Assembly: GCF_009914755.1 (NCBI RefSeq)
Contig: NC_060926.1
Direction: 5' to 3' (one strand)
DNA length: 64,000 nucleotides
Origin: the human T2T-CHM13v2.0 reference genome, Homo sapiens
In this document: in pieces, positions 1-64,000 of the stretch
How the letters are laid out: each line of letters opens with the position of its first letter
How positions within the stretch are numbered: the stretch's first letter is position 1
Made by a program: the position numbers and the translations under genes
The notes under the pieces: generated by a model
Databases searched by the model: none
Seen by the model: only the letters and a program-made list of their open reading frames with translations
Told to the model about the DNA's origin: nothing

Positions 1-358
1 GGCCAAAACCAGCTTCAAGAGGGGCGTGCTGGCTGCTTTACCAGAATGAGTACAACTCCCACCTCAAACCCCAATCCCTGACAGGCAGGAGAGCCTAGAG
101 CCAGCCCACTGGGAGCCAGTCACCAGCTTGCAGGAAGGAGTGGAAGAGGAGGGAGATCCACAAAGACTAGGGGCATTTCTGAATGACAGAGTATGGCAAG
201 TCTCAATGTTTGCTGTATTCTCAATTAATTATTAATATTGTTGAGCATGAAAAAGTGTTACACGCCCTATGCTAAATGCTGAGGAAATAGCAGACAGCCT
301 GGGATCATGCCTGTAGGAGATGCATTCTATAGCAGGGAATAAAGACATTGGGCAAGTC

Positions 359-680
359 CAGGTTGAGAATCCCTTATCCAAAATGCTTGGGACCAGAAGT
401 GTTTCAGATTTCAAACTTTTTCAGATTTTGAAATATGTGCATACACGTAGTGAAATATCTTGAGTATTAGATCAAGTTTACACTCAAAATTCATTTATGT
501 TTCATATACCCCTTGTACACAGAGCCTGAAGGCAATTTTTTAATAACTTTGTGCATGAAAGTTTGTGTCAAGTACTTACATGTGGAATTCTCCACTTGCG
601 ATGTCATGTTGGCACTCAGAAAATTTCAAATTTTGGAATGTTTTGGATTTCAGATCTTTGGATTAGGTATGCTCAATCTA
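359..680. mobile_element. Tigger4/Zombi (MER46-type) TcMar DNA transposon relic
   Basis: Starts caggttgagaatcccttatccaaaatgcttgggaccagaagtg and ends ggattaggtatgctcaatcta, i.e. degenerate terminal inverted repeats, followed by TA. Matches recalled Tigger4 ends. Confidence 0.8.
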
Positions 681-729
681 TACTACACATAATTGCCAAG
701 ATAAATCAGGTGGAACCACACACAACTTT

Positions 730-907
730 GTTATTTGTTTCTTGCATTTTGCTTTTTGAGACAGGGTCTCACTTTGTTTCTCAGGCTGGAGCGCAGTGGC
801 GCAGTCACAGCTCACTGCAGTCTCAACCTCCTGGGCTGAAATAATCCTTCTGACTCAGCCTCCCAAAGTGCTGCTGGGATTACAGGCGTGAGCCACCGTG
901 CCCAGCC
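730..907 (-). mobile_element. Alu monomer (FLAM_C-like)
   Basis: T-rich tail, then gagacagggtctcact...cctcccaaagtgctg...gagccaccgtgcccagcc. Single arm only, flanked by acacaa(c/t)ttt TSD-like repeats. Confidence 0.85.
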
Positions 908-1189
908 CGTACACAATTTTTAAAGGGCAAAGTGACATCATGGGAGCAGCAGGCTTGTCCTTGCTGAGGATGTGGAGGGAATTGCAGGAATGGTTACTTC
1001 TCTACAAACAGGAGGCTCCCAGCACTGCCTTTGCTCCTTATCCCTCCCTGCTCCCAGTCAGCTTTCAGAGCCTCAGTCCAGCCTGGGGAGGGATGGTGGC
1101 AGATCTTAGACTGGATTAGATATCCCTCCTACGTGTTCCTTTTGTGATCTGTGATGTCCCCCACCACCACCATCCTTCCATAGAACTTC

Positions 1190-1350
1190 CTGTGCTATAT
1201 TTTAATTGTTTCATTGCCAGTCTCATCCATTGAATAACAAGCTCCTTGCAGGCAGAGGCATGAGAGTCTCATTCAAATTTTACCCCCAGGACCAACAGAG
1301 AATGTGAGACTTTGTTAGCCACGACTTCAAGTGCTGCCTGCTTAATGCAT
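1190..1350 (+). mobile_element. L2 3' end fragment
   Basis: Degenerate L2 tail motif: aagctccttgcaggcagaggc...cccccagg... Confidence 0.45.
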
Positions 1351-1369
1351 GTTTAGAAAAACTTCACTA

Positions 1370-1580
1370 ATAATGATAGCTGCCAGTGTTTGAACAGGCA
1401 TTGTGTGCCACATGCTGTTAAACACTTGGCAAATATTGGCTCCTCTAGCCTTTGCAATAACCTTTTGAGTCTGGCATTATTATCCCTATCAAGCAATTAA
1501 GGGATGCCCCGAAGTTCAGAGAAACTAAGTAATCTGCCCAAGGTCACACAGTGTGAGACTAGATTCAAACTCAGAACTGT
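1370..1580 (-). mobile_element. MIR SINE
   Basis: Reverse complement of the MIR core: attattatccc...gcccaaggtcacacag...gattcaaactcag. Confidence 0.8.
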
Positions 1581-3396
1581 CCCTGGACCCCACAAATGCT
1601 AGTGTGAGGTCTCCTGGAATGACAGCACAATCTCTGCAGATGCACAAGGAGAGAAAATTCCTTCTTGCCAGATGCAAAAGGAATCCAAGGAGCTTCGAGT
1701 GCTCAACAAATGCATCCACATGGAAGGCAGAAGGATTTGCAGTTGTCAAAATTGAAAGCTCCCAGAAATGGGGCTCCTAAGCCTGCAAGATCCTCCGTAA
1801 GGAGGTAAAAGCAGGAGCCAGACTCCACTCGTCTTCTCCAGGAGAAAAAGAAAAAACCTAAGCCGGGACATAGGGAGGCAGCCAGCCAAATAAAGTGGAA
1901 GGAGGCACAGGTATACGTCATCAATGTCCCTCCAGGTTATCAGCATCCCTCTTAGTCTTATCAGGGCTTCTCTCCAAAACTCAGGGCCAGCAACATGCAG
2001 CAAATCCCAGAGCTACTTCCAGACTCAATTGGGTCTGGGGAAGGAAGCAGAGAGAGAAACAGAGCATGTCACAGGTGAGGGTCAGGCACAAACTGACAGG
2101 CTAGACGCATGGGCACAAAAGTGGCAAGTGATTTACCTGCTGTCACACTGCAATCCTTAAGTGGAATGTGCTAAAACAATCTAGACTGCTCTTCCTGTGG
2201 AGGTATGTGTCTCCCTAAAGAGCCACTTCAGCCTGCTGCTTCTCCCTGTGGAAAACTAAGAGAGGAGTTTGTCATCACGGAAAGAAAGAAAAGAAGCCTG
2301 CTCATTTCATCACAAAAACTTCAGCGAGCCTATGGCAAATGGTCTCAATTCTTCCTTCCACCTGATTTATACCAAAGCCACTGTTCACCCTGATGGTGTT
2401 CAATATATCACTAGAATGAACACTGTGCATCCTGGCATTTCACCCTCCAAAGCCTTATAGAAAAATGGATGCTAATGAAGAGAACTTCCATGTTTTCCTA
2501 AGAAGACTATCAACTCTGATAATATAGAGTGCTTCAGCAGATCAATAAAAGCAATAAATCAATGCAATTTATTAAATACAACAAGCACTTTCCTAGAAAA
2601 GTGCTCAGAAATACTCCAGAATAGCATGTCACCAGCACTCAGCATGAGAACAGGTCCCAGTGGCCACTTACTTAGTATGAACAAAAGTTCAACAAATAGT
2701 TCATGAACAGATTTATAGCCAGGAACAGTGACCTTTCCAATCACCCCACCCCACCCCAATCCCAAAAGGGGTCTCCCTAGGCAGATTCTCATTGTTGCTC
2801 TTCAGACAGAGCCCCACTTACCATCCTTTCCACAGAAACACTCAGGTTGGCCCTTGAGACAGAGCTAGCCAGTGTTAGAGTGAAACAGGGTAAGTTCTAT
2901 CAGGCAAAGAAAAGCATGGATGAGGTGAGGTCAAACATAGTGAGTCTGGAGAATGTAGGGATTAACCCTCCAGTCTGCCCATTCTCTGCTCAGAGAAGAA
3001 GCAGAGAAGGGGTCTTCATCCAGGGGTCTGAAAGCCATTCCAAAGGCAAGCCTGCATCTCAGCCCTGCTCTGGACATTTAGACAGAGCTGCTTTAACAAC
3101 TCACTGGAGTGTGCCGGCCACTACTTTTCACTTCCTCCGCAAGCAAGAGTTCCTAAAACAGCTGCTAAGCTGAGGAAGATGAGAGGGCACCTCTCTCCCC
3201 AGCAATGGCAAACTGGAATTGCCATTTCCTCCCCAGATCCCTTCTGATCTTTCTCTCCAGTAAGGCCACTGAAAAGAGAAGGGTCATGGCAAGGCTCCTG
3301 TGAGGTCATGGTGCAGGTTTAGACACCCAGGGCATGACCTGAGAGCAAGCTCCTCCCCAGGCAAAGAGCCTTTGTGAAAACACTTACCTTCCTGTG

Positions 3397-3585
3397 TCAT
3401 TCATTCCCACCACCTCCTTCCCTTCCTCCCTCCTTCCATCCATCCATCCATCAATCCATCCACCCATATCTCCCTCCATTCATCTTTCCACTCACCAATC
3501 CACCCATCCATCTATCCACCAATCCATACATTCATCTATCCACTCATCTATTCACCAACTCACTTATCCAACAATCCATCCACCC
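3397..3585. repeat. Degenerate (CCAT/TCAT)n simple repeat
   Basis: Tandem ccatccatcc, ccacccat and tcat units visible directly. Confidence 0.9.
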
Positions 3586-3734
3586 TGCAAACGCTGGGGG
3601 CTCCACTACATACAAGGCTCTGTGGGGATGCAGAGTCTCTCAAGGATCTAGGGTGTAAAGCAAGTGATAAAACAGCCTGTTGACCAGCCATATGATGGAA
3701 TAGGCTGAGCTTGGCAGGCAGTTACCCCTGTGTC

Positions 3735-3862
3735 CTCATCTCAGCTGTGAGTCCTTGGGTAAGTTATCAAACCTCTCAGTGCCTCCAATGCCATATGTGG
3801 AAAAAAGGAATAACAATATACCTACCAAATAGGTTATTTGTGAAGATTACATGAGATAATGA
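3735..3862 (+). mobile_element. MIR SINE
   Basis: gctgtgagtccttgggtaagttatcaaacctctcagtgcctc...tacctacc...gtgaagattacatgagataatg matches the MIR core. Confidence 0.8.
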
Positions 3863-4049
3863 AGTGTTTCCCAAAGGGTGAGAAAACACACCATCAGTGG
3901 TACAGGAACATTTTAGTTGGCACAGGGCAAACTGTTATTTAAAATAGGTAGCTATTTTAGAAAAAAAATAACCAAACATCAAACTTATAACTTCACAGAT
4001 ATTACTACTTAAGATAAATCTAAAGTTTAAATTTAGTTTACACAGACTG

Positions 4050-5285
4050 AGAGTTAATTGCAACACACGTTACCAAGAAAAGGCTTATATCCAGAATATA
4101 TAAGAATTTCTGCAAATCAACAAAAATATTTTTTTAAAAAAAGAAAGATAAAAGACTTGAACAGACACTCACAAAAGAAAGTATCCAAATGGTCACTGTG
4201 AAAATATAACTAATCTCATTAGTAATCGGGGAATGCAAATTAAGAACACAATAGGGTATCACATTCCCAGGATGGCTACATGAAAACAAAGATAAAACTA
4301 AGTCTTGGTAAGGATGGAGGGCAATAGAAGCTTGCATACTTGCCTAACACTTGCATAGAACAGGACTGTAAATTGGTACAATAATTGGAAAACCTATTTG
4401 GCACTATCTACTAAAGCTAAACATACCCATGTTATAACCCAGCCAATATACTCCTAAGTACATGCTCAGCATAAATGTGCTTTAATAAATATGGAGATGA
4501 TGCTAATACTACTATTATTTCTAATAGCCAAAACTAGAAATAACTAAAAAGTCCATAAACAGTAGAATAAATAAATAATGTGCTGATACACACAATGGAA
4601 TACCACACAGCAATGAAAATAAATGAACCACAGCTGTATGCAACAACAGAGGTAGATTTCTCAACTATATTACTGAATTATAGGAGCCAGACTGTCTTAG
4701 TCCACCGATGCTGCTATAACAGAATACCAGAAACTGGGTAATTTATCAGAAATTTATTTCTTACAGTTCTGGAGGCTGGGAAGTCCAAGACCAAAGTACC
4801 AACAGATTTGGTGTCTGGTGAGGGTTGCTCCCTGTTCCCGAGATTCACCTCCTTGCTATGTCTTCACATGGCAGAAGGGATGAACACTGTGTCCTTACAT
4901 GGGGGAAGGCAGAAGGGCCAAATGCCTAGCTAGTCCCCTAAAGGCCCCACCTCTTATTACTGCCACAGTGGGCATTAAGTTTCAAAGTGAATTTTGGAAG
5001 GGATACAAACATTCAAACCATAGCACAGACACACACAAAAGTAAATAGACTATATGATCCCATATGTACAATGAGCAAACACAGGGCAAAATAAACAATA
5101 GTTTGAAGGTTAGGATAGAGTTACCTCTGGAGAAGCAGGAAGAGGACCTCAGAAGTGTTTCCAAGGTCCTGGCCCTGTTTCTTGACTCGAGTATTCATTT
5201 CATGATAATTTCTTGATTTCTACATTTATGCTTTTTGTACTTTTTAATATATCTCTTTTATTCATAATTTTGAAAATATTTTACA
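4050..5285 (+). mobile_element. Old L1 (L1M/L1ME-like) 3' ORF2 and 3'UTR, interrupted by an LTR
   Basis: atatccagaatatataag...gggaatgcaaattaagaacacaat...ctaaagctaaacatac...caatggaatacc are typical L1M 3' motifs. Confidence 0.8.
4693..5025 (-). mobile_element. MaLR solo LTR (MLT1A/MSTD-like)
   Basis: TG...CA ends (tgtcttagtcc...aaaccatagca) and a perfect 5-bp TSD cagac at 4688-4692 and 5026-5030. Confidence 0.9.
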
Positions 5286-5384
5286 AGGTATTTAAATATT
5301 AACACATGGGTACACGATTATAGCAAAATTGCGAGCATAATAATGATCAAAGACATGTTAGAAAGAAGTAACCTTCACAAGATA

Positions 5385-5604
5385 CAGATCCTGTTCTGTA
5401 CACTTTACATAAATTGTCTCACTTAATTGTCACAACAATCCTATGAGATACATAATACTATTAGTCCCATTTTATAGATGGGAACGCTAAGGCATGGAGA
5501 AGTTATATGACTAAGGACACTCAAGTCATCAGCAGAAAGCCAAGATTCAAACCCAGGCAATTAAGCACTGAAGTCTGTGATCTTGGCCATCACGCCACGC
5601 TGCC
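5385..5604 (-). mobile_element. MIR SINE
   Basis: cacaacaatcctatgag...cccattttatagatgggaacgctaaggc...gattcaaacccaggca. Confidence 0.85.
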
Positions 5605-7021
5605 CTCACATAAAGGACAAGCATATTAACTGGCACAGAAGAGGTCACACTCATCCTGTGATGACTCTTGTTGTTACAAATAATACTCTTTCCTTTTGAT
5701 TCACTGCGTTCTGCTCAAGAACCTGCCTGTCATTCATCACTCCTCTCTCAATTTGTTTTTTGCTTTGGTTTTGACACTCTTTCCTTCCCCTCAAATGTTG
5801 TGTCCCAATTTCAAGAAGTCTAATAAAGCACTGTCCACTTGGGATCTAGAGGATATCAAAGGCATAATAACACAGCACTTTGAAGCATAAAATAGCCAGA
5901 CTGATATCCATGAGCTATTAACCACAAGCTCAAAAGGTGGGATTTGGCTTCACCTGACAATGGCTGTCTCAGGGAGACCACCAGAAGGTTCTGGCTTAGG
6001 AGTGGGGTGCAAGCATGGACTCTGGCTCCTCTGGATCCTGCAGGAATCTGGTGCTAAAGGTAGCAGGATCACAGGGAGAGCCTGCTGTAAACAGTGGGCA
6101 CCTTCCCTCCTAGGAGAAAGCTGGAGGTGGGTGATGCAAGTGCATTTAGCATGAAGCAGGAAAAAAATGGTTCACAAATATTAGGAAAAGTAAGAAGATG
6201 CAGCCGGCATCCCAGGCCTTGAGGATGTTACCTGAACTAAACTCAAGCTGCATCTGCTCCAGGAAAGCGATGCCCTTTAAGACTGTGCGGTCATCCACCA
6301 GGGAGACGAACCCCTCCCCTCAGCACCTCCACAACCTGTTGGAAAGCCGGTTGATTTGTCATCAGAAGACCACTATTATGGCTCCGAATATCTGCACAAT
6401 CCTTTTGGTGCTAAATTTATTTGTAATCATTGCAGTGGCCTGTTTAATATAACTAATGGGCATATTCATACTAAGCAGTATGCCATTGGAAATCCCCTTC
6501 CCCCAGCTGAGAATATCCACAAAGATGCAACAAAGATGCTGAGCCAGGAAGCAACTATATCTAAAGAGACCAGGCTTTTGCACTTGAGCCCCTACCTTGG
6601 ATGGAGAAATTTTACCAAAGAAATGTCCCCACCGGACACCTGTGTGGACAGCTCCTGTACCTTCAGGCTGTGGGGACGGGGTGTCCTATTTGTGAGCTGC
6701 CATTTCTGAAAGCTTGATGACAGGGGCAGAGCCCCCCTCTGCAGGCCTCCTGCAGCGGATGTGATTTACCATGCACATTATTAATGAGCTTCATCCTAAA
6801 GTTATTCTGGCTGCATGTGGAGCTTAGAGGACTTGGGAGCACAACTTGGCAGGCAAGATAGGCTTTAAAATGCAGAACTTCTCTAGCTTGTTTAAAAAAA
6901 AGACCACAATATCAAAGAGAAAATCAGAGTGGGGGGCAGTAGCAAACAAGGGTTGGGAAGAGTAAATGAGGAAACAAAAAACTAAATATACAAATACACA
7001 CACTATATGGATATCTATATC

Positions 7022-7023
<2 letters not shown>

Positions 7024-7058
<35 letters not shown>

Positions 7059-7067
7059 GCACACACA
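7024..7067. repeat. (CA)n microsatellite
   Basis: Direct CA run with two CG interruptions. Confidence 0.95.
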
Positions 7068-9469
7068 GCTCCATTTCTGTTCTGCTCCATTCCTTCCAGC
7101 CTTGGGGCCACTCTCTTGCCAGGACCTCTCATTCTTCTCTATCTTGTCAAAAACTCAAAAACTGCAGGTCCTTCCAGACTACCTGAGTCATCTACAAAAT
7201 TCTCCCTTGAATTTCCCAGATCTCAGCACTTTTCCTCTTAGACATTCCTTCCTAATAGCCATTTGGCACTTCATTCATTTAATTATTCATCAAAACAGAT
7301 ATGGATGCCTTGCTGTGCAAGTAATTGTGGCAGACGCTAATCCCTGGGTCTTAGATAAGTCAGCTTTCCCAGTGGGTATCTTGTCTTTTTCAAGCAGCTG
7401 AGTTCCCAAAAGTAGGAAGCACCACAGGTTCATAGTCATGCTGCTCAAGGCCTGACACAATCCTTGGCACACATCAGACCCTCAGTAATACCTGCAGGAT
7501 GACCACAGTGGACTCAGCGTGATGGACGGTGACCTTGCTTGCTTTTCCACACTGACCCCTGACCGGATGTTGTCAACAGCATCATTGCCCATCTTCCAGA
7601 GGTCAGCTGGAGGCAGAGGACTGGTCCCTCAGGAGGAAGGTTCTCAGATGCTAATTCAGCTTTGCTTGTCTAAGGATCTAACCTCTGAAGAATCAAAGCC
7701 CCAAACATCATCCTGTCTCTTTAGGTCTCCTGTCTGGGGACTCTGCCTCCAAAGAACCAGGCCAGAGACACTGACAGTGATGGAGGTGAGGAGGTCAGCC
7801 ACCGATGGCTAACAACAGGCTGGCTGCTTCCAAAGATGAATGGACATTCATTCAGTGAACAAGTAAGGGCTACAAATGAGTTTGATGAATGGGGACTTCA
7901 AGAGATGATGGGAAGGGGCAGAGATTGAGACCTGGGCCCTGCCCTGTCCTCTAAAAGAAAAGACATTAAAGGTATGACATTGGAAGAATAACCAATCCTG
8001 ACATGACATGAAGTGACATAGCTATCTCAGCCCAAATCCAGGGAAGAGCTCTGAGAGGAGGCACCACCCCACTCCCCGATGGTCACAAAGGAGTCTGGTC
8101 ACACGAAGGACTTATGCAAAGTGTCCAGATACAGCCTAAATTTTTCACCATCCCAAGGGCCGGTCCAGGCTGTGAGATTCTGAATGATGAAAAATACTGT
8201 TTCCTCCAAGCTCTCTGCTACACCCAGATTTCTATCGTAGATCACTTCTGCATTTCAGAAGGAATGGAAATTTCACAGCCAGACACACTGTTCCTATCAT
8301 AAGAGGTGACAAAACAGCAGTTTGCTGGCCAAGGTAGAAAGAACTGGGGGCCCTTGGACCTTGGGCTTCATTCCTTCCTAGATCACTTCAGGGAACTGTG
8401 AGGGAAGTTTTCTTCCACTGGCAGACATCCTACTCCAAATCCCAACAGGAGTTGCTTTCTCCAAAAGAAAACTTTGGCAAACGCATCACTGTATCAGCAA
8501 GTGCATCAAAATCAGAGATGACCCAGGGTACATCTGTTTTGAGAGAATCTCCTAGTTACATCTGACAAACATCAACAACTCTGAACCTTTCCCTGCATAA
8601 GGCTTAAGTCTAGATTCCTGAATCCGGCAATAACCACGAATCTCCCTTTCCTTTTATGAAAATCTTGATGTGTGCCCAGGACTATGCTTGGTGATAGGAG
8701 GGGTCCCCTACCCACTCTGGCCCTGAATGGAGAGACAGCACAACAGCTCATCTTAGAGCGTGCATGGATCTGTCAACTTGTCCTCTTCTTTTCTGGGAAG
8801 GTTGCAGCTGGGGTTAAATAACAAATGATTACAAAACCCCTTTCTCTTTGAGATGAGAATTAATATTAATGCAATTATATGCTGATGGCTTCAGTGCTCT
8901 GCTGAAATGGATCAACATTTAAACTGTCATTTAACAAAAATAAAACCATCCTGCAATGACTATAACAATATGACAAAAGGCAAAAATGCACAAAGGACTC
9001 TACTGGGTGCCATTTTTTGCAAGACTATTCTAAGAATTAGAGTAGAGGAGAAAAAAAATGCAACTCTCCCAGTTGAAAATGTTTATTCCCATAAAAGGTA
9101 AAAGTTGGCTTATTTTTGTGAAATATTACAAATATGTTCTTAAAGTCACTGAATTCCTCAACTACCTTACCCGAAATCATTGCTTTATGGAGCTTTTAAG
9201 TCCATAAAAATACCACACTGTAGCTAAAATAGGGCCATTCACCAAGCAACAGGATTGTAAACAGGATGGCAGAGAAAGAAAGGACTCTTTCAGAACAGTG
9301 GAAAGCCACTGTCCATTTCTTACAATGCAGTTGGTGTGGTCTGGGGACAAGTGAACTGCATAAGACTCCCCACTCACAAACATCTGTGTTCCCACTCTCC
9401 AAGCTCCATATTGAGAATCGTCCCTTTGAATCTCCATCAGTTCATTGTCAAAACAAATGGATCACTCAA

Positions 9470-9645
9470 TCCTTAGACCTGTAGTGCTAGAAGGGACCCG
9501 GGTTGTCATCCAATTTAATCTGTCCAATGCACAGCTGCAAAATGCAGATCTGGAGACTCAGCCAGAGTCACACAACCAGTCATTAATAGAACTGGGATCC
9601 ATTCCAAGGCCTCTAGATGCCAAGCCTGGTACGTTGTCCATTACC
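9470..9645 (-). mobile_element. MIR/MIR3 fragment
   Basis: tagaagggacc...gtcatccaa...gagtcacacaaccag...agaactgggat. Confidence 0.5.
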
Positions 9646-9648
9646 CAA

Positions 9649-10025
9649 TATTATGGGTTGAATTGTATCCCCTCTAGAAAAAGATATGTTGGAATACTAA
9701 CTCCTAGTACCACAGAATGTGCCCTTATTTGGAGATGGGGTCTTTACAGAGGTAATCAGTTAAAATGAGATCATTAGGGTAGGCCCTAATCCAGTATGAC
9801 TGCTGTACTTTTAAAAAAGGAAATTCTGGATACAGAAACAGACACAGAGGGAAGATGTGAGGAGACAGGGAGAAAACAGCCATCTACAAGCCAAGAAGGA
9901 AGGCCTTGAACCAGTCCTTCTTTTACAGCCTCAGGAGGAACCAACCCTGCTGAGACAATAAATTTCTATTGTTTAAGGCTCCCGGCTGCAGTACTCTGCT
10001 ATGGCAGCCCAAGCAAACTTACACA
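9649..10025 (+). mobile_element. MLT1B-like MaLR solo LTR
   Basis: ttatgggttgaattgtatccc...ggccctaatccagtatgactg...gccatctacaagccaag...aataaatttc...ggcagcccaagcaaacttacaca. Confidence 0.85.
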
Positions 10026-10219
10026 CAAATATCAACTGTCCGGAGTGCAATATGTGTCTGTATAGATGTCTACATAGACATGTTGGCTTTATTCCACAGT
10101 TCAGATATCTATTAACCTTGACTTCCTTAAAAAATGAAAGAACAAAATTTTTCTAAAAGTATATTTTATAAAGCCTAGCCTTTAAAAGACACAACCTTGG
10201 TCCAAACCAAGGATAGGCC

Positions 10220-10390
10220 AACAGCCCTATGAAGTAGAGATTATTATTAACTCCATTTTTGAGATGAAGACACTTAGACACAAAGAGGTGGCAAAAACTG
10301 CCGAAGAAAAACCAATTAGTAAGGGGCAGAGCTGACTGCAAACCTAACTGTGTTTGGTTCCAGAGTAGGAGTTCCTAAGCAGTACGCTAC
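10220..10390 (-). mobile_element. MIR SINE
   Basis: acagccctatgaagtagagattattattaactccattttgagatgaagacacttagacacaaagagg. Confidence 0.75.
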
Positions 10391-10394
10391 ACAA

Positions 10395-10870
10395 GAGGTC
10401 ATGAATTGCCCATTGCTAGCAGTATTCAAACAGAAGTTGGAGGCCCACAGTGAGAGATACTTTCTAAGGAATTTCTTCCTTGAAGAACAGGGAAACTAGA
10501 GTGACTTTTTTTTGTTTTTTTTTTTTTTTTTGAGATGCAGTTTCACTCTTGTCACCCAGGCTGGCATGAAATGGCACAATCTTGGCTTACTGCAACCTCC
10601 ACCTCATGGGTTCAAGTGATTCTCCTGCCTCAGCCTCCTGAGTAGCTGGAACTACAGGCACCCACCACTACGCCCAGCTAATTTTTGCATTTTTAATAGA
10701 GACAGAGTTTCACCATGTTGACCAGGCTGGTCTCAAACTCCTGACCTCAGGTGATCCACCCGCCTCAGCCTCCCAAAGTGCTGGGATTACGGGCGTGAGC
10801 CACTGCGCCCAGCCTGGAGTGATTTTTAAGACCCTTCTAGCCTTGAACTTCCCTGAGTTTGTGATCCTAT
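10395..10870 (+). mobile_element. L3/CR1 3' end, split by an Alu
   Basis: gtattcaaacagaagttgga...actagagtga | aagacccttctagcc...gtttgtgatcctat resembles the L3 3' terminus. Confidence 0.55.
10506..10815 (-). mobile_element. AluS (Sq/Sx-like), full length
   Basis: Poly-T, dimeric Alu body ending cactgcgcccagcc, and TSD-like t(a/g)gagtga(c/t)tttt on both sides. Confidence 0.95.
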
Positions 10871-12261
10871 AATTACTGCTGGTTTGAGTAGTCAAGGGAA
10901 ATTTCAAAGAGGAAATAAGACAGGAATGAAAGTCAGAATTGGTGTGGACAAAAAGGAAATTAACAATGGGGGTGGCAGATTTCAGTAGACAGGAGGAATA
11001 GCAAGGAAAGTGTTAGTAGTTTTGAGTTCTCCAACTTTCCTAGTTAAAAGATGCCCATAGCTTCAGATCCTCCCAGATTTATGCTGAGTGTGGAGTCACT
11101 TGAGCCTCACAGTTGAGCCTCCATCCTTTGTGCAGCCTGATTATATTGTGCTGAACACTTTCAACTTCTGAAAGTTACATGTTATTATGGATGAATGTAG
11201 GGGCCAATGCTCTGAGCTCTTAATTTAGCATTTTTTGCAGCCCTAAGTTAAACACAGGCACACACATAATGCCTCTACCATGCTATGAGTTAAATTCTGC
11301 TAGCATCTGAGTGCCCACGTATCTTATATTATCCTTAATGTGAGCTACTAGCACATGCCGTGGAAAGAAAGTAGGTTTCAGAGCCCTCGGTTCCCAGAGC
11401 ACCCCCCAAATTTATGCAGAGTCAGAATCATAGTTATTGGAAGGATGGCTTTCTGTCTCTGACACAGTTCAGGCAGCAGACGTGTGTTTCTGATGAGGTA
11501 GCTGCAGAACATGAAACTTGCTCATTTTCAAGCTAAGTTTTTATTTTCTCTGGTTTCAACAAGTTGCTGTGCAGAATATCTACTCAGCATGTGGCATTTT
11601 CTTAGCATGCTTTAGAATAAGAAAGGTAGACTCCCAAACACCCCAAAAGGGTGTCTAGATCAGCGGGAGAGAAGAGCTACTCAGAAGCCTGGTGCTGGAT
11701 CCCTAGAGAGGTTCTATGAGGTGGCTGCTTAGGGGACAGGAGGGGATTCCATTCCAGCTGCTTGGCAGTGGGCGGGAGAGCAGGGGATGGGGGAAGGCTC
11801 GGTTTCCACATGCACTGGGGGAGAACAGGTGCTCACCAGGGTCTGGGGAGAGGAGCCTGGGAAGGGAGGCTCAGGCTTCACAGCCATCCCTGAAAGAGCC
11901 CTCTCCCACTTTCTAAAAAATGCTCTAAGCAAACCTTAAATTTGTCACCCTTCATCAGTTTCTGAGACACATTTGCTCATTTCTGCCAAGGAAAATAGGA
12001 ATTGCTAAAAGAGAAAACAAACAAAAGCTGGGTGATGAAATTTTGCATCTTTATGGAAGTGCTGTTGATGAGTGGTGTCTTCTAGTACTCTCTGTACCTC
12101 TTTCCAAGGTGCCAGCAAGGCCCGGCTCTCCCATTACACAGGGTTCCCTCTGAGCAGCGGATGGGACCCAACCCCCACTGACAGCCAGGAAGGTCAGAGC
12201 TCTCCTTTAGTGCTTACTTGGAAAAGCCCTCTTCATCCAAGGTTGGGTATATGTTGTACAC

Positions 12262-12302
12262 CCACCACCACCACTACCACCACCACCACCACCACCACCA
12301 CC
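12262..12302. repeat. (CAC)n trinucleotide repeat
   Basis: caccaccac run with one tac interruption. Confidence 0.95.
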
Positions 12303-12536
12303 TACCAAATGACATTTGATCATTAATTGCCTTGTTAATGATTCCATTGTGACCACATCTCTTATGGTAACCTGACTCCAAGCCTCTTTGGAAATAAGTC
12401 TGTTATAAATAATAAACACCATCAAAAATTGCTTAAGATAAAACACGAGGAGGTAGGCAAACTTGGGGGAAGAACATTCCCAGTGACTATACGAAGAAAC
12501 TTGGAGCCAGAAGAGAATGTCGAGTTCGGTGGCTCG

Positions 12537-12602
12537 TTTTTCAGATGGGAAGGCGGATGTCCAGAAAGAGAATGAAACTTGCCCAGGGTCACATAGCCAG
12601 TC
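12537..12602 (-). mobile_element. MIR core fragment
   Basis: ttttcagatgggaag...acttgcccagggtcacatagccag. Confidence 0.6.
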
Positions 12603-13244
12603 TGTGGACAAATGGACAGACATGGAGGGCACCCGACCCCAACACCATGCTCTTCCCTCACAACCACTGCATTAGGATCCATTCTGATCCATGGGGCTCC
12701 AGCCACCTCCACAGATTCAGTGACAGCCCCACTGCCTGTATCCAAAATAGAGAAAAAAGAGGACTTCTTTTCTCCCTTTTATTCTATCTGCTTTTTCTAA
12801 AGCCCTCACGCAGATTGCAATGGGTTTACTTTCTGTTGAAGATTAACATTGAGGAAAGGGGATAGCATCATCAGCCATTGCTGGAGATGTACCTGCCACA
12901 AACAAGCTATGACCACAGCATTTTCTACAAAACCATGCAGGATGTAATTAAGCATCCACAAGACCTCCCAATGCCCTGCAGTGACGTGCAAAATATACTG
13001 TTTGTCCCCAAAGTCCCACATATCTTGTGTCAAGTTTCCCTTCCTCCCAGTCTGCCAACAGCACTTCAGGGAAAGCACAGATTTCTCTTGAGAATTTGTT
13101 GCTCTGCTTGTTCTCAACTTGAAGTGACAACTCCTTGAGTGAAGAGCCTGAGGCTGCCATGAAAACAAAGAGACAGAGACAGTGTGCTCCTAAGGACAAG
13201 GAGCAGGGATGGTGAACTCTCAGTGAACTTCAGCATGTCCCTGC

Positions 13245-13480
13245 CCAGTGCCCTTCGAGCCTCCTCATCCCACACCCTCACAGGGTCAAGTTCAAACACC
13301 CTGCCTTGCCCACAAGGTCATTCCTGGCCTGCCCCTGCCTAGCCTGCAGCCACAGCTGGCTGCCCCCTGCCCTTCACCTGGCATTCCAAAGACAATGAAC
13401 TGCTTGGAGCTACCCAAACACACCAAGCCTGCTCTGCCTCTGGACCTCTGCCCCTGTGGCCTCTGCTGCCTGCCTGCCAC
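13245..13480 (+). mobile_element. L2 fragment
   Basis: caagttcaaacaccctgccttgcccacaaggtc...cctgcccctgcct...tgcctctggacctctgccc is a typical L2 3' region. Confidence 0.55.
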
Positions 13481-14658
13481 CATCCTGATTTCTCCCTTCT
13501 CCCGACACTGGGGCCTCGTGAGACCACTTCCCCTTGTCCAGGTAGCTTCAAGTTTTTCTTCTGACAGTATAATATTATTCCAACTACAGCTATTAGAAAG
13601 ATCTGTTACATTCCAGAACTCTTCAGCTTTCCTTCAAAGTTCAGGGGTCCCAGAAAGCATTCAAAGTGTTGACACTCCTGGCCTCAGCACTCCATCCTCT
13701 GTGGTCTCAAGGGAGGTCCCAGGTGGGAAGGGATTAAAAGTCCTACTTCAGCATCAGGGAATTCCACTTCTGGTCCTCTTTTCCCACGGCCACAAAGGCC
13801 AAGAAAACACCTTTATTTCTTTGTTCCTGGGAAAATATTTCAGCACCATCAGTGTACACTTCTCTCTTCTACACCCCAGGATGTTTGGAGCCTCTTAAAG
13901 TCCCAAGGGTCAGCTGGTTCTGGCAAAACTGAGGCGTGGCTAAAGGGCAGAACTCCAGAGATCTGACGGCTTCTCGAAGCGTTGCCGATGAGTAAACACA
14001 AGTGGGCAGGGTAAGACCTAAATGTTTCCATGGACTGAGTCAAAATCTAAGAATTGCACTTTGTTCATAAGACCTCAAACTGAATCATCAGAGACAAATT
14101 TATTTTAAAATTATTTGGAATAACTCTTTATACAGTTATAGAATCATAAGCTGCTAGGACTTGTGCAAAATCTTTAATCCACCCACCTTATTCAGATTGG
14201 TTGACCAAGGCCAAGCAAGGCAAATTAACTAAATCAAGTTTCCTCACTAAAGCCAGACTCTCTGTCCCCCCAACCCCACCCACCACCTCCTCATGCAGGG
14301 ATCTGGCCTCCGTTCACACTCCTCTATGTTACACACAGGGAAGGAATCTCTGCTCTTGCCATGAGATCTGGAAACAGCTGCACAAATCCTAACTGGGGAT
14401 GCTACAGTGAACACGACTAGAAAGACTGCCTGACAACAGCAATAGCAAAATCTTACCTTCTCCCCACTCTCCCAAAGTGATTAAATGACTACAGAAGGGT
14501 GTCAGGTCATCTGAAGGCTCTTGTCTCCCTTCCCTCTTCATCCTCCTTCCCATCACCTTGAGCAAGACAAAATAAGGGGCATCTACGGACACATCTTCCA
14601 GGCAGATTTTTCTGCCTAGTAGAACCTCTCTTGTAACCAGCATCTTCTGCAGGATTAA

Positions 14659-15102
<444 letters not shown>

Positions 15103-15507
15103 TGATTCTATAATTCAGAGACAAAAGAAATACACAAGAGCTCTGTGATACATCAGAGCTTCAGGGTTCAGATTCATTATACCCCAAAGAGAAAGATCTA
15201 ACTAAGTAGAACCCCAGAGATGACTCTGACATGGGAAGTTTGATAAGTGACTCTGTCCTTATTGAGAAAAAGGCAGCTCATTCCTAAGAAGCAACAGCAC
15301 TGAGACTTTGGAGGTCCCTACATTCCTACAGGGCAGTCTATATATTCAAGGCATTAGGAAAGACAAAGGTGACTTACTAAATCTAACAGCATTTAAAAAG
15401 AAGTAGCCATAGGTCCAGCAGCAGTAGTGTCTAACATTTTTAAGTACCTGTGCTTTGTCTGAGATATCTCATTTTATCTTCAAAATAATCTTATGTAGTC
15501 ATACAAT

Positions 15508-16534
15508 TGTGGGAGGTAGAATAATGTCCCCCAGCAAAAAAAAAAAAAAAAAATGTCCACAGCCTAATCCCTGGAACCTTTAACAATGTTACCTTATATT
15601 GGCAAAAGGGACTTTGCAGATGTGGTTACGTTAATGACCTGAAGATGGGTGGCTGTAATGGATTAGATGGGTGGACCCAATGTCTTTATAAGAGTCTATA
15701 AGAGGGAGACAGGAGATTCAGAGTCAGAGAAGGAGAGGGGATGACAGAAGCAGAGGTCATAGTGATGTGGTTGCTGGCTTGAACATGGAAAGGGACCATG
15801 AGACACAGAAGGCAGGTGCCCTCTAGAAACTGGAAAACGTAAGGAAACAAATTCTTCCCTAGAGCCCCCAGAAGGAGTGTGGCCTTGTCACATGAGATTT
15901 TAACCCAGTAGATCCATTTTGGACTTCTGGCCTCTATAACTGTAAGTAAACCTTTGTTTTGTTTGGTTTTGTTTAACTTTTATTTTAAGTTCAGGGGTAC
16001 ATGTGCAGGTTTGTCATATATGTAAGTTTGTGTCCTGGGGGTTTGTTGTACAGATTATTTCATCACCCAGGTATTAAGCCTAGTACTCATTAGTTATTTT
16101 TCCTGATCCTCTCCCTCCTCCCACCCTTCACCTCCCGATAGGCCCCAATGTGTGTTGTTCCCCTTTATGTGTTCATGTGTTCTTGTCATTTTAGCTCCCA
16201 CTTATACGTGAAGACATGCGGTATTTGGTTTTCTATTCCTGCGTTAGTTTGCTAAGGATGATGCCTCCAGCTCCATGCATGTCCCTGCAAAGGACATGAT
16301 CTCATTCTTTTTTAGGGCAGCATAGTATTCCGTGGTGTATATGTACCACATTTTCTTTATCCAGCCTATCACTGATGGACACTTAGGTTGATTCCATGTC
16401 TTCACTGTTGTGAATAGTGCTGCAATGAACATACATGTGCATGTCTCTTTAGAACAGAATAAATCCGTGTTATTTTAAGCCACTAATACCAAGTTTGTGG
16501 TAATGTGTTATAACAGAGATGAGAAACTAATACA
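15508..16534 (+). mobile_element. MLT1D-like LTR, itself split by an L1
   Basis: tgtgggaggtagaataatg...ggcaaaagggactttgcagatgtg...ctagaaactggaaaa...aaactaataca, with TSD-like acaat/actat. Confidence 0.85.
15955..16455 (-). mobile_element. L1PA 3' fragment (older PA subfamily)
   Basis: T-rich tail, then ttttaagttcaggggtacatgtgcagg. ORF 16244-16432 (MFIAALFTTVKTWNQPKCPS...) is L1 ORF2p C-terminal sequence. Confidence 0.92.
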
Positions 16535-16889
16535 ACTATCATTATCCTCATTTTACAGATGAAGAGACTAAGGCACAAAGTGGTGAAACAGCTTGTCCCA
16601 AATCACACGCCCAGCAAGGCAGATTTAATTCTTGAGCCCAGGTAGTTCCACTCCAGAGCCAGGATTCTTAGCTGCTAAACTACACTGCCAACTACTAATT
16701 GAATCCACAAATTAATAAACGAACCAATGATGAAGAAGATGCTGTCTTAGAGGTTGCAGAGCTTAGAGTCGAGCTAAAAGATGATGTGTAAACAATGATA
16801 GAAATCCCACAAGGCATATAACATGGGAAAAAATACAATAATTGCCTTTGTAAAAGATTTATGATGAAAGAAAATAATCAAGGTTTGCT

Positions 16890-17468
16890 GCCGGTTATGT
16901 GCAATGGTATAGTCGCTGTGGGAAACATTTTGATGGTTCCTAAAAAGGTACCCAGAAGTTCCACTCCTTAGTACCTACCTACCAGAACTGAAGGAAAAGT
17001 ACTGAAACAAGTATTTGTACACAATGTTTATAGAAGCAATATTCACAATAGCCAAAAGGTGGAAACAGCCCAAATGTCCATCAACAGATGAATGAATAAA
17101 TGTATTTTGATATACACAAACAATGGAATATTATTCAGACATAAAAAGGGATGAAGTGCAATACTGATACATGCAACAGGGCAGATGAACCTTGAAAATA
17201 TCAAGCTAAGTGAAAGAAACCAAGCACAAAAAGACACATATTGCATTATTCTTTTCATGTGAAATATCCAGAATTAGTAAATCCATACTGACAGACATAA
17301 ATTTTTTGTTGTTGTTGCCAGAGGCTGGGGGAGAGGGGAGAGTGGGGAGCAACTCTTCAGTAGATATGGGTTTTAATCTGGGCAGTGATAAAAATGTTTT
17401 TGAATAGGATGAAGGTGGTGGTTACACAACAGTGTCACTAAATTTTTCACTTTAAAATGATTAATTTT
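16890..17468 (+). mobile_element. L1MB/L1MC-like 3' fragment (left arm of the inverted duplication lies here)
   Basis: cacaatagccaaaaggtggaaacagcccaaatgtccatcaacagatgaatg...gttgccagaggctggggga. Confidence 0.85.
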
Positions 17469-17992
17469 GGGTATATACCCAAAGGATTATAAATCATTCT
17501 ACTATAAAGACACATGCACACATATGTTTATTGCAGCACTATTCACAATAGCAAAGACTTGGAACCAACCCAAATGCCCATCAATGATAGACTGGATAAA
17601 GAAAATGTGCCACATATACACCATGGAATACTATGCAGCCATAAGAAAGAATGATTTCATGTCCTTTGCAGGGACATGGATGAAGCTGGAAGCCATCATC
17701 CTCAGCAAACTAACATAAGAACAGAAAACCAAACACTGCATGTTCTCACTTATAAGTGGGAGTTGAACAATAAGAAGACATGGATATAGGGAGGGGAACA
17801 TCACACACCAGGGCCTGTAGGGTGGTGGGGGGCAAGGGGAGGGAGAGCATTAGGACAAATACCTAATTCATGTGGGGCTTAAACCTAGATGATGGATTGA
17901 TAGGTGCAGCAAATCACCATGGCACATGTATACCGATGTAACAAACCTGCACGTTCTGCACATGTATACCAGAAGTTAGAGTAAAATTTTAA
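17469..17992 (+). mobile_element. 5'-truncated L1PA (PA7/8-like)
   Basis: ORF 17467-17718 (GIYPKDYKSFYYKDTCTHMFIAALFTIAKTWNQPKCPS) is the ORF2p C-terminus, followed by the L1PA 3'UTR. A 15-bp TSD aaaatgattaatttt lies at 17454-17468 and 17993-18007. Confidence 0.95.
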
Positions 17993-18029
17993 AAAATGAT
18001 TAATTTTATGGTAGGTGAATTTTGCCTAC

Positions 18030-18521
18030 CTCTCCCCCTTCCCCCAGCCTCTGGCAACAACAACGAAAAATCTATGTCTGTCAGTATGGATTTACTAATT
18101 CTGGATATTTCACATAAAAAGAATAATGCAGTATGTGTCTTTTTGTGCTTGGTTTCTTTCACTTAGCTTGATATTTTCAAGGTTCATCTGCCCTATTGCA
18201 TGTATCAGTATTGCACTTCATCCCTTTTTATGTCTGAATAATATTCCATTGTTGGTATATATCAAAATATGTTTATTCATTCATCTGTTGATGGACATTT
18301 GGGCTGTTTCCACCTTTTGGCTATTGTGAATATTGCTTCTATAAACATTGTGTACAAATACTTGTTTCAGTACTTTTCCTTCAGTTCTGGTAGGTAGGTA
18401 CTAAGGAGTGGAACTTCTGGGTAACTTGGTTATTCTATGTTTACCTTTTTAGGAACCATCAAAATGTTTCCCACAGCGACTATACCATTGCGCATAACTG
18501 GCAGCAAACCTTGATTATTTT
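18030..18521 (-). repeat. Inverted copy of 16871-17342
   Basis: The reverse complement aligns end to end with 16871-17342, with roughly a dozen substitutions by eye and one 20-bp indel. ORFs 17043-17258(-) and 18126-18329(+) are near-identical. Confidence 0.97.
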
Positions 18522-18596
18522 GCACGTTCTGCACATGTATCCCAGAACTTAAAGTAAAATTTTAAAAAAATGATTAATTTTATGGTAGGTGAATTT
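18521..18596 (+). repeat. Direct copy of 17948-18022 (L1PA tail, TSD and flank)
   Basis: tgcacgttctgcacatgtat...aaaatgattaattttatggtaggtgaattt occurs at both sites, with 3 substitutions and one extra A. Confidence 0.97.
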
Positions 18597-20109
18597 ATTT
18601 TTATAAAAAATAAAGGAATATTGCAAATAAAAACTATCAAGGAGGGCTTTCTAGAAGATGTAGAACTTAATCAGAGCCTCGGATGATGACTAGGATTAGG
18701 CAGGCTAGGAAGAAGTGAAATAGTAAGCAAAAATACAGAATAATTCTCCATTAATCCCATACAATAGATATTCTTGCATATCAGCAAGTTCCTGCATAGC
18801 CTGCCCCAAGTTCACCTGGCTTTGCCTTCTCCATAACTCTACCCAGCACCCAGTGACTCTATAGGAATTAACAAGAACCGCATTTACAGAAGGTTTTATA
18901 TAAATGGTGTGAAACAGAGTACTTGCTGGAGAGCAACGTACTAATATCAGAAAAACTGGAGCAAGTTCCAAATAACTGAGAAAGCCCCACAGCTCCCCAA
19001 ATGTATCTAGGGCTTGCAGGCAGAAAACACGGGTGCTTGTGCACCAGGTGACCCTGCCCAGTCCCTAGAGGCACCCACAGTTCTGCCTTGCTGCCCACCA
19101 TGACCTGCCTGGCCCTTTTCCTCCCCACCAAGTCACCAAGGATTCCGATCAAAAGCACAGGTCAGAGGTCCCAGCAAAGTGGAAAGGGCCTGGGGAAGGC
19201 TATCCCTGGAGAAGATAAAGCTGTTCCGCCTTTCTCTGGGCCACCACCCACACAGCCTTGGGGGCAAAGGAGATGTCAGTGGCCTCTCTGAAGGTAGAAA
19301 CCCCCGACTATGGTGCTGAGCTAGACTCACCTTTCTTCAGCGAGCAGAAACACGGGAGGGACCCAGGAATAAGCGAGGCCTGCCTTCAGTGCAGCCCCAC
19401 TAGGGAAGGATCTGATGAGCAGCTCTGAGGAACCCTGAGAACAACCCATGTCTCAACCCAGTTCTCTGACTCTGGGCTCCAAGTCACTTCTGTGGGAGTT
19501 TCCCCATGCTGCCATCAGTCACACCAGGGGTCTCTGGCTCCTTCCCACAAGCCTGAGCCATCACTCACAGTGGGATGGAAGGCTGGAGGTGGGGGAAGTC
19601 ATGAGATAGACTCTGTTCTGTTTACAAATTGCTTTTAGCCCTGCGGAGAGAAGTACTTCCAAATGTGAAGGTGTATGTGACTGATAGCTTTGCCTGAAAC
19701 CTACCAAGGTTAGTGACAAAGCCATTGCCCCTGCCTGAGTCCCTCATTCCTTAGGCAGAAACAGGGATCCTGGCAATATAGTCCATCTTTTCTCCAGGAA
19801 AATGCATCACGCATCCAGGCCTCAGATCTCTCCTCTGAACTCCTTCCACCTTCCATATTTGCCTACTCACTGGGGCTGGTATGTCACAGAGAGCCTTGTT
19901 ACCTTTTCCCACGTATGTCTTTCCTCTAGCTCCAGCCTGTCAATTCATCCAGGGCTAGAGCTTGTCTTATTCATCCTGAAGTCTCTCATTGAACTTGTCA
20001 CAGTGCCTGCACACCTACATGCTGGTCGAACAAATGTTGTGCATTTATATTCTTGCTCCTGTGTCAACTGCTGGCTTTTATGACCTCAAGATTTATGTAG
20101 ACATGCTTT

Positions 20110-20232
20110 TAAAATATAAGCATTTATTGCATGCCTATTGTGTGCTAGGCACAATGCTGTGTGCTTTATATACACTTTCTCCAACCCTTCTAACTACCCT
20201 GCAAAGTGAGTATTCTATCCTCAAGGGAAAAG
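20110..20232 (-). mobile_element. MIR 3' fragment
   Basis: catttattgcatgcctattgtgtgctaggcacaatgctgtgtgctttata. Confidence 0.65.
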
Positions 20233-20514
20233 TTAAGGGCCATGGCCATCTCTACATCCTCTGCTCATTTTCTCTCCAAGCCACACCAACTGATTTCCAC
20301 TTCCTCCTACCACTCCACAAAAATGGCTTTTTCTGCTGTTGCCTATAACCTCTATGTTATATCTGACCATGCGGACCACCCCCTCCATCTTGAAGATTCT
20401 TCTCTTTGTTTTCTTGACATCACACTCCTGGCTTCCTCTGGCTGCTCTCTCTCTCTCTACCTTCTGACTCTCCTGGCTACTCCCCTCCAGGCTCCACAGG
20501 GATTAAGGGAAAAA

Positions 20515-20720
20515 GTTTTGTAGCCAGATTGCTGAGTTCATACCCTGAGCTCCCCCATCTACTAACAGTGACTTCAGCAAATATTTAATCTCTCATGACT
20601 CAGTTTACTTCATAGGGTTGCGGTAAAAATAAAAGGATACATGCAGCACAACTAGAACAACGCCCAACACATAGTGAGCCCTCTATTAGAGCTAGCTCCT
20701 TTTATTATCACTATTACTAC
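20515..20720 (+). mobile_element. MIR SINE
   Basis: agccagattgctgagttc...ctcagttt...catagggttg...gcccaacacatagtgagccctc...tattatcactatt. Confidence 0.75.
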
Positions 20721-21514
20721 AGTAACCTATTATTACTCTTTCTCTAAGTGGAGAAGTTCCTCGGAGCCTTCTGATCCTCTTCTCATCTTGCTCTCGCCTA
20801 AGGCAACCTCATTCATCTCCATGACTTTCAATGTCATCTATATGTTGGCATCTCCAAATTCATATCTCAGACTCAGATCTCATTTAAGCTCCAGACTCAT
20901 TTATCCAATCGCCTACTTGACACATCCATTTGGATGTCTCACAGGCATCTCAATTGACGTGTCTAAAACAGAACTTCCTTCCCCTGGCCGCTCCTCGGTC
21001 TTCTTTATCACAGACAATGGCACCATCATCCGCTGGTGACATAAGTAAGAAGCCAAGGAATCATCCTTGACACTTCTCTTTCTCTTACCGCCCATATCGA
21101 ATCCATTACCACAAACTTCCCATTTCACCTCCAGGATATCTCTCTTACTTCCATTCTCTTTTCTACATTTCTATCACCATCATGCCAGTCCAGGTTGTAG
21201 GTGTCTCTGTGTCATCTCTAAACCCTCCATTCCTTTCCTCACATGCAATCATGAAGAGGTGGTGGTGCTTTTAGTTTTTAAGATAAGTCAAACTATAAAG
21301 TCGATCTCTGCTGAAAACCCTCCCATTGCTTCCCATTGTCTATACAAGAAAATCAAATTTTTGCAGTGGCCCTCAAGGCTGTTCAACACCCGGACCTTCC
21401 CACGGCTCCAGCCTCACCTTGCCACCTTCTTCCTGGCTGAAGCTACCCCACAATCCCAGGACTGCCATCCTTCCTTTCCTTCAGGGATTCAGCAGGTTGC
21501 TCTTCCTACATCCT

Positions 21515-21995
21515 GCTATCTTAACCCTTTGCATGCTCTGGACTTCTTTGGCCGCCTGGTGAAACCTATGGAACCCTGCTCAGAGTGTTTTTTAATGTGT
21601 AAAATAAAATGCATAGGATTATAAAAAATATATCAAAATACAGCTGCATCTGTGAGGTACCACTTTGGTGGAGGATTTTGATAGGAGAGGAAGCCATGCA
21701 TCTGTAGAGGGCAGGAGATATTTGGGAAATCTCTGTATCTTCTGCTCAATTTTGCGGTGGACCTAAAACTGCTCTAAAAATAGTCTATTAAAAATATATT
21801 TGCCATATAGTAACAATATATGTGCTTCTTTATCAGTGCATTTGCTGACAAGATCTTGCAAAGGTGCCAGTAACTACCATAATTTCAGCGAACATGATAT
21901 GAAAACAGCTGTGATCTCTATTGGTGACCAGCTCACAGCCACCACTAACACTACACTGTGAAATAAAGTGGAATTCCCCTGCAGTTGAGAGCCTT
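21515..21995. mobile_element. hAT-Charlie relic (Charlie18a-like), split by an L1MC 3' fragment at ~21655-21795
   Basis: tcttaaccctttg...ctggtgaaacctatgga...aaaataaaatgcataggatt. The insert ends gggaaatctctgta...cctaaaactgctctaaaaa, as in the L1MC 3' end. Confidence 0.65.
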
Positions 21996-22669
21996 GTTTG
22001 TACAAAGAAAACTCTCCTCCAACATTCTTCCCCTGAATAGCTCCTATTCATCCTGCAGCACCAGAATGAGCTTCTTTGACACCCACCCCCTACCCCGCAA
22101 TTAAGTGAGGAACCTCTTCCCTGTTATCCTCTCTCATCAAATCTAATTTTTACAACTCAATTTGTCTCCAGTTGTAATTACATATGCTTTTGTTTGCATG
22201 ATTAGGATCTTTCAGTGTCACAAGATTGAAAGCTTCCATGAGGGCTGGAACCATGGTCACCCTGTTTAGTGCAGGAAATGATTTAATGAATGAGTGAATA
22301 AATGACTTTGCCTATCACTGGTAAGCAGTGGAGCATGGCTACAAGAAACCCATCTGTCTAACGCCATAGCTTTAATTCTTTTGCTGTGTCATATTGAATG
22401 AAACTTATTAAGAGATGATTTCTGCTGCACACGTGTACCTTCTAGTACCATCTTCCACCGATGTCTCTACTTAACAGAAAAGTTGTCTACATAATTTTGT
22501 TCGTCTTGGCCCTCAGGAAGGCTACTTTTACAAAAAATGTTTATATTTACAATGGTAGCTTTTGCTGAAAACTGACAGTGAAAAATTGGGTTCACATTTT
22601 TAACTTACTTCATTTTTGGAAAATTTTAAATGACTTTAGATATATTCAGGGTTTAAGAAATAGAAAGAC

Positions 22670-22830
22670 AATGATGATGATGGTGATGATGATGAGCAAT
22701 TATTGAGTGTTCTAAGCACTTTTCATACATTATCTCATTTAATCTTAAATGTGAAGTGTTCCTACTTCATAATTTAGAAAAGTGAGGCATAGATAGATGA
22801 TGATCTCAAGCAGAAATCTATGCCTTCCAC
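22670..22830 (-). mobile_element. MIR with (GAT)n tail
   Basis: gatgatgatg...tattgagtgttctaagcacttttcatacattatctcatttaatc. Confidence 0.7.
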
Positions 22831-23943
22831 CACCACACATAATGATTTTAAGATTTTCTTCCCCTGCCCCAAGACCCTGGGATTAGATAACTATTTGAAA
22901 ACTAAGAATTCTTTATGCAAATAGATTCTTAAGGGGTAACACCTTAATCTATTCCCCTCAACTAATACACTACCCAAAATTAGTTGATCATCAAATCAAC
23001 TAGTCTTCCACCTTAGAAATCACAAAGAAATTATATCAGTTCAAAGTTCAAGACTCAAAACCCTTCCTGGGAGACAGGGGTTATCACATTAAGGAGCCCA
23101 GAGTAGCAGACATGGGAGTGGAAGGACAAGTAGAGAAAGAATCATAGATCAAGGTACCAGATCCCAGCTCAGAAGAGCCAGACCTTAAAAATCATTTCTG
23201 GGTTGGGTTAGTTTTAAGGCTAGGTCAATATTAGAGTTTGAATCTGTATTGGCAAAACTTAGTAATACTTAATGTAGGGTCAAGGTTAGGGTTAGAATTA
23301 GACTGCAGGTTAGGGTGAGAATCTTATTCACAATAAAGCATGGTGCCTAAGTTCCAGTTAGGGCCTGGACTTCTAGATCGACCTTAGGGTTAGGTTATGT
23401 TTTAGAAGCTGTTGACATTTGTTTTAGAGCTATTATCAGAGTCCAGGTCAGCATCAGGAAAATGGGTTGGAGATTCAATCGAAAGAACTATTTAGGTCTA
23501 AATTCAGATTGTGAGGAATAGAATACTTTCCAGTTGCTGACAAAACCCTGGGTAAGGATCTGTGCTCTGCCTATGGTCTTGGTAGAGATATGACACAGGT
23601 CTGAGTGTGTTGGCAAGATGTAGCTGGGAGTCTGGGAGTGTATCTGATAGAGATGTTTCCATCCACCTAGAGAGTAACTGTGGACACAGCGACCACCCAG
23701 AGCAGCTTTCGCCCCTGCATCCCTGGTACTGCCTGTGGCTATGAACATGCCAGGGTTTCACACCCTCTACTACCTTGGAGTCCTGTGAACCCAGCCCTTC
23801 CACCCTGGCTTACTCACGCTTCCTACACTCCCATCAGCAGCCTTGATCCCTCAGAGAAAGTGAGGGGATGCCCTGCCCTCTAATGAAACCAGCTTATCAG
23901 GCCTTAGTCAAAGTCTTAAGAGAAAGGCTTGCTTATTCCACTG

Positions 23944-23945
<2 letters not shown>

Positions 23946-23987
<42 letters not shown>
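23946..23987 (+). repeat. Poly(A) tract, 42 nt
   Basis: Uninterrupted A run seen directly. Confidence 0.95.
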
Positions 23988-23988
<1 letters not shown>

Positions 23989-24286
23989 AAGAAATTGCTC
24001 TGATTCCTTCAAACCCAATGCAAGGAACAGGTCCAGGCCTGGATGGAATCTGTGAGCTCTCTCCTCTATGCCCCAAGACACCACCTCCTCTACACTTCAG
24101 TCCCTGCCCCAAACAGCCCCAGTCATCCATCATTCTAGCTAATGGAAAATGCTCAGGACAGTGCTGGCCTCAACCCAGATACCACAGCTCTCGCTCCTCC
24201 AGTGGTGGTGGGTGGACATTGTCTAGAGCAAACAGCAAAGGAAGCTCTTGAGTGGAATTCTCAGCAAAGGTGAGATTATAGGGATC

Positions 24287-24680
24287 TGATATGGTTTGCA
24301 TTTGTGTCCCCACCCAAATCTCATGTCATATTGGAGGAGGGGCCTGGCTGGGGGTGATTGGATCGTAAGGGCAGATTTCCCCCTTGATGGTCTCATGATA
24401 GTGAGTGGGTTCTCACAAGATCTGATGGTTTAAAGTGGGTGGCACTTCCCAATTCGTGCTTTCTCTTTATTTCTCTCTCTGTCTCTCTTTCTCCTGCTCC
24501 ATCATGGTAAGATGTGCTTCCTTCCCTGTCACCTTCTGCCATGATTATAAGTTTCCTGAGACCTCCCAGTCATGCTTCCAGTCAAGCCTACAGAACTGTG
24601 AGTCAATTAAACCTCTTTTCTTCATAAATTACCCAGTCTCAGGTAGTTCTTTATAGCAGTGTGAAAATGGACTTAATACA
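24287..24680 (+). mobile_element. MSTA/MSTB-like MaLR solo LTR
   Basis: tgatatggtttgc...cccaaatctcatg...attaaacctcttttcttcataaattacccagtctcagg...aataca, with TSD ggatc/gaatc. Confidence 0.92.
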
Positions 24681-25849
24681 GAATCCTTGGTCTCTCTTAG
24701 GAGACCTCAAGTTTGCATAGGGTCTTATCCTGCTGAGGGAAAACAGGACGTGATTTGCACAAGAAGTACCCACATTTTTTTTCATGAAATTCTCCCAAAA
24801 CCCAAAATCAAATTATAAATGGAATCACCCTATTCCACTGGGCAAACATTATTACTGGAGATACGTTCCTCACCAAAGCCAGTGCAAAATAAGGGAAAGG
24901 GTACAGGGGACCTAGGTTCTAACCTAGAAAATCCCACTAACTGTGCCACCGTGAAAAATCCATTCCTTTAGGACTCATATCAGTATCTGTAAAATGGGAA
25001 TCACTGGGCTAAGTACACCTCAGAGGAGTACCTGGGCAAAAACGAAAGGGAACGATCACTATGAAAGCCAAAGAGCTGAAACAAACACATCTGCTACCCT
25101 CCGAGATCTCACTTGTGAGGTTCTTATGGTGCAGTCACCTAGGGGAAATAGCAGTGTGCAAGCACATCTCCAGTTCACCCCTTACCCTGCAGGCCTGGCT
25201 CTGAGGGGTGGTCCTCCCCAGAGGTAAGCTCCTGTGTCTAATTGACTTGCAGTCATAAAATGCGCTCCCCACATGGCCTGCATTTGTCCTTTCCTAATTT
25301 GGGGTCATTTCTCCTTGTTGTTCCTACACTGATGACTAAAATTAATCTCTGGCATTTCCCAGCAGCTAAATCATCATAATCAAACTCTGCAGCTGCCAGA
25401 TTTGCTGACTCAAACCCCCTATGTATTCATATGATATTTGCCGGGTAATTACAGAATAGAGGTAATTATATTCATGACTCCATTACTTTCATAATTCCAG
25501 AGACCCAGAAATCACTTAAAATAAAAAAAAACCTCACAAAGCCCAGAGAAGAAATTCCTTCAATAGCTACCCTAAACTACCTCTTATCCTGTTTGCCTTT
25601 TCACATCATTCTTGCCTCAAAACTTTCCCATTCAACAGTGGCAGCTCCTGAGCTCCTCAGTGAAGGGGCAAAAGGAGAGAGATGAAACACAGACTAAGAT
25701 GGGGCCACTCATCTTGGTTAGGACCAAAAAGGCATTGGGTGATTTAAATCAATATGCAGTGGCTACAGTAACACCAGTTACTACTGTAACAATTAAGCCT
25801 TAAGTGGACTTAAGGCGCTTACCTCAATGGACTGTCAGGCGCTTACTAC

Positions 25850-26207
25850 AATGAAGATTTGTTTCCTATTCATGCCACAGTACAGTTCAGGTACTTCTTA
25901 TGACGCACCTGTCATATGCCCATTCAGGAACCCAGGCTCCTTCTGTATTGTGACTGTGCCCACTCTAAGTCCTCAACAGTTTCTCCAATCAGCTAACAAA
26001 TAGGAAAAGACTTTGGTAACTACCTAGACCCAGACATGACACTCATCAATTCCTCTCATCAATTCCTATTAGCAACAGCTTGGCCCAGGGCCCCGCCTAC
26101 ATGCAAGGTAGCCCTTGCCAGAAAGCAACTTCCTGGCAGCAGCTCTATGCAATGATACAGAACACAAACACACACCTTTGGTGGCTACCTGGCCACTTCT
26201 GCCAACA
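25850..26207 (-). mobile_element. Old MLT1 (J/K-like) LTR
   Basis: ggaacccaggctccttc...cctacatgcaagg...tttggtggctacctggccacttctgccaaca. Confidence 0.55.
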
Positions 26208-28204
26208 GTGTGATACTAACAGGGCATAGGGAAGCATCCCAGGGCATTTGGGAAATGATAGATCATCATAAGCTGTGTGGCCTGCAGTACAAATTAAAGT
26301 GGTAAAACAAATGCAGTTGTCCCTTGGGACAATCCAGTATTGGCTCCAGGACCCCCTGAGAATACCATAATTAGTAGAAGATTGAGTCCTGTAATTGGCC
26401 CTGTGGAACCCAAGAAATAACAAAAGAAATTCACCATCTCTATTAAATTACCTTCTATTAATTTAACATCCAAAAAGGATCCCATCACAGTGGCATCCTA
26501 GTGTGATCCCTGAGTCATGCCTGGGCAGACTATTTAGTCTCCCTTCCCATCTCTTACTCCCACCCAGCCTTTTTTGTGTGCTGCCCTCAAAATTCTCCCC
26601 TTATAACTCCTCCCTAGAGATCTGTTGACTCCTCACTGCCCATAATTTGTGCCATTGCTGTCCCTCTCTGCAGCTCAGCCTGCTGGGGCACTCACAGAGA
26701 GAAGGTCATGTATGTCCAGCAATGGTGAGAGATGCCAGCAAAGACTCTGGTCACCAATCAAAGGGGCAGGCAGGGTGACTGCTAAGCCTGATTAAGCAGA
26801 GAAGGAGGCCAGTTGTGAAGGCAGAACTCAGGAGTCAGGATGCAGCCAAGTCCCACACCTTGAGGGCTGCCCCTGGGGATGCTTGTCCCAAGATTGGTGG
26901 CAGCAGAGGAGACCCAGTAGCAGAGACACTGGAGAGTTTAGCAGGATGACTGGGTCCCTGGGCTTTGGATCCTGCCAAGTCTGAGGAGTGGCACAGAAGC
27001 TGCTTGTAGACTTGGAAGGGTTAAGCTGGGACTGAGCCTGAGGCTGAGTGGCATCAGCAGGTGTGCCATGAGGAGTTTAGAGCTGCGGGGAGGGGAGATG
27101 CAGAGACGAACTGGGGACTGACAATGAAGCCAAACAAAAGAGAAACTCACATAGTGGTCCTCGTGAAGCATCTCACCCACATCAGAAGAGCCCTGAAGAC
27201 CGGAGTCCACTGACCATCACCCAACAGATGGGTGGCCCTCACCCATGCAAACATGTGGAGTACACAGGCATTCTTTTCCATTTTTAAAACTCCAACCTAA
27301 TGGCTCTCCTGTATTTTCCATTCTGAATTTTCCACTTCAGCAGTTTTCTTTTTGTTTGTTCCAGAAAAAGGATAGCATTAAGTTTTACTGTGTGTTTCAC
27401 ACTTGAAAACCTCTACAACAAGATACAGCTTTTCCCCAGAACTGCTTTTGTGGTGGATCATGGCAACCCATGAGCGGGGAAACAAGGGGCAGACTCCCGG
27501 CACAGCAATCAAAAGCCCAGGGTGAGCACTTCTCCAAGGCTGAGCTCCCTCCATGGGAATGTGAGGAAGGCAGGTCACAACCTCTTAGGCAAGAATAAGA
27601 ATTCCCCAGTAGATATGCCATCCTCCAAAGCATGATTCTACCTCGTCCACTTTCTCATCTGGGAAGACCTTGGGATTTCCAAATACTGGTAGAAAAATAT
27701 TTTTTGTAGTATCACAATTTTTTTCAAAATGCAGTGTTTAGAAACATATATTAATAAACAACAATAAGAGGAAAAGGTCTAGTTTCATTTTTCATTCCCC
27801 TTCAAGTAGAAAATAGACCTCTGCCATCCCCTACCCCCTTTTTGGAGCCTCATCATTTGCGTCCTCTTTCTGCAGTTCCATTATATCCCATCTATCCAGA
27901 ACTCAAGCATCCTCAACCATCCAGAGCAGAGTGGAGAACAAAAAAGGTGCTGCAAGGCAGCTGAGCACCCAGGCTAAAGGTCCCCCTGTCCACCCAGAGA
28001 CATTGGCAGCCACAAGGAAGCTTCATAGCCTTCTTGTTCCTACATTTTTTTTTTTTTTTAGGGAGATACATTTTATTCACGAAAAGCTGCATAACTTCAG
28101 CATACGGCTTAGTCATTGGTCAGTTTTCATCAATATTAAAAAATTATCTGGTATATTTGTTAGAAATAGGTGGGCTTAACATGCACACATGCATGCACAC
28201 ACAC

Positions 28205-28610
28205 ATACAATCCTGGCTTAAACCCAGAAGAGTTTATTCTCTAACATAAAATAAGTTCAAAAGTAGAAAGTCCAGATCTGATGTCATCAGAGACCCTCTA
28301 AGCTTTTGCATTTTCATTTTAATATGTGACTTTGCTCTTCAAAGTCCAAGGACCCTCCCCAGCAAGAGAGAGAAAAGGGAAAAAAACCAGCGGGGCACAT
28401 TCCCTGGGTAAGTCAGTCACCTTTAAAGAATTTTCCCTGAAGTTCCACACAACAATATCCTTCTCGTTGGCCACTCACGTAGCCATATTGAGCTGCAAGG
28501 AAGCTGGGAATCATAATCTTTAGTTGGACACATGCTGCTCCTATTCAAAAGCAGTGCTCTATTAACACATAAGAAAAGGAAAACGATGATTGTGTAGTGT
28601 GGGGAAACTA
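28205..28610 (-). mobile_element. Old MLT1 (J-like) LTR
   Basis: ggcttaaac...tttattctct...agctgcaaggaagctgggaa...tctttagttggacacatgctgc. Confidence 0.55.
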
Positions 28611-29004
28611 GGCTTAATCTAACCTCACTGAGGAATGTTGAAGAATGTGACTCATGATATGTGATATGTGCTAGGTACACTGTCAGGGATAGCCACAGGA
28701 GACACTCAAGAAGTACTGACTACGCTAAAAATTCCCACACAGAAGACACACTATCCCTGGAATTCTGGGTATCAATCTATGAATTTCAGAACTAACACCA
28801 AATGTTTGGCCACATGGCCCATGTCTGGGCAGTGTTTGAGCACTTTTAGCTCTGAGAAAAGATATTATCTCACAGACCCATTGACAGTGGTGTAACCCTA
28901 GAGTCAGAATTGAGATATTTTCTGTCTGAATATATTAACCAGTCTAGAGACCAGCTCCATCTGTTCAATATCACTTATGGCACAAGTTGTGAGTTGCCTA
29001 CCAT

Positions 29005-29106
29005 TAGGAAAGAAAGTGAGAGAGAGAAAGAAAGGAGGGCGGGGTTAAGGAAGAAAGGAAGGAAGGAAGGGAGGGAGGGACAGAGAGAGGGAGGGAGGGA
29101 GGGAGA
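29005..29106. repeat. Purine-rich (GA/GGAA/GGGA)n low-complexity tract
   Basis: Seen directly. Confidence 0.85.
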
Positions 29107-29513
29107 TACTGAGACCCAACAGCATATGCCAATTCATAAATATAGAACTGGATAATTTTATTTTTAAACCTACATTTTAAACACTAGTGAGTTTGGTTCT
29201 CAACCCATGGCATACCTAGGACAGTGCATTGGAACAGGGAGAGGGACCACCGGCAGGTGACAAAGGCTCTGAAAGCACAGTAGGTGAGGCTGCCCATGCC
29301 TGAACAAACAATCCAAGGTTTTGCAAGAGACTAGGAGGATTTTGGAGGAAGGGGTCTGACTCAAATGAACCAAAGGGGGCAATCCAGTCTGGCAAAACTC
29401 CACAATGAGCTGGCGTTTCTGCTTAGAGGAAAGGCAGAGGAGAGCAAGAATGGAAGGCAAGGTTTGGAAGGCAGGCCAAGCTGGTAGTGGATGATTTGAA
29501 CAGAGAGGCCATC

Positions 29514-29571
29514 TGTTGTGTGCGGAATTTGGGTGTGGAAGGTGTTGTGTGCGGAATTTGGATGTGGAAGC
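29514..29571. repeat. 29-bp tandem duplication
   Basis: tgttgtgtgcggaatttgg(g/a)tgtggaag occurs twice. Confidence 0.95.
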
Positions 29572-31033
29572 CCGTGCACTATGAATACAGTAGCAATGGA
29601 GGATGCAGGTGATGTGGGGAGCTTCTGGGAGAGGGGAGGCATGAGCATCCCACAGCAACCAGGAGCACCATGGCTTCTGAGTGAGGATATCATCAAGGGA
29701 TGAGACCCCGCCTGCCTGAGAATTCCAAGGCTACCAGGCAACTCAGAATGGCAGGGCTGGGAGGAATCTGAGACATCAAAATCCACTTCTAATTTTTCAC
29801 ACACTGCTCTGAGACCTGGCTAAGAGTAGTGGCTGTAGTAGCGGCAGGTCCACACTTTGACAACAGGTGAGCGGGACAGCCACGGCTGCTCCCAGACCCT
29901 CGCCTCCCAGCCCAGAAATCTCCCCTGCATTGGGCTGCCTCTCATTCCCTCCCCACCCTCATCCTGTGAAGTGTCCAGCCACTGTCCTGGCCCTGTGTGG
30001 GGGTCAGCAGGATTTCTTATGACCCTGTGCCCACCCAGGGAGCTGGCCTCAACCATTTAGCTTTGACTGAAGTGGGTAGCGGGACGCCTGCTGGGCTGGG
30101 GAGTTGGGAAGCTTCGTTAATCATGCTTTCAGAGCACTTTGCGATGCAGAGATGAAAGAAGTCTGAGGAGAGCAAAGTACAGCCATTACAATCTCCATCT
30201 TCCTAATTGAGGAAAATGAGGTTATTTCCAAATCCTCTGTGATGCGATGGGAAATGTGCTTGATAGGCCCTCACTTACAGCTCTCCCCTACCACGGCTGC
30301 TCAGAGCTGAGGTAGCCAGGGTGCTATGTGTGCAGAGCACCCAGGTTACAGCCCCGCCACCCAGACATGCCCCAGCTGCCCTGCGTCACTCCTGATGCAT
30401 CAGCCCCAAGAAGGGCAACCTCGACAAAACATCAAAGTTGGGCACCTTTGAGCGGCATGGAAGTTCTCCTCCTCTGCACTGAGTAATTGGAACAAAACGA
30501 CCCAGGCAGTCTTGCTGTAACATCAAAGCTGCATATAATAACCTCACAGATGAATTTAAGAGTGAATACATTCACAGCCACTGCTCAAGTTTGAAGTATG
30601 CTGCAATGTTTTTCAGCTTCAGAACCAAGCAAGAAGAAGAAGAAGAAAAAACTCACCTGCTATTGCTTCCTCTATTGACCCTTCTGGGCTGCAGTGGAAG
30701 GTGTGCGTTTATCGTCTTCACATAAGAAGTCAGTCTAAGAACAATGACGAGGATAGGAACAACCAAGAATAGGACTGGGGGGGCAGGAGAGAAATCCCAA
30801 AGGTAACATATACGTTCATAGAAAGCCCAGGCCACCCACAGGCTCTGTGAGGCACAGGGTGACGCTGACCAAAACACCTGCCAGGGTTCCACCATCAAGG
30901 TCAGTAGGGGGGTGCTGGTCACTGACCTTGAATGAATGGCTCCCTTTATTTAGGTTAGAAGACTAAAGGTGAGTATATATTTATGAACATTAGTGCTACC
31001 AAAGAAAGGAATTCAGAAATGGTTCACGAGATA

Positions 31034-31099
31034 GTAGGTTGGTGTGAAAGTATTGTGGTTTTTGCCAAAGTAGTAGAAATTACCTTCGCACCAACCTAA
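31034..31099. mobile_element. MADE1 mariner MITE
   Basis: Inverted termini taggttggtg...caccaacctaa, with TA on both sides. Confidence 0.88.
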
Positions 31100-31807
31100 T
31101 ATAGATGGCCCTTCACTGTGGGGCAGCTGAAGTCCTGGGACCTTCTAGGAGCAAGTCACAGGCTCCCGTTTCTAGGAGGGAACTCAGAGTTCACAGCTAA
31201 GGGGACCCAGGACAGGACTGTGACATGCACTGTGGCCAGGAAGTGTCTGTAAAATAGCATCCTTTGGAACAACTGAAGGCAAAGATTCAGGACATGTCAT
31301 TTCTCAGTGCTGACCCGCACAGTAACTGCTCTCCTCCCTACCTGAGCACATCTAGTCAGGTCCACTTCTCTTGTCTTCATAGCCTAATGAAACTCCCTGG
31401 GTCTTCTATTTCTAGTTGATCTTAACTCCCTGGCCCCTAGATCTAGACATGCCCTGTGGTCAGTAGATACATTGCTACCCTTTTGTATAGCCACCACGCT
31501 GTGGGACTGCATGCCAGGTTAATGCACTATTTAATCAACCCACTTCACAGCTGAGAAAACAAGAGAATAAGGATATAACTTCTCCCTTCAGTGAGAGAAC
31601 ATGTAGGCAGCACATTATTGCTATAACAACTGATATGTGCGTCCCCTTCAAAAATCAAGGGGCCTGTAAATATCACCCTCATACTAACTCTGTGAAGCAG
31701 CATTCACCCTGAAACCCTGAAACCATGTTGCAGGGCTACACCCCAGCCTGTTCCTAAAACCCATGCCCTTCCTCATTCACCTATGACCCAGTGGCATCAT
31801 TGTCCTT

Positions 31808-32267
31808 CATTATGGGTCAAATTGTGTCCCCCAAAAAGACGTTGGAGTTCTAACCCCCAGTACCTGTGAATGTGACCTAATTTGGAATGATCAAGTTCAG
31901 ATGTCATTGGGGTGAACCTCTAATCCATTATGACTAGCGTCTTTACAAAAGGGAAGAATTCAAACACAGAGGCTGACATGCTCCAGGGAGAACGCCACAT
32001 GCAGATGAAGTTGGAGACGCAGGGTGGTTGCATCTACAAGCCAAGGAACACCAAAGACCACCGGCAAAACACCAGAAGCCGGGGGTGCCGGGGAGGCCTG
32101 GAATAGATACCTCCTTGGAGCCCTCAGCAGGAGCCAACCCTGGCACAGACAGCTTGATCTCAGACTCCTGGCCTCCAGAACTAAGACCAAACATTTCTTC
32201 TGTTTTTTGTAGTTCCACCACTCAGGTTCTGGTATTTTGTTAGGGCAGCCCTAGAAAAGTGAGATAC
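31808..32267 (+). mobile_element. MLT1C-like LTR
   Basis: ttatgggtcaaattgtgtcccc...ctacaagccaaggaacaccaaaga...gactcctggcctccagaact...ggcagccctagaaaa. Confidence 0.88.
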
Positions 32268-32441
32268 CTCCTTATACTCACTCCAATCTTTTTGTCCTCA
32301 TTGCTCATACTAAGGCAGCAGGTCTTTCCTTAGACCTCCAACCCACCTCTCCAGCTGGCCTCCCTTGCACTGAAAAAGGTAAGGGTGGGCCGGTTTCTGG
32401 GGAGGCTTGCATATGCCCTTTTATTCCAGGTCCTGCCCACC

Positions 32442-32442
<1 letters not shown>

Positions 32443-32504
<62 letters not shown>
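32443..32504. repeat. (CA)n microsatellite
   Basis: Long, nearly pure CA run. Confidence 0.97.
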
Positions 32505-32604
32505 TCACTCCCCTAGAATGGAGAGGCAGGGACCAATGGGACCAGAGGGCCTGGGCCAACCTTGGCACATTGGGTAGAAGTTGGAAAGTCAGGGGAAGAC
32601 TTCA

Positions 32605-32898
32605 CTGTTTTTGTTTTGAGACAGGATCTCGCTCTGTCACCTAGACTGGAGTGCAGTGACACGATCACAGCTCATTGCAGCCTCGACCTCTGGGATTTAA
32701 GCAATCTTCCCACCTCAGCCTCCCAAGTTGCTGAGACTACAGGCACACAGCACCACTCCCAGCTAATTTTTGTATTTTTTGTAGAGACAGGGTTTCATCA
32801 TGTTGCCCAGGCTGGTCTCGAAATCCTGGACTCAAGTGATTCTCTCACCTCAGCCTCCCAAAGTGCTGAGACTAAGGTGTGAGCCGCCGCGCCCAGCC
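32605..32898 (-). mobile_element. AluJ
   Basis: gagacaggatctcgctctgtc...cacagctcattgcagcctcgacctc...catgttgcccaggctggtctcg are J-type diagnostics. Confidence 0.92.
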
Positions 32899-35800
32899 CC
32901 CCTTGTTTCTTGAGGCTTCCCCCTGCCAATATCAGCACCTCCCTTTGTCTCTGGGGTCAGCAGCCAGGCTCCTGAGCCAGCACACTTTTCCATCCCATAC
33001 ACCACATGTCACCCTGGGTAAACCTTTCTCGTCCCATACCTACCTTATCAAGAGGACAAATTGCTCTAGGCTGCTGAGGCTGATCATCTCTCCCTGCCAC
33101 CTCCCAGCAAGGAGCTTTGGTTTGAGTGTTTGCTATTAGGTGACTCTGGAAGGCACAGACCTCCTTGTCCCTGTGTTCCTCAAACAGCCCAACAGAGCAT
33201 TTCCTGATGCACTGTCTTCCCCTGGGAACTTTCACTACTTCACATCCCACTGCCGTCACAGAAATTCACTGCTACTTTTCACGGCAACTTTGCCTGGTCC
33301 TCATGCCCAAATTTGGAGGCTGTGTGGGAGTGCCTGCCTCTCTCGCTATTGCCCTCTGCTCCAGTTTGGGCATCTTCACTAAGCAAAATAGATGTCCTGT
33401 GACATCCTTATAAAGCTCCAAATGAGGCCAACGCTGCCAGTTCACTAGATAAAGAAGGAGTCAGGACAGGAATAGGACAGTCTGCACAGGCACAAGCTTG
33501 TAACCCACCAGTCCTTTTCTGCTAACTGGGCCCCTGCGCCTTGAGCTCTTCTCCTCCCCATCCGAGGAGTCCTCTGACATCGTCTGCAGGTCCTCAGGGC
33601 CTCAGAGATGGGGAGTTGACTGGCAAGTTCAAACAATGAGAAAAAAAGCATTCCCTTGGATGCAAACAATCAGGCTGAAGAGCTTCTACAAAAGCCCTTG
33701 CCATAACATGATTTTTGACCTAGACATTCAGTTTTAAAGTTTTTCTTTTCCCTTAAATTTGGTGCTTTATTGTGACTAGCAAAGCCTTGTTGATTTAACT
33801 TTGTGCATTATTTTTCTTACAAAGGGATGATTTTTTAAAAGCTTGTCAGTTAAGTATGATTACATCCTATATAAACCAGAGTTACTTTTCTTCCTACAAA
33901 TAGATATCTTATTTTAAAATGTGCTTCATAGAAATTCCTGTATAGCCCACTTCTCTCCCATGAAGTGAGGCCTGGAGTTTGATTTACTTTGTGTTCCGTC
34001 AGTACCTGGCTCCTGCACATGGGACACCACCACTCACATACACACTGGAATTAAATGAATTAAATGCAGGGGTGGATGATGAAAAAGCTTCTCCAGCAAA
34101 TGAAGTATTTGGAGATTTATCAACATCTCTAGGGCATTCTGAAACTCTCCAGATTACCTCTGAAATGCACAGGATTTACGAGGGATTAAGAGAAACTTGA
34201 AAATCTTGAAAAATGCAAGAAAACAGTGAATGACTTGAAAACAGGACTCCTAAAAAAAAAAAAAGAAAAGAAAATAGGACTCCTTAAGGTGAGTTAGGAA
34301 TGTGGTCACGTAACAGGAGTCAGTAGAAGAGACAAGAATACTTTAAGGGGCCTTTGAGTCCAGAATAACATCATCTACATCTTATCTTTTCCCACTTTCA
34401 TCATTAAAACAAAGCAACTACGTCTTCCCCATCAGCCTCTTGCCCCTTGATTTCTACTCAATGGCTCCCATCCCATCTATGTCAACTTAGTGTTCATCAC
34501 CTCAGTGATGTATGTCTTTGGTAGCTTTTCAGTGGTTCACTGTCTTAATTGTCATGGCACTGTAGAGATGGAAGCATAGGGAGTTCAGTGGAGCAAGATC
34601 AGATAACCAAGTAATAACAAACCAGCCATCTACCAGTCACCCCCATTTCTGCCTAATGCCCCCAAAGCACCCAGCATTGTGGCATTGCCTACATCATCCC
34701 CAGTGCAGTCAGGCTTTATGTACCACTACCTTATCCCACACCCCATAATATACACCACATCTGTCCCCCTTGTGCTCACTTATACCAAGAAGACCTTTTC
34801 CCTTTCCCCAGCCACATAACAACCTCATCCTGTCAGGTCTAGCTCAAGCTTCTAACTATCTGTGGGTCCAACTTCCTTCCAGCCCTCAGGGAGCAATCCT
34901 TCCTCTAAGTGCCTGCACCAGGTATGCAACAAATTGTTCCCAAAGCACTTGGACTTGGGTGAAAATTGATATTTTCGTGTGGATGTACTTTATCCTGACA
35001 ACTCAAGTGTAGCTTCCTGGAAGTCAATGTGCTGAGCACATAATATTCAGTAAGTATTTACTGATGTGAAGGATTGTGGTCAATCAGTCCCTATCAAGAA
35101 TACAGTAGGGGGAATTGAAATAGGCTGCATGTGGATGAAACATAAGAAAACAATTCTGTGCATTAGTAGTTGTACTACTTCTGCTTGATCATACTTTTCG
35201 AGCATTTTGGCAGATATTCCAACACAAGTATCCAGAGAAGCAGTGCAGAAATTATGCTGGCCTCCATACTAAGCTCTTTACCAGGTGCTAGGAGTAGAAA
35301 AGTAGTCCAGATCTCACTCTCACTAACGCATTGTGGCTGACCTTCATCTAGTACCTGTAAAGCAGTAAGGCAGGCCCATCTCACCCACTCTTTCTCAATC
35401 ACGCGTCTCCCAGAGTTGTCCTAGGTCTTAGGCCTTCCCTGTCTGGAGCTACAGGACTTCCACCCATCTGTATCACAGGCTGTCAGCCCTTGCTGTTTGG
35501 TTCCCCACTCCTGGAAGCAGTTGTAACTAGTCCAGGTTGGGCCCAGACACTAGTGTTTTTTAAAAGCCCCCACTTGTTTCTAAAGTGCATCCCGACAGAA
35601 TTCCTGCACCATACGCCGGCCCCACCACCACCACCACAGTCAGGGCAGGGGAGGGCAAGAGCAGCCACATGCCCCTCCCTCTCTGGCCCTTCCCTTTGTT
35701 CTACAAAGGCTGGAATTATGGACAGAATCTATGAAATGTTTGTGTGCAACTCTGAGGAATAATAGAGAGGTGGTAAAATGTAAATGAGACACAACACGAT

Positions 35801-36344
35801 TGTACAAAAATACGAAAGAACTAATAAGCTCTTTACAGGAGTTATTCTCACCACCACACCCCAGTTCCTAGCATTGCTTCCCAGAGCTGAGGTCAGCTAA
35901 CCCCTTCTTCTGAAAGAGAGTCCCTCTTCTGTCCTTCCATTTTTAACATGCCACACACTTTATCCCTGGAGACTGGGCTCAGCCTTTCATCCAACCCTTC
36001 TGCTCAACGACAATCCTTGAGACTCCACTCTTCCCATGATTTAACTTATTCTGTCTGGAATAACCTCACTGGTGCCTTGAATCAGCCCAGGACTCCCCAT
36101 GATCATTTCCCTTTATAAAGTCCTGGGACTCTCCTTTCCTATGAGACACTTGGGCCAAATCTACAAATACTCTTCCCTGACCACCATGAGGATCCTCCAT
36201 ACATCATCACACAAAACAGCTAGAGGGCTTCTCTCCTGCTTCCAGACCACTCCCAGGGGTCTACCAATGCATCCGAAATGACTTGCCAAACAAGTCACCT
36301 GCCCTCGAGGGTCACCCTTTTGCACCCAGAAATCCTGAGAACTG

Positions 36345-36472
36345 TGGTTTATCAGTCCTGGCAGCACATTAGAATCACTTGAGGAGCTTTAAAAAAAATC
36401 CACGTCTGACCCATGAGCTAGTAAAGTAGATGAGAAGCCCTGGAGGTGGAGCTCAGGCATGGTTGAGAATCA
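36345..36472. mobile_element. MER5-like hAT fragment
   Basis: gcacattagaatcacttgaggagctttaaaaaa...ggttgagaatcac. Confidence 0.55.
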
Positions 36473-36570
36473 CACTTGCAGATACTTTGAAAGTAAGTTT
36501 TCTTACCTTGCAACAGAAATTCATATACAGGACACCTTCCCTTCCATTCTCCATAAACAGAATGGGGGAC

Positions 36571-37377
<807 letters not shown>

Positions 37378-39392
37378 AGCTCCTTCCTATCTTCAAGGAG
37401 CTGGCAGCAAGAGTGTAAAGCCCCAAGAAGACTCACAATGAATGAAAGACAAGACTCAAATCTAGCTCCTGACTCCAGGAGTTTGTGGAGTGTCTTTTCC
37501 AGAGCTAAGAGCACATAAGTATCTCTTTCTGTCAGGAACACTTTAGTTGGAGTCGCACTAGAGGCATAAAAGAACAAGTCATGTTTCTGAGTCCACAGGT
37601 CACCTACATCCCCAGGGGCCTAAGAACGCTAACTCGGTCCCCAAAAGGTCTTCCCATTCCCGCCTAAGCCCTGGCTGTTCCTGGACCTTGATGTGATGGA
37701 GGGCTGCATTCTCCGCCCATGGGAGCCGCCCCTCTCACTCTGCAGAGTCTGTTTCCCATTCAGACTGTATTCAGAAGCTCCCCGTGTGGGGTGTGACATG
37801 CTTGAATGCTCTCAATGGAGCAGCTTTATCCCAGAGCCTGAAACCGTGACAAAGAGGACATCTTCACCTGTGAATTAGCTTGATTTTTCCAGCTGCTGCT
37901 GCTAACTTCTCCATCAGAAGGCTGGCCTCTGTACAAACCACATCTCTGAAAGCTGGAGCAACATTCTCCAGCTAATAGCAGGCTTTTTTTAATTTTAATT
38001 TTTATTTTTTTTAACCGTGAAATGTCCTCTTTTAGCGGGTAACTTGAAAAATGCCCTTCCAAAGAATTGAGTTGTCAGTATAAACGTCTAAATGGACCTT
38101 TATTAGAACCGTTAAAAAAGGCTACTTAACATGTAATTGGCCCATTCTTCATGCTTAAATACACTGTTAAAATCGTGCCAATAGCTAACTTTGAAACCCA
38201 TGGTAAAAGGCAAACGTTTTATCTACAGGCTCCATTTTATAGCCTGGTAAGATGAGATCACATCAATCTTTGAGTCTTTCAAAAGATGATAGATAGAAAT
38301 TGCCAGATACCTTTACACCGTTCACTTTTTCCTCTTGGATTTACTGAAATTAGCTAGTGGACAAGTCACTCTAACAAGATCATCCCATAAATGCTCGCAC
38401 CAAGCAGACTGGAGATATGAACTCAAGTCCCCCTTACCCCAATGTGGCTCTGCTTCCTTTTCCTTCCTTAATCCTAATGCTCATCATACTGTTTATAATC
38501 AACCAGTTTATAGATCTCTAGTTAATATTTGCTCAGGGCTTATGCTGATTTCTCAATACATGCAATTTTCTGGTTTCATCTTTATCTTCAAGGATTAGAT
38601 TGGATCGAGCTGCCTTGTAGTAATTTAGTTTTTATCTTATGCCTTACAGTTTTATGTTCTTGTAATAGCACTTGCTTTTCCTTTTTTATTTAATTAAATA
38701 TATCTTATTTCACAACTACAGCATTTTTTTCGAGTTTATTTATTTAACAGCTGGCAGGGTGCTGGTGTTTTGTAGAGGGAACCACGCTGGGTATTTTTAG
38801 ACATTCAGAAGTTAGGGAATGCTCCAGCTGAGAAGCGGGAAGAAAAATCTGAACTTGAGAGATGAATGCTCAGAGATTAAACTTGGATTGCTTTGGTTGC
38901 ATGATGGAGCTCCATAGATTAAGTCCTTAAAACAAAAACAGAAACAAAAACAAACAACAACCAAAACAGTATATTTAAAAGTATGTTCAAGAAAGAAGCT
39001 GCAAGACTTGATCCTTGGTCTTCTGAAGAACAGCTGGCTCTTCCCATTGGCTCAGCCAGTACAGAAATACCAGGTGTTGCTAACACCTTAGGAACATGCG
39101 TGCACATTCTCCACAGAAGGCTCTAGACCTGAAAGACTTTCCAGCCATCTCTGTGCTCAGCTCCATTCAGCAACCCTGTGCATTACAAGGTTTGGATCAA
39201 TACAAGTTGTGTGCGGGAGTATGGTAGCCTCTGGCTAAACGATGATCTCATCGTTGGTTCTAATAAGGACTGAAATGCCAATGATGGGATTCAATACCAA
39301 TGCTGGGCTCTGCAGCCCTCCTTTCACCATGCTGACCTCACTAGGCTCCTTCCAGGCTTGAAACAACAGCAACAGCATCACAAAACCTTATA

Positions 39393-39544
39393 GCCAGGGC
39401 GAGTCAAGTGAGGCACCTAGGTGGTAAAATTTAATGAGGAGTTCATACTCAGAGTCAGGCAAAGTTTGCACGACCCTGACAGTGGGTGTCTCTCTCAATT
39501 TTATACATTAGACACCCTGCTTAACTCACCCCAGTGCTAGCCCT
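39393..39544. mobile_element. MER96-like palindromic hAT MITE
   Basis: Degenerate self-complementary arms (agggcgagtcaagtgaggcacctagg...aaaatttaa versus aatttt...tagacaccctgcttaactcaccc), matching the recalled MER96 consensus. Confidence 0.7.
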
Positions 39545-39959
39545 ATGGTACCTTCCTGGAAATATTCCCTCTTCAGGCCACTACCGCACCAAAAAGCCCC
39601 AGCTAGAATGCAGCCACTCACCCTAGGTTTCTTGCACCTGCACTTGGGATCATTTGGAACCATCAGCCAGACAACTTTCCTCCATCCTGACCAGGATACC
39701 TCTATCCCATGCCCTTCCCTATGAGAAGCACTATCATGCTTCTCATGTTACCAGTGGGAAAAACCTTGCAAGAGTCTCCAATATTTCCCACTCATCCAGC
39801 TGGACCATCAAATGTTACTGATCCTTCTTCTGTGGTATCTCCCCTTCTTTCTAGAGTCACAGCTTTAAATCAAGCTGGCATCATCTCACAACTGGATTAT
39901 TGTACCAATTTCCTAAAGGGCTCCATGTCTCCAGGCCTACCCACCCCCAGGGCATCCTC

Positions 39960-40147
39960 TACAGAAGAGCAAAGTGTAGTCCTTGAACCAGCAGCATCAA
40001 CATTACTTGGACGCATCATAGCAATGTAAATTCTCAGGCCCCATCCCAGAACTACTAAATCAGAAATTCTAGAGGTAGAGTTCAGTACCCATGTTTCAGC
40101 CTGCCTTCCAGATAATCCTGATGCTCAATAAAGTTTAAGAACCACTG
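39960..40147. mobile_element. MER5A hAT MITE, within L2 remnants (~39650-40220)
   Basis: accagcagcatcaacattacttgg...aattctcaggccccatcccagaactactaaatcagaa...aagtttaagaaccactg. Confidence 0.85.
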
Positions 40148-41899
40148 CTCTATGGTATACAATTTAAGCCAAAGTCCATGCTACCTTCTAGCTTAAAAAT
40201 TCTTCATTGTCCCCCTTACGGTGATTCTCAAACTTGCTAGCCTAGCTCTCCACGTACTTTGCAATATATCCTCATTCTACATCTCTGGTCACATTGCTTA
40301 CTGCGCCCTGACCCATATCTCAAGCCCAGCCATGCTGCTCTCCAGACTGAACCCCAGAGTGGGGCAGCTTCCTCCTTAGCTACCTCCAGGAATAACATCC
40401 ATGTGTCCAAGAACTGTATTATTATCCTGTTGAAAGCACACCCACGGCAGAGTTGACCATCCTGAGGATGGATTCACCATGCAGAGGCAGTAGACAAGGC
40501 TGGCAGTGGAAGGAGAATTGCCACGTGCTGAGTGCCTGCTACTGGCTGACCCCATAGTGGATCAACTTCCCTACAATGTCTCACTGAATATCTACAAAAA
40601 ATTTTTAAAAACCTGTGAAGGACTGATGGAAATAAGGAGGTAAGTATACCCAAGCCCAAAAGCAAATGTGAGCAGGAAGACCTTCCTGGAATCAAAAGTA
40701 GAATAAGAACAGGTGTAAAAAGACAAAAAAAGCCACTGCCTTTCTTCAGGGCCCCTCTAGGGTCCTGGAGCCCAACAACCAGCCCAGGGTCCATCCTCTG
40801 AAAGCCTCAATGCATTTTCTCCCTTTGCTGAAGCAAGGGAGAAAGACAACAAAGAGCTTCTCTCTTTGTTGAAGCAAGAAATCCAAAGGGCACTTGTTGC
40901 AAGCCCTCGATCCAAAGACCCAGCAGTTCTGTTTTTGCTGAGTCAGGATAACACAGAACCAGTCACAGAAAGAACATGGGGACATCAGGGCCTGTAAGTG
41001 AGCACAGAGTTCAATGCTGGGAGTCCAGGTCTCCCAGCCACAGATCTGTCATTCACCAGGTTGGAGACAACATCCAGCCCCAACGCATGCCCAGATCCCA
41101 GGGTCTGGACTTCTTTTGCTGAGTTTACGCATAATGAGGTCACCAAATCAACCTCTCTCTAAAGGCCCATCTGATATATGTGAGCACAGCATACTGGAGA
41201 GGCAAATCCCTTCTGTCCCCAGGCATGATAAAGTGGTCACCTGAAGTTTCAGTATCTACAGAGAAATTGCTATTAAACCAATTTCCAAGTCCCAGACGGG
41301 GTCCCTGCTAGGGACCACCATCCTTCCCTGCTGGGGTTCAGCATCAACTCCTGCTCTTGGGGCGGTGAGGGGAGAGGGCCGCTTTTGAACTTTTTTTCTG
41401 ATAGTCTGAGGTTTTCAAGGGTGTTCTGCCTTTCAGATTTATTTCAGCAAGTTGCTGTTAATTGTGTTTTCAATTAGTTATGTTTAAAACATCTTGAGAT
41501 TTGGGCAACTGAAACTGCAGTGCATCAATAATTATTAAACAGAGGTTCTAATCCATTATTTATTGAATAAATTTTTAATACTAATGCAGAATCCATTGTC
41601 ACTGACACCATGAGTTTGGCCATTAAGAAAAAAAGCTGACGAAAGGAAACTGAAGCTCCAGGATTCTTAAATGAAGGCCCGTGGAGCAGAGCTTCCTGGA
41701 GAACAGATTGGCAGCTGTTTCTCTTTCATGTCTGTTTAATCAAGGCTTTGTTGCCTAGGGGAAGGGAGGGGAGTTCCCACATAGTAGGTACTCAGTAAAT
41801 GTTTGTACAGGGAGCGAATGAATGCATGAATAAATAAATGAATTTAAGAATAATTAAACCAGGAGAGATTTTTTTTTAAAGATCTAAGCTCCTTTCTAT

Positions 41900-42800
41900 T
41901 TTAACCATTAACAAATACTTACAGAGCATTCAGCTTGGTACTGAAGTGTCCGTGATGGATAAGACAGTAATCCCTTCCCTCTCAGTCTGACAGATCATCA
42001 TAATACACGTTTAAATATAATTATGATAAAATGTGGTAATCCAAGGTGGCACGGAAGCCCACGTGAGGGGGTGACCCTGGCTGGAGCAGTCAGAAAAGAC
42101 TTTGCTGAGGAAATAATACCAGGTCTCAGAGGCCAAATTTTCCAGATGTAGAAATGAGGAAAGGGTAAGACAGCATATTTGGGGGCACAGGAAAAGACAG
42201 CATGACACATAGGCGGCACTTTCAAGATCATCCAGAATTTGCTCGGGGCATGAGGAAGCGAGGCTGGAAAGGCAGATGGGAGCAAGAAGGTGAGGACTTC
42301 GTGAGCCATGGTTAGAAGCTTGGTTCTCATTCTATGGACAAATCCACCAGCAGGGGTTAAAGCAAGGGACTGATGAGTGAGATTTTCCTTTCAGGCCAGC
42401 ACGTCAACTTATATTCTACCTCAGCAACATGCTGGCTAAGCTTCGCCAAAGTGGCAGCAAAGCAGGGGAAGAAAGGGCAGGATTAAGTAATTTCATAGCT
42501 AAAAGCGTGAGACAGACCCAAACTCTAGGCAGAGGGTAAGCAAAGTGAAAGAAAGAGCCAGAGATGCCCTAGTGTTTTGGCTATGCTGGTTTTGAGGAAG
42601 GAGGGTTAGGCTGATTACATGTGGTGAGGTGGGTGGCAGGGGCGACAGAGATGAAGAAAAGTTTTAGAACAATAAATTTGAAGTGCCTATGGGCTACACA
42701 GGTAAATGTCTGGCAAATAATTAGATATACCAGTCCAGAGATCCACAAAAAATACAGATTGAGTTATAGATGGGGAGTAATTCATACAAGGTAGTCACTT
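41900..42800 (-). mobile_element. L2 fragments
   Basis: aacaaatacttacagagca...cagtcagaaaagacttt...gagccatggttagaagcttgg...tttgaagtgcctatgg. An adjacent plus-strand L2 tail lies at ~41775-41845. Confidence 0.6.
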
Positions 42801-44049
42801 CAAGCATTTGTTCAGAATATACTATGCCCAACACTTGGCTAAATAAACCTTACGCTATGGAGAGCCGTTAAAAATGATTTCCAATAGAATTTTAAAAAAT
42901 AAAATCTAATTAAACACGGGGAGCATCCACTATCTCTATTTAGGGCAAGGAAATGAACACAATGAGAAAGTAAAGCAGTGGAATGTACAAAAGAGACCTT
43001 TGGGATTCTCTCCAGTCTTGAACTCAACCCAAAACTCATGCGTTGATCAATCAATATTACAAAGCACCACCTCTAAACCTGGAGGAATCCAGAGACACAA
43101 AAGTGACATCATGCAACCCCTCTTAGCCTCAACAACCCTCAGAAGCTTTGAGCTCCAACCTTAACTCTCTGTCCCGCCCTCTTTCCAAAATCTTCTCTAG
43201 CCACTGCAGACTGAAGAGTCTCTACTCCTCTGAGCACCTTTAACCTTGCCAAGCTCTTGCCTACATGTGGCCTGGGGATTTTTAACTTGTCCTGTTCACC
43301 CAGATATTCCCACACACTACCCCTATGCAGCTTGGACTTCTGGAAGGCCACAGCCCATCCCCACCCCACTCACAGACTCCAGCAAGGCTCAGCACAGAAT
43401 TAAGCATGTAGCATTTTGCTCTGCTCATTTCTGGTTCCCTGGGAGCCTCCACTCCACCACTGCTGCCCCACCTCCAGCGTGCTCAGCTTGGCCAATACAA
43501 AAATGAGTACACATTAGGTGCTCAGTGAAGACCTAGGTATAATGGCCCATTTGATCTATGTCCTAACACTTCCTCTTTCAAGTTCACAACAGTCCTGGGA
43601 TTCAGAAAGTCTCAAGCATCCCTCCATCACCAGCAGGACTCTGAGCCCTTGGTTCATGCCGCCTTGCCAGCTGGAGAGAGGAGGGGTCAGTGAAATGGGT
43701 TAGATCCAGCCTCCCTCTGCCTACGCTCCCAGAGGCCTTCCTGGAAATACTATGGAATCCCTAAGAACAGATACCCAAAGCCTATAAGTCACAGCCTATA
43801 AGTCACAGTCTCCGTGCTGGGGAAGGCGTAAATGAGAGCTATAGCATCCAAGACGGGAGGTGGCCACATCCACCTGTAGTTGAGAGGCCTCTGGGCCAGT
43901 GGACTCCGAAGTGAGGTCTGTAGGAGTGAGCAAAGCAGGGACACAAAGAAGGATGTGGAGTGGTAAGAAGTGAACCACACCAGGAGGCCGTCTCTGTCCT
44001 TCCAGGCAAAACCCACCACTCCCTTTATCTTCTCACACATTTTCTAGCC

Positions 44050-44200
44050 ATCTGCTTGTTTTTCTATCTGCTTCCTAGATGTAAGTTCCTTGAGGCTAAG
44101 AACCTGAATTTTTCACCTTTTCATTTTCCATAATGCCTAGCAAAGGGCATGGCACATGGTAAACGCTCAGCGAATTGTTGTTGAATAAACAAATAGATGA
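44050..44200 (+). mobile_element. L2 3' end
   Basis: ctagatgtaagttccttgaggc...atgcctagc...ggcacatggtaaacgctcagcgaattgttgttgaataaac. Confidence 0.75.
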
Positions 44201-44714
44201 ACCCTACTTTTGAAGACACTATAACTGCATGATTTTTAAATTGTGCCTGCTCTTTGGGTCAGTGTCTTTCAGGAGAGATCAATAATCCATTAATAACATT
44301 TGGATTTTAGGAAAAAATCTGTTTAAAGGAAAATGTTGTACCTTGTAAATATTCTGTGTTCTCAGGGAAAAGAAAGTCAGTGGGGAAAAACTGCAAACAG
44401 CCTACTCCAGAACAATTGAATTGAGGCCAGGAAATTAAAATTAGAATGAATTTAGAATTGGTGTTGTTATAACCAATTATCAGGAAGATTCTTTTTACAA
44501 TTTTTTATGAGATGGAGGGAGGAAGGAGTGGTAGGCTTCATTGAAATTATACCAGCCAATGAATGGCAGGATTAGAATATTCTTTTTTTAGCTGGTGGAT
44601 GTAGTAACGTCATCCTACAGAGAGGCAGACCATGCCATGTTTGATGTATAAATCTAATGACTTTTTAAATAATAATGACAACAACATAAACAATAAAATA
44701 TGTAATGTTCTTAA

Positions 44715-44860
44715 AGATTACATTATCTAATTTGACTTACACACAATCCTGCAAGTACCACTACTATTGTCCCTTTCTAAAGATGACAAGTTGAAGGTCC
44801 AAAAGTTAACCAGTATTAGATCTGGGACTCACACATGTGCCTTTGGACTTTGATCCTGTG
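44715..44860 (-). mobile_element. MIR fragment
   Basis: acaatcctgcaagt...actattgtccctttctaaagatgacaagttgaaggtc. Confidence 0.5.
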
Positions 44861-46044
44861 ATTTTCTTCTCTGTGATAACTTTCTGGATAACTTTCTGAT
44901 AGAAAATTCCCTGGAGGTCTAGGAAATGGTAAAGGTTCTTCCTGCTAGATAAAAGCTTAGAGGACTGAAGTCCCAGCTCACACAGAAAAGCAGAGTTATG
45001 GAGGCACTTGGGTCTCATCTATCCACTTGGAATTTGAATCCCATAATTAGCAGACTGAAACACCCGCCTTTTCCCAGGCATGGACTCATGGTGAAGCTGG
45101 CCCTACTTAGGAGCCACAGAGGGGTTCAGTCTGGAACAGGGCTTCCAGATGGAGCCATCAGAGTGTGGTTCATAGCCAGGACTCAAGTATCAGAGAGGGA
45201 ACCTCGCTTCTGAAAGTATGAAACCTACAAGGGGCAATGCCAATGGCTTATCCCTGGATCGCATCTGCAGCCCTGTGACCCCCTGCTCTCCTAGCCTGTG
45301 GCTGTACCAGCTTCCTCACTGTAAAGTGGGGAAGGAAAACTGTCACAGCACAGGCTTGTTGTGAGCCCATGCTGGAAAAAAGCAGCATGAACAAGCACTT
45401 GTTAGTGCAAGTCACACTGTCCTGGGAAGGCAAGTCTGAAGACTGTCACACCCCTGCCTGTTTCCTCCTTACAGTTGACCTTGAACCCCAGTGACAGCGT
45501 GGGAGGGAAGGCAACGATCAGGGACTTGGGATGCTCTCCAGCCTCACATCCAACTTCCATCCTTGCTCTGTTCAACCTGCAAGTGGTTCCTAAGCAGGAA
45601 GCAGATCCACCTGCTTGTGCTGCTTGCATTTATGTTGTTCCACTTCTAATTAGGCCCATCCTGCCCTATTACAGACAATAGAAGTGTGTTTTAAATGAAA
45701 GCCCATCTCTTTCCCCCTGACTATACTAAGGCTCTTCATTTCTCTTTGCCTCCTCTGCATTTAGTAACTTAAGTCTGCTTGGAGCTAAATGACCCAGTTA
45801 ATACAGCCTAGATGGCTGACTGTCCTGTGCTCACTTAGGAGTGGCCCTCACAACACAGAGGCTATTACACATTGCATCGTTTTTTATTCTGTTTGTAGTT
45901 TACATCACTAGACTGGGAACCCAAGAGGCTGGTGGGTCTGGATCCCCAAGGGGAGCCAGCATCACCTTAAATATGACCTCACTTGTCAAACGATCCACTT
46001 CCCCACAGGCTGGGATGGATGAGCAAGAGGTTTATCTTGTTTAT

Positions 46045-46300
46045 TAAAGGAGCAATACTTTATCTTTTGGAAAAACACACTGAAATATTTATAGGTGAAA
46101 TTACTTGATTTATGGGATTTCCTTTAAAATAATAGGAAAGGAAGGAAGTGTGCACAGGGCGTCGGTGCGTGGATGGGGCAGGCTTGTCTTAGGTAAATCA
46201 CCATTGAGACTGGGTGATGAGAACAAAGGTGTTCAGTTAAAGATTCTGTCTACCTGCGCATCTGCTTACAATTTCCCACAAGAAAAGGCCACTTTTTAAA
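46045..46300 (+). mobile_element. L1ME-like 3'UTR fragment
   Basis: acacactgaaatatttataggtgaaat...tgggatttcctttaaaataat...ctgggtgatgag. Confidence 0.6.
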
Positions 46301-47159
46301 CAGCAAGGTTTAAATCTGAAAAGCTGAAGTAAATAGTTCTTTAAAAGCACATTTTTAATTAAATAAAATTTCAAGATGTGCTCGGTGTCGCTCTCTATCT
46401 TGGACGGTTCTATATTCATTGTTTAACCTGGTTTTTATTTCCAGTCTTAATCAGAGGACTTTCTTCTAATTTATCCTAAATCTTTATTTCAAAAACATTC
46501 CCTCCAGAGCAGCCCCCAAATTGCAAGCCAGATTCACATCCAAAGCTGTTTTGGCAGCTTGTCTGCCCCCTTTGTCTAGCCTCACCACGAGCGGATTGTT
46601 TTCCTCAAAGGCCAATTTAGATCATGAGTGACCCCACCATTTTCTCTAGTTCATTTTCACCGGGTTGTCCTGCACCTCCCTGCTCAGGAAAAAGCAGAAA
46701 AAGAGAAAAGCAGTGATCACAGTCATGCTTGTGACTTTAGTCTCCTCTGGAAAAGGTTTTAATTGACTGGAAAAACATAAGAATCTTCTTCTCCACTGAC
46801 CCACACCTGTATATAAACTGCTGTTTGGACCCTGGGGCCATTTCTCTGGTACTTCTGTTTACCAGCCCACAATATACCCAAATTATAGGGCTACATCTAA
46901 GAGAAAGGAGCATCCTCACAAGCCAAGTATGGCAAACCTGATTCTATTAAATCACAGACAAGGGCTCGCCACCTCTCTCTGCCTTTTTCTTTCTAAACCT
47001 AGCTAACTGCTTAATCCCATTCAATCTCTACCCACAGCTACAGTTTTGATATCTTCCTCTTCTGACTCTAGCACTTTCCAGCCATGAGAGTGTCACCTTT
47101 CAGATAGCCCATGCCTTTCCAACAAGAATAATCTTTCTAAAACCAATTTGTATACAAAT

Positions 47160-47365
47160 TAACTGAAACTTTGGCCAAAGAAATGCATGCATGTGTAGGC
47201 ATACAAACTGCATTGCCTTGGAAGACTGTGCCTAGTTTCCACCCACTCACGCTCAGTATCAGCACTGATAACCTTCAGCCCAGCCACTTGGAGCACCATG
47301 CCTGATGCCACCCTGAGCATCATGAGCTGGCACAACTCAGGAGCAACTACCATGAAAACAGGCTT
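47160..47365. mobile_element. Possible hAT-Tip100 (MER45/MER91-like) relic
   Basis: gaaactttggccaaagaaatgc...ggaagactgtgcct...ggcacaactc...gcaactaccatg, a weak resemblance from recall. Confidence 0.3.
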
Positions 47366-49739
47366 CGTTTCTTTGCCCTCTTTCTTCATGTCTCACTGAA
47401 GATGACAATTGACTCTCAGAGGTGTTTAATGGGGGAAATCACCCACCCTGTGCCCAGTGTGCTCCAAACCAGGCAAAGCAACGGTGGAGAAGGAATATTT
47501 TTGGAACAGAGAAAGCAAGACACAGAGGGCTGTACCCCTCCAGGAATAGTTTCTCCCCTGATAGATCTCTTCTCCTTCTTCTCCCTTGCAAGGTGCCTAT
47601 TACCTGGTTAGTTGATCAAAGTATCAAGTGGAGAAGCCAGAAATAATTGACAGAAATATGGGGAACCCCTGGCCTTTATTACATCCTCATCCAGGAAAGA
47701 AAAACTTCCTGTCCACAGCAGCACCTGAGTGGATCATGGTCAGTACGTCTGTGTGGGAGTACATTCACACATGCTGATTTTCTGAACAGGAAACAGCTTC
47801 CTGATATTTCTTCCAAACATATTCTCTATACTACATTCTATATCCACCTGGCACAATGACAGTTTCAGGCAAACAAGAAGAAACATGGCCAATCATGCCT
47901 CCATTTGGTCTCTCCCTCAGCCCCCAAGATTCACTCACTCTAACTTAGTAAGAGCCCCTGTCATAGATTCCACGAAACAAATCTTTAGGACGTAAGCCTT
48001 GATGTCAGTAAGCAGGGGACAATTAGACTTCTAGTAAATCTAGGTTTCTGCCCAAAAAGTGAATGCATGCTGTTGGCAATATGCTTTGGCAGCTTCAAAG
48101 TCCTTCATCCTCACTGAAGGAGTCCGGCCACTTTTCCCAAGCTAAGCTGCAACAGACAAGGTGAGCATTCCCATACCTTTCACTTTTATACTAAACCAAC
48201 CTCATTTGCAGGACTCACTCCCCTCCAAACAACTGAAGCCACTTCAGTCTGCTGGTCTTTGGGGACAGGGACATGTAAGCAATCTAGTAAGCAAGGCTTC
48301 TTACAGAAAGGGAAAGCAAGATGACTACAAAGAACTGCCAACCAGTGTATCCGGGACATAACTTCAGTGACAAATCCCCTGCTCCTAAGAGGGCCCTACC
48401 TGGTGAAGGAAGTTGGACTTTTTTTTCATATATATATTTAAAGATGAGGCAACTGAGATTCAAAAAAGTAAATAATTGTAAAGTTTTAAAAATAGATCTC
48501 AGCAGAGGGCTTGCAACATAGTAGGCATTCAATAAATGTTTAATTAATTAGCTAATGAAAATAAGACAATCAGAAAGTTCTATCAGCCCTTGCCCTCTTC
48601 TTTGCATCTCCTCTTTTTGAAGGGCGCTAACCTCTAAATGTAGGATATGGTCACAGTGAAATTCTTTTTATCATGACTTTATCTGATTTCAAAAGAGATC
48701 CTACTTGTTTTGAAAAACCATCTGAAGTATGTTCAGATTCTATCCCAGAAAAGGCTTCTCTATTCTCAACTCTGCTGGTTACAGCCTAGTCCTAACCAGA
48801 GCCTTGCACAGGGCCTTTTTAAAATAAGGATCCTAAGTTTCTGGTAGGGATGTGTCCTTTGATGTTCACTTTCTTCCAGCTAAGCACCCAGCCAGCTACA
48901 AAGGCAAATTTGCTACATGTTTCTCCCACCTAATGAAAGTGAGCTTAACAGAGAACAGACTGCCAGTACCTGCCATCACTATTGCATTCAGAGAGAGAAT
49001 CAGATACAGTACCTCATAGGTGTATGCCTAAATTGGAGATTAAAGACAGGTCCCCAAGCTACCGAAATTATTATTAAGTTTGGCACTGATTCCAGTTTAG
49101 CCCCAGCCCCCAGCACCACCAAAGCCCTCACTTTTGGGGAGTGTCTCAAGAGAGATGGGAAACCTGGCTGTTTCTGATGTTCAGAACCTGAATGTCACTA
49201 TTCATATTGAGTGTCTTGGTAAGATAGCTGAAATGTCACCTCATTGCTACATGGTGGCTTTATTTTTTTCAAGGAATACTCCCATTATGTTATCAGACCC
49301 TTGTGACCCGCCGTGAGGAGGGTGGGATGGGGATTAGTGGCATCCTAACCGTGTATGTGGCAATCCTGAATCATTCAGCATCATTCTGCAAGTCACCTGC
49401 AGTCAAACATGAGTCACTCACAGAGGCATTTCCAAATCCCAGCGTTGCCTCCACCTCTTCCTGCTGAGACCACTCTGTCACTCACTGCCACTGATTCATT
49501 CCTCCAGGCCCCCTGTAAACTGAGAGATAAGTAAAATTTGCCTTTATTTCCCTACTTTTCTCTTTTCATTGTGCTCCCAGAAATGGTGTGGAACCCACAG
49601 CAATGAGGGCCAGTTCTGCAGCCTGCCACCTGAGCTGCCTGGGGAGAGTACCCTGTAATGCATTCATAGATTAATTTGGGGCAGAATTATGTTCATAATG
49701 AGTGACTCACTCATATATACAGTGTGCTTTTTTTAAAGT

Positions 49740-50370
49740 CTTTTTATATGTCCTTTGATAGAATTTTTCAGTTGTCTTTTATGCATTCTTCATCTGATTT
49801 TTATGTATGTTATGCTTTTGTTGATATTGCAAATGACATTTTATATTCTATTAGATCTTCAAGTACATTACATCTAATGTAGAGGGATATTACATGTTTT
49901 ATGTCTATCTTTTTTCTGGAAATATAAACTGGAATCTTATTGGTTGTTATAGTTTGTTGGTTCAGATACTTTTTCTAAGAAAATGATAGCAATTTTGTGT
50001 TTTTCCTTTTGACTTGTGTGTATGTGTGTGTGTGTGTGTACCTTTGTGTGTATGTGCTAATGTATCAGCCAGGACCTCCCTAACTATGTAAACTGTAATG
50101 TTGATAGTGGGCATTTTGTCTTATTTGCAATCTTAAAGGGAGTGAGTATAAAAGGAGGCAAATATTGGATGTTTGTTGTAAGTGTTTAGTATAAGACTTT
50201 TACCAAATTGAAGAAATTTCTATTTTTTCTACTTTTCCAACAGAGTTGTTATCATAAACAAGTACTGGATTTTAACAAAATGCTTTTTCCTGCATTTTTA
50301 AAATAATAATGTGATTCCTTTTTAAAAAAATAATGGGGAAAAATACAGATTTTCTGATGTAATATCTGCT
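49740..50370 (-). mobile_element. Very old L1 (L1ME/L1M5-like) ORF2 fragment
   Basis: T-rich, with gccaggacctcc...gatagtgggcattttgtcttatt...atcttaaaggga as an antisense L1 ORF2 pattern. Confidence 0.65.
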
Positions 50371-50719
50371 TTTAAATATGCAAGTTAAATATCAGGGGTC
50401 CTAGGACATCTGCTTCCAGCTAGGATGCTAGGATAGAGTTGTGTAAGCAGACCAATGTTTCTGCTGAACAGCTAGAAAAGTTAGGAAAAAATACCAAGAA
50501 ATAAATCAATTTAGGACTTGAGGAGCCAAAATCTCTGAGCAAAGAGAAGCAGACAGAGGTTAGCTGGCCACGTTTCCACTAGGAGAAATAGCCAATTCTT
50601 GACACACATACCTGGCAGAGAACCACTGATAAAAAGCACAGAAAACAGCAGACGTTTTGGCAATCTCGCAGGGCTGAGTGGATAAAAATTGAAGAAAGGT
50701 AGAAAGTAAATGGGTTGAA

Positions 50720-51137
50720 AAAGATAAACCCGGAAAATACCAACTAAGAGAAGGCTGATATCCTCTATATCAGATATCAACATCTACTATAAAGCTACAG
50801 TAATTAAGACAGACAGTGTAGTATCAGCACAAGGGTAGACAGACCAATGGAACAAAATAGAAAATCCAGAAGCTGACTCACATAGAGTCACTTGGCTTAT
50901 GACAAAAATACCACTGCAGTGCAGAAGAAAAATACTGATCTTTTAACAAATTGTACTGGATCAATTGTATATCCATATAGAAAAAAGTGAATCCTAAACC
51001 CTACCTCATACTACATGCAAAAAAAAAATCAGATGGATTGTAGAACTCGATATGAATTATGAAACAACACTCTTAGAAGAAAACAGGAGAATATATTCAT
51101 GACCTTGAAACAGACAAAGCTTTTCTAAACAGGACAT
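50720..51137 (+). mobile_element. L1 ORF2 fragment, sense orientation
   Basis: tactataaagctacagtaattaagacag...gaccaatggaacaaaatagaaaatccagaa...tagaagaaaac...catgaccttg. Confidence 0.85.
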
Positions 51138-53556
51138 TTATTTAAGGCTTCTTTAATTTCTTTCAAAATATTTTGTAACCTGCAGAGTATACATTGTGCA
51201 TTTCATTTGTTAATTTATAATTATTTTCTTTTTGATGCCACTGCAATAAATTGTATATTTCACTTTTGGAGGGTTCATCACTGGAGTATGAAAATACAAT
51301 TGCTTTTCATATGTATCTTATACTCTGTAAGCTTGCTGAACTCATTTATGGCTTCCAAGAGTTTTTTAGTGGATTCCTTAGGATTTTATATATACAGGAT
51401 TATGTTGGCTGCTAATAGAGACAGTTTTACTTTTTCCTCTACAATCTGGATGTCTTTTCACTTTCTTGAATAATTGTCCAATCCAGAATTCAACAACGTT
51501 GAGTAGAAGTGATCAGAGTGGACATCCTCATTTTGTTCCCGATTTTAGGTAGAAAGCATTTAGTCTTTCACCATTAATTATGATAAGTGCCTATGGATTT
51601 TTAATAAATGACCTCTATCAGATTGAGGAATTTCCTTCTATTCCTAGATTATTGAATATTTTATGAAATTGTGCTAATTTTGTCAAATGCTTTTCCTGAA
51701 ATTATTAAGATAACTACATGGTTTGTCTTTTATTCTATTGATATGGTGTATTATATTAATTGGTTTTCATATGTTGAGCCAACCTTGCATTCTTAGATAA
51801 AATCCCATTTGGTCATGGTATATAATCCATTATATATGTTGCCGGACCAGGTCTTTCAGTATTTCAGTGAGGATTTTGCCTCTATATTCATAAGGAATGT
51901 TCATTGGTAGTTTTTTTTTTTTTGTGATGTCTTTGTCTGGTTTTGATATCAAGATAATACTGGCCTAATAGGATGACTTGAGAAATGTTCCCTTACCTTT
52001 TCTGGAAAAGTTTGTAAAGAATTAGTATGACTTCTTCCTCACCAGTGAAGCAATTTGGGCCAGGACTTTTCTTTGTAGTTTTTTATGTACTATTTCAATC
52101 TCTTTACTTGTTAGAAGTCTGTTCACATTTTCTATTTCTTGTTGAGTCAATTTGATAATATGTGTCTAAGAATTTGTCCATTTTATTAAAATTATTTAAT
52201 ATCTAAATTGCTATGCAAACGTGCATAGTGTTCTAATTCTTTTGATTTTTGTAACGTCAGTAGCAATGTCCCCTCCTTCATGCTTGATTTTAATAATTTG
52301 AGTCTTTTCTTTTTCTTGGTCAGTTTAGCTAAAGATTTGTCAATTTTCTTGATATTTTCAAAGAAATAGCTTTTGCTTTTGCTTACGTTCTCTATTGTTT
52401 TTCTATTCTCTATTTCATTAATTTCTGTTATTTTTATTTTCTTCCTTCTGTCTGCTTTAGGTTTAGTGTGCTCCTTTTTTTCACTGTTTTAAGATGAAAG
52501 GTTAGGTTATTGATTTGAGATCTTCTTCTTTAATACAATTTTTTAAAGCTACACATTTTCCTCTAAACACTGCTTTGAGATTTTTTATGTGTGTTTTCCC
52601 TTTCCTTCATCTCAAAATATTTTCTAATTTCTCTTTTGATTTCTTTGACCCATTGTTTATTTAGAAGTGGATTGTTCAATTTCTCTATATTTATGATATT
52701 TTGCTATTATTATTTCATTCTATTGTGATCACAGATCACACTTTCTATAATTCTAATTCTTTTAAATGTAACAAGTCTTATTCATGGCTTACCATATGGT
52801 CTATCCTAGAGAACGTTCTATGTTCATCTGAGAATAATTTGTATTTGCCTCTTTTGAGGTGGAGTGTTCTATAGATCTCTGTTAGGACTACTTGATTTTT
52901 AGTATTGTTCAAGTCTTTTCTTGTTAATCTTCTGCCTAGTTGTTCTATCCATTATTGAAAGTAGAATATTAAATCCTCCAACTACTATTTTTTGTATTGC
53001 CTATCTTCGCTGCAATTCTGACAGTTTTTGCTTCAAGTACTTGGAGGCACTGTTAGTTGTACATATGGTAATTGTTATATCATCATAATAGATAAACACT
53101 CCTCTTATCATTATAAAATGTTCCTGTTTATGTCTATTAACTTGATTTCTGCTTTTTGTCTATTTTGTCTGAAGTTAGTACTGCCACTCCTGGTTTCTTA
53201 TGTTGATGTTCACGTGATATATCCTTTCCTATCCTTTTCCATTCAGCCTATTTGTATCTTTGAATTTAAAATATTTACTCTGTAGACATCATTTGGTTGA
53301 ATCATGGTTTTTGTTTTTAGCCCAATTTGACAATCTCTGCCTTTTGACTGGGTTGTTTAATCTGTTTACATTTAATGCTATTATTGTTATACTTGAATTC
53401 ATGGCTGCCATTATAACTTTTGTTTTCTATATGTCTCTAACTTTTTGTTTCTCTATTCCTCCTTTACTGCTTTCTTTTGCATTAATCAAATACTTTCCAC
53501 TGTAACATTTTAATTCCTTTAATAATTTTTTACCATATTTTGGAAGTTATTTTCTT

Positions 53557-53837
53557 TCCTTAAATTGTGTATTTTTAATTTTTGTGGATACATAGGAGCT
53601 GTATATATTTATGGGGCACCTGACATATTTTGATACAGTCATGCAATGTGTAATATTCACATCAGGATAAATGGAGTATCCATCACTGCAAGCATTTATC
53701 CTTTGTGTTACAAATAATCCAATTATACTCTTTTCGTTATTTTTAAATGCGCCATTAAATTATTATTGACTATTGTCACCCTTTTGTGCTATCAACTACT
53801 AGATCTTACTCATTCTTTCTACTTTTTTGTATCCTGG
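53557..53837 (-). mobile_element. L1MA (MA2/3-like) 3' end nested in the older L1
   Basis: tttgtggatacatagg...gtatatatttatgggg...cctttgtgttacaaataatccaattatactc, with a 12-bp TSD agttattttctt at 53545-53556 and 53838-53849. Confidence 0.88.
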
Positions 53838-53896
53838 AGTTATTTTCTTAGTGGTTGCTTTAGAGCTTACCATATTCATATCAATTTATCAGAATA

Positions 53897-53998
53897 TACT
53901 TCAGACTTATACTAATTTAGTTCCAGTGAGACAAAGCAATATTACTCTACTTCAGACTTACACTAATTTAGTTCCAGTGAGATAAAGCAATATTACTC
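53897..53998. repeat. 51-bp tandem duplication inside L1
   Basis: tacttcagactta(t/c)actaatttagttccagtgaga(c/t)aaagcaatattactc occurs twice, with 2 mismatches. Confidence 0.96.
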
Positions 53999-54201
53999 CT
54001 ATATAGCCCTATTCATTCATTCCTCCCCCTTTTGTGGTATTCCTGATGTGCATATTACATCCAGATATATAATATACAGTTATTGTATTACATCATTATA
54101 CAAAAATACATAGTTATAATTACCTTATGTAACTTCGTCTTTTAAAGAAGAGAACAAAGGATAACAAGTATTTATTTATGGAGTGTGTTGTATTAGCCTT
54201 C

Positions 54202-54244
54202 TTTTTTTTTTTTTTTTTTGAGACGGAGTCTCGCTCTGTCGCCC
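54202..54244 (-). mobile_element. Extremely truncated Alu 3' stub
   Basis: T18 followed by gagacggagtctcgctctgtcgccc, then L1 sequence resumes. Confidence 0.9.
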
Positions 54245-57200
54245 GTATTTGCCATTTCTGGTCCTTTTTTCCTGTGGACTCAAGTTACTCTCTAGTGCCA
54301 TTTCCTTTTTCCAATACAGCTTTGCTCCCACATATCTGTTTTGTACTTGTATTGTCAAATACATTACCTTTCTATATGTAATAGATCTGATAATACAATT
54401 ATATGCATAGTTTAACACAACTGCTTCCTAAATCTGTTGAAATATGCTTTTATACTTTACTTTATAGTTGCATAATTATCTTTACTCTTTGTTGTTGTTG
54501 TTTCCATGTACATTCAAATTACTGTTTGGGATCACCTGCTTTTACCTGAAGAACTTCCTCAGTATTTCTTGTAAAGCAGGTCTGTTAGCAGCAAATTCTC
54601 TCAGCTTTTGTTTATCAGGAAATGTTTTTCTTTTATCTTCATTTTCAAAAGACTGTTGTGTTGGCTATAAGATTGTTGGTTGACAGGTTTATTTCTCTAG
54701 CACTTTAACTATGTCATTCCATTCATTGTCTTTGATGGAAGAAAGTTAATTGATAATCTCATCGAGGTCCCCTTGTATGTGATGAGTACTTTTCTCTTGT
54801 TGCTGTCAAGATTTTTTTGTGTGTTGTTTGTCTTTCAGTATTTTTACTATGATATGTCTAAGTGTGGATTTCTTTGTGTTTATTATATTTGGAATTTATT
54901 GAGGCTCTTAGGTGTATAGATGAATGGCTTTCATCAAATTTCAGAGGTTTTCAGCCATGATTTTTCAAATATTTCTTCTGCTCTCTTTTTTCTCTTTTCT
55001 TCCTGGTACTCCAGTTACACATATGTGTCCACTATTTCTCTGAGGCTCTGTTTATTCTTCTTCATTTTTTTCTCTTAATTCTTCAGACTGCGTAATCTTT
55101 GTTGATCTTTCTTCAAGTTCTCTGATTCTTTCTTCTGTCAGCTCAAATATACAATTAAGCCCTTCTGGTAAATTTTTAATTTTAGTTACCATACTTTCAC
55201 CTTCACAATATCTATTTTCTATCATTTCTATCTCTTTGTCATTATTCTCTATTTTATGAAACATCATTATGCCTTCCTTCCTTTGCCACTCTAAGGACAG
55301 TTTCCTACAGTTCTTTGAACATGCTTATAATAGTTGCTTTGAAGTATTTGTCTGCTAAGTCTGACATCTAGGCCCTTCACAGTTTCTATGACCTGCCTTT
55401 TTTCCATGTATCAGTCACACTCTTCTATTTCTTCTCATCTCATAATTTTTTATTGAAAACTGGACATTTTAGATGATATATTGTAACAATTCTGCATGCT
55501 GATCCCTTGCTCTGCAGCTTGATGTTGATGATGTTATTGTTTGCCTGTTTATTTTAGTGACTTGACTAGGTTATTTTAGTGGTCTGTTTCCCCCAAGGAT
55601 GCAGCCTCTGATGTCACCACTCAGAGGAGGCATCCTTGGGCATGTACACTGTCACCCTGAGATGGCAGTGGTTTTATTAGTGCTGTCTTTGACTGTCTCT
55701 TTCCCTTTTATCTCTGTTGTCTGGCTCCATTTATATCATGCCCAGCTATTAGCCCCCACTAATTGCTGGCTAATTGTTCTATTATGTTTTATAGTACCCT
55801 GAGGCGTAAATTGCTCCAGAGTCTGATGCAATTAAATTTAGGTCCCTTTGCAGGGGTAATCTTTGAGGCCAGTCTCTGAAGAAACTATCTCTTAGCTGTC
55901 TCTTTCCATAATTCCCTCCAGTAAATTTCTAGATGGTCTGAGGTTAAGCTTGTTGCTTTCATGGAGCAACCAGTCCCCTCTTAATTGCATGTCACCAAAA
56001 TCCCTATTGTTTCTAAGAGCACTCTTAGGTTTGTACTATCTTACATGGTGGTAAAAATAAAGCCCCTAAGCCTTGGGAGAGCTTCAGTGCTTTTTGATCT
56101 TGTGCCCTGCCTCTCCCCTTGGGTAATAAATCTGCAGCACTGCTCTAGAACTGAGGGTCAGGGACAGAGAACTACTTCTCTCAGTCACACCTGCTTTGTG
56201 AGCTTTATGTGTGTCACCTTGGGGTGGTTTGGCAGCCTCCAGGCTTTGTGGTTTACCTCTCCTTGCATAGAGACTTTTACCCAAGCTAGGGTGAGGTGAT
56301 GGGGCCCTCTATTCCTGGCTGCCATGCCTGGGGTAGATCTTCTGCCCTATTAGTATGTCATAAGTGGAGGAAGACAGCCCCAGATCTCTCAGCCATTCTT
56401 GCCTGGAATAGACCCTCTGATACACAGAGATGTGGTGAGGATGTAAAATGCTGGTGGCCTGTCCCTACCCCTTGGAGACACTGGAGCCCTCAACTGGAAG
56501 TTGAGTGAAGAGGGAGTCCTTTATTTTTGGTTGTACCTGCCCAGTGTGGAAATTCCCTCATTGTGAGCTGAGAGAGTAGGAAGGGAGGAAGCAAATTGCG
56601 GATCAAATGCCATGTACTCCCGTCCTTACCAAGATGCAGTAAACTTTCTTGAATAAATATTTCTTCATCTGCTGTATGGCCCAAAGACAATGCTCAGCGA
56701 CTTTAAAAAATTTTAATGTATATAATTTTCACCAGTTGTGGTTGTTTCACTGGGGAGAGGGCCTGTGAACACCTCCATTCCAAAAATGATGTCCCATAAG
56801 TCATTCTTAGCTTCCTAGAAATGCATGGCTGACAGGCACTGAGGGCTACTGGTTGCAACCTGAATCCTGGGCCATTGAGAACAGAAACAAGATAAGGAAA
56901 TGGAGAGGTAAATAGAGGATGTGTGGGAAAGAGAAGAGAGGGTAATGAGGTCTGTCTCACCATGCCTCTGACAATAGAGCAACAATAAATAAAAATTAAT
57001 CTTGTTTCATCTAAGACAACATTGGACACAATCTTGAGGTGTGCAAACTTAGTCTTTGGCAACCCTGCCTTCCATCTGTGAATGTCTCATACCTGGTATC
57101 CTCCAGGTGAGGGTAGTCTCACTCAGGACTTTTATCTCTCTCACCTGTTCCTTTTTCAGCTCTTTGTTTAATTTCTAGAGGAAGTTACCAGCCCTTAATT

Positions 57201-57714
57201 CACACCAAAATACATGTCATTGGCTGGGAGCTGCTTAATATGAGATCTTGCTAGAGGAATTTGCTTTTCAAAAGGGAAAACCCTATTCATCCTAAAGGCA
57301 TGATCCCCTAACTGAGGAACTTGAGGCTACATCACTAGGTCAGCCCAGGCTATATGAAGCCAGAGAGAAGGGGGATCTTTTAGAACCTTAACTAAGGCTG
57401 CTTCACATATTTCTGAGGCCTCTAGAGCCAAATATTCTGGCTAAAAAAAAATTCTGACATGTCCACAGATCTGAGGAGGCACACTGTCTCAGTAAGCACA
57501 GCTGCTCTCCATTTGGTTAATGATAGCCCATCTCAAATTTGGTGTGTGCAAACAAAAGAGCCAGCAGGCCCAGCTCCACCGAGCTTGCCCACAGAGGCCT
57601 CTGAGCCGCAGGCTGCCACAGGATCTCTGGTAGAAACAGAACGATCTGTGTTGCATCTGGTGTGATAAGGCTGGTCTGTGTCAGGTGAAGGCCAGGTATA
57701 GACTTTGGCTTATA

Positions 57715-58049
57715 CAGTCATGCACTGCACAATGACATTTCAATGTCTGACGGCATGTATGACAGTGGTTCCATGATCTTATAAGACCATGTTTTAACTG
57801 TACCTTTTCTACGTGCAGATATGAAAATACCTACCATTGTGTTACAGTTGCCTACAGTATTAAATACAATCACATGCAAGTACAGGTGTTCAGTCTAGGA
57901 GCAATGAGCTCTACCGTAAAGCCTAGGTGTGTGGCAGGCTATTCCATCTAGGTCTATGTAAGAACATTCTATGATGTTTCCACAGTGACAAAATTACTCA
58001 GTGACGCATTTCTCAGAACATATCCATGTCATTTAGTGACACATGACTG
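57715..58049. mobile_element. Tigger3a (MER7A/Golem) DNA transposon
   Basis: Termini ta-cagtcatg...catgactg, with internal taccattgtgttacagttgcctacagtatt and aagcctaggtgtgtggcaggctattccatctagg. Confidence 0.88.
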
Positions 58050-59192
58050 TGGTACAATGTGGCAGGATTTGGTAGCAGACAGGCCAGTGAAGGGATCCTA
58101 CAAAGATACCAAAGGCTGTGCCAGTAACAATGCAAATGCAGGAGTAAAAAGGAGGAAAAAAGCATTGGAGGAAGATGCAGGCTACAGACCTTCAAGCCTA
58201 GGGCAAATCTGTTCAATCTTTGTCATTCTATGTGGTTTTCTTAGGCACCTCTCTGTTATCTCAAAAGTCAGCCCAATTTTCAGTCAATCCAATATTGACT
58301 TACTGTTTAATCCCTTATTTGAAAGAAAACTTTTTCTCTCTGAAAGTCCATTAAGTCACTGACCCTGAGAAGCCTTCCTGAATCTTTTTGGCATTTGGTC
58401 TTCTCTGTCTTCTTGGCTCCCATTGCCCTCCATATAAACTCAAATGGTCAAGAGCCAACTGAAAAAGCCATCCCACCAGAGATCCACCCCACAGTAGATG
58501 CTTCCATCCCTGTCCTCCTGCTTGAATCTGGTCAGCTGGCTATGATCTGGTACTTCAAATCCCTCCCATGAATGGGGTCCGATACACTCCCATCTCTGAT
58601 CCAAAGCATTTCACTAAAATCTATTTAGAGCGATAAGTAGGGAGCAACCTCTGGAGACCAAGCCACTGAAATGACCATTCTATCTGTTTCACAAGTGACC
58701 TCCATGACTGCGGAGGTTTTCATCTACCTTGTTTACTGCTGTCTCCCTAAGGCCCAGCACAATCCTGGTTCACAGTAGGTGCTCAAATAGGAATTGATTG
58801 AATAAACAAGGCTGTTCTTGCACAAAGAGGGATGAGTTCTGGGCTGCCACATTTCATACAAAGGACAACTCACATCTGTCTTCAATAGACTCAGCTGCTT
58901 AGAGGTACCTGGAGCTGGTTTAATTCCTTGCCAAAGCTCCTCTCCAAATTCAACCACTCTCTGAAGGTGCTTTATACTTACACATTCTAATCATTTCTAT
59001 ACAGTCTGAATATGCCCAGGTCAATGAGACAGCTGAGCTGCCATGATCTATTTTAGGGTCTACCTCACAATCACTACCACCACTCAACTAAACCAGCATG
59101 GAAACTACTTTTTATGGTTGAAAGCATAGAAGGGGCTATTGTGTCAGTTATAGGACCAGGGGCTGACAAAGCCAAACACCCAACTGCAGGTC

Positions 59193-61487
59193 TGTATTAG
59201 TCCATTTTCACACTCTTGATAAAGACATACCCAAGACTGTGCAATTTACAAAAGAGAGGAGTTTAATGGACCTATACTTCCACATGGTTGTGGAGGCCTC
59301 AAAAACATGACAGAGGGCAAGCAGGAGAAAGTCACATCTTATATGGGTGGCAGCAGGCAAAAAGAGAGAGAGAGAGAGCTTGTGCAGGGAAACTCCCATT
59401 TTTAAAACCATCAGATCTCGTGAGACTTATTCACTATCATGAGAACAGCATAGGGAAGACCCACCCTCATGATTTAATTATCTCCCACCGGGTCCCTCCT
59501 GCAACACATGAGAATTATGGGAGCTACAAGATTAGATTTGGGTGAGGACTCAGAGCCAAATCATATCATTCCACCCTGACCCTTCCCAAATCTCACGTCT
59601 CCACATTTCAAAACCAATCATGCCTTCCCAACAGTCCCCCTAAGCCTTAACTCATTTCAGCATTAACTCAAAAGTCCACAGTCCAAAGTCTCATCTGAAA
59701 CAAGGCAAGTCCCTTCCATCTATAAGCCTGTAAAATCAAAAGCAAATAAAGTTACTTCCTACATACAATGGGGATAACAGGAATTGCGTAAATACAGCCA
59801 TTCTGAATGGGAGAAATTGGCTAAAACAGAAGGGCTACAGGCCCCATGCAAGTTCAAAATCCAGTGGGGCAGTCAAATCTTAAAGCTCCAAAATGATCTC
59901 CTTTGACTCTATGTCTCGTATCTGGGTCATGCTGATGCAAGAAGTGGGTTCCCATCATCTTGGGCAGCTCTGCCCCTGTGGCTTTGCAGGGCATAGCCTC
60001 CCTCCTGGCTGCTTTCACAGGCTAGCATTGAGTGTCTGCAGCTTTTCCAGGCACACGGTGCAAGCTGTCAGTGGATCTACCATTTTGGGGTCTGGAAGAT
60101 GGTGATGGCCCTCTTCTCATAGCTCTACTAGGCAGTACCCCAGTAGGGACTCTGTGTGGGGGCTCTGATCCCATTGCCCTAGCAGAAGTTCTCCATGAGG
60201 GTCCCACCCCTGTGGCAAACTTCTGCCTGGGCATCCAGGAATTTCCATACATCCTCCAAAATCTAGATGGAAGTTCCCAAACCTCAATTCTTGACTTCTG
60301 TGCACCTGTGGGCTCAACACCACATGGAAGCTGCCAAGGCTTTGGGCTTACACTCTCCGAAGCCACAGCCCAAGCTGTACCTTGGCCCCTTTTAGTCACA
60401 GCCAGAGCAGCTGAGACGCAGGACACCAAGTCCCTAGACTGGACACAGCAGCCCTGGGCCCAGCCCACAAAACCATTTTTTTCTCCTAGGCCTCCAGGTC
60501 TGTGATGGGAAGGGCTGCCACAGAGGTCTCTGACATGCCCTGGAGACATTTTTCCCATTGTCTTAATGATTAACATTTGGGTCCTTGTTATACTTATGCA
60601 AAGTTCTGCAGCTGGCTTCAATTTCTACTCAGAAAATGTGATTTTCTTTTTTATTGTATTGTCAGGCTGCAAATTTTCTGAACTTTTATGCTCGTTTCCC
60701 TTTTAAAACTGAATGCCTTTAATAACATCCAAGTCACCTCTCGAATGCTTTGCTGTCTAGAAATTTCTTACGCCAGATACCTTAAATCATCTCTCTCAAG
60801 TTCTAAGTTCCTCAAATCTCTAGGGCAGGGGCAAAATGCTGCCAGTCTTTTTGCTAAAACATAACAAGAGTTCTACTTTTCAACAAGTTCCTCATTTCCA
60901 TCTGAGTCCACCTCAGCCTGGACCTTATTGTCCATATCATTATCAGCATTTTGGTCAAAACCATTCAACAAGTCTCTAGGAAGTTCAAAACTTTTCTGCA
61001 TTTTCCTGCCTTCTTCTGAGCTCTCCAAACTGTTCCAGCCTCTGCCTGTTACCCAGTTCCAAAGTCACTTCCACATTTTGGGGTACCTTTTCAGTAGCAC
61101 TCCACTCCCAGTACCAATTTACTGTATTAGTCCATTTTCACACTGCTGATAAAGACACCCAAGACTGGGCAATTTACAAAAGAGAGGGGTTTAATGGACT
61201 TACAGTTCCACATGGTTGGGGAGACCTCACAATCAAGGCAGAAGGCAAGGAGGAGCAAGTCACATCTTACATGGATGGCAGCAGGCAAAGAGAGAGAGAG
61301 CTTGTGAAGGGAAACCAGTTTTTAAAACTATCAGATCTCATGAGTCTATTCACTATCACGAGAATAGCAGAGGAAAGACCTGCCCCCATGATTCAGTTAT
61401 CTCCCTCTGGGTTTCTCCCACAACATGTGGTAATTATGGGAGTTACAAGATGAGATTTGGGTGGGGACACAGAGCCAAACCATATCA
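59193..61487 (-). mobile_element. Complete THE1 (THE1C-like) MaLR element: LTR 59193-59568, internal 59569-61122, LTR 61123-61487
   Basis: Two direct LTRs (tgtattagtccattttcacact...catatca) flank a THE1-int-type region, with TSD aggtc (59188-59192) and aggtt (61488-61492). Confidence 0.95.
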
Positions 61488-61626
61488 AGGTTGAAGCTGA
61501 CTTTCATATAATCTTGCCTGAGGCTCCATATGATGTGCATATATGCGTCTTGTGTGCAAGTGCATATGCATGTTGAGAGAGGGAGAAGAGTGGAGGGGAA
61601 AGAAGAGGAGGAGAGAGGAGGGGAGA

Positions 61627-62166
61627 CATTATGGTTAATATTGAGTGTCAACTTGATTGGATTGAAGGATTCAAACTATTGTTCCTGGGTGTGTCTGTGA
61701 GAGTGATGCCAAAGGAGATTAACATTTGAGTCAGTGTACTAGGAGAGGCAGACCCACCCTCAGTCTGGTTGGGCACCATCTAATCAGCTGCCAGTGTGAC
61801 TAGAATAAAGCATACAGGAGAAGATGGAAGAGCAGACTTGCTGAGTCTTCTGGGCTTCATCTTTCTCCCACACTGAATGCTTTCAGCCCTAAAACATCAG
61901 ACTCCAAGTTCTTCAGCTTTTGGATTCTTGGACTTATGCCAGTGGTTTGCCAGGGGCTCTCAGGCCTTTGGCCACAAACTGAAGGCTGCATTGTCAGCTT
62001 CCGTACTTTTGAGACTTGGACTGGCTTCCTTGCTCCTCAGCTTGCAGGTGGCCTACTGTGGGACTTCACCTTGTGATCCTGTGAGTCAGTACTCCTTAAT
62101 AAACTCCTTTTCATATATACATCTATCTTATTAGTTCTGTCCCTCTAGAGAACCCTGACTAACACA
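61627..62166 (+). mobile_element. MLT2A (A2-like) ERVL solo LTR
   Basis: atggttaatattgagtgtcaacttgattggattgaaggat...aataaactcc...ttagttctgtccctctagagaaccctgactaacaca. Confidence 0.93.
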
Positions 62167-62170
62167 AAAA

Positions 62171-62282
62171 GGCAGAGGAGAGGAGAGCAAAGGGGAGGGG
62201 AGGAGGAGAGGGGAGGGGAGAAGAGGGGAGGGGAGAGGAAAGAGGAGGAGAGAAAGAGGAAAGAGGAGGGAAAACAGGAAAT
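62171..62282. repeat. (GGAGA/GGGGA)n purine-rich tract; a similar tract lies at 61575-61626
   Basis: Seen directly on both sides of the MLT2A LTR. Confidence 0.9.
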
Positions 62283-62798
62283 GGAGTAAAGGATCCCCTC
62301 ATATCCCACAGAACTTCCCTTAACCTCGTGGCTCCTCAGCCCACTCACCTGCATAGAATCCTGTTTCATCAGCATCAGAAGGTGAAGATTGAAATCATAT
62401 AGGCTCAATTTCTTTATGTATTCAGTGATAGCAGCTCCCAGAAAAGAAACCTAAACAGAAGTGAAATATTAATTCTCCCACAAGTACAGGTGTCTCTTGG
62501 CACAAATTTAGCATGAACACCATCACCAGATGCACCCCCATTGCTGAGGATCCGAGGACTTTGGTCCAGGTTTGGATGCTGGATCCTAGGAAGACATGGC
62601 TGAATCTGTAAATAGAAAATCACAAATCAAGAGATTATTATCCAAAATTTGGATGACTAGGTGGGTTCATTTTGTATACCTGGAATTCTCACAGGACAAT
62701 TTCATTAAAAAGAATAGCAACTATGGTGTTACTGTTGACTACTGTCAATTTTTTTTTATTATAAAAACACATCAAGACCTGATTATTCATCTGGAGTG

Positions 62799-62844
62799 AT
62801 AAATAAATAAATAAATAAATAAATAATTAAATAAATAAATAAAA
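62799..62844. repeat. (TAAA)n microsatellite
   Basis: Seen directly. Confidence 0.95.
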
Positions 62845-62849
62845 CTTTG

Positions 62850-63510
62850 AATGATACCCCTTCAGTCACACCACAAGGCCCAAAGTCTGCAGCCTGGCAC
62901 TCAAAGCTACCAAGATAAATCTCTAACCTACCTTCCCAGTCTCATCTCTCAATACTTGTACATAATGTTTCTTCTACTTCAAAGTACTTGGTATTTTTTC
63001 ATGATCAATCTCCTGTGATTTCCTACTGCCTTGTGGTTCACACCATACCTTTCAGCTAGAGACCCACTTCCTTTCCATTTGTCCATGACCAAGTTATACC
63101 CCTGCCTCAAGGCCCATCTCAAATGCAACCTCCTTTCTGAAGATATCTCCTTTCAGCCCCCAACAGAGCAATATCTCACTCCTCCTGTAAACCCCATATG
63201 TAGACAGTAATTCATCAAACTTGATAGTATAAATAATAAAAACTTACAGTAAACTCATCTAACAAATATTAAATCCCAATTATTTGCCAGACACAATATT
63301 AAATACTTAATATTTATTGATTCACTTAATTAATGATTTTCATATATGTTTTGTGTTCCCCAATGCCTGATGGCAGCCTTTAGTCTAAATCATATTTCTC
63401 TGCTATAATCCTTAACATTATGCCTAGATACAGTAAATTATCAATAAATGCTTATTGAGTATAAATTAATTAATGTACAATATGTGAATATATAAATGAA
63501 TGAATGAAGC
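62850..63510 (+). mobile_element. L2 3' region, fragmented
   Basis: agcctggcactcaaagc...tcaaggcccatctcaaatgcaacctcctttctgaag...tcaataaatgcttattgag...aatgaatgaatgaa. Confidence 0.75.
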
Positions 63511-64000
63511 AAAAGGATGCCTGTTTAGAGGCACAATTTCCAAGACCATTAGGCAGAGCTTCTGGATTTCTATGCATATTATATGAGTTCTTTTCCATTC
63601 TCAATAAGATTCTAGAGTCTCATATAGCAAATCACAACAAGCCTGCAGCTACGATGTGTGGATGGTGAGCCTTTTGCATAGGATCATGAAGAGGACTCCT
63701 AGCGTTTAATTCTCTAAATTACACTCACCCCTTCAACAAACCAGAAAACAGTATAGCAATCTTTTATCCTTTCTTTCCTGGCCCACTCTCCCTAGCTCTA
63801 GCACCCAGAACTTTTACGTTTTTCTGTCCCACAGTAAGTGACGAACTAATTCAAACATACACAGGTGTACAAGAAAATAAATCCTCTTCCAAGGGTGCTA
63901 TAAGTCTTTGAGGTCAATGCTTAATGCAAAGGAATGGAGTGATTTCAAACATCAATGAGGAGAAAAGAAAGTATAACCAGAATTATTGCATGGCTAGTCC

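What the first reader, a model, noticed from the sequence alone, without database searches (positions are those of the whole stretch)
16871..18596. Complex inverted plus direct duplication: a fossil replication template-switch
Seen: 18030-18521 is the reverse complement of 16871-17342 (about a dozen substitutions by eye, mid-to-high 90s percent identity). It is followed immediately by 18521-18596, a direct copy of 17948-18022. The arms are far more alike than two independent copies of an old L1M fragment should be, and appear to share locus-specific decay. Inference: synthesis reached ~18022, jumped ~680 bp back onto the opposite strand, copied ~490 bp, then rejoined at 17948 through a 1-bp (T) microhomology. 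This is the FoSTeS/MMBIR-type pattern. The copied piece includes the L1PA tail and its right TSD (aaaatgattaatttt now occurs three times), so the event postdates that L1PA insertion.
Basis: partly seen in the sequence, partly recalled or inferred. Interest (0 to 1): 0.8.

Follow-up and report, generated by a model that had tools for sequence, protein, structure and literature searches.

The report
Fossil inverted-plus-direct duplication in L1
A 574-base insertion in an old LINE-1 tail is an upside-down copy of nearby DNA followed by a short direct repeat; it looks like the scar of one copying error millions of years ago, a known kind of mutation with no sign of function.

Summary
16871-17342 and the reverse complement of 18030-18521 are identical at 459 of 472 aligned bases (97.2%). 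18521-18596 repeats 17948-18022 directly, with 3 substitutions and one extra A.

These are duplicates, not two separate L1 insertions:
- All 38 other scored genomic copies are only 72-79% identical to the left arm.
- The arms share 57 departures from the majority of 21 other copies.
- The copied piece starts about 14 bases outside the L1M and stops inside it.

The direct repeat carries the L1PA tail, its target-site duplication (now present three times) and L1M tail. The event therefore came after the L1PA insertion. Other L1M copies run straight across 18596|18597, so 18023-18596 is one 574-base insertion.

Best reading: one replication or repair-synthesis template switch, in the four-point order 3-2-4-1. 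Junction 1 has 7 unexplained bases. Junction 2 has 1 base of microhomology, so the MMBIR hallmark of 2-5 bases is not met.

Arm divergence is 2.9% pairwise. By recalled ape divergences this suggests a hominoid-age event.

Primate orthologues could not be examined. This is a new example of a known kind, of modest interest.

The parts
16871..17342 (+). Source arm (four-point 3 to 2). The first ~14 bases (16871-16884) are non-L1 flank; the rest is the 5'-truncated L1M 3' fragment.
   Evidence: Alignment to the right arm. L1M homology to other copies starts at about 16885.
16885..17468 (+). Old L1M-type 3' fragment. It runs through the arm boundary at 17342 and on to the L1PA insertion site.
   Evidence: blastn to other genomic copies reaches 17466-17469. 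17024-17154 is 73% identical to the L1PA ORF2 end (family D1).
16948..16949 (+). Site where the source arm lost 20 bases after the duplication.
   Evidence: In each of the 20 columns, 18-20 of 21 other L1M copies carry a base. The right arm matches their majority in 16 of 20 columns.
17454..17468 (+). Left target-site duplication of the L1PA insertion.
17469..17992 (+). L1PA-type 3' fragment (end of ORF2, 3' UTR and a short A-run).
   Evidence: Translation of 17470-17715 matches LINE-1 ORF2p residues 1178-1258, E 5.6e-43. Genomic relatives are 90-93% identical.
17948..18022 (+). Direct-repeat copy A (four-point 4 to 1): L1PA tail, right target-site duplication (17993-18007) and L1M tail (18008-18022).
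18023..18029 (+). Seven-base filler at junction 1, with no identified template.
   Evidence: No significant template found.
18030..18521 (-). Inverted copy of 16871-17342. It still carries the 20 ancestral bases (18424-18443).
18521..18596 (+). Direct-repeat copy A'. It shares the base T at 18521 with the inverted copy.
   Evidence: The junction 71-mer is unique as a full-length match.
18597..18632 (+). Remaining L1M tail, contiguous with 18582-18596 in the ancestral element.
   Evidence: Six other L1M copies align collinearly across 18596|18597.

Best explanation
18023-18596 is a single 574-base complex insertion made when a growing DNA strand switched templates twice within about 1.1 kb.

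In one reading, synthesis rightwards along the top strand stopped after 18022 and acquired 7 bases of unknown origin. It then resumed on a strand of the same polarity: either the lagging-strand template behind the fork, or its own upstream part folded back. There it copied 17342 back to 16871, about 492 bases at the time. It then returned to the normal template at 17948, 75 bases behind where it had left, so that 17948-18022 was copied a second time.

The mirror-image path (fork moving leftwards, leave at 17948, copy 16871 to 17342, return at 18022) gives the same product.

Shown: the duplicate origin of both pieces, the breakpoints, the order relative to the L1PA insertion, and later independent decay of the copies.

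Inferred: that it was one event, and that it was made by a polymerase switching templates rather than by joining of fragments.

The structure has no evident function. Its consequence is a 472/492-base near-perfect inverted repeat with a 687-base spacer, inside an intron of the lncRNA gene LOC107985792.
For: - Arms: 459/472 identical. The 38 other scored L1M copies are 72-79% identical to the left arm and 72-76% to the right arm.
- Shared locus-specific decay: of 376 informative sites where the arms agree, 57 differ from the majority of 21 other copies.
- Private changes are balanced. Six are derived in the left arm, 5 in the right, and 2 could not be polarised. This is as expected for two copies drifting apart.
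- The copied unit is not an L1 unit. It starts about 14 bases outside the L1M 5' end: the window's hits start at 16885-16903, while 12 of 20 other copies share homology with each other at least 100 bases further 5'. It ends inside the L1M, which continues to 17468.
- A' holds the L1PA tail, the target-site duplication and L1M tail.
- Six other L1M copies run collinearly across 18596|18597, so 18022 was once joined to 18597.
- Divergence of the direct repeat (3/75) and of the arms (13/472) does not differ (Fisher P = 0.47). This is compatible with one event.
- Both junction 71-mers are unique in the genome as full-length matches.
- The four-point template-switch model describes exactly this class. 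When point 4 precedes point 1, the event appears as one large insertion with an inverted and a direct repeat (Walker et al. 2021, PMC7954356, passages read; Loytynoja and Goldman 2017, PMC5453318, passages read).
Against: - No outgroup species or second human assembly could be examined, so the empty ancestral site is reconstructed, not observed.
- Microhomology is 0 bases (plus a 7-base filler) at one junction and 1 base at the other. That is below the 2-5 bases named as the MMBIR hallmark and equally typical of end joining.
- The filler has no significant template. The 6-base snap-back match to 18010-18015 is reached by 252 of 5000 random 8-mers in the 30 bases upstream, and by 2100 of 5000 over all five neighbourhoods tested.
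- The copied fragment is about four times the largest in the great-ape catalogue (492 against a maximum of 128 bases). That catalogue searched only about 100 bases either side.
Confidence: 0.8

Rival explanations
1. Break repair by end joining. A staggered break about 75 bases wide was filled in, giving the direct repeat like a long target-site duplication. A free extra copy of 16871-17342 was then ligated in, in reverse orientation.
For: The junction signatures (a 7-base filler; 1 base of microhomology) are those usual for end joining. A-X-A' has the form of an insertion flanked by a target duplication.
Against: It needs a free duplicate fragment from 1.1 kb away while the source stayed intact. 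It also needs a 75-base stagger. A template switch gives both the local origin and the re-copied 75 bases in a single process. This is inference, not a test.
Confidence: 0.08
2. Two separate events: a 75-base tandem duplication, and later an inverted insertion exactly at its junction (or the reverse order).
For: The direct repeat is nominally more diverged (3/75 = 4.0%) than the arms (13/472 = 2.8%).
Against: The difference is not significant (P = 0.47). It also requires the second event's breakpoints to fall exactly on the first event's junction.
Confidence: 0.06
3. RNA-mediated origin. A read-through transcript of L1M plus L1PA, ending at the L1PA tail, was reinserted by the L1 machinery with twin priming. 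That would give an inverted 5' piece and a direct 3' piece.
For: The site TTTT|AAAAAA at 17990/17991 resembles an L1 endonuclease site (label from recall). The product has an inverted piece followed by a direct piece, flanked by a possible repeat of about 32 bases.
Against: - There is no poly-A tail: the A-run has 7 bases in A' against 6 in A.
- 605 bases of the supposed RNA (17343-17947) are missing between the two pieces.
- There is no microhomology at the internal priming site, only a 7-base filler.
- The RNA would have had to land within about 30 bases of its own end in a 3-Gb genome.
- No plus-strand gene is annotated here (hub table).
Confidence: 0.03
4. Two independent L1M insertions in opposite orientation, made alike by gene conversion; or an assembly artefact.
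For: A 200-base run (16901-17100) has no substitution between the arms (P = 0.01-0.026). This hints that some arm-to-arm conversion may occur.
Against: - The copy includes non-L1 flank and stops inside the element.
- It lies in sequence that postdates the L1PA insertion.
- Gene conversion does not explain the 75-base direct repeat.
- An artefactual duplicate would be identical. Instead there are 13 substitutions and a 20-base deletion in the source arm.
Confidence: 0.02

Closest known systems
Short-range template-switch mutations under the four-point model (Loytynoja and Goldman 2017, PMC5453318; Walker et al. 2021, PMC7954356), in the class where point 4 precedes point 1
   Same: The descendant sequence is L to 1, then the reverse complement of 2 to 3, then 4 to R, all drawn from nearby ancestral sequence. 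It appears as one large insertion carrying a new inverted repeat and a new direct repeat (passages read).
   Different: Scale. The 2-to-3 fragment is about 492 bases and the jump is 680 bases. The great-ape gold-standard set has a median of 12 and a maximum of 128 bases, and searched about 100 bases either side. A 7-base filler is also present.
FoSTeS/MMBIR complex rearrangements (Hastings et al. 2009, PMC2621351)
   Same: A complex product mixing direct and inverted duplication, as expected from serial template switches. A second inverted switch restores a viable chromosome (passages read).
   Different: Those cases run from kilobases to megabases, with 2-5 bases of junction microhomology. 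Here the product is 574 bases, with 0 and 1 bases of microhomology.
Leading-to-lagging strand template switching at forks (ODIRA; Brewer et al. 2024, PMC10766186, abstract and outline read; Martin et al. 2024, PMC10766183, search listing only)
   Same: The first step, a nascent strand crossing to the other arm of the fork and copying it in reverse orientation, is the same idea.
   Different: ODIRA starts at short pre-existing inverted repeats and yields inverted triplications. No such short inverted repeat was found at these switch points, and the product is not a triplication.
Fold-back inverted duplications and templated inverted insertions at breaks (Hermetz et al. 2014, PMC3907307; yeast study PMC11724301; both seen as search listing and start of abstract only)
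   Same: A 3' end folds back on its own strand and copies it, giving an inverted copy separated from its source by a spacer.
   Different: The human cases are large and terminal. The yeast insertions are mostly about 5-34 bases (abstract). This one is interstitial, half a kilobase long, and followed by a return switch.
L1 twin priming (recalled; no paper read)
   Same: An inverted piece followed by a direct piece inside an L1 context.
   Different: There is no poly-A tail. The pieces are not contiguous in the source. The inverted piece is L1M plus flank, not the inserting element.

Membership tests
Template-switch mutation, four-point model | The inserted fragment is the reverse complement of nearby ancestral sequence (2 to 3). 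| tested here: met
   459/472 identical to 16871-17342 in reverse complement. The next best genomic copies are 72-79% identical.
Template-switch mutation, four-point model | Flanking fragments L to 1 and 4 to R are collinear with the ancestor, and a direct repeat of 4 to 1 arises when 4 precedes 1. | tested here: met
   75-base direct repeat. Six other L1M copies run collinearly across 18596|18597.
Template-switch mutation, four-point model | Short range: tens to hundreds of bases; catalogue median 12, maximum 128. | tested here: not met
   About 492 bases were copied, with jumps of 680 and 1077 bases.
Template-switch mutation, four-point model | A single event: a related species shows the unmutated ancestral state. 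| not testable with these tools
FoSTeS/MMBIR | Complex product with discontinuous direct and inverted duplication. | tested here: met
FoSTeS/MMBIR | Microhomology of 2-5 bases at junctions. | tested here: not met
   Junction 1 has 0 bases plus a 7-base filler. Junction 2 has 1 base.
FoSTeS/MMBIR | Endpoints lie near pre-existing repeats or inverted repeats that could stall a fork. | tested here: inconclusive
   An older L1 piece at 16003-16460 (minus strand) pairs at 70-86% with 17496-17952. A causal role is not shown.
L1 retrotransposition with twin priming | Poly-A tail at the 3' end of the direct piece. | tested here: not met
   The A-run has 7 bases in A' against 6 in the source.
L1 retrotransposition with twin priming | Inverted and direct pieces adjoin in the source RNA (feature recalled). 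| tested here: not met
   605 bases (17343-17947) lie between them.
Independent L1M insertion | Each arm is closer to the family than to the other arm. | tested here: not met
   97.2% between the arms against 72-79% to other copies. There are 57 shared departures from the family majority.

The most novel reading that the evidence does not exclude
A half-kilobase germline template switch created a near-perfect inverted repeat of about 470 bases. That is about four times longer than the largest copied fragment in the published great-ape catalogue. The repeat has since behaved as a miniature palindrome: arm-to-arm gene conversion has erased all differences over 200 bases. In transcripts of the lncRNA intron, the repeat would fold into a double-stranded RNA of about 460 base pairs. 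Events of this middle size would then be an overlooked source of new long hairpins, falling between the short-range catalogues and the kilobase-scale rearrangement literature.
Probability: 0.15. Interest if true: 0.45.

Novelty: new member of a known kind. Interest (0 to 1): 0.3.

Why it matters
This is a clean, datable example of a template-switch mutation at a size between two well-studied ranges. Published short-range catalogues report copied fragments of tens of bases. The clinical rearrangement literature deals with kilobases to megabases.

Three practical points follow:
- A repeat annotator would count the inverted piece as a separate old L1M insertion, which it is not.
- The insertion is a ready-made phylogenetic marker for hominoids.
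- The pair of arms, with a known source and copy, can be used to measure gene conversion between close inverted repeats once ape orthologues are aligned.

No function is indicated.

Tried and rejected
- Khan et al. 2006 on L1PA ages was not held, either under its DOI or under its PMC id. Another paper (PMC12432230, passages) gave no ages. L1PA subfamily names and ages are therefore not assigned here.
- Pfam gave no hit above cut-off for the L1PA translation. It gave nothing for the two 23-residue L1M pieces. The L1 label instead rests on the match to solved ORF2p structures and, family D1.
- Template for the 7-base filler. A 9-mer spanning the filler occurs 16 times in the window with up to one mismatch, against 15.2 expected, and none lies within 1.8 kb. 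The 6-base snap-back match is not significant.
- L1M homology upstream of 16885. Nothing better than E = 0.23 was found.
- One literature search for named classes of complex variants returned nothing that I used.
- I did not scan the bacterial or viral contig collections for stray human sequence.
- Independent insertion, twin priming at the time of the L1M insertion, and assembly artefact were considered and rejected, for the reasons given under the rival explanations.

Full report
**1. What is there**

The inverted repeat:
- A gapped alignment pairs 16871-16948 with 18521-18444, and 16949-17342 with 18423-18030.
- 459 of 472 aligned bases are identical (97.2%), with 13 substitutions.
- One 20-base stretch (18424-18443) is found only in the right arm.

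The direct repeat:
- 17948-18022 is repeated at 18521-18596.
- It differs by three substitutions (17968, 17975, 17979) and one extra A in an A-run.

The junctions:
- Seven bases (18023-18029) lie between 18022 and the start of the inverted copy. They match neither source.
- The T at 18521 can be assigned to either piece.

In the whole window only three inverted pairs of 150 nt or more exist. This one is the longest and the most alike.

**2. What the pieces are**

The L1PA piece:
- The stretch 17469-17992 is the 3' end of a primate LINE-1.
- Its translation (17470-17715) matches solved LINE-1 ORF2 protein at residues 1178-1258, E 5.6e-43.
- 39 other scored genomic copies, out of 6105 first-look candidates, are 90-93% identical.
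- It is flanked by the 15-mer AAAATGATTAATTTT at 17454 and 17993. A third copy lies at 18567 (3 matches against 0.02 expected).

The L1M piece:
- The left arm belongs to a much older LINE-1 3' fragment.
- 17024-17154 is 73% identical to the ORF2 end of the L1PA piece (family D1).
- The right arm read in one frame of the L1 sense has 13 stops in 164 codons.
- The genome holds thousands of candidate relatives (6171 and 6465 first-look candidates).
No repeat library was available, and Pfam gave nothing above cut-off.

Extent of the old element:
- Homology to other copies of the old element starts at about 16885. In one search the window's five hits start at 16885-16903, while 12 of 20 other copies share long alignments with one another at least 100 bases further 5'. 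In one search nothing upstream of 16885 scored better than E = 0.23.
- Homology runs on past 17342 to 17466-17469.
- It resumes after the L1PA piece. Six other copies (L027, L023, L020, L015, L026, L009) align collinearly from the 15-mer through 18596|18597 to about 18609-18632.

The ancestral sequence was therefore: L1M up to 17468, then the L1PA insertion with its target-site duplication, then L1M tail 18008-18022 joined directly to 18597 onwards. The stretch 18023-18596 (574 bases) is an insertion into that.

**3. Duplicates, not independent insertions**

- With the left arm as query, the 38 scored genomic copies other than the two arms are 72-79% identical. With the right arm they are 72-76% identical.
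- In an alignment with 21 other copies, the arms agree with each other at 376 sites where the others have a 60% majority. At 57 of these sites both arms depart from that majority. This is decay that happened at this locus before the copy was made.
- The copied unit also ignores the element's borders. It begins about 14 bases outside the L1M 5' end and stops inside the element.
- Both junction 71-mers are unique in the genome as full-length matches. In one search there were 2 matches: the junction itself, and a 32-base partial match to A'. In one search, 1 of 40 scored matches was full length; the other 39 cover only the L1PA-tail half.

**4. What happened afterwards**

- The 20 bases are ancestral. 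In each of the 20 columns, 18-20 of 21 other copies carry a base, and the right arm matches their majority in 16 of 20 columns. The source arm lost them after the copy was made. The copied tract was therefore about 492 bases long.
- Of the 13 substitutions, 11 could be polarised. Six are derived in the left arm (17101, 17102, 17115, 17256, 17333, 17334) and five in the right arm (17118, 17177, 17241, 17300, 17307). Positions 16893 and 16900 are covered by too few copies.
- In the direct repeat all three substitutions are derived in copy A. A' keeps the state of 26, 24 and 29 of 29 L1PA relatives.
- This decay in both copies excludes an assembly artefact, which would be identical to its source.

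**5. Dating**

- Taken together, the two repeats differ at 16 of 547 sites: 2.9% pairwise, 95% interval 1.7-4.8%.
- The direct repeat (3/75) and the arms (13/472) do not differ (P = 0.47). This fits one event.
- The L1PA piece differs from the majority of its 29 nearest relatives at 24 of 518 sites, or 4.6% on one lineage. That is about three times the per-copy change since the duplication, which fits the order of events.
- Against recalled genome-wide divergences (human-gorilla about 1.6%, human-orangutan about 3%, human-macaque about 6%), the event falls in the hominoid stem, very roughly 8-20 million years ago. These benchmarks come from memory. The paper on L1PA ages was not held.

One oddity bears on the date:
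- 16901-17100 has no substitution between the arms. That is a 200-base run, with P = 0.0096 if the 13 substitutions are independent, or P = 0.026 if the two adjacent pairs count once each.
- Long-term decay in that run is normal: 26 of 188 shared derived sites, against 31 of 188 outside it.
- Chance and arm-to-arm gene conversion both remain possible.
- Outside the run the arms differ at 13 of 272 sites (4.8%), which would make the event older.

**6. Mechanism**

The product reads: ancestral sequence up to 18022; then 7 unexplained bases; then the reverse complement of 17342 back to 16871; then ancestral sequence again from 17948. In the four-point notation of Loytynoja and Goldman (PMC5453318, passages) and Walker et al. 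(PMC7954356, passages), the points lie in the order 3 (16871), 2 (17342), 4 (17948), 1 (18022).

Walker et al. describe the class in which 4 precedes 1. It appears as one large insertion with a direct repeat, and it requires re-invasion of already copied DNA.

The template for the inverted tract has the polarity of the nascent strand itself. It was therefore either the lagging-strand template behind the fork or the nascent strand folded back. The sequence cannot tell these apart. Nor can it tell this path from its mirror image, with a fork moving leftwards.

I take a single double template switch as the best explanation (0.8). It accounts in one process for the local origin, the orientation and the re-copied 75 bases.

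Whether to call it FoSTeS, MMBIR or fold-back repair synthesis is open. The MMBIR paper names 2-5 bases of junction microhomology as a hallmark (PMC2621351, abstract and passages). Here the junctions show 0 bases (plus a filler) and 1 base.

The filler has no convincing template:
- A 9-mer spanning it occurs at chance frequency in the window (16 found, 15.2 expected).
- Its 6-base complement to 18010-18015 is matched or beaten by 252 of 5000 random 8-mers in the 30 bases upstream. Over all five neighbourhoods tested, 2100 of 5000 do as well.

**7. Rivals**

- End-joining capture of a free fragment at a 75-base staggered break fits the junction signatures. However, it needs an unexplained free copy of nearby DNA.
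- Two separate events need coincident breakpoints.
- An RNA route (a read-through transcript reinserted with twin priming) is disfavoured. There is no poly-A tail (7 against 6 A). 605 bases are missing between the pieces. There is no priming microhomology. The RNA would also have had to land within about 30 bases of its own end.
- Independent L1M insertions and an assembly artefact are excluded by sections 3 and 4.

**8. Consequences**

The event left a 472/492-base inverted repeat with a 687-base spacer.
- On the minus strand, the sense of LOC107985792 (in whose intron it lies, by the hub's table), 16871-18521 folds as RNA with 463 inter-arm pairs.
- Its longest perfect helix is 151 base pairs, and the minimum free energy is -975.7 kcal/mol.
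- As single-stranded DNA the plus strand forms 465 inter-arm pairs.
- Whether such RNA forms in cells was not tested. No function is indicated.

**9. Comparison and novelty**

The kind is known. What is unusual is the size. About 492 bases were copied after a 680-base jump, against a median of 12 and a maximum of 128 bases in the great-ape gold-standard set. That set searched only about 100 bases either side and so could not have found this event.

It is far smaller than the clinical rearrangements for which FoSTeS and MMBIR were proposed. Related fork-crossing models (ODIRA: PMC10766186, abstract; PMC10766183, listing only) yield triplications, not this product. Work showing that template switches create RNA hairpins and new miRNA genes (PMC10710096 and PMC8794818, listings only) is the nearest functional parallel.

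I file this as a new member of a known kind, with interest 0.3. Whether this particular locus appears in any published list of variants was not searched.

**10. What is left open**

- No primate orthologue, second human assembly or long read could be examined.
- The supplements of the template-switch catalogues were not consulted.

Noticed in passing
window 16003-16460 (minus strand) with 17496-17952: An older LINE-1 3' piece in reverse orientation pairs with the L1PA piece at 70-86% over four collinear blocks (pairs I2, I4, I6, I7). It forms a pre-existing imperfect inverted repeat that brackets the source arm. Whether it helped to stall a fork is speculation.
   Followed up: partly
window 16901-17100 and its partner 18271-18491: A 200-base run has no substitution between the arms, while the other 272 bases carry all 13 (P = 0.0096 to 0.026). 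Shared older decay is normal there (26/188 against 31/188). Arm-to-arm gene conversion is possible.
   Followed up: partly
window 16948/16949: The source arm lost 20 bases after the duplication. The copy keeps them at 18424-18443, and 18-20 of 21 other L1M copies carry a base in each of those columns. The deleted stretch and the sequence after it both begin with TA, a 2-base microhomology (read).
   Followed up: yes
window 17101-17102 and 17333-17334: Two of the differences between the arms are adjacent double substitutions, both derived in the left arm. Each is possibly a single mutational event.
   Followed up: no
window 16535-16598: This stretch matches the flank of an unrelated locus (L027, 76.6% over 64 nt, E 2.7e-7). 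It is therefore another interspersed repeat, MIR-like by recall. It is not part of the duplication.
   Followed up: no
window 16871-18521, minus strand: As RNA in the sense of the surrounding lncRNA intron, the two arms pair over 463 positions. The longest perfect helix is 151 base pairs. This is a candidate double-stranded RNA, but expression was not checked.
   Followed up: partly
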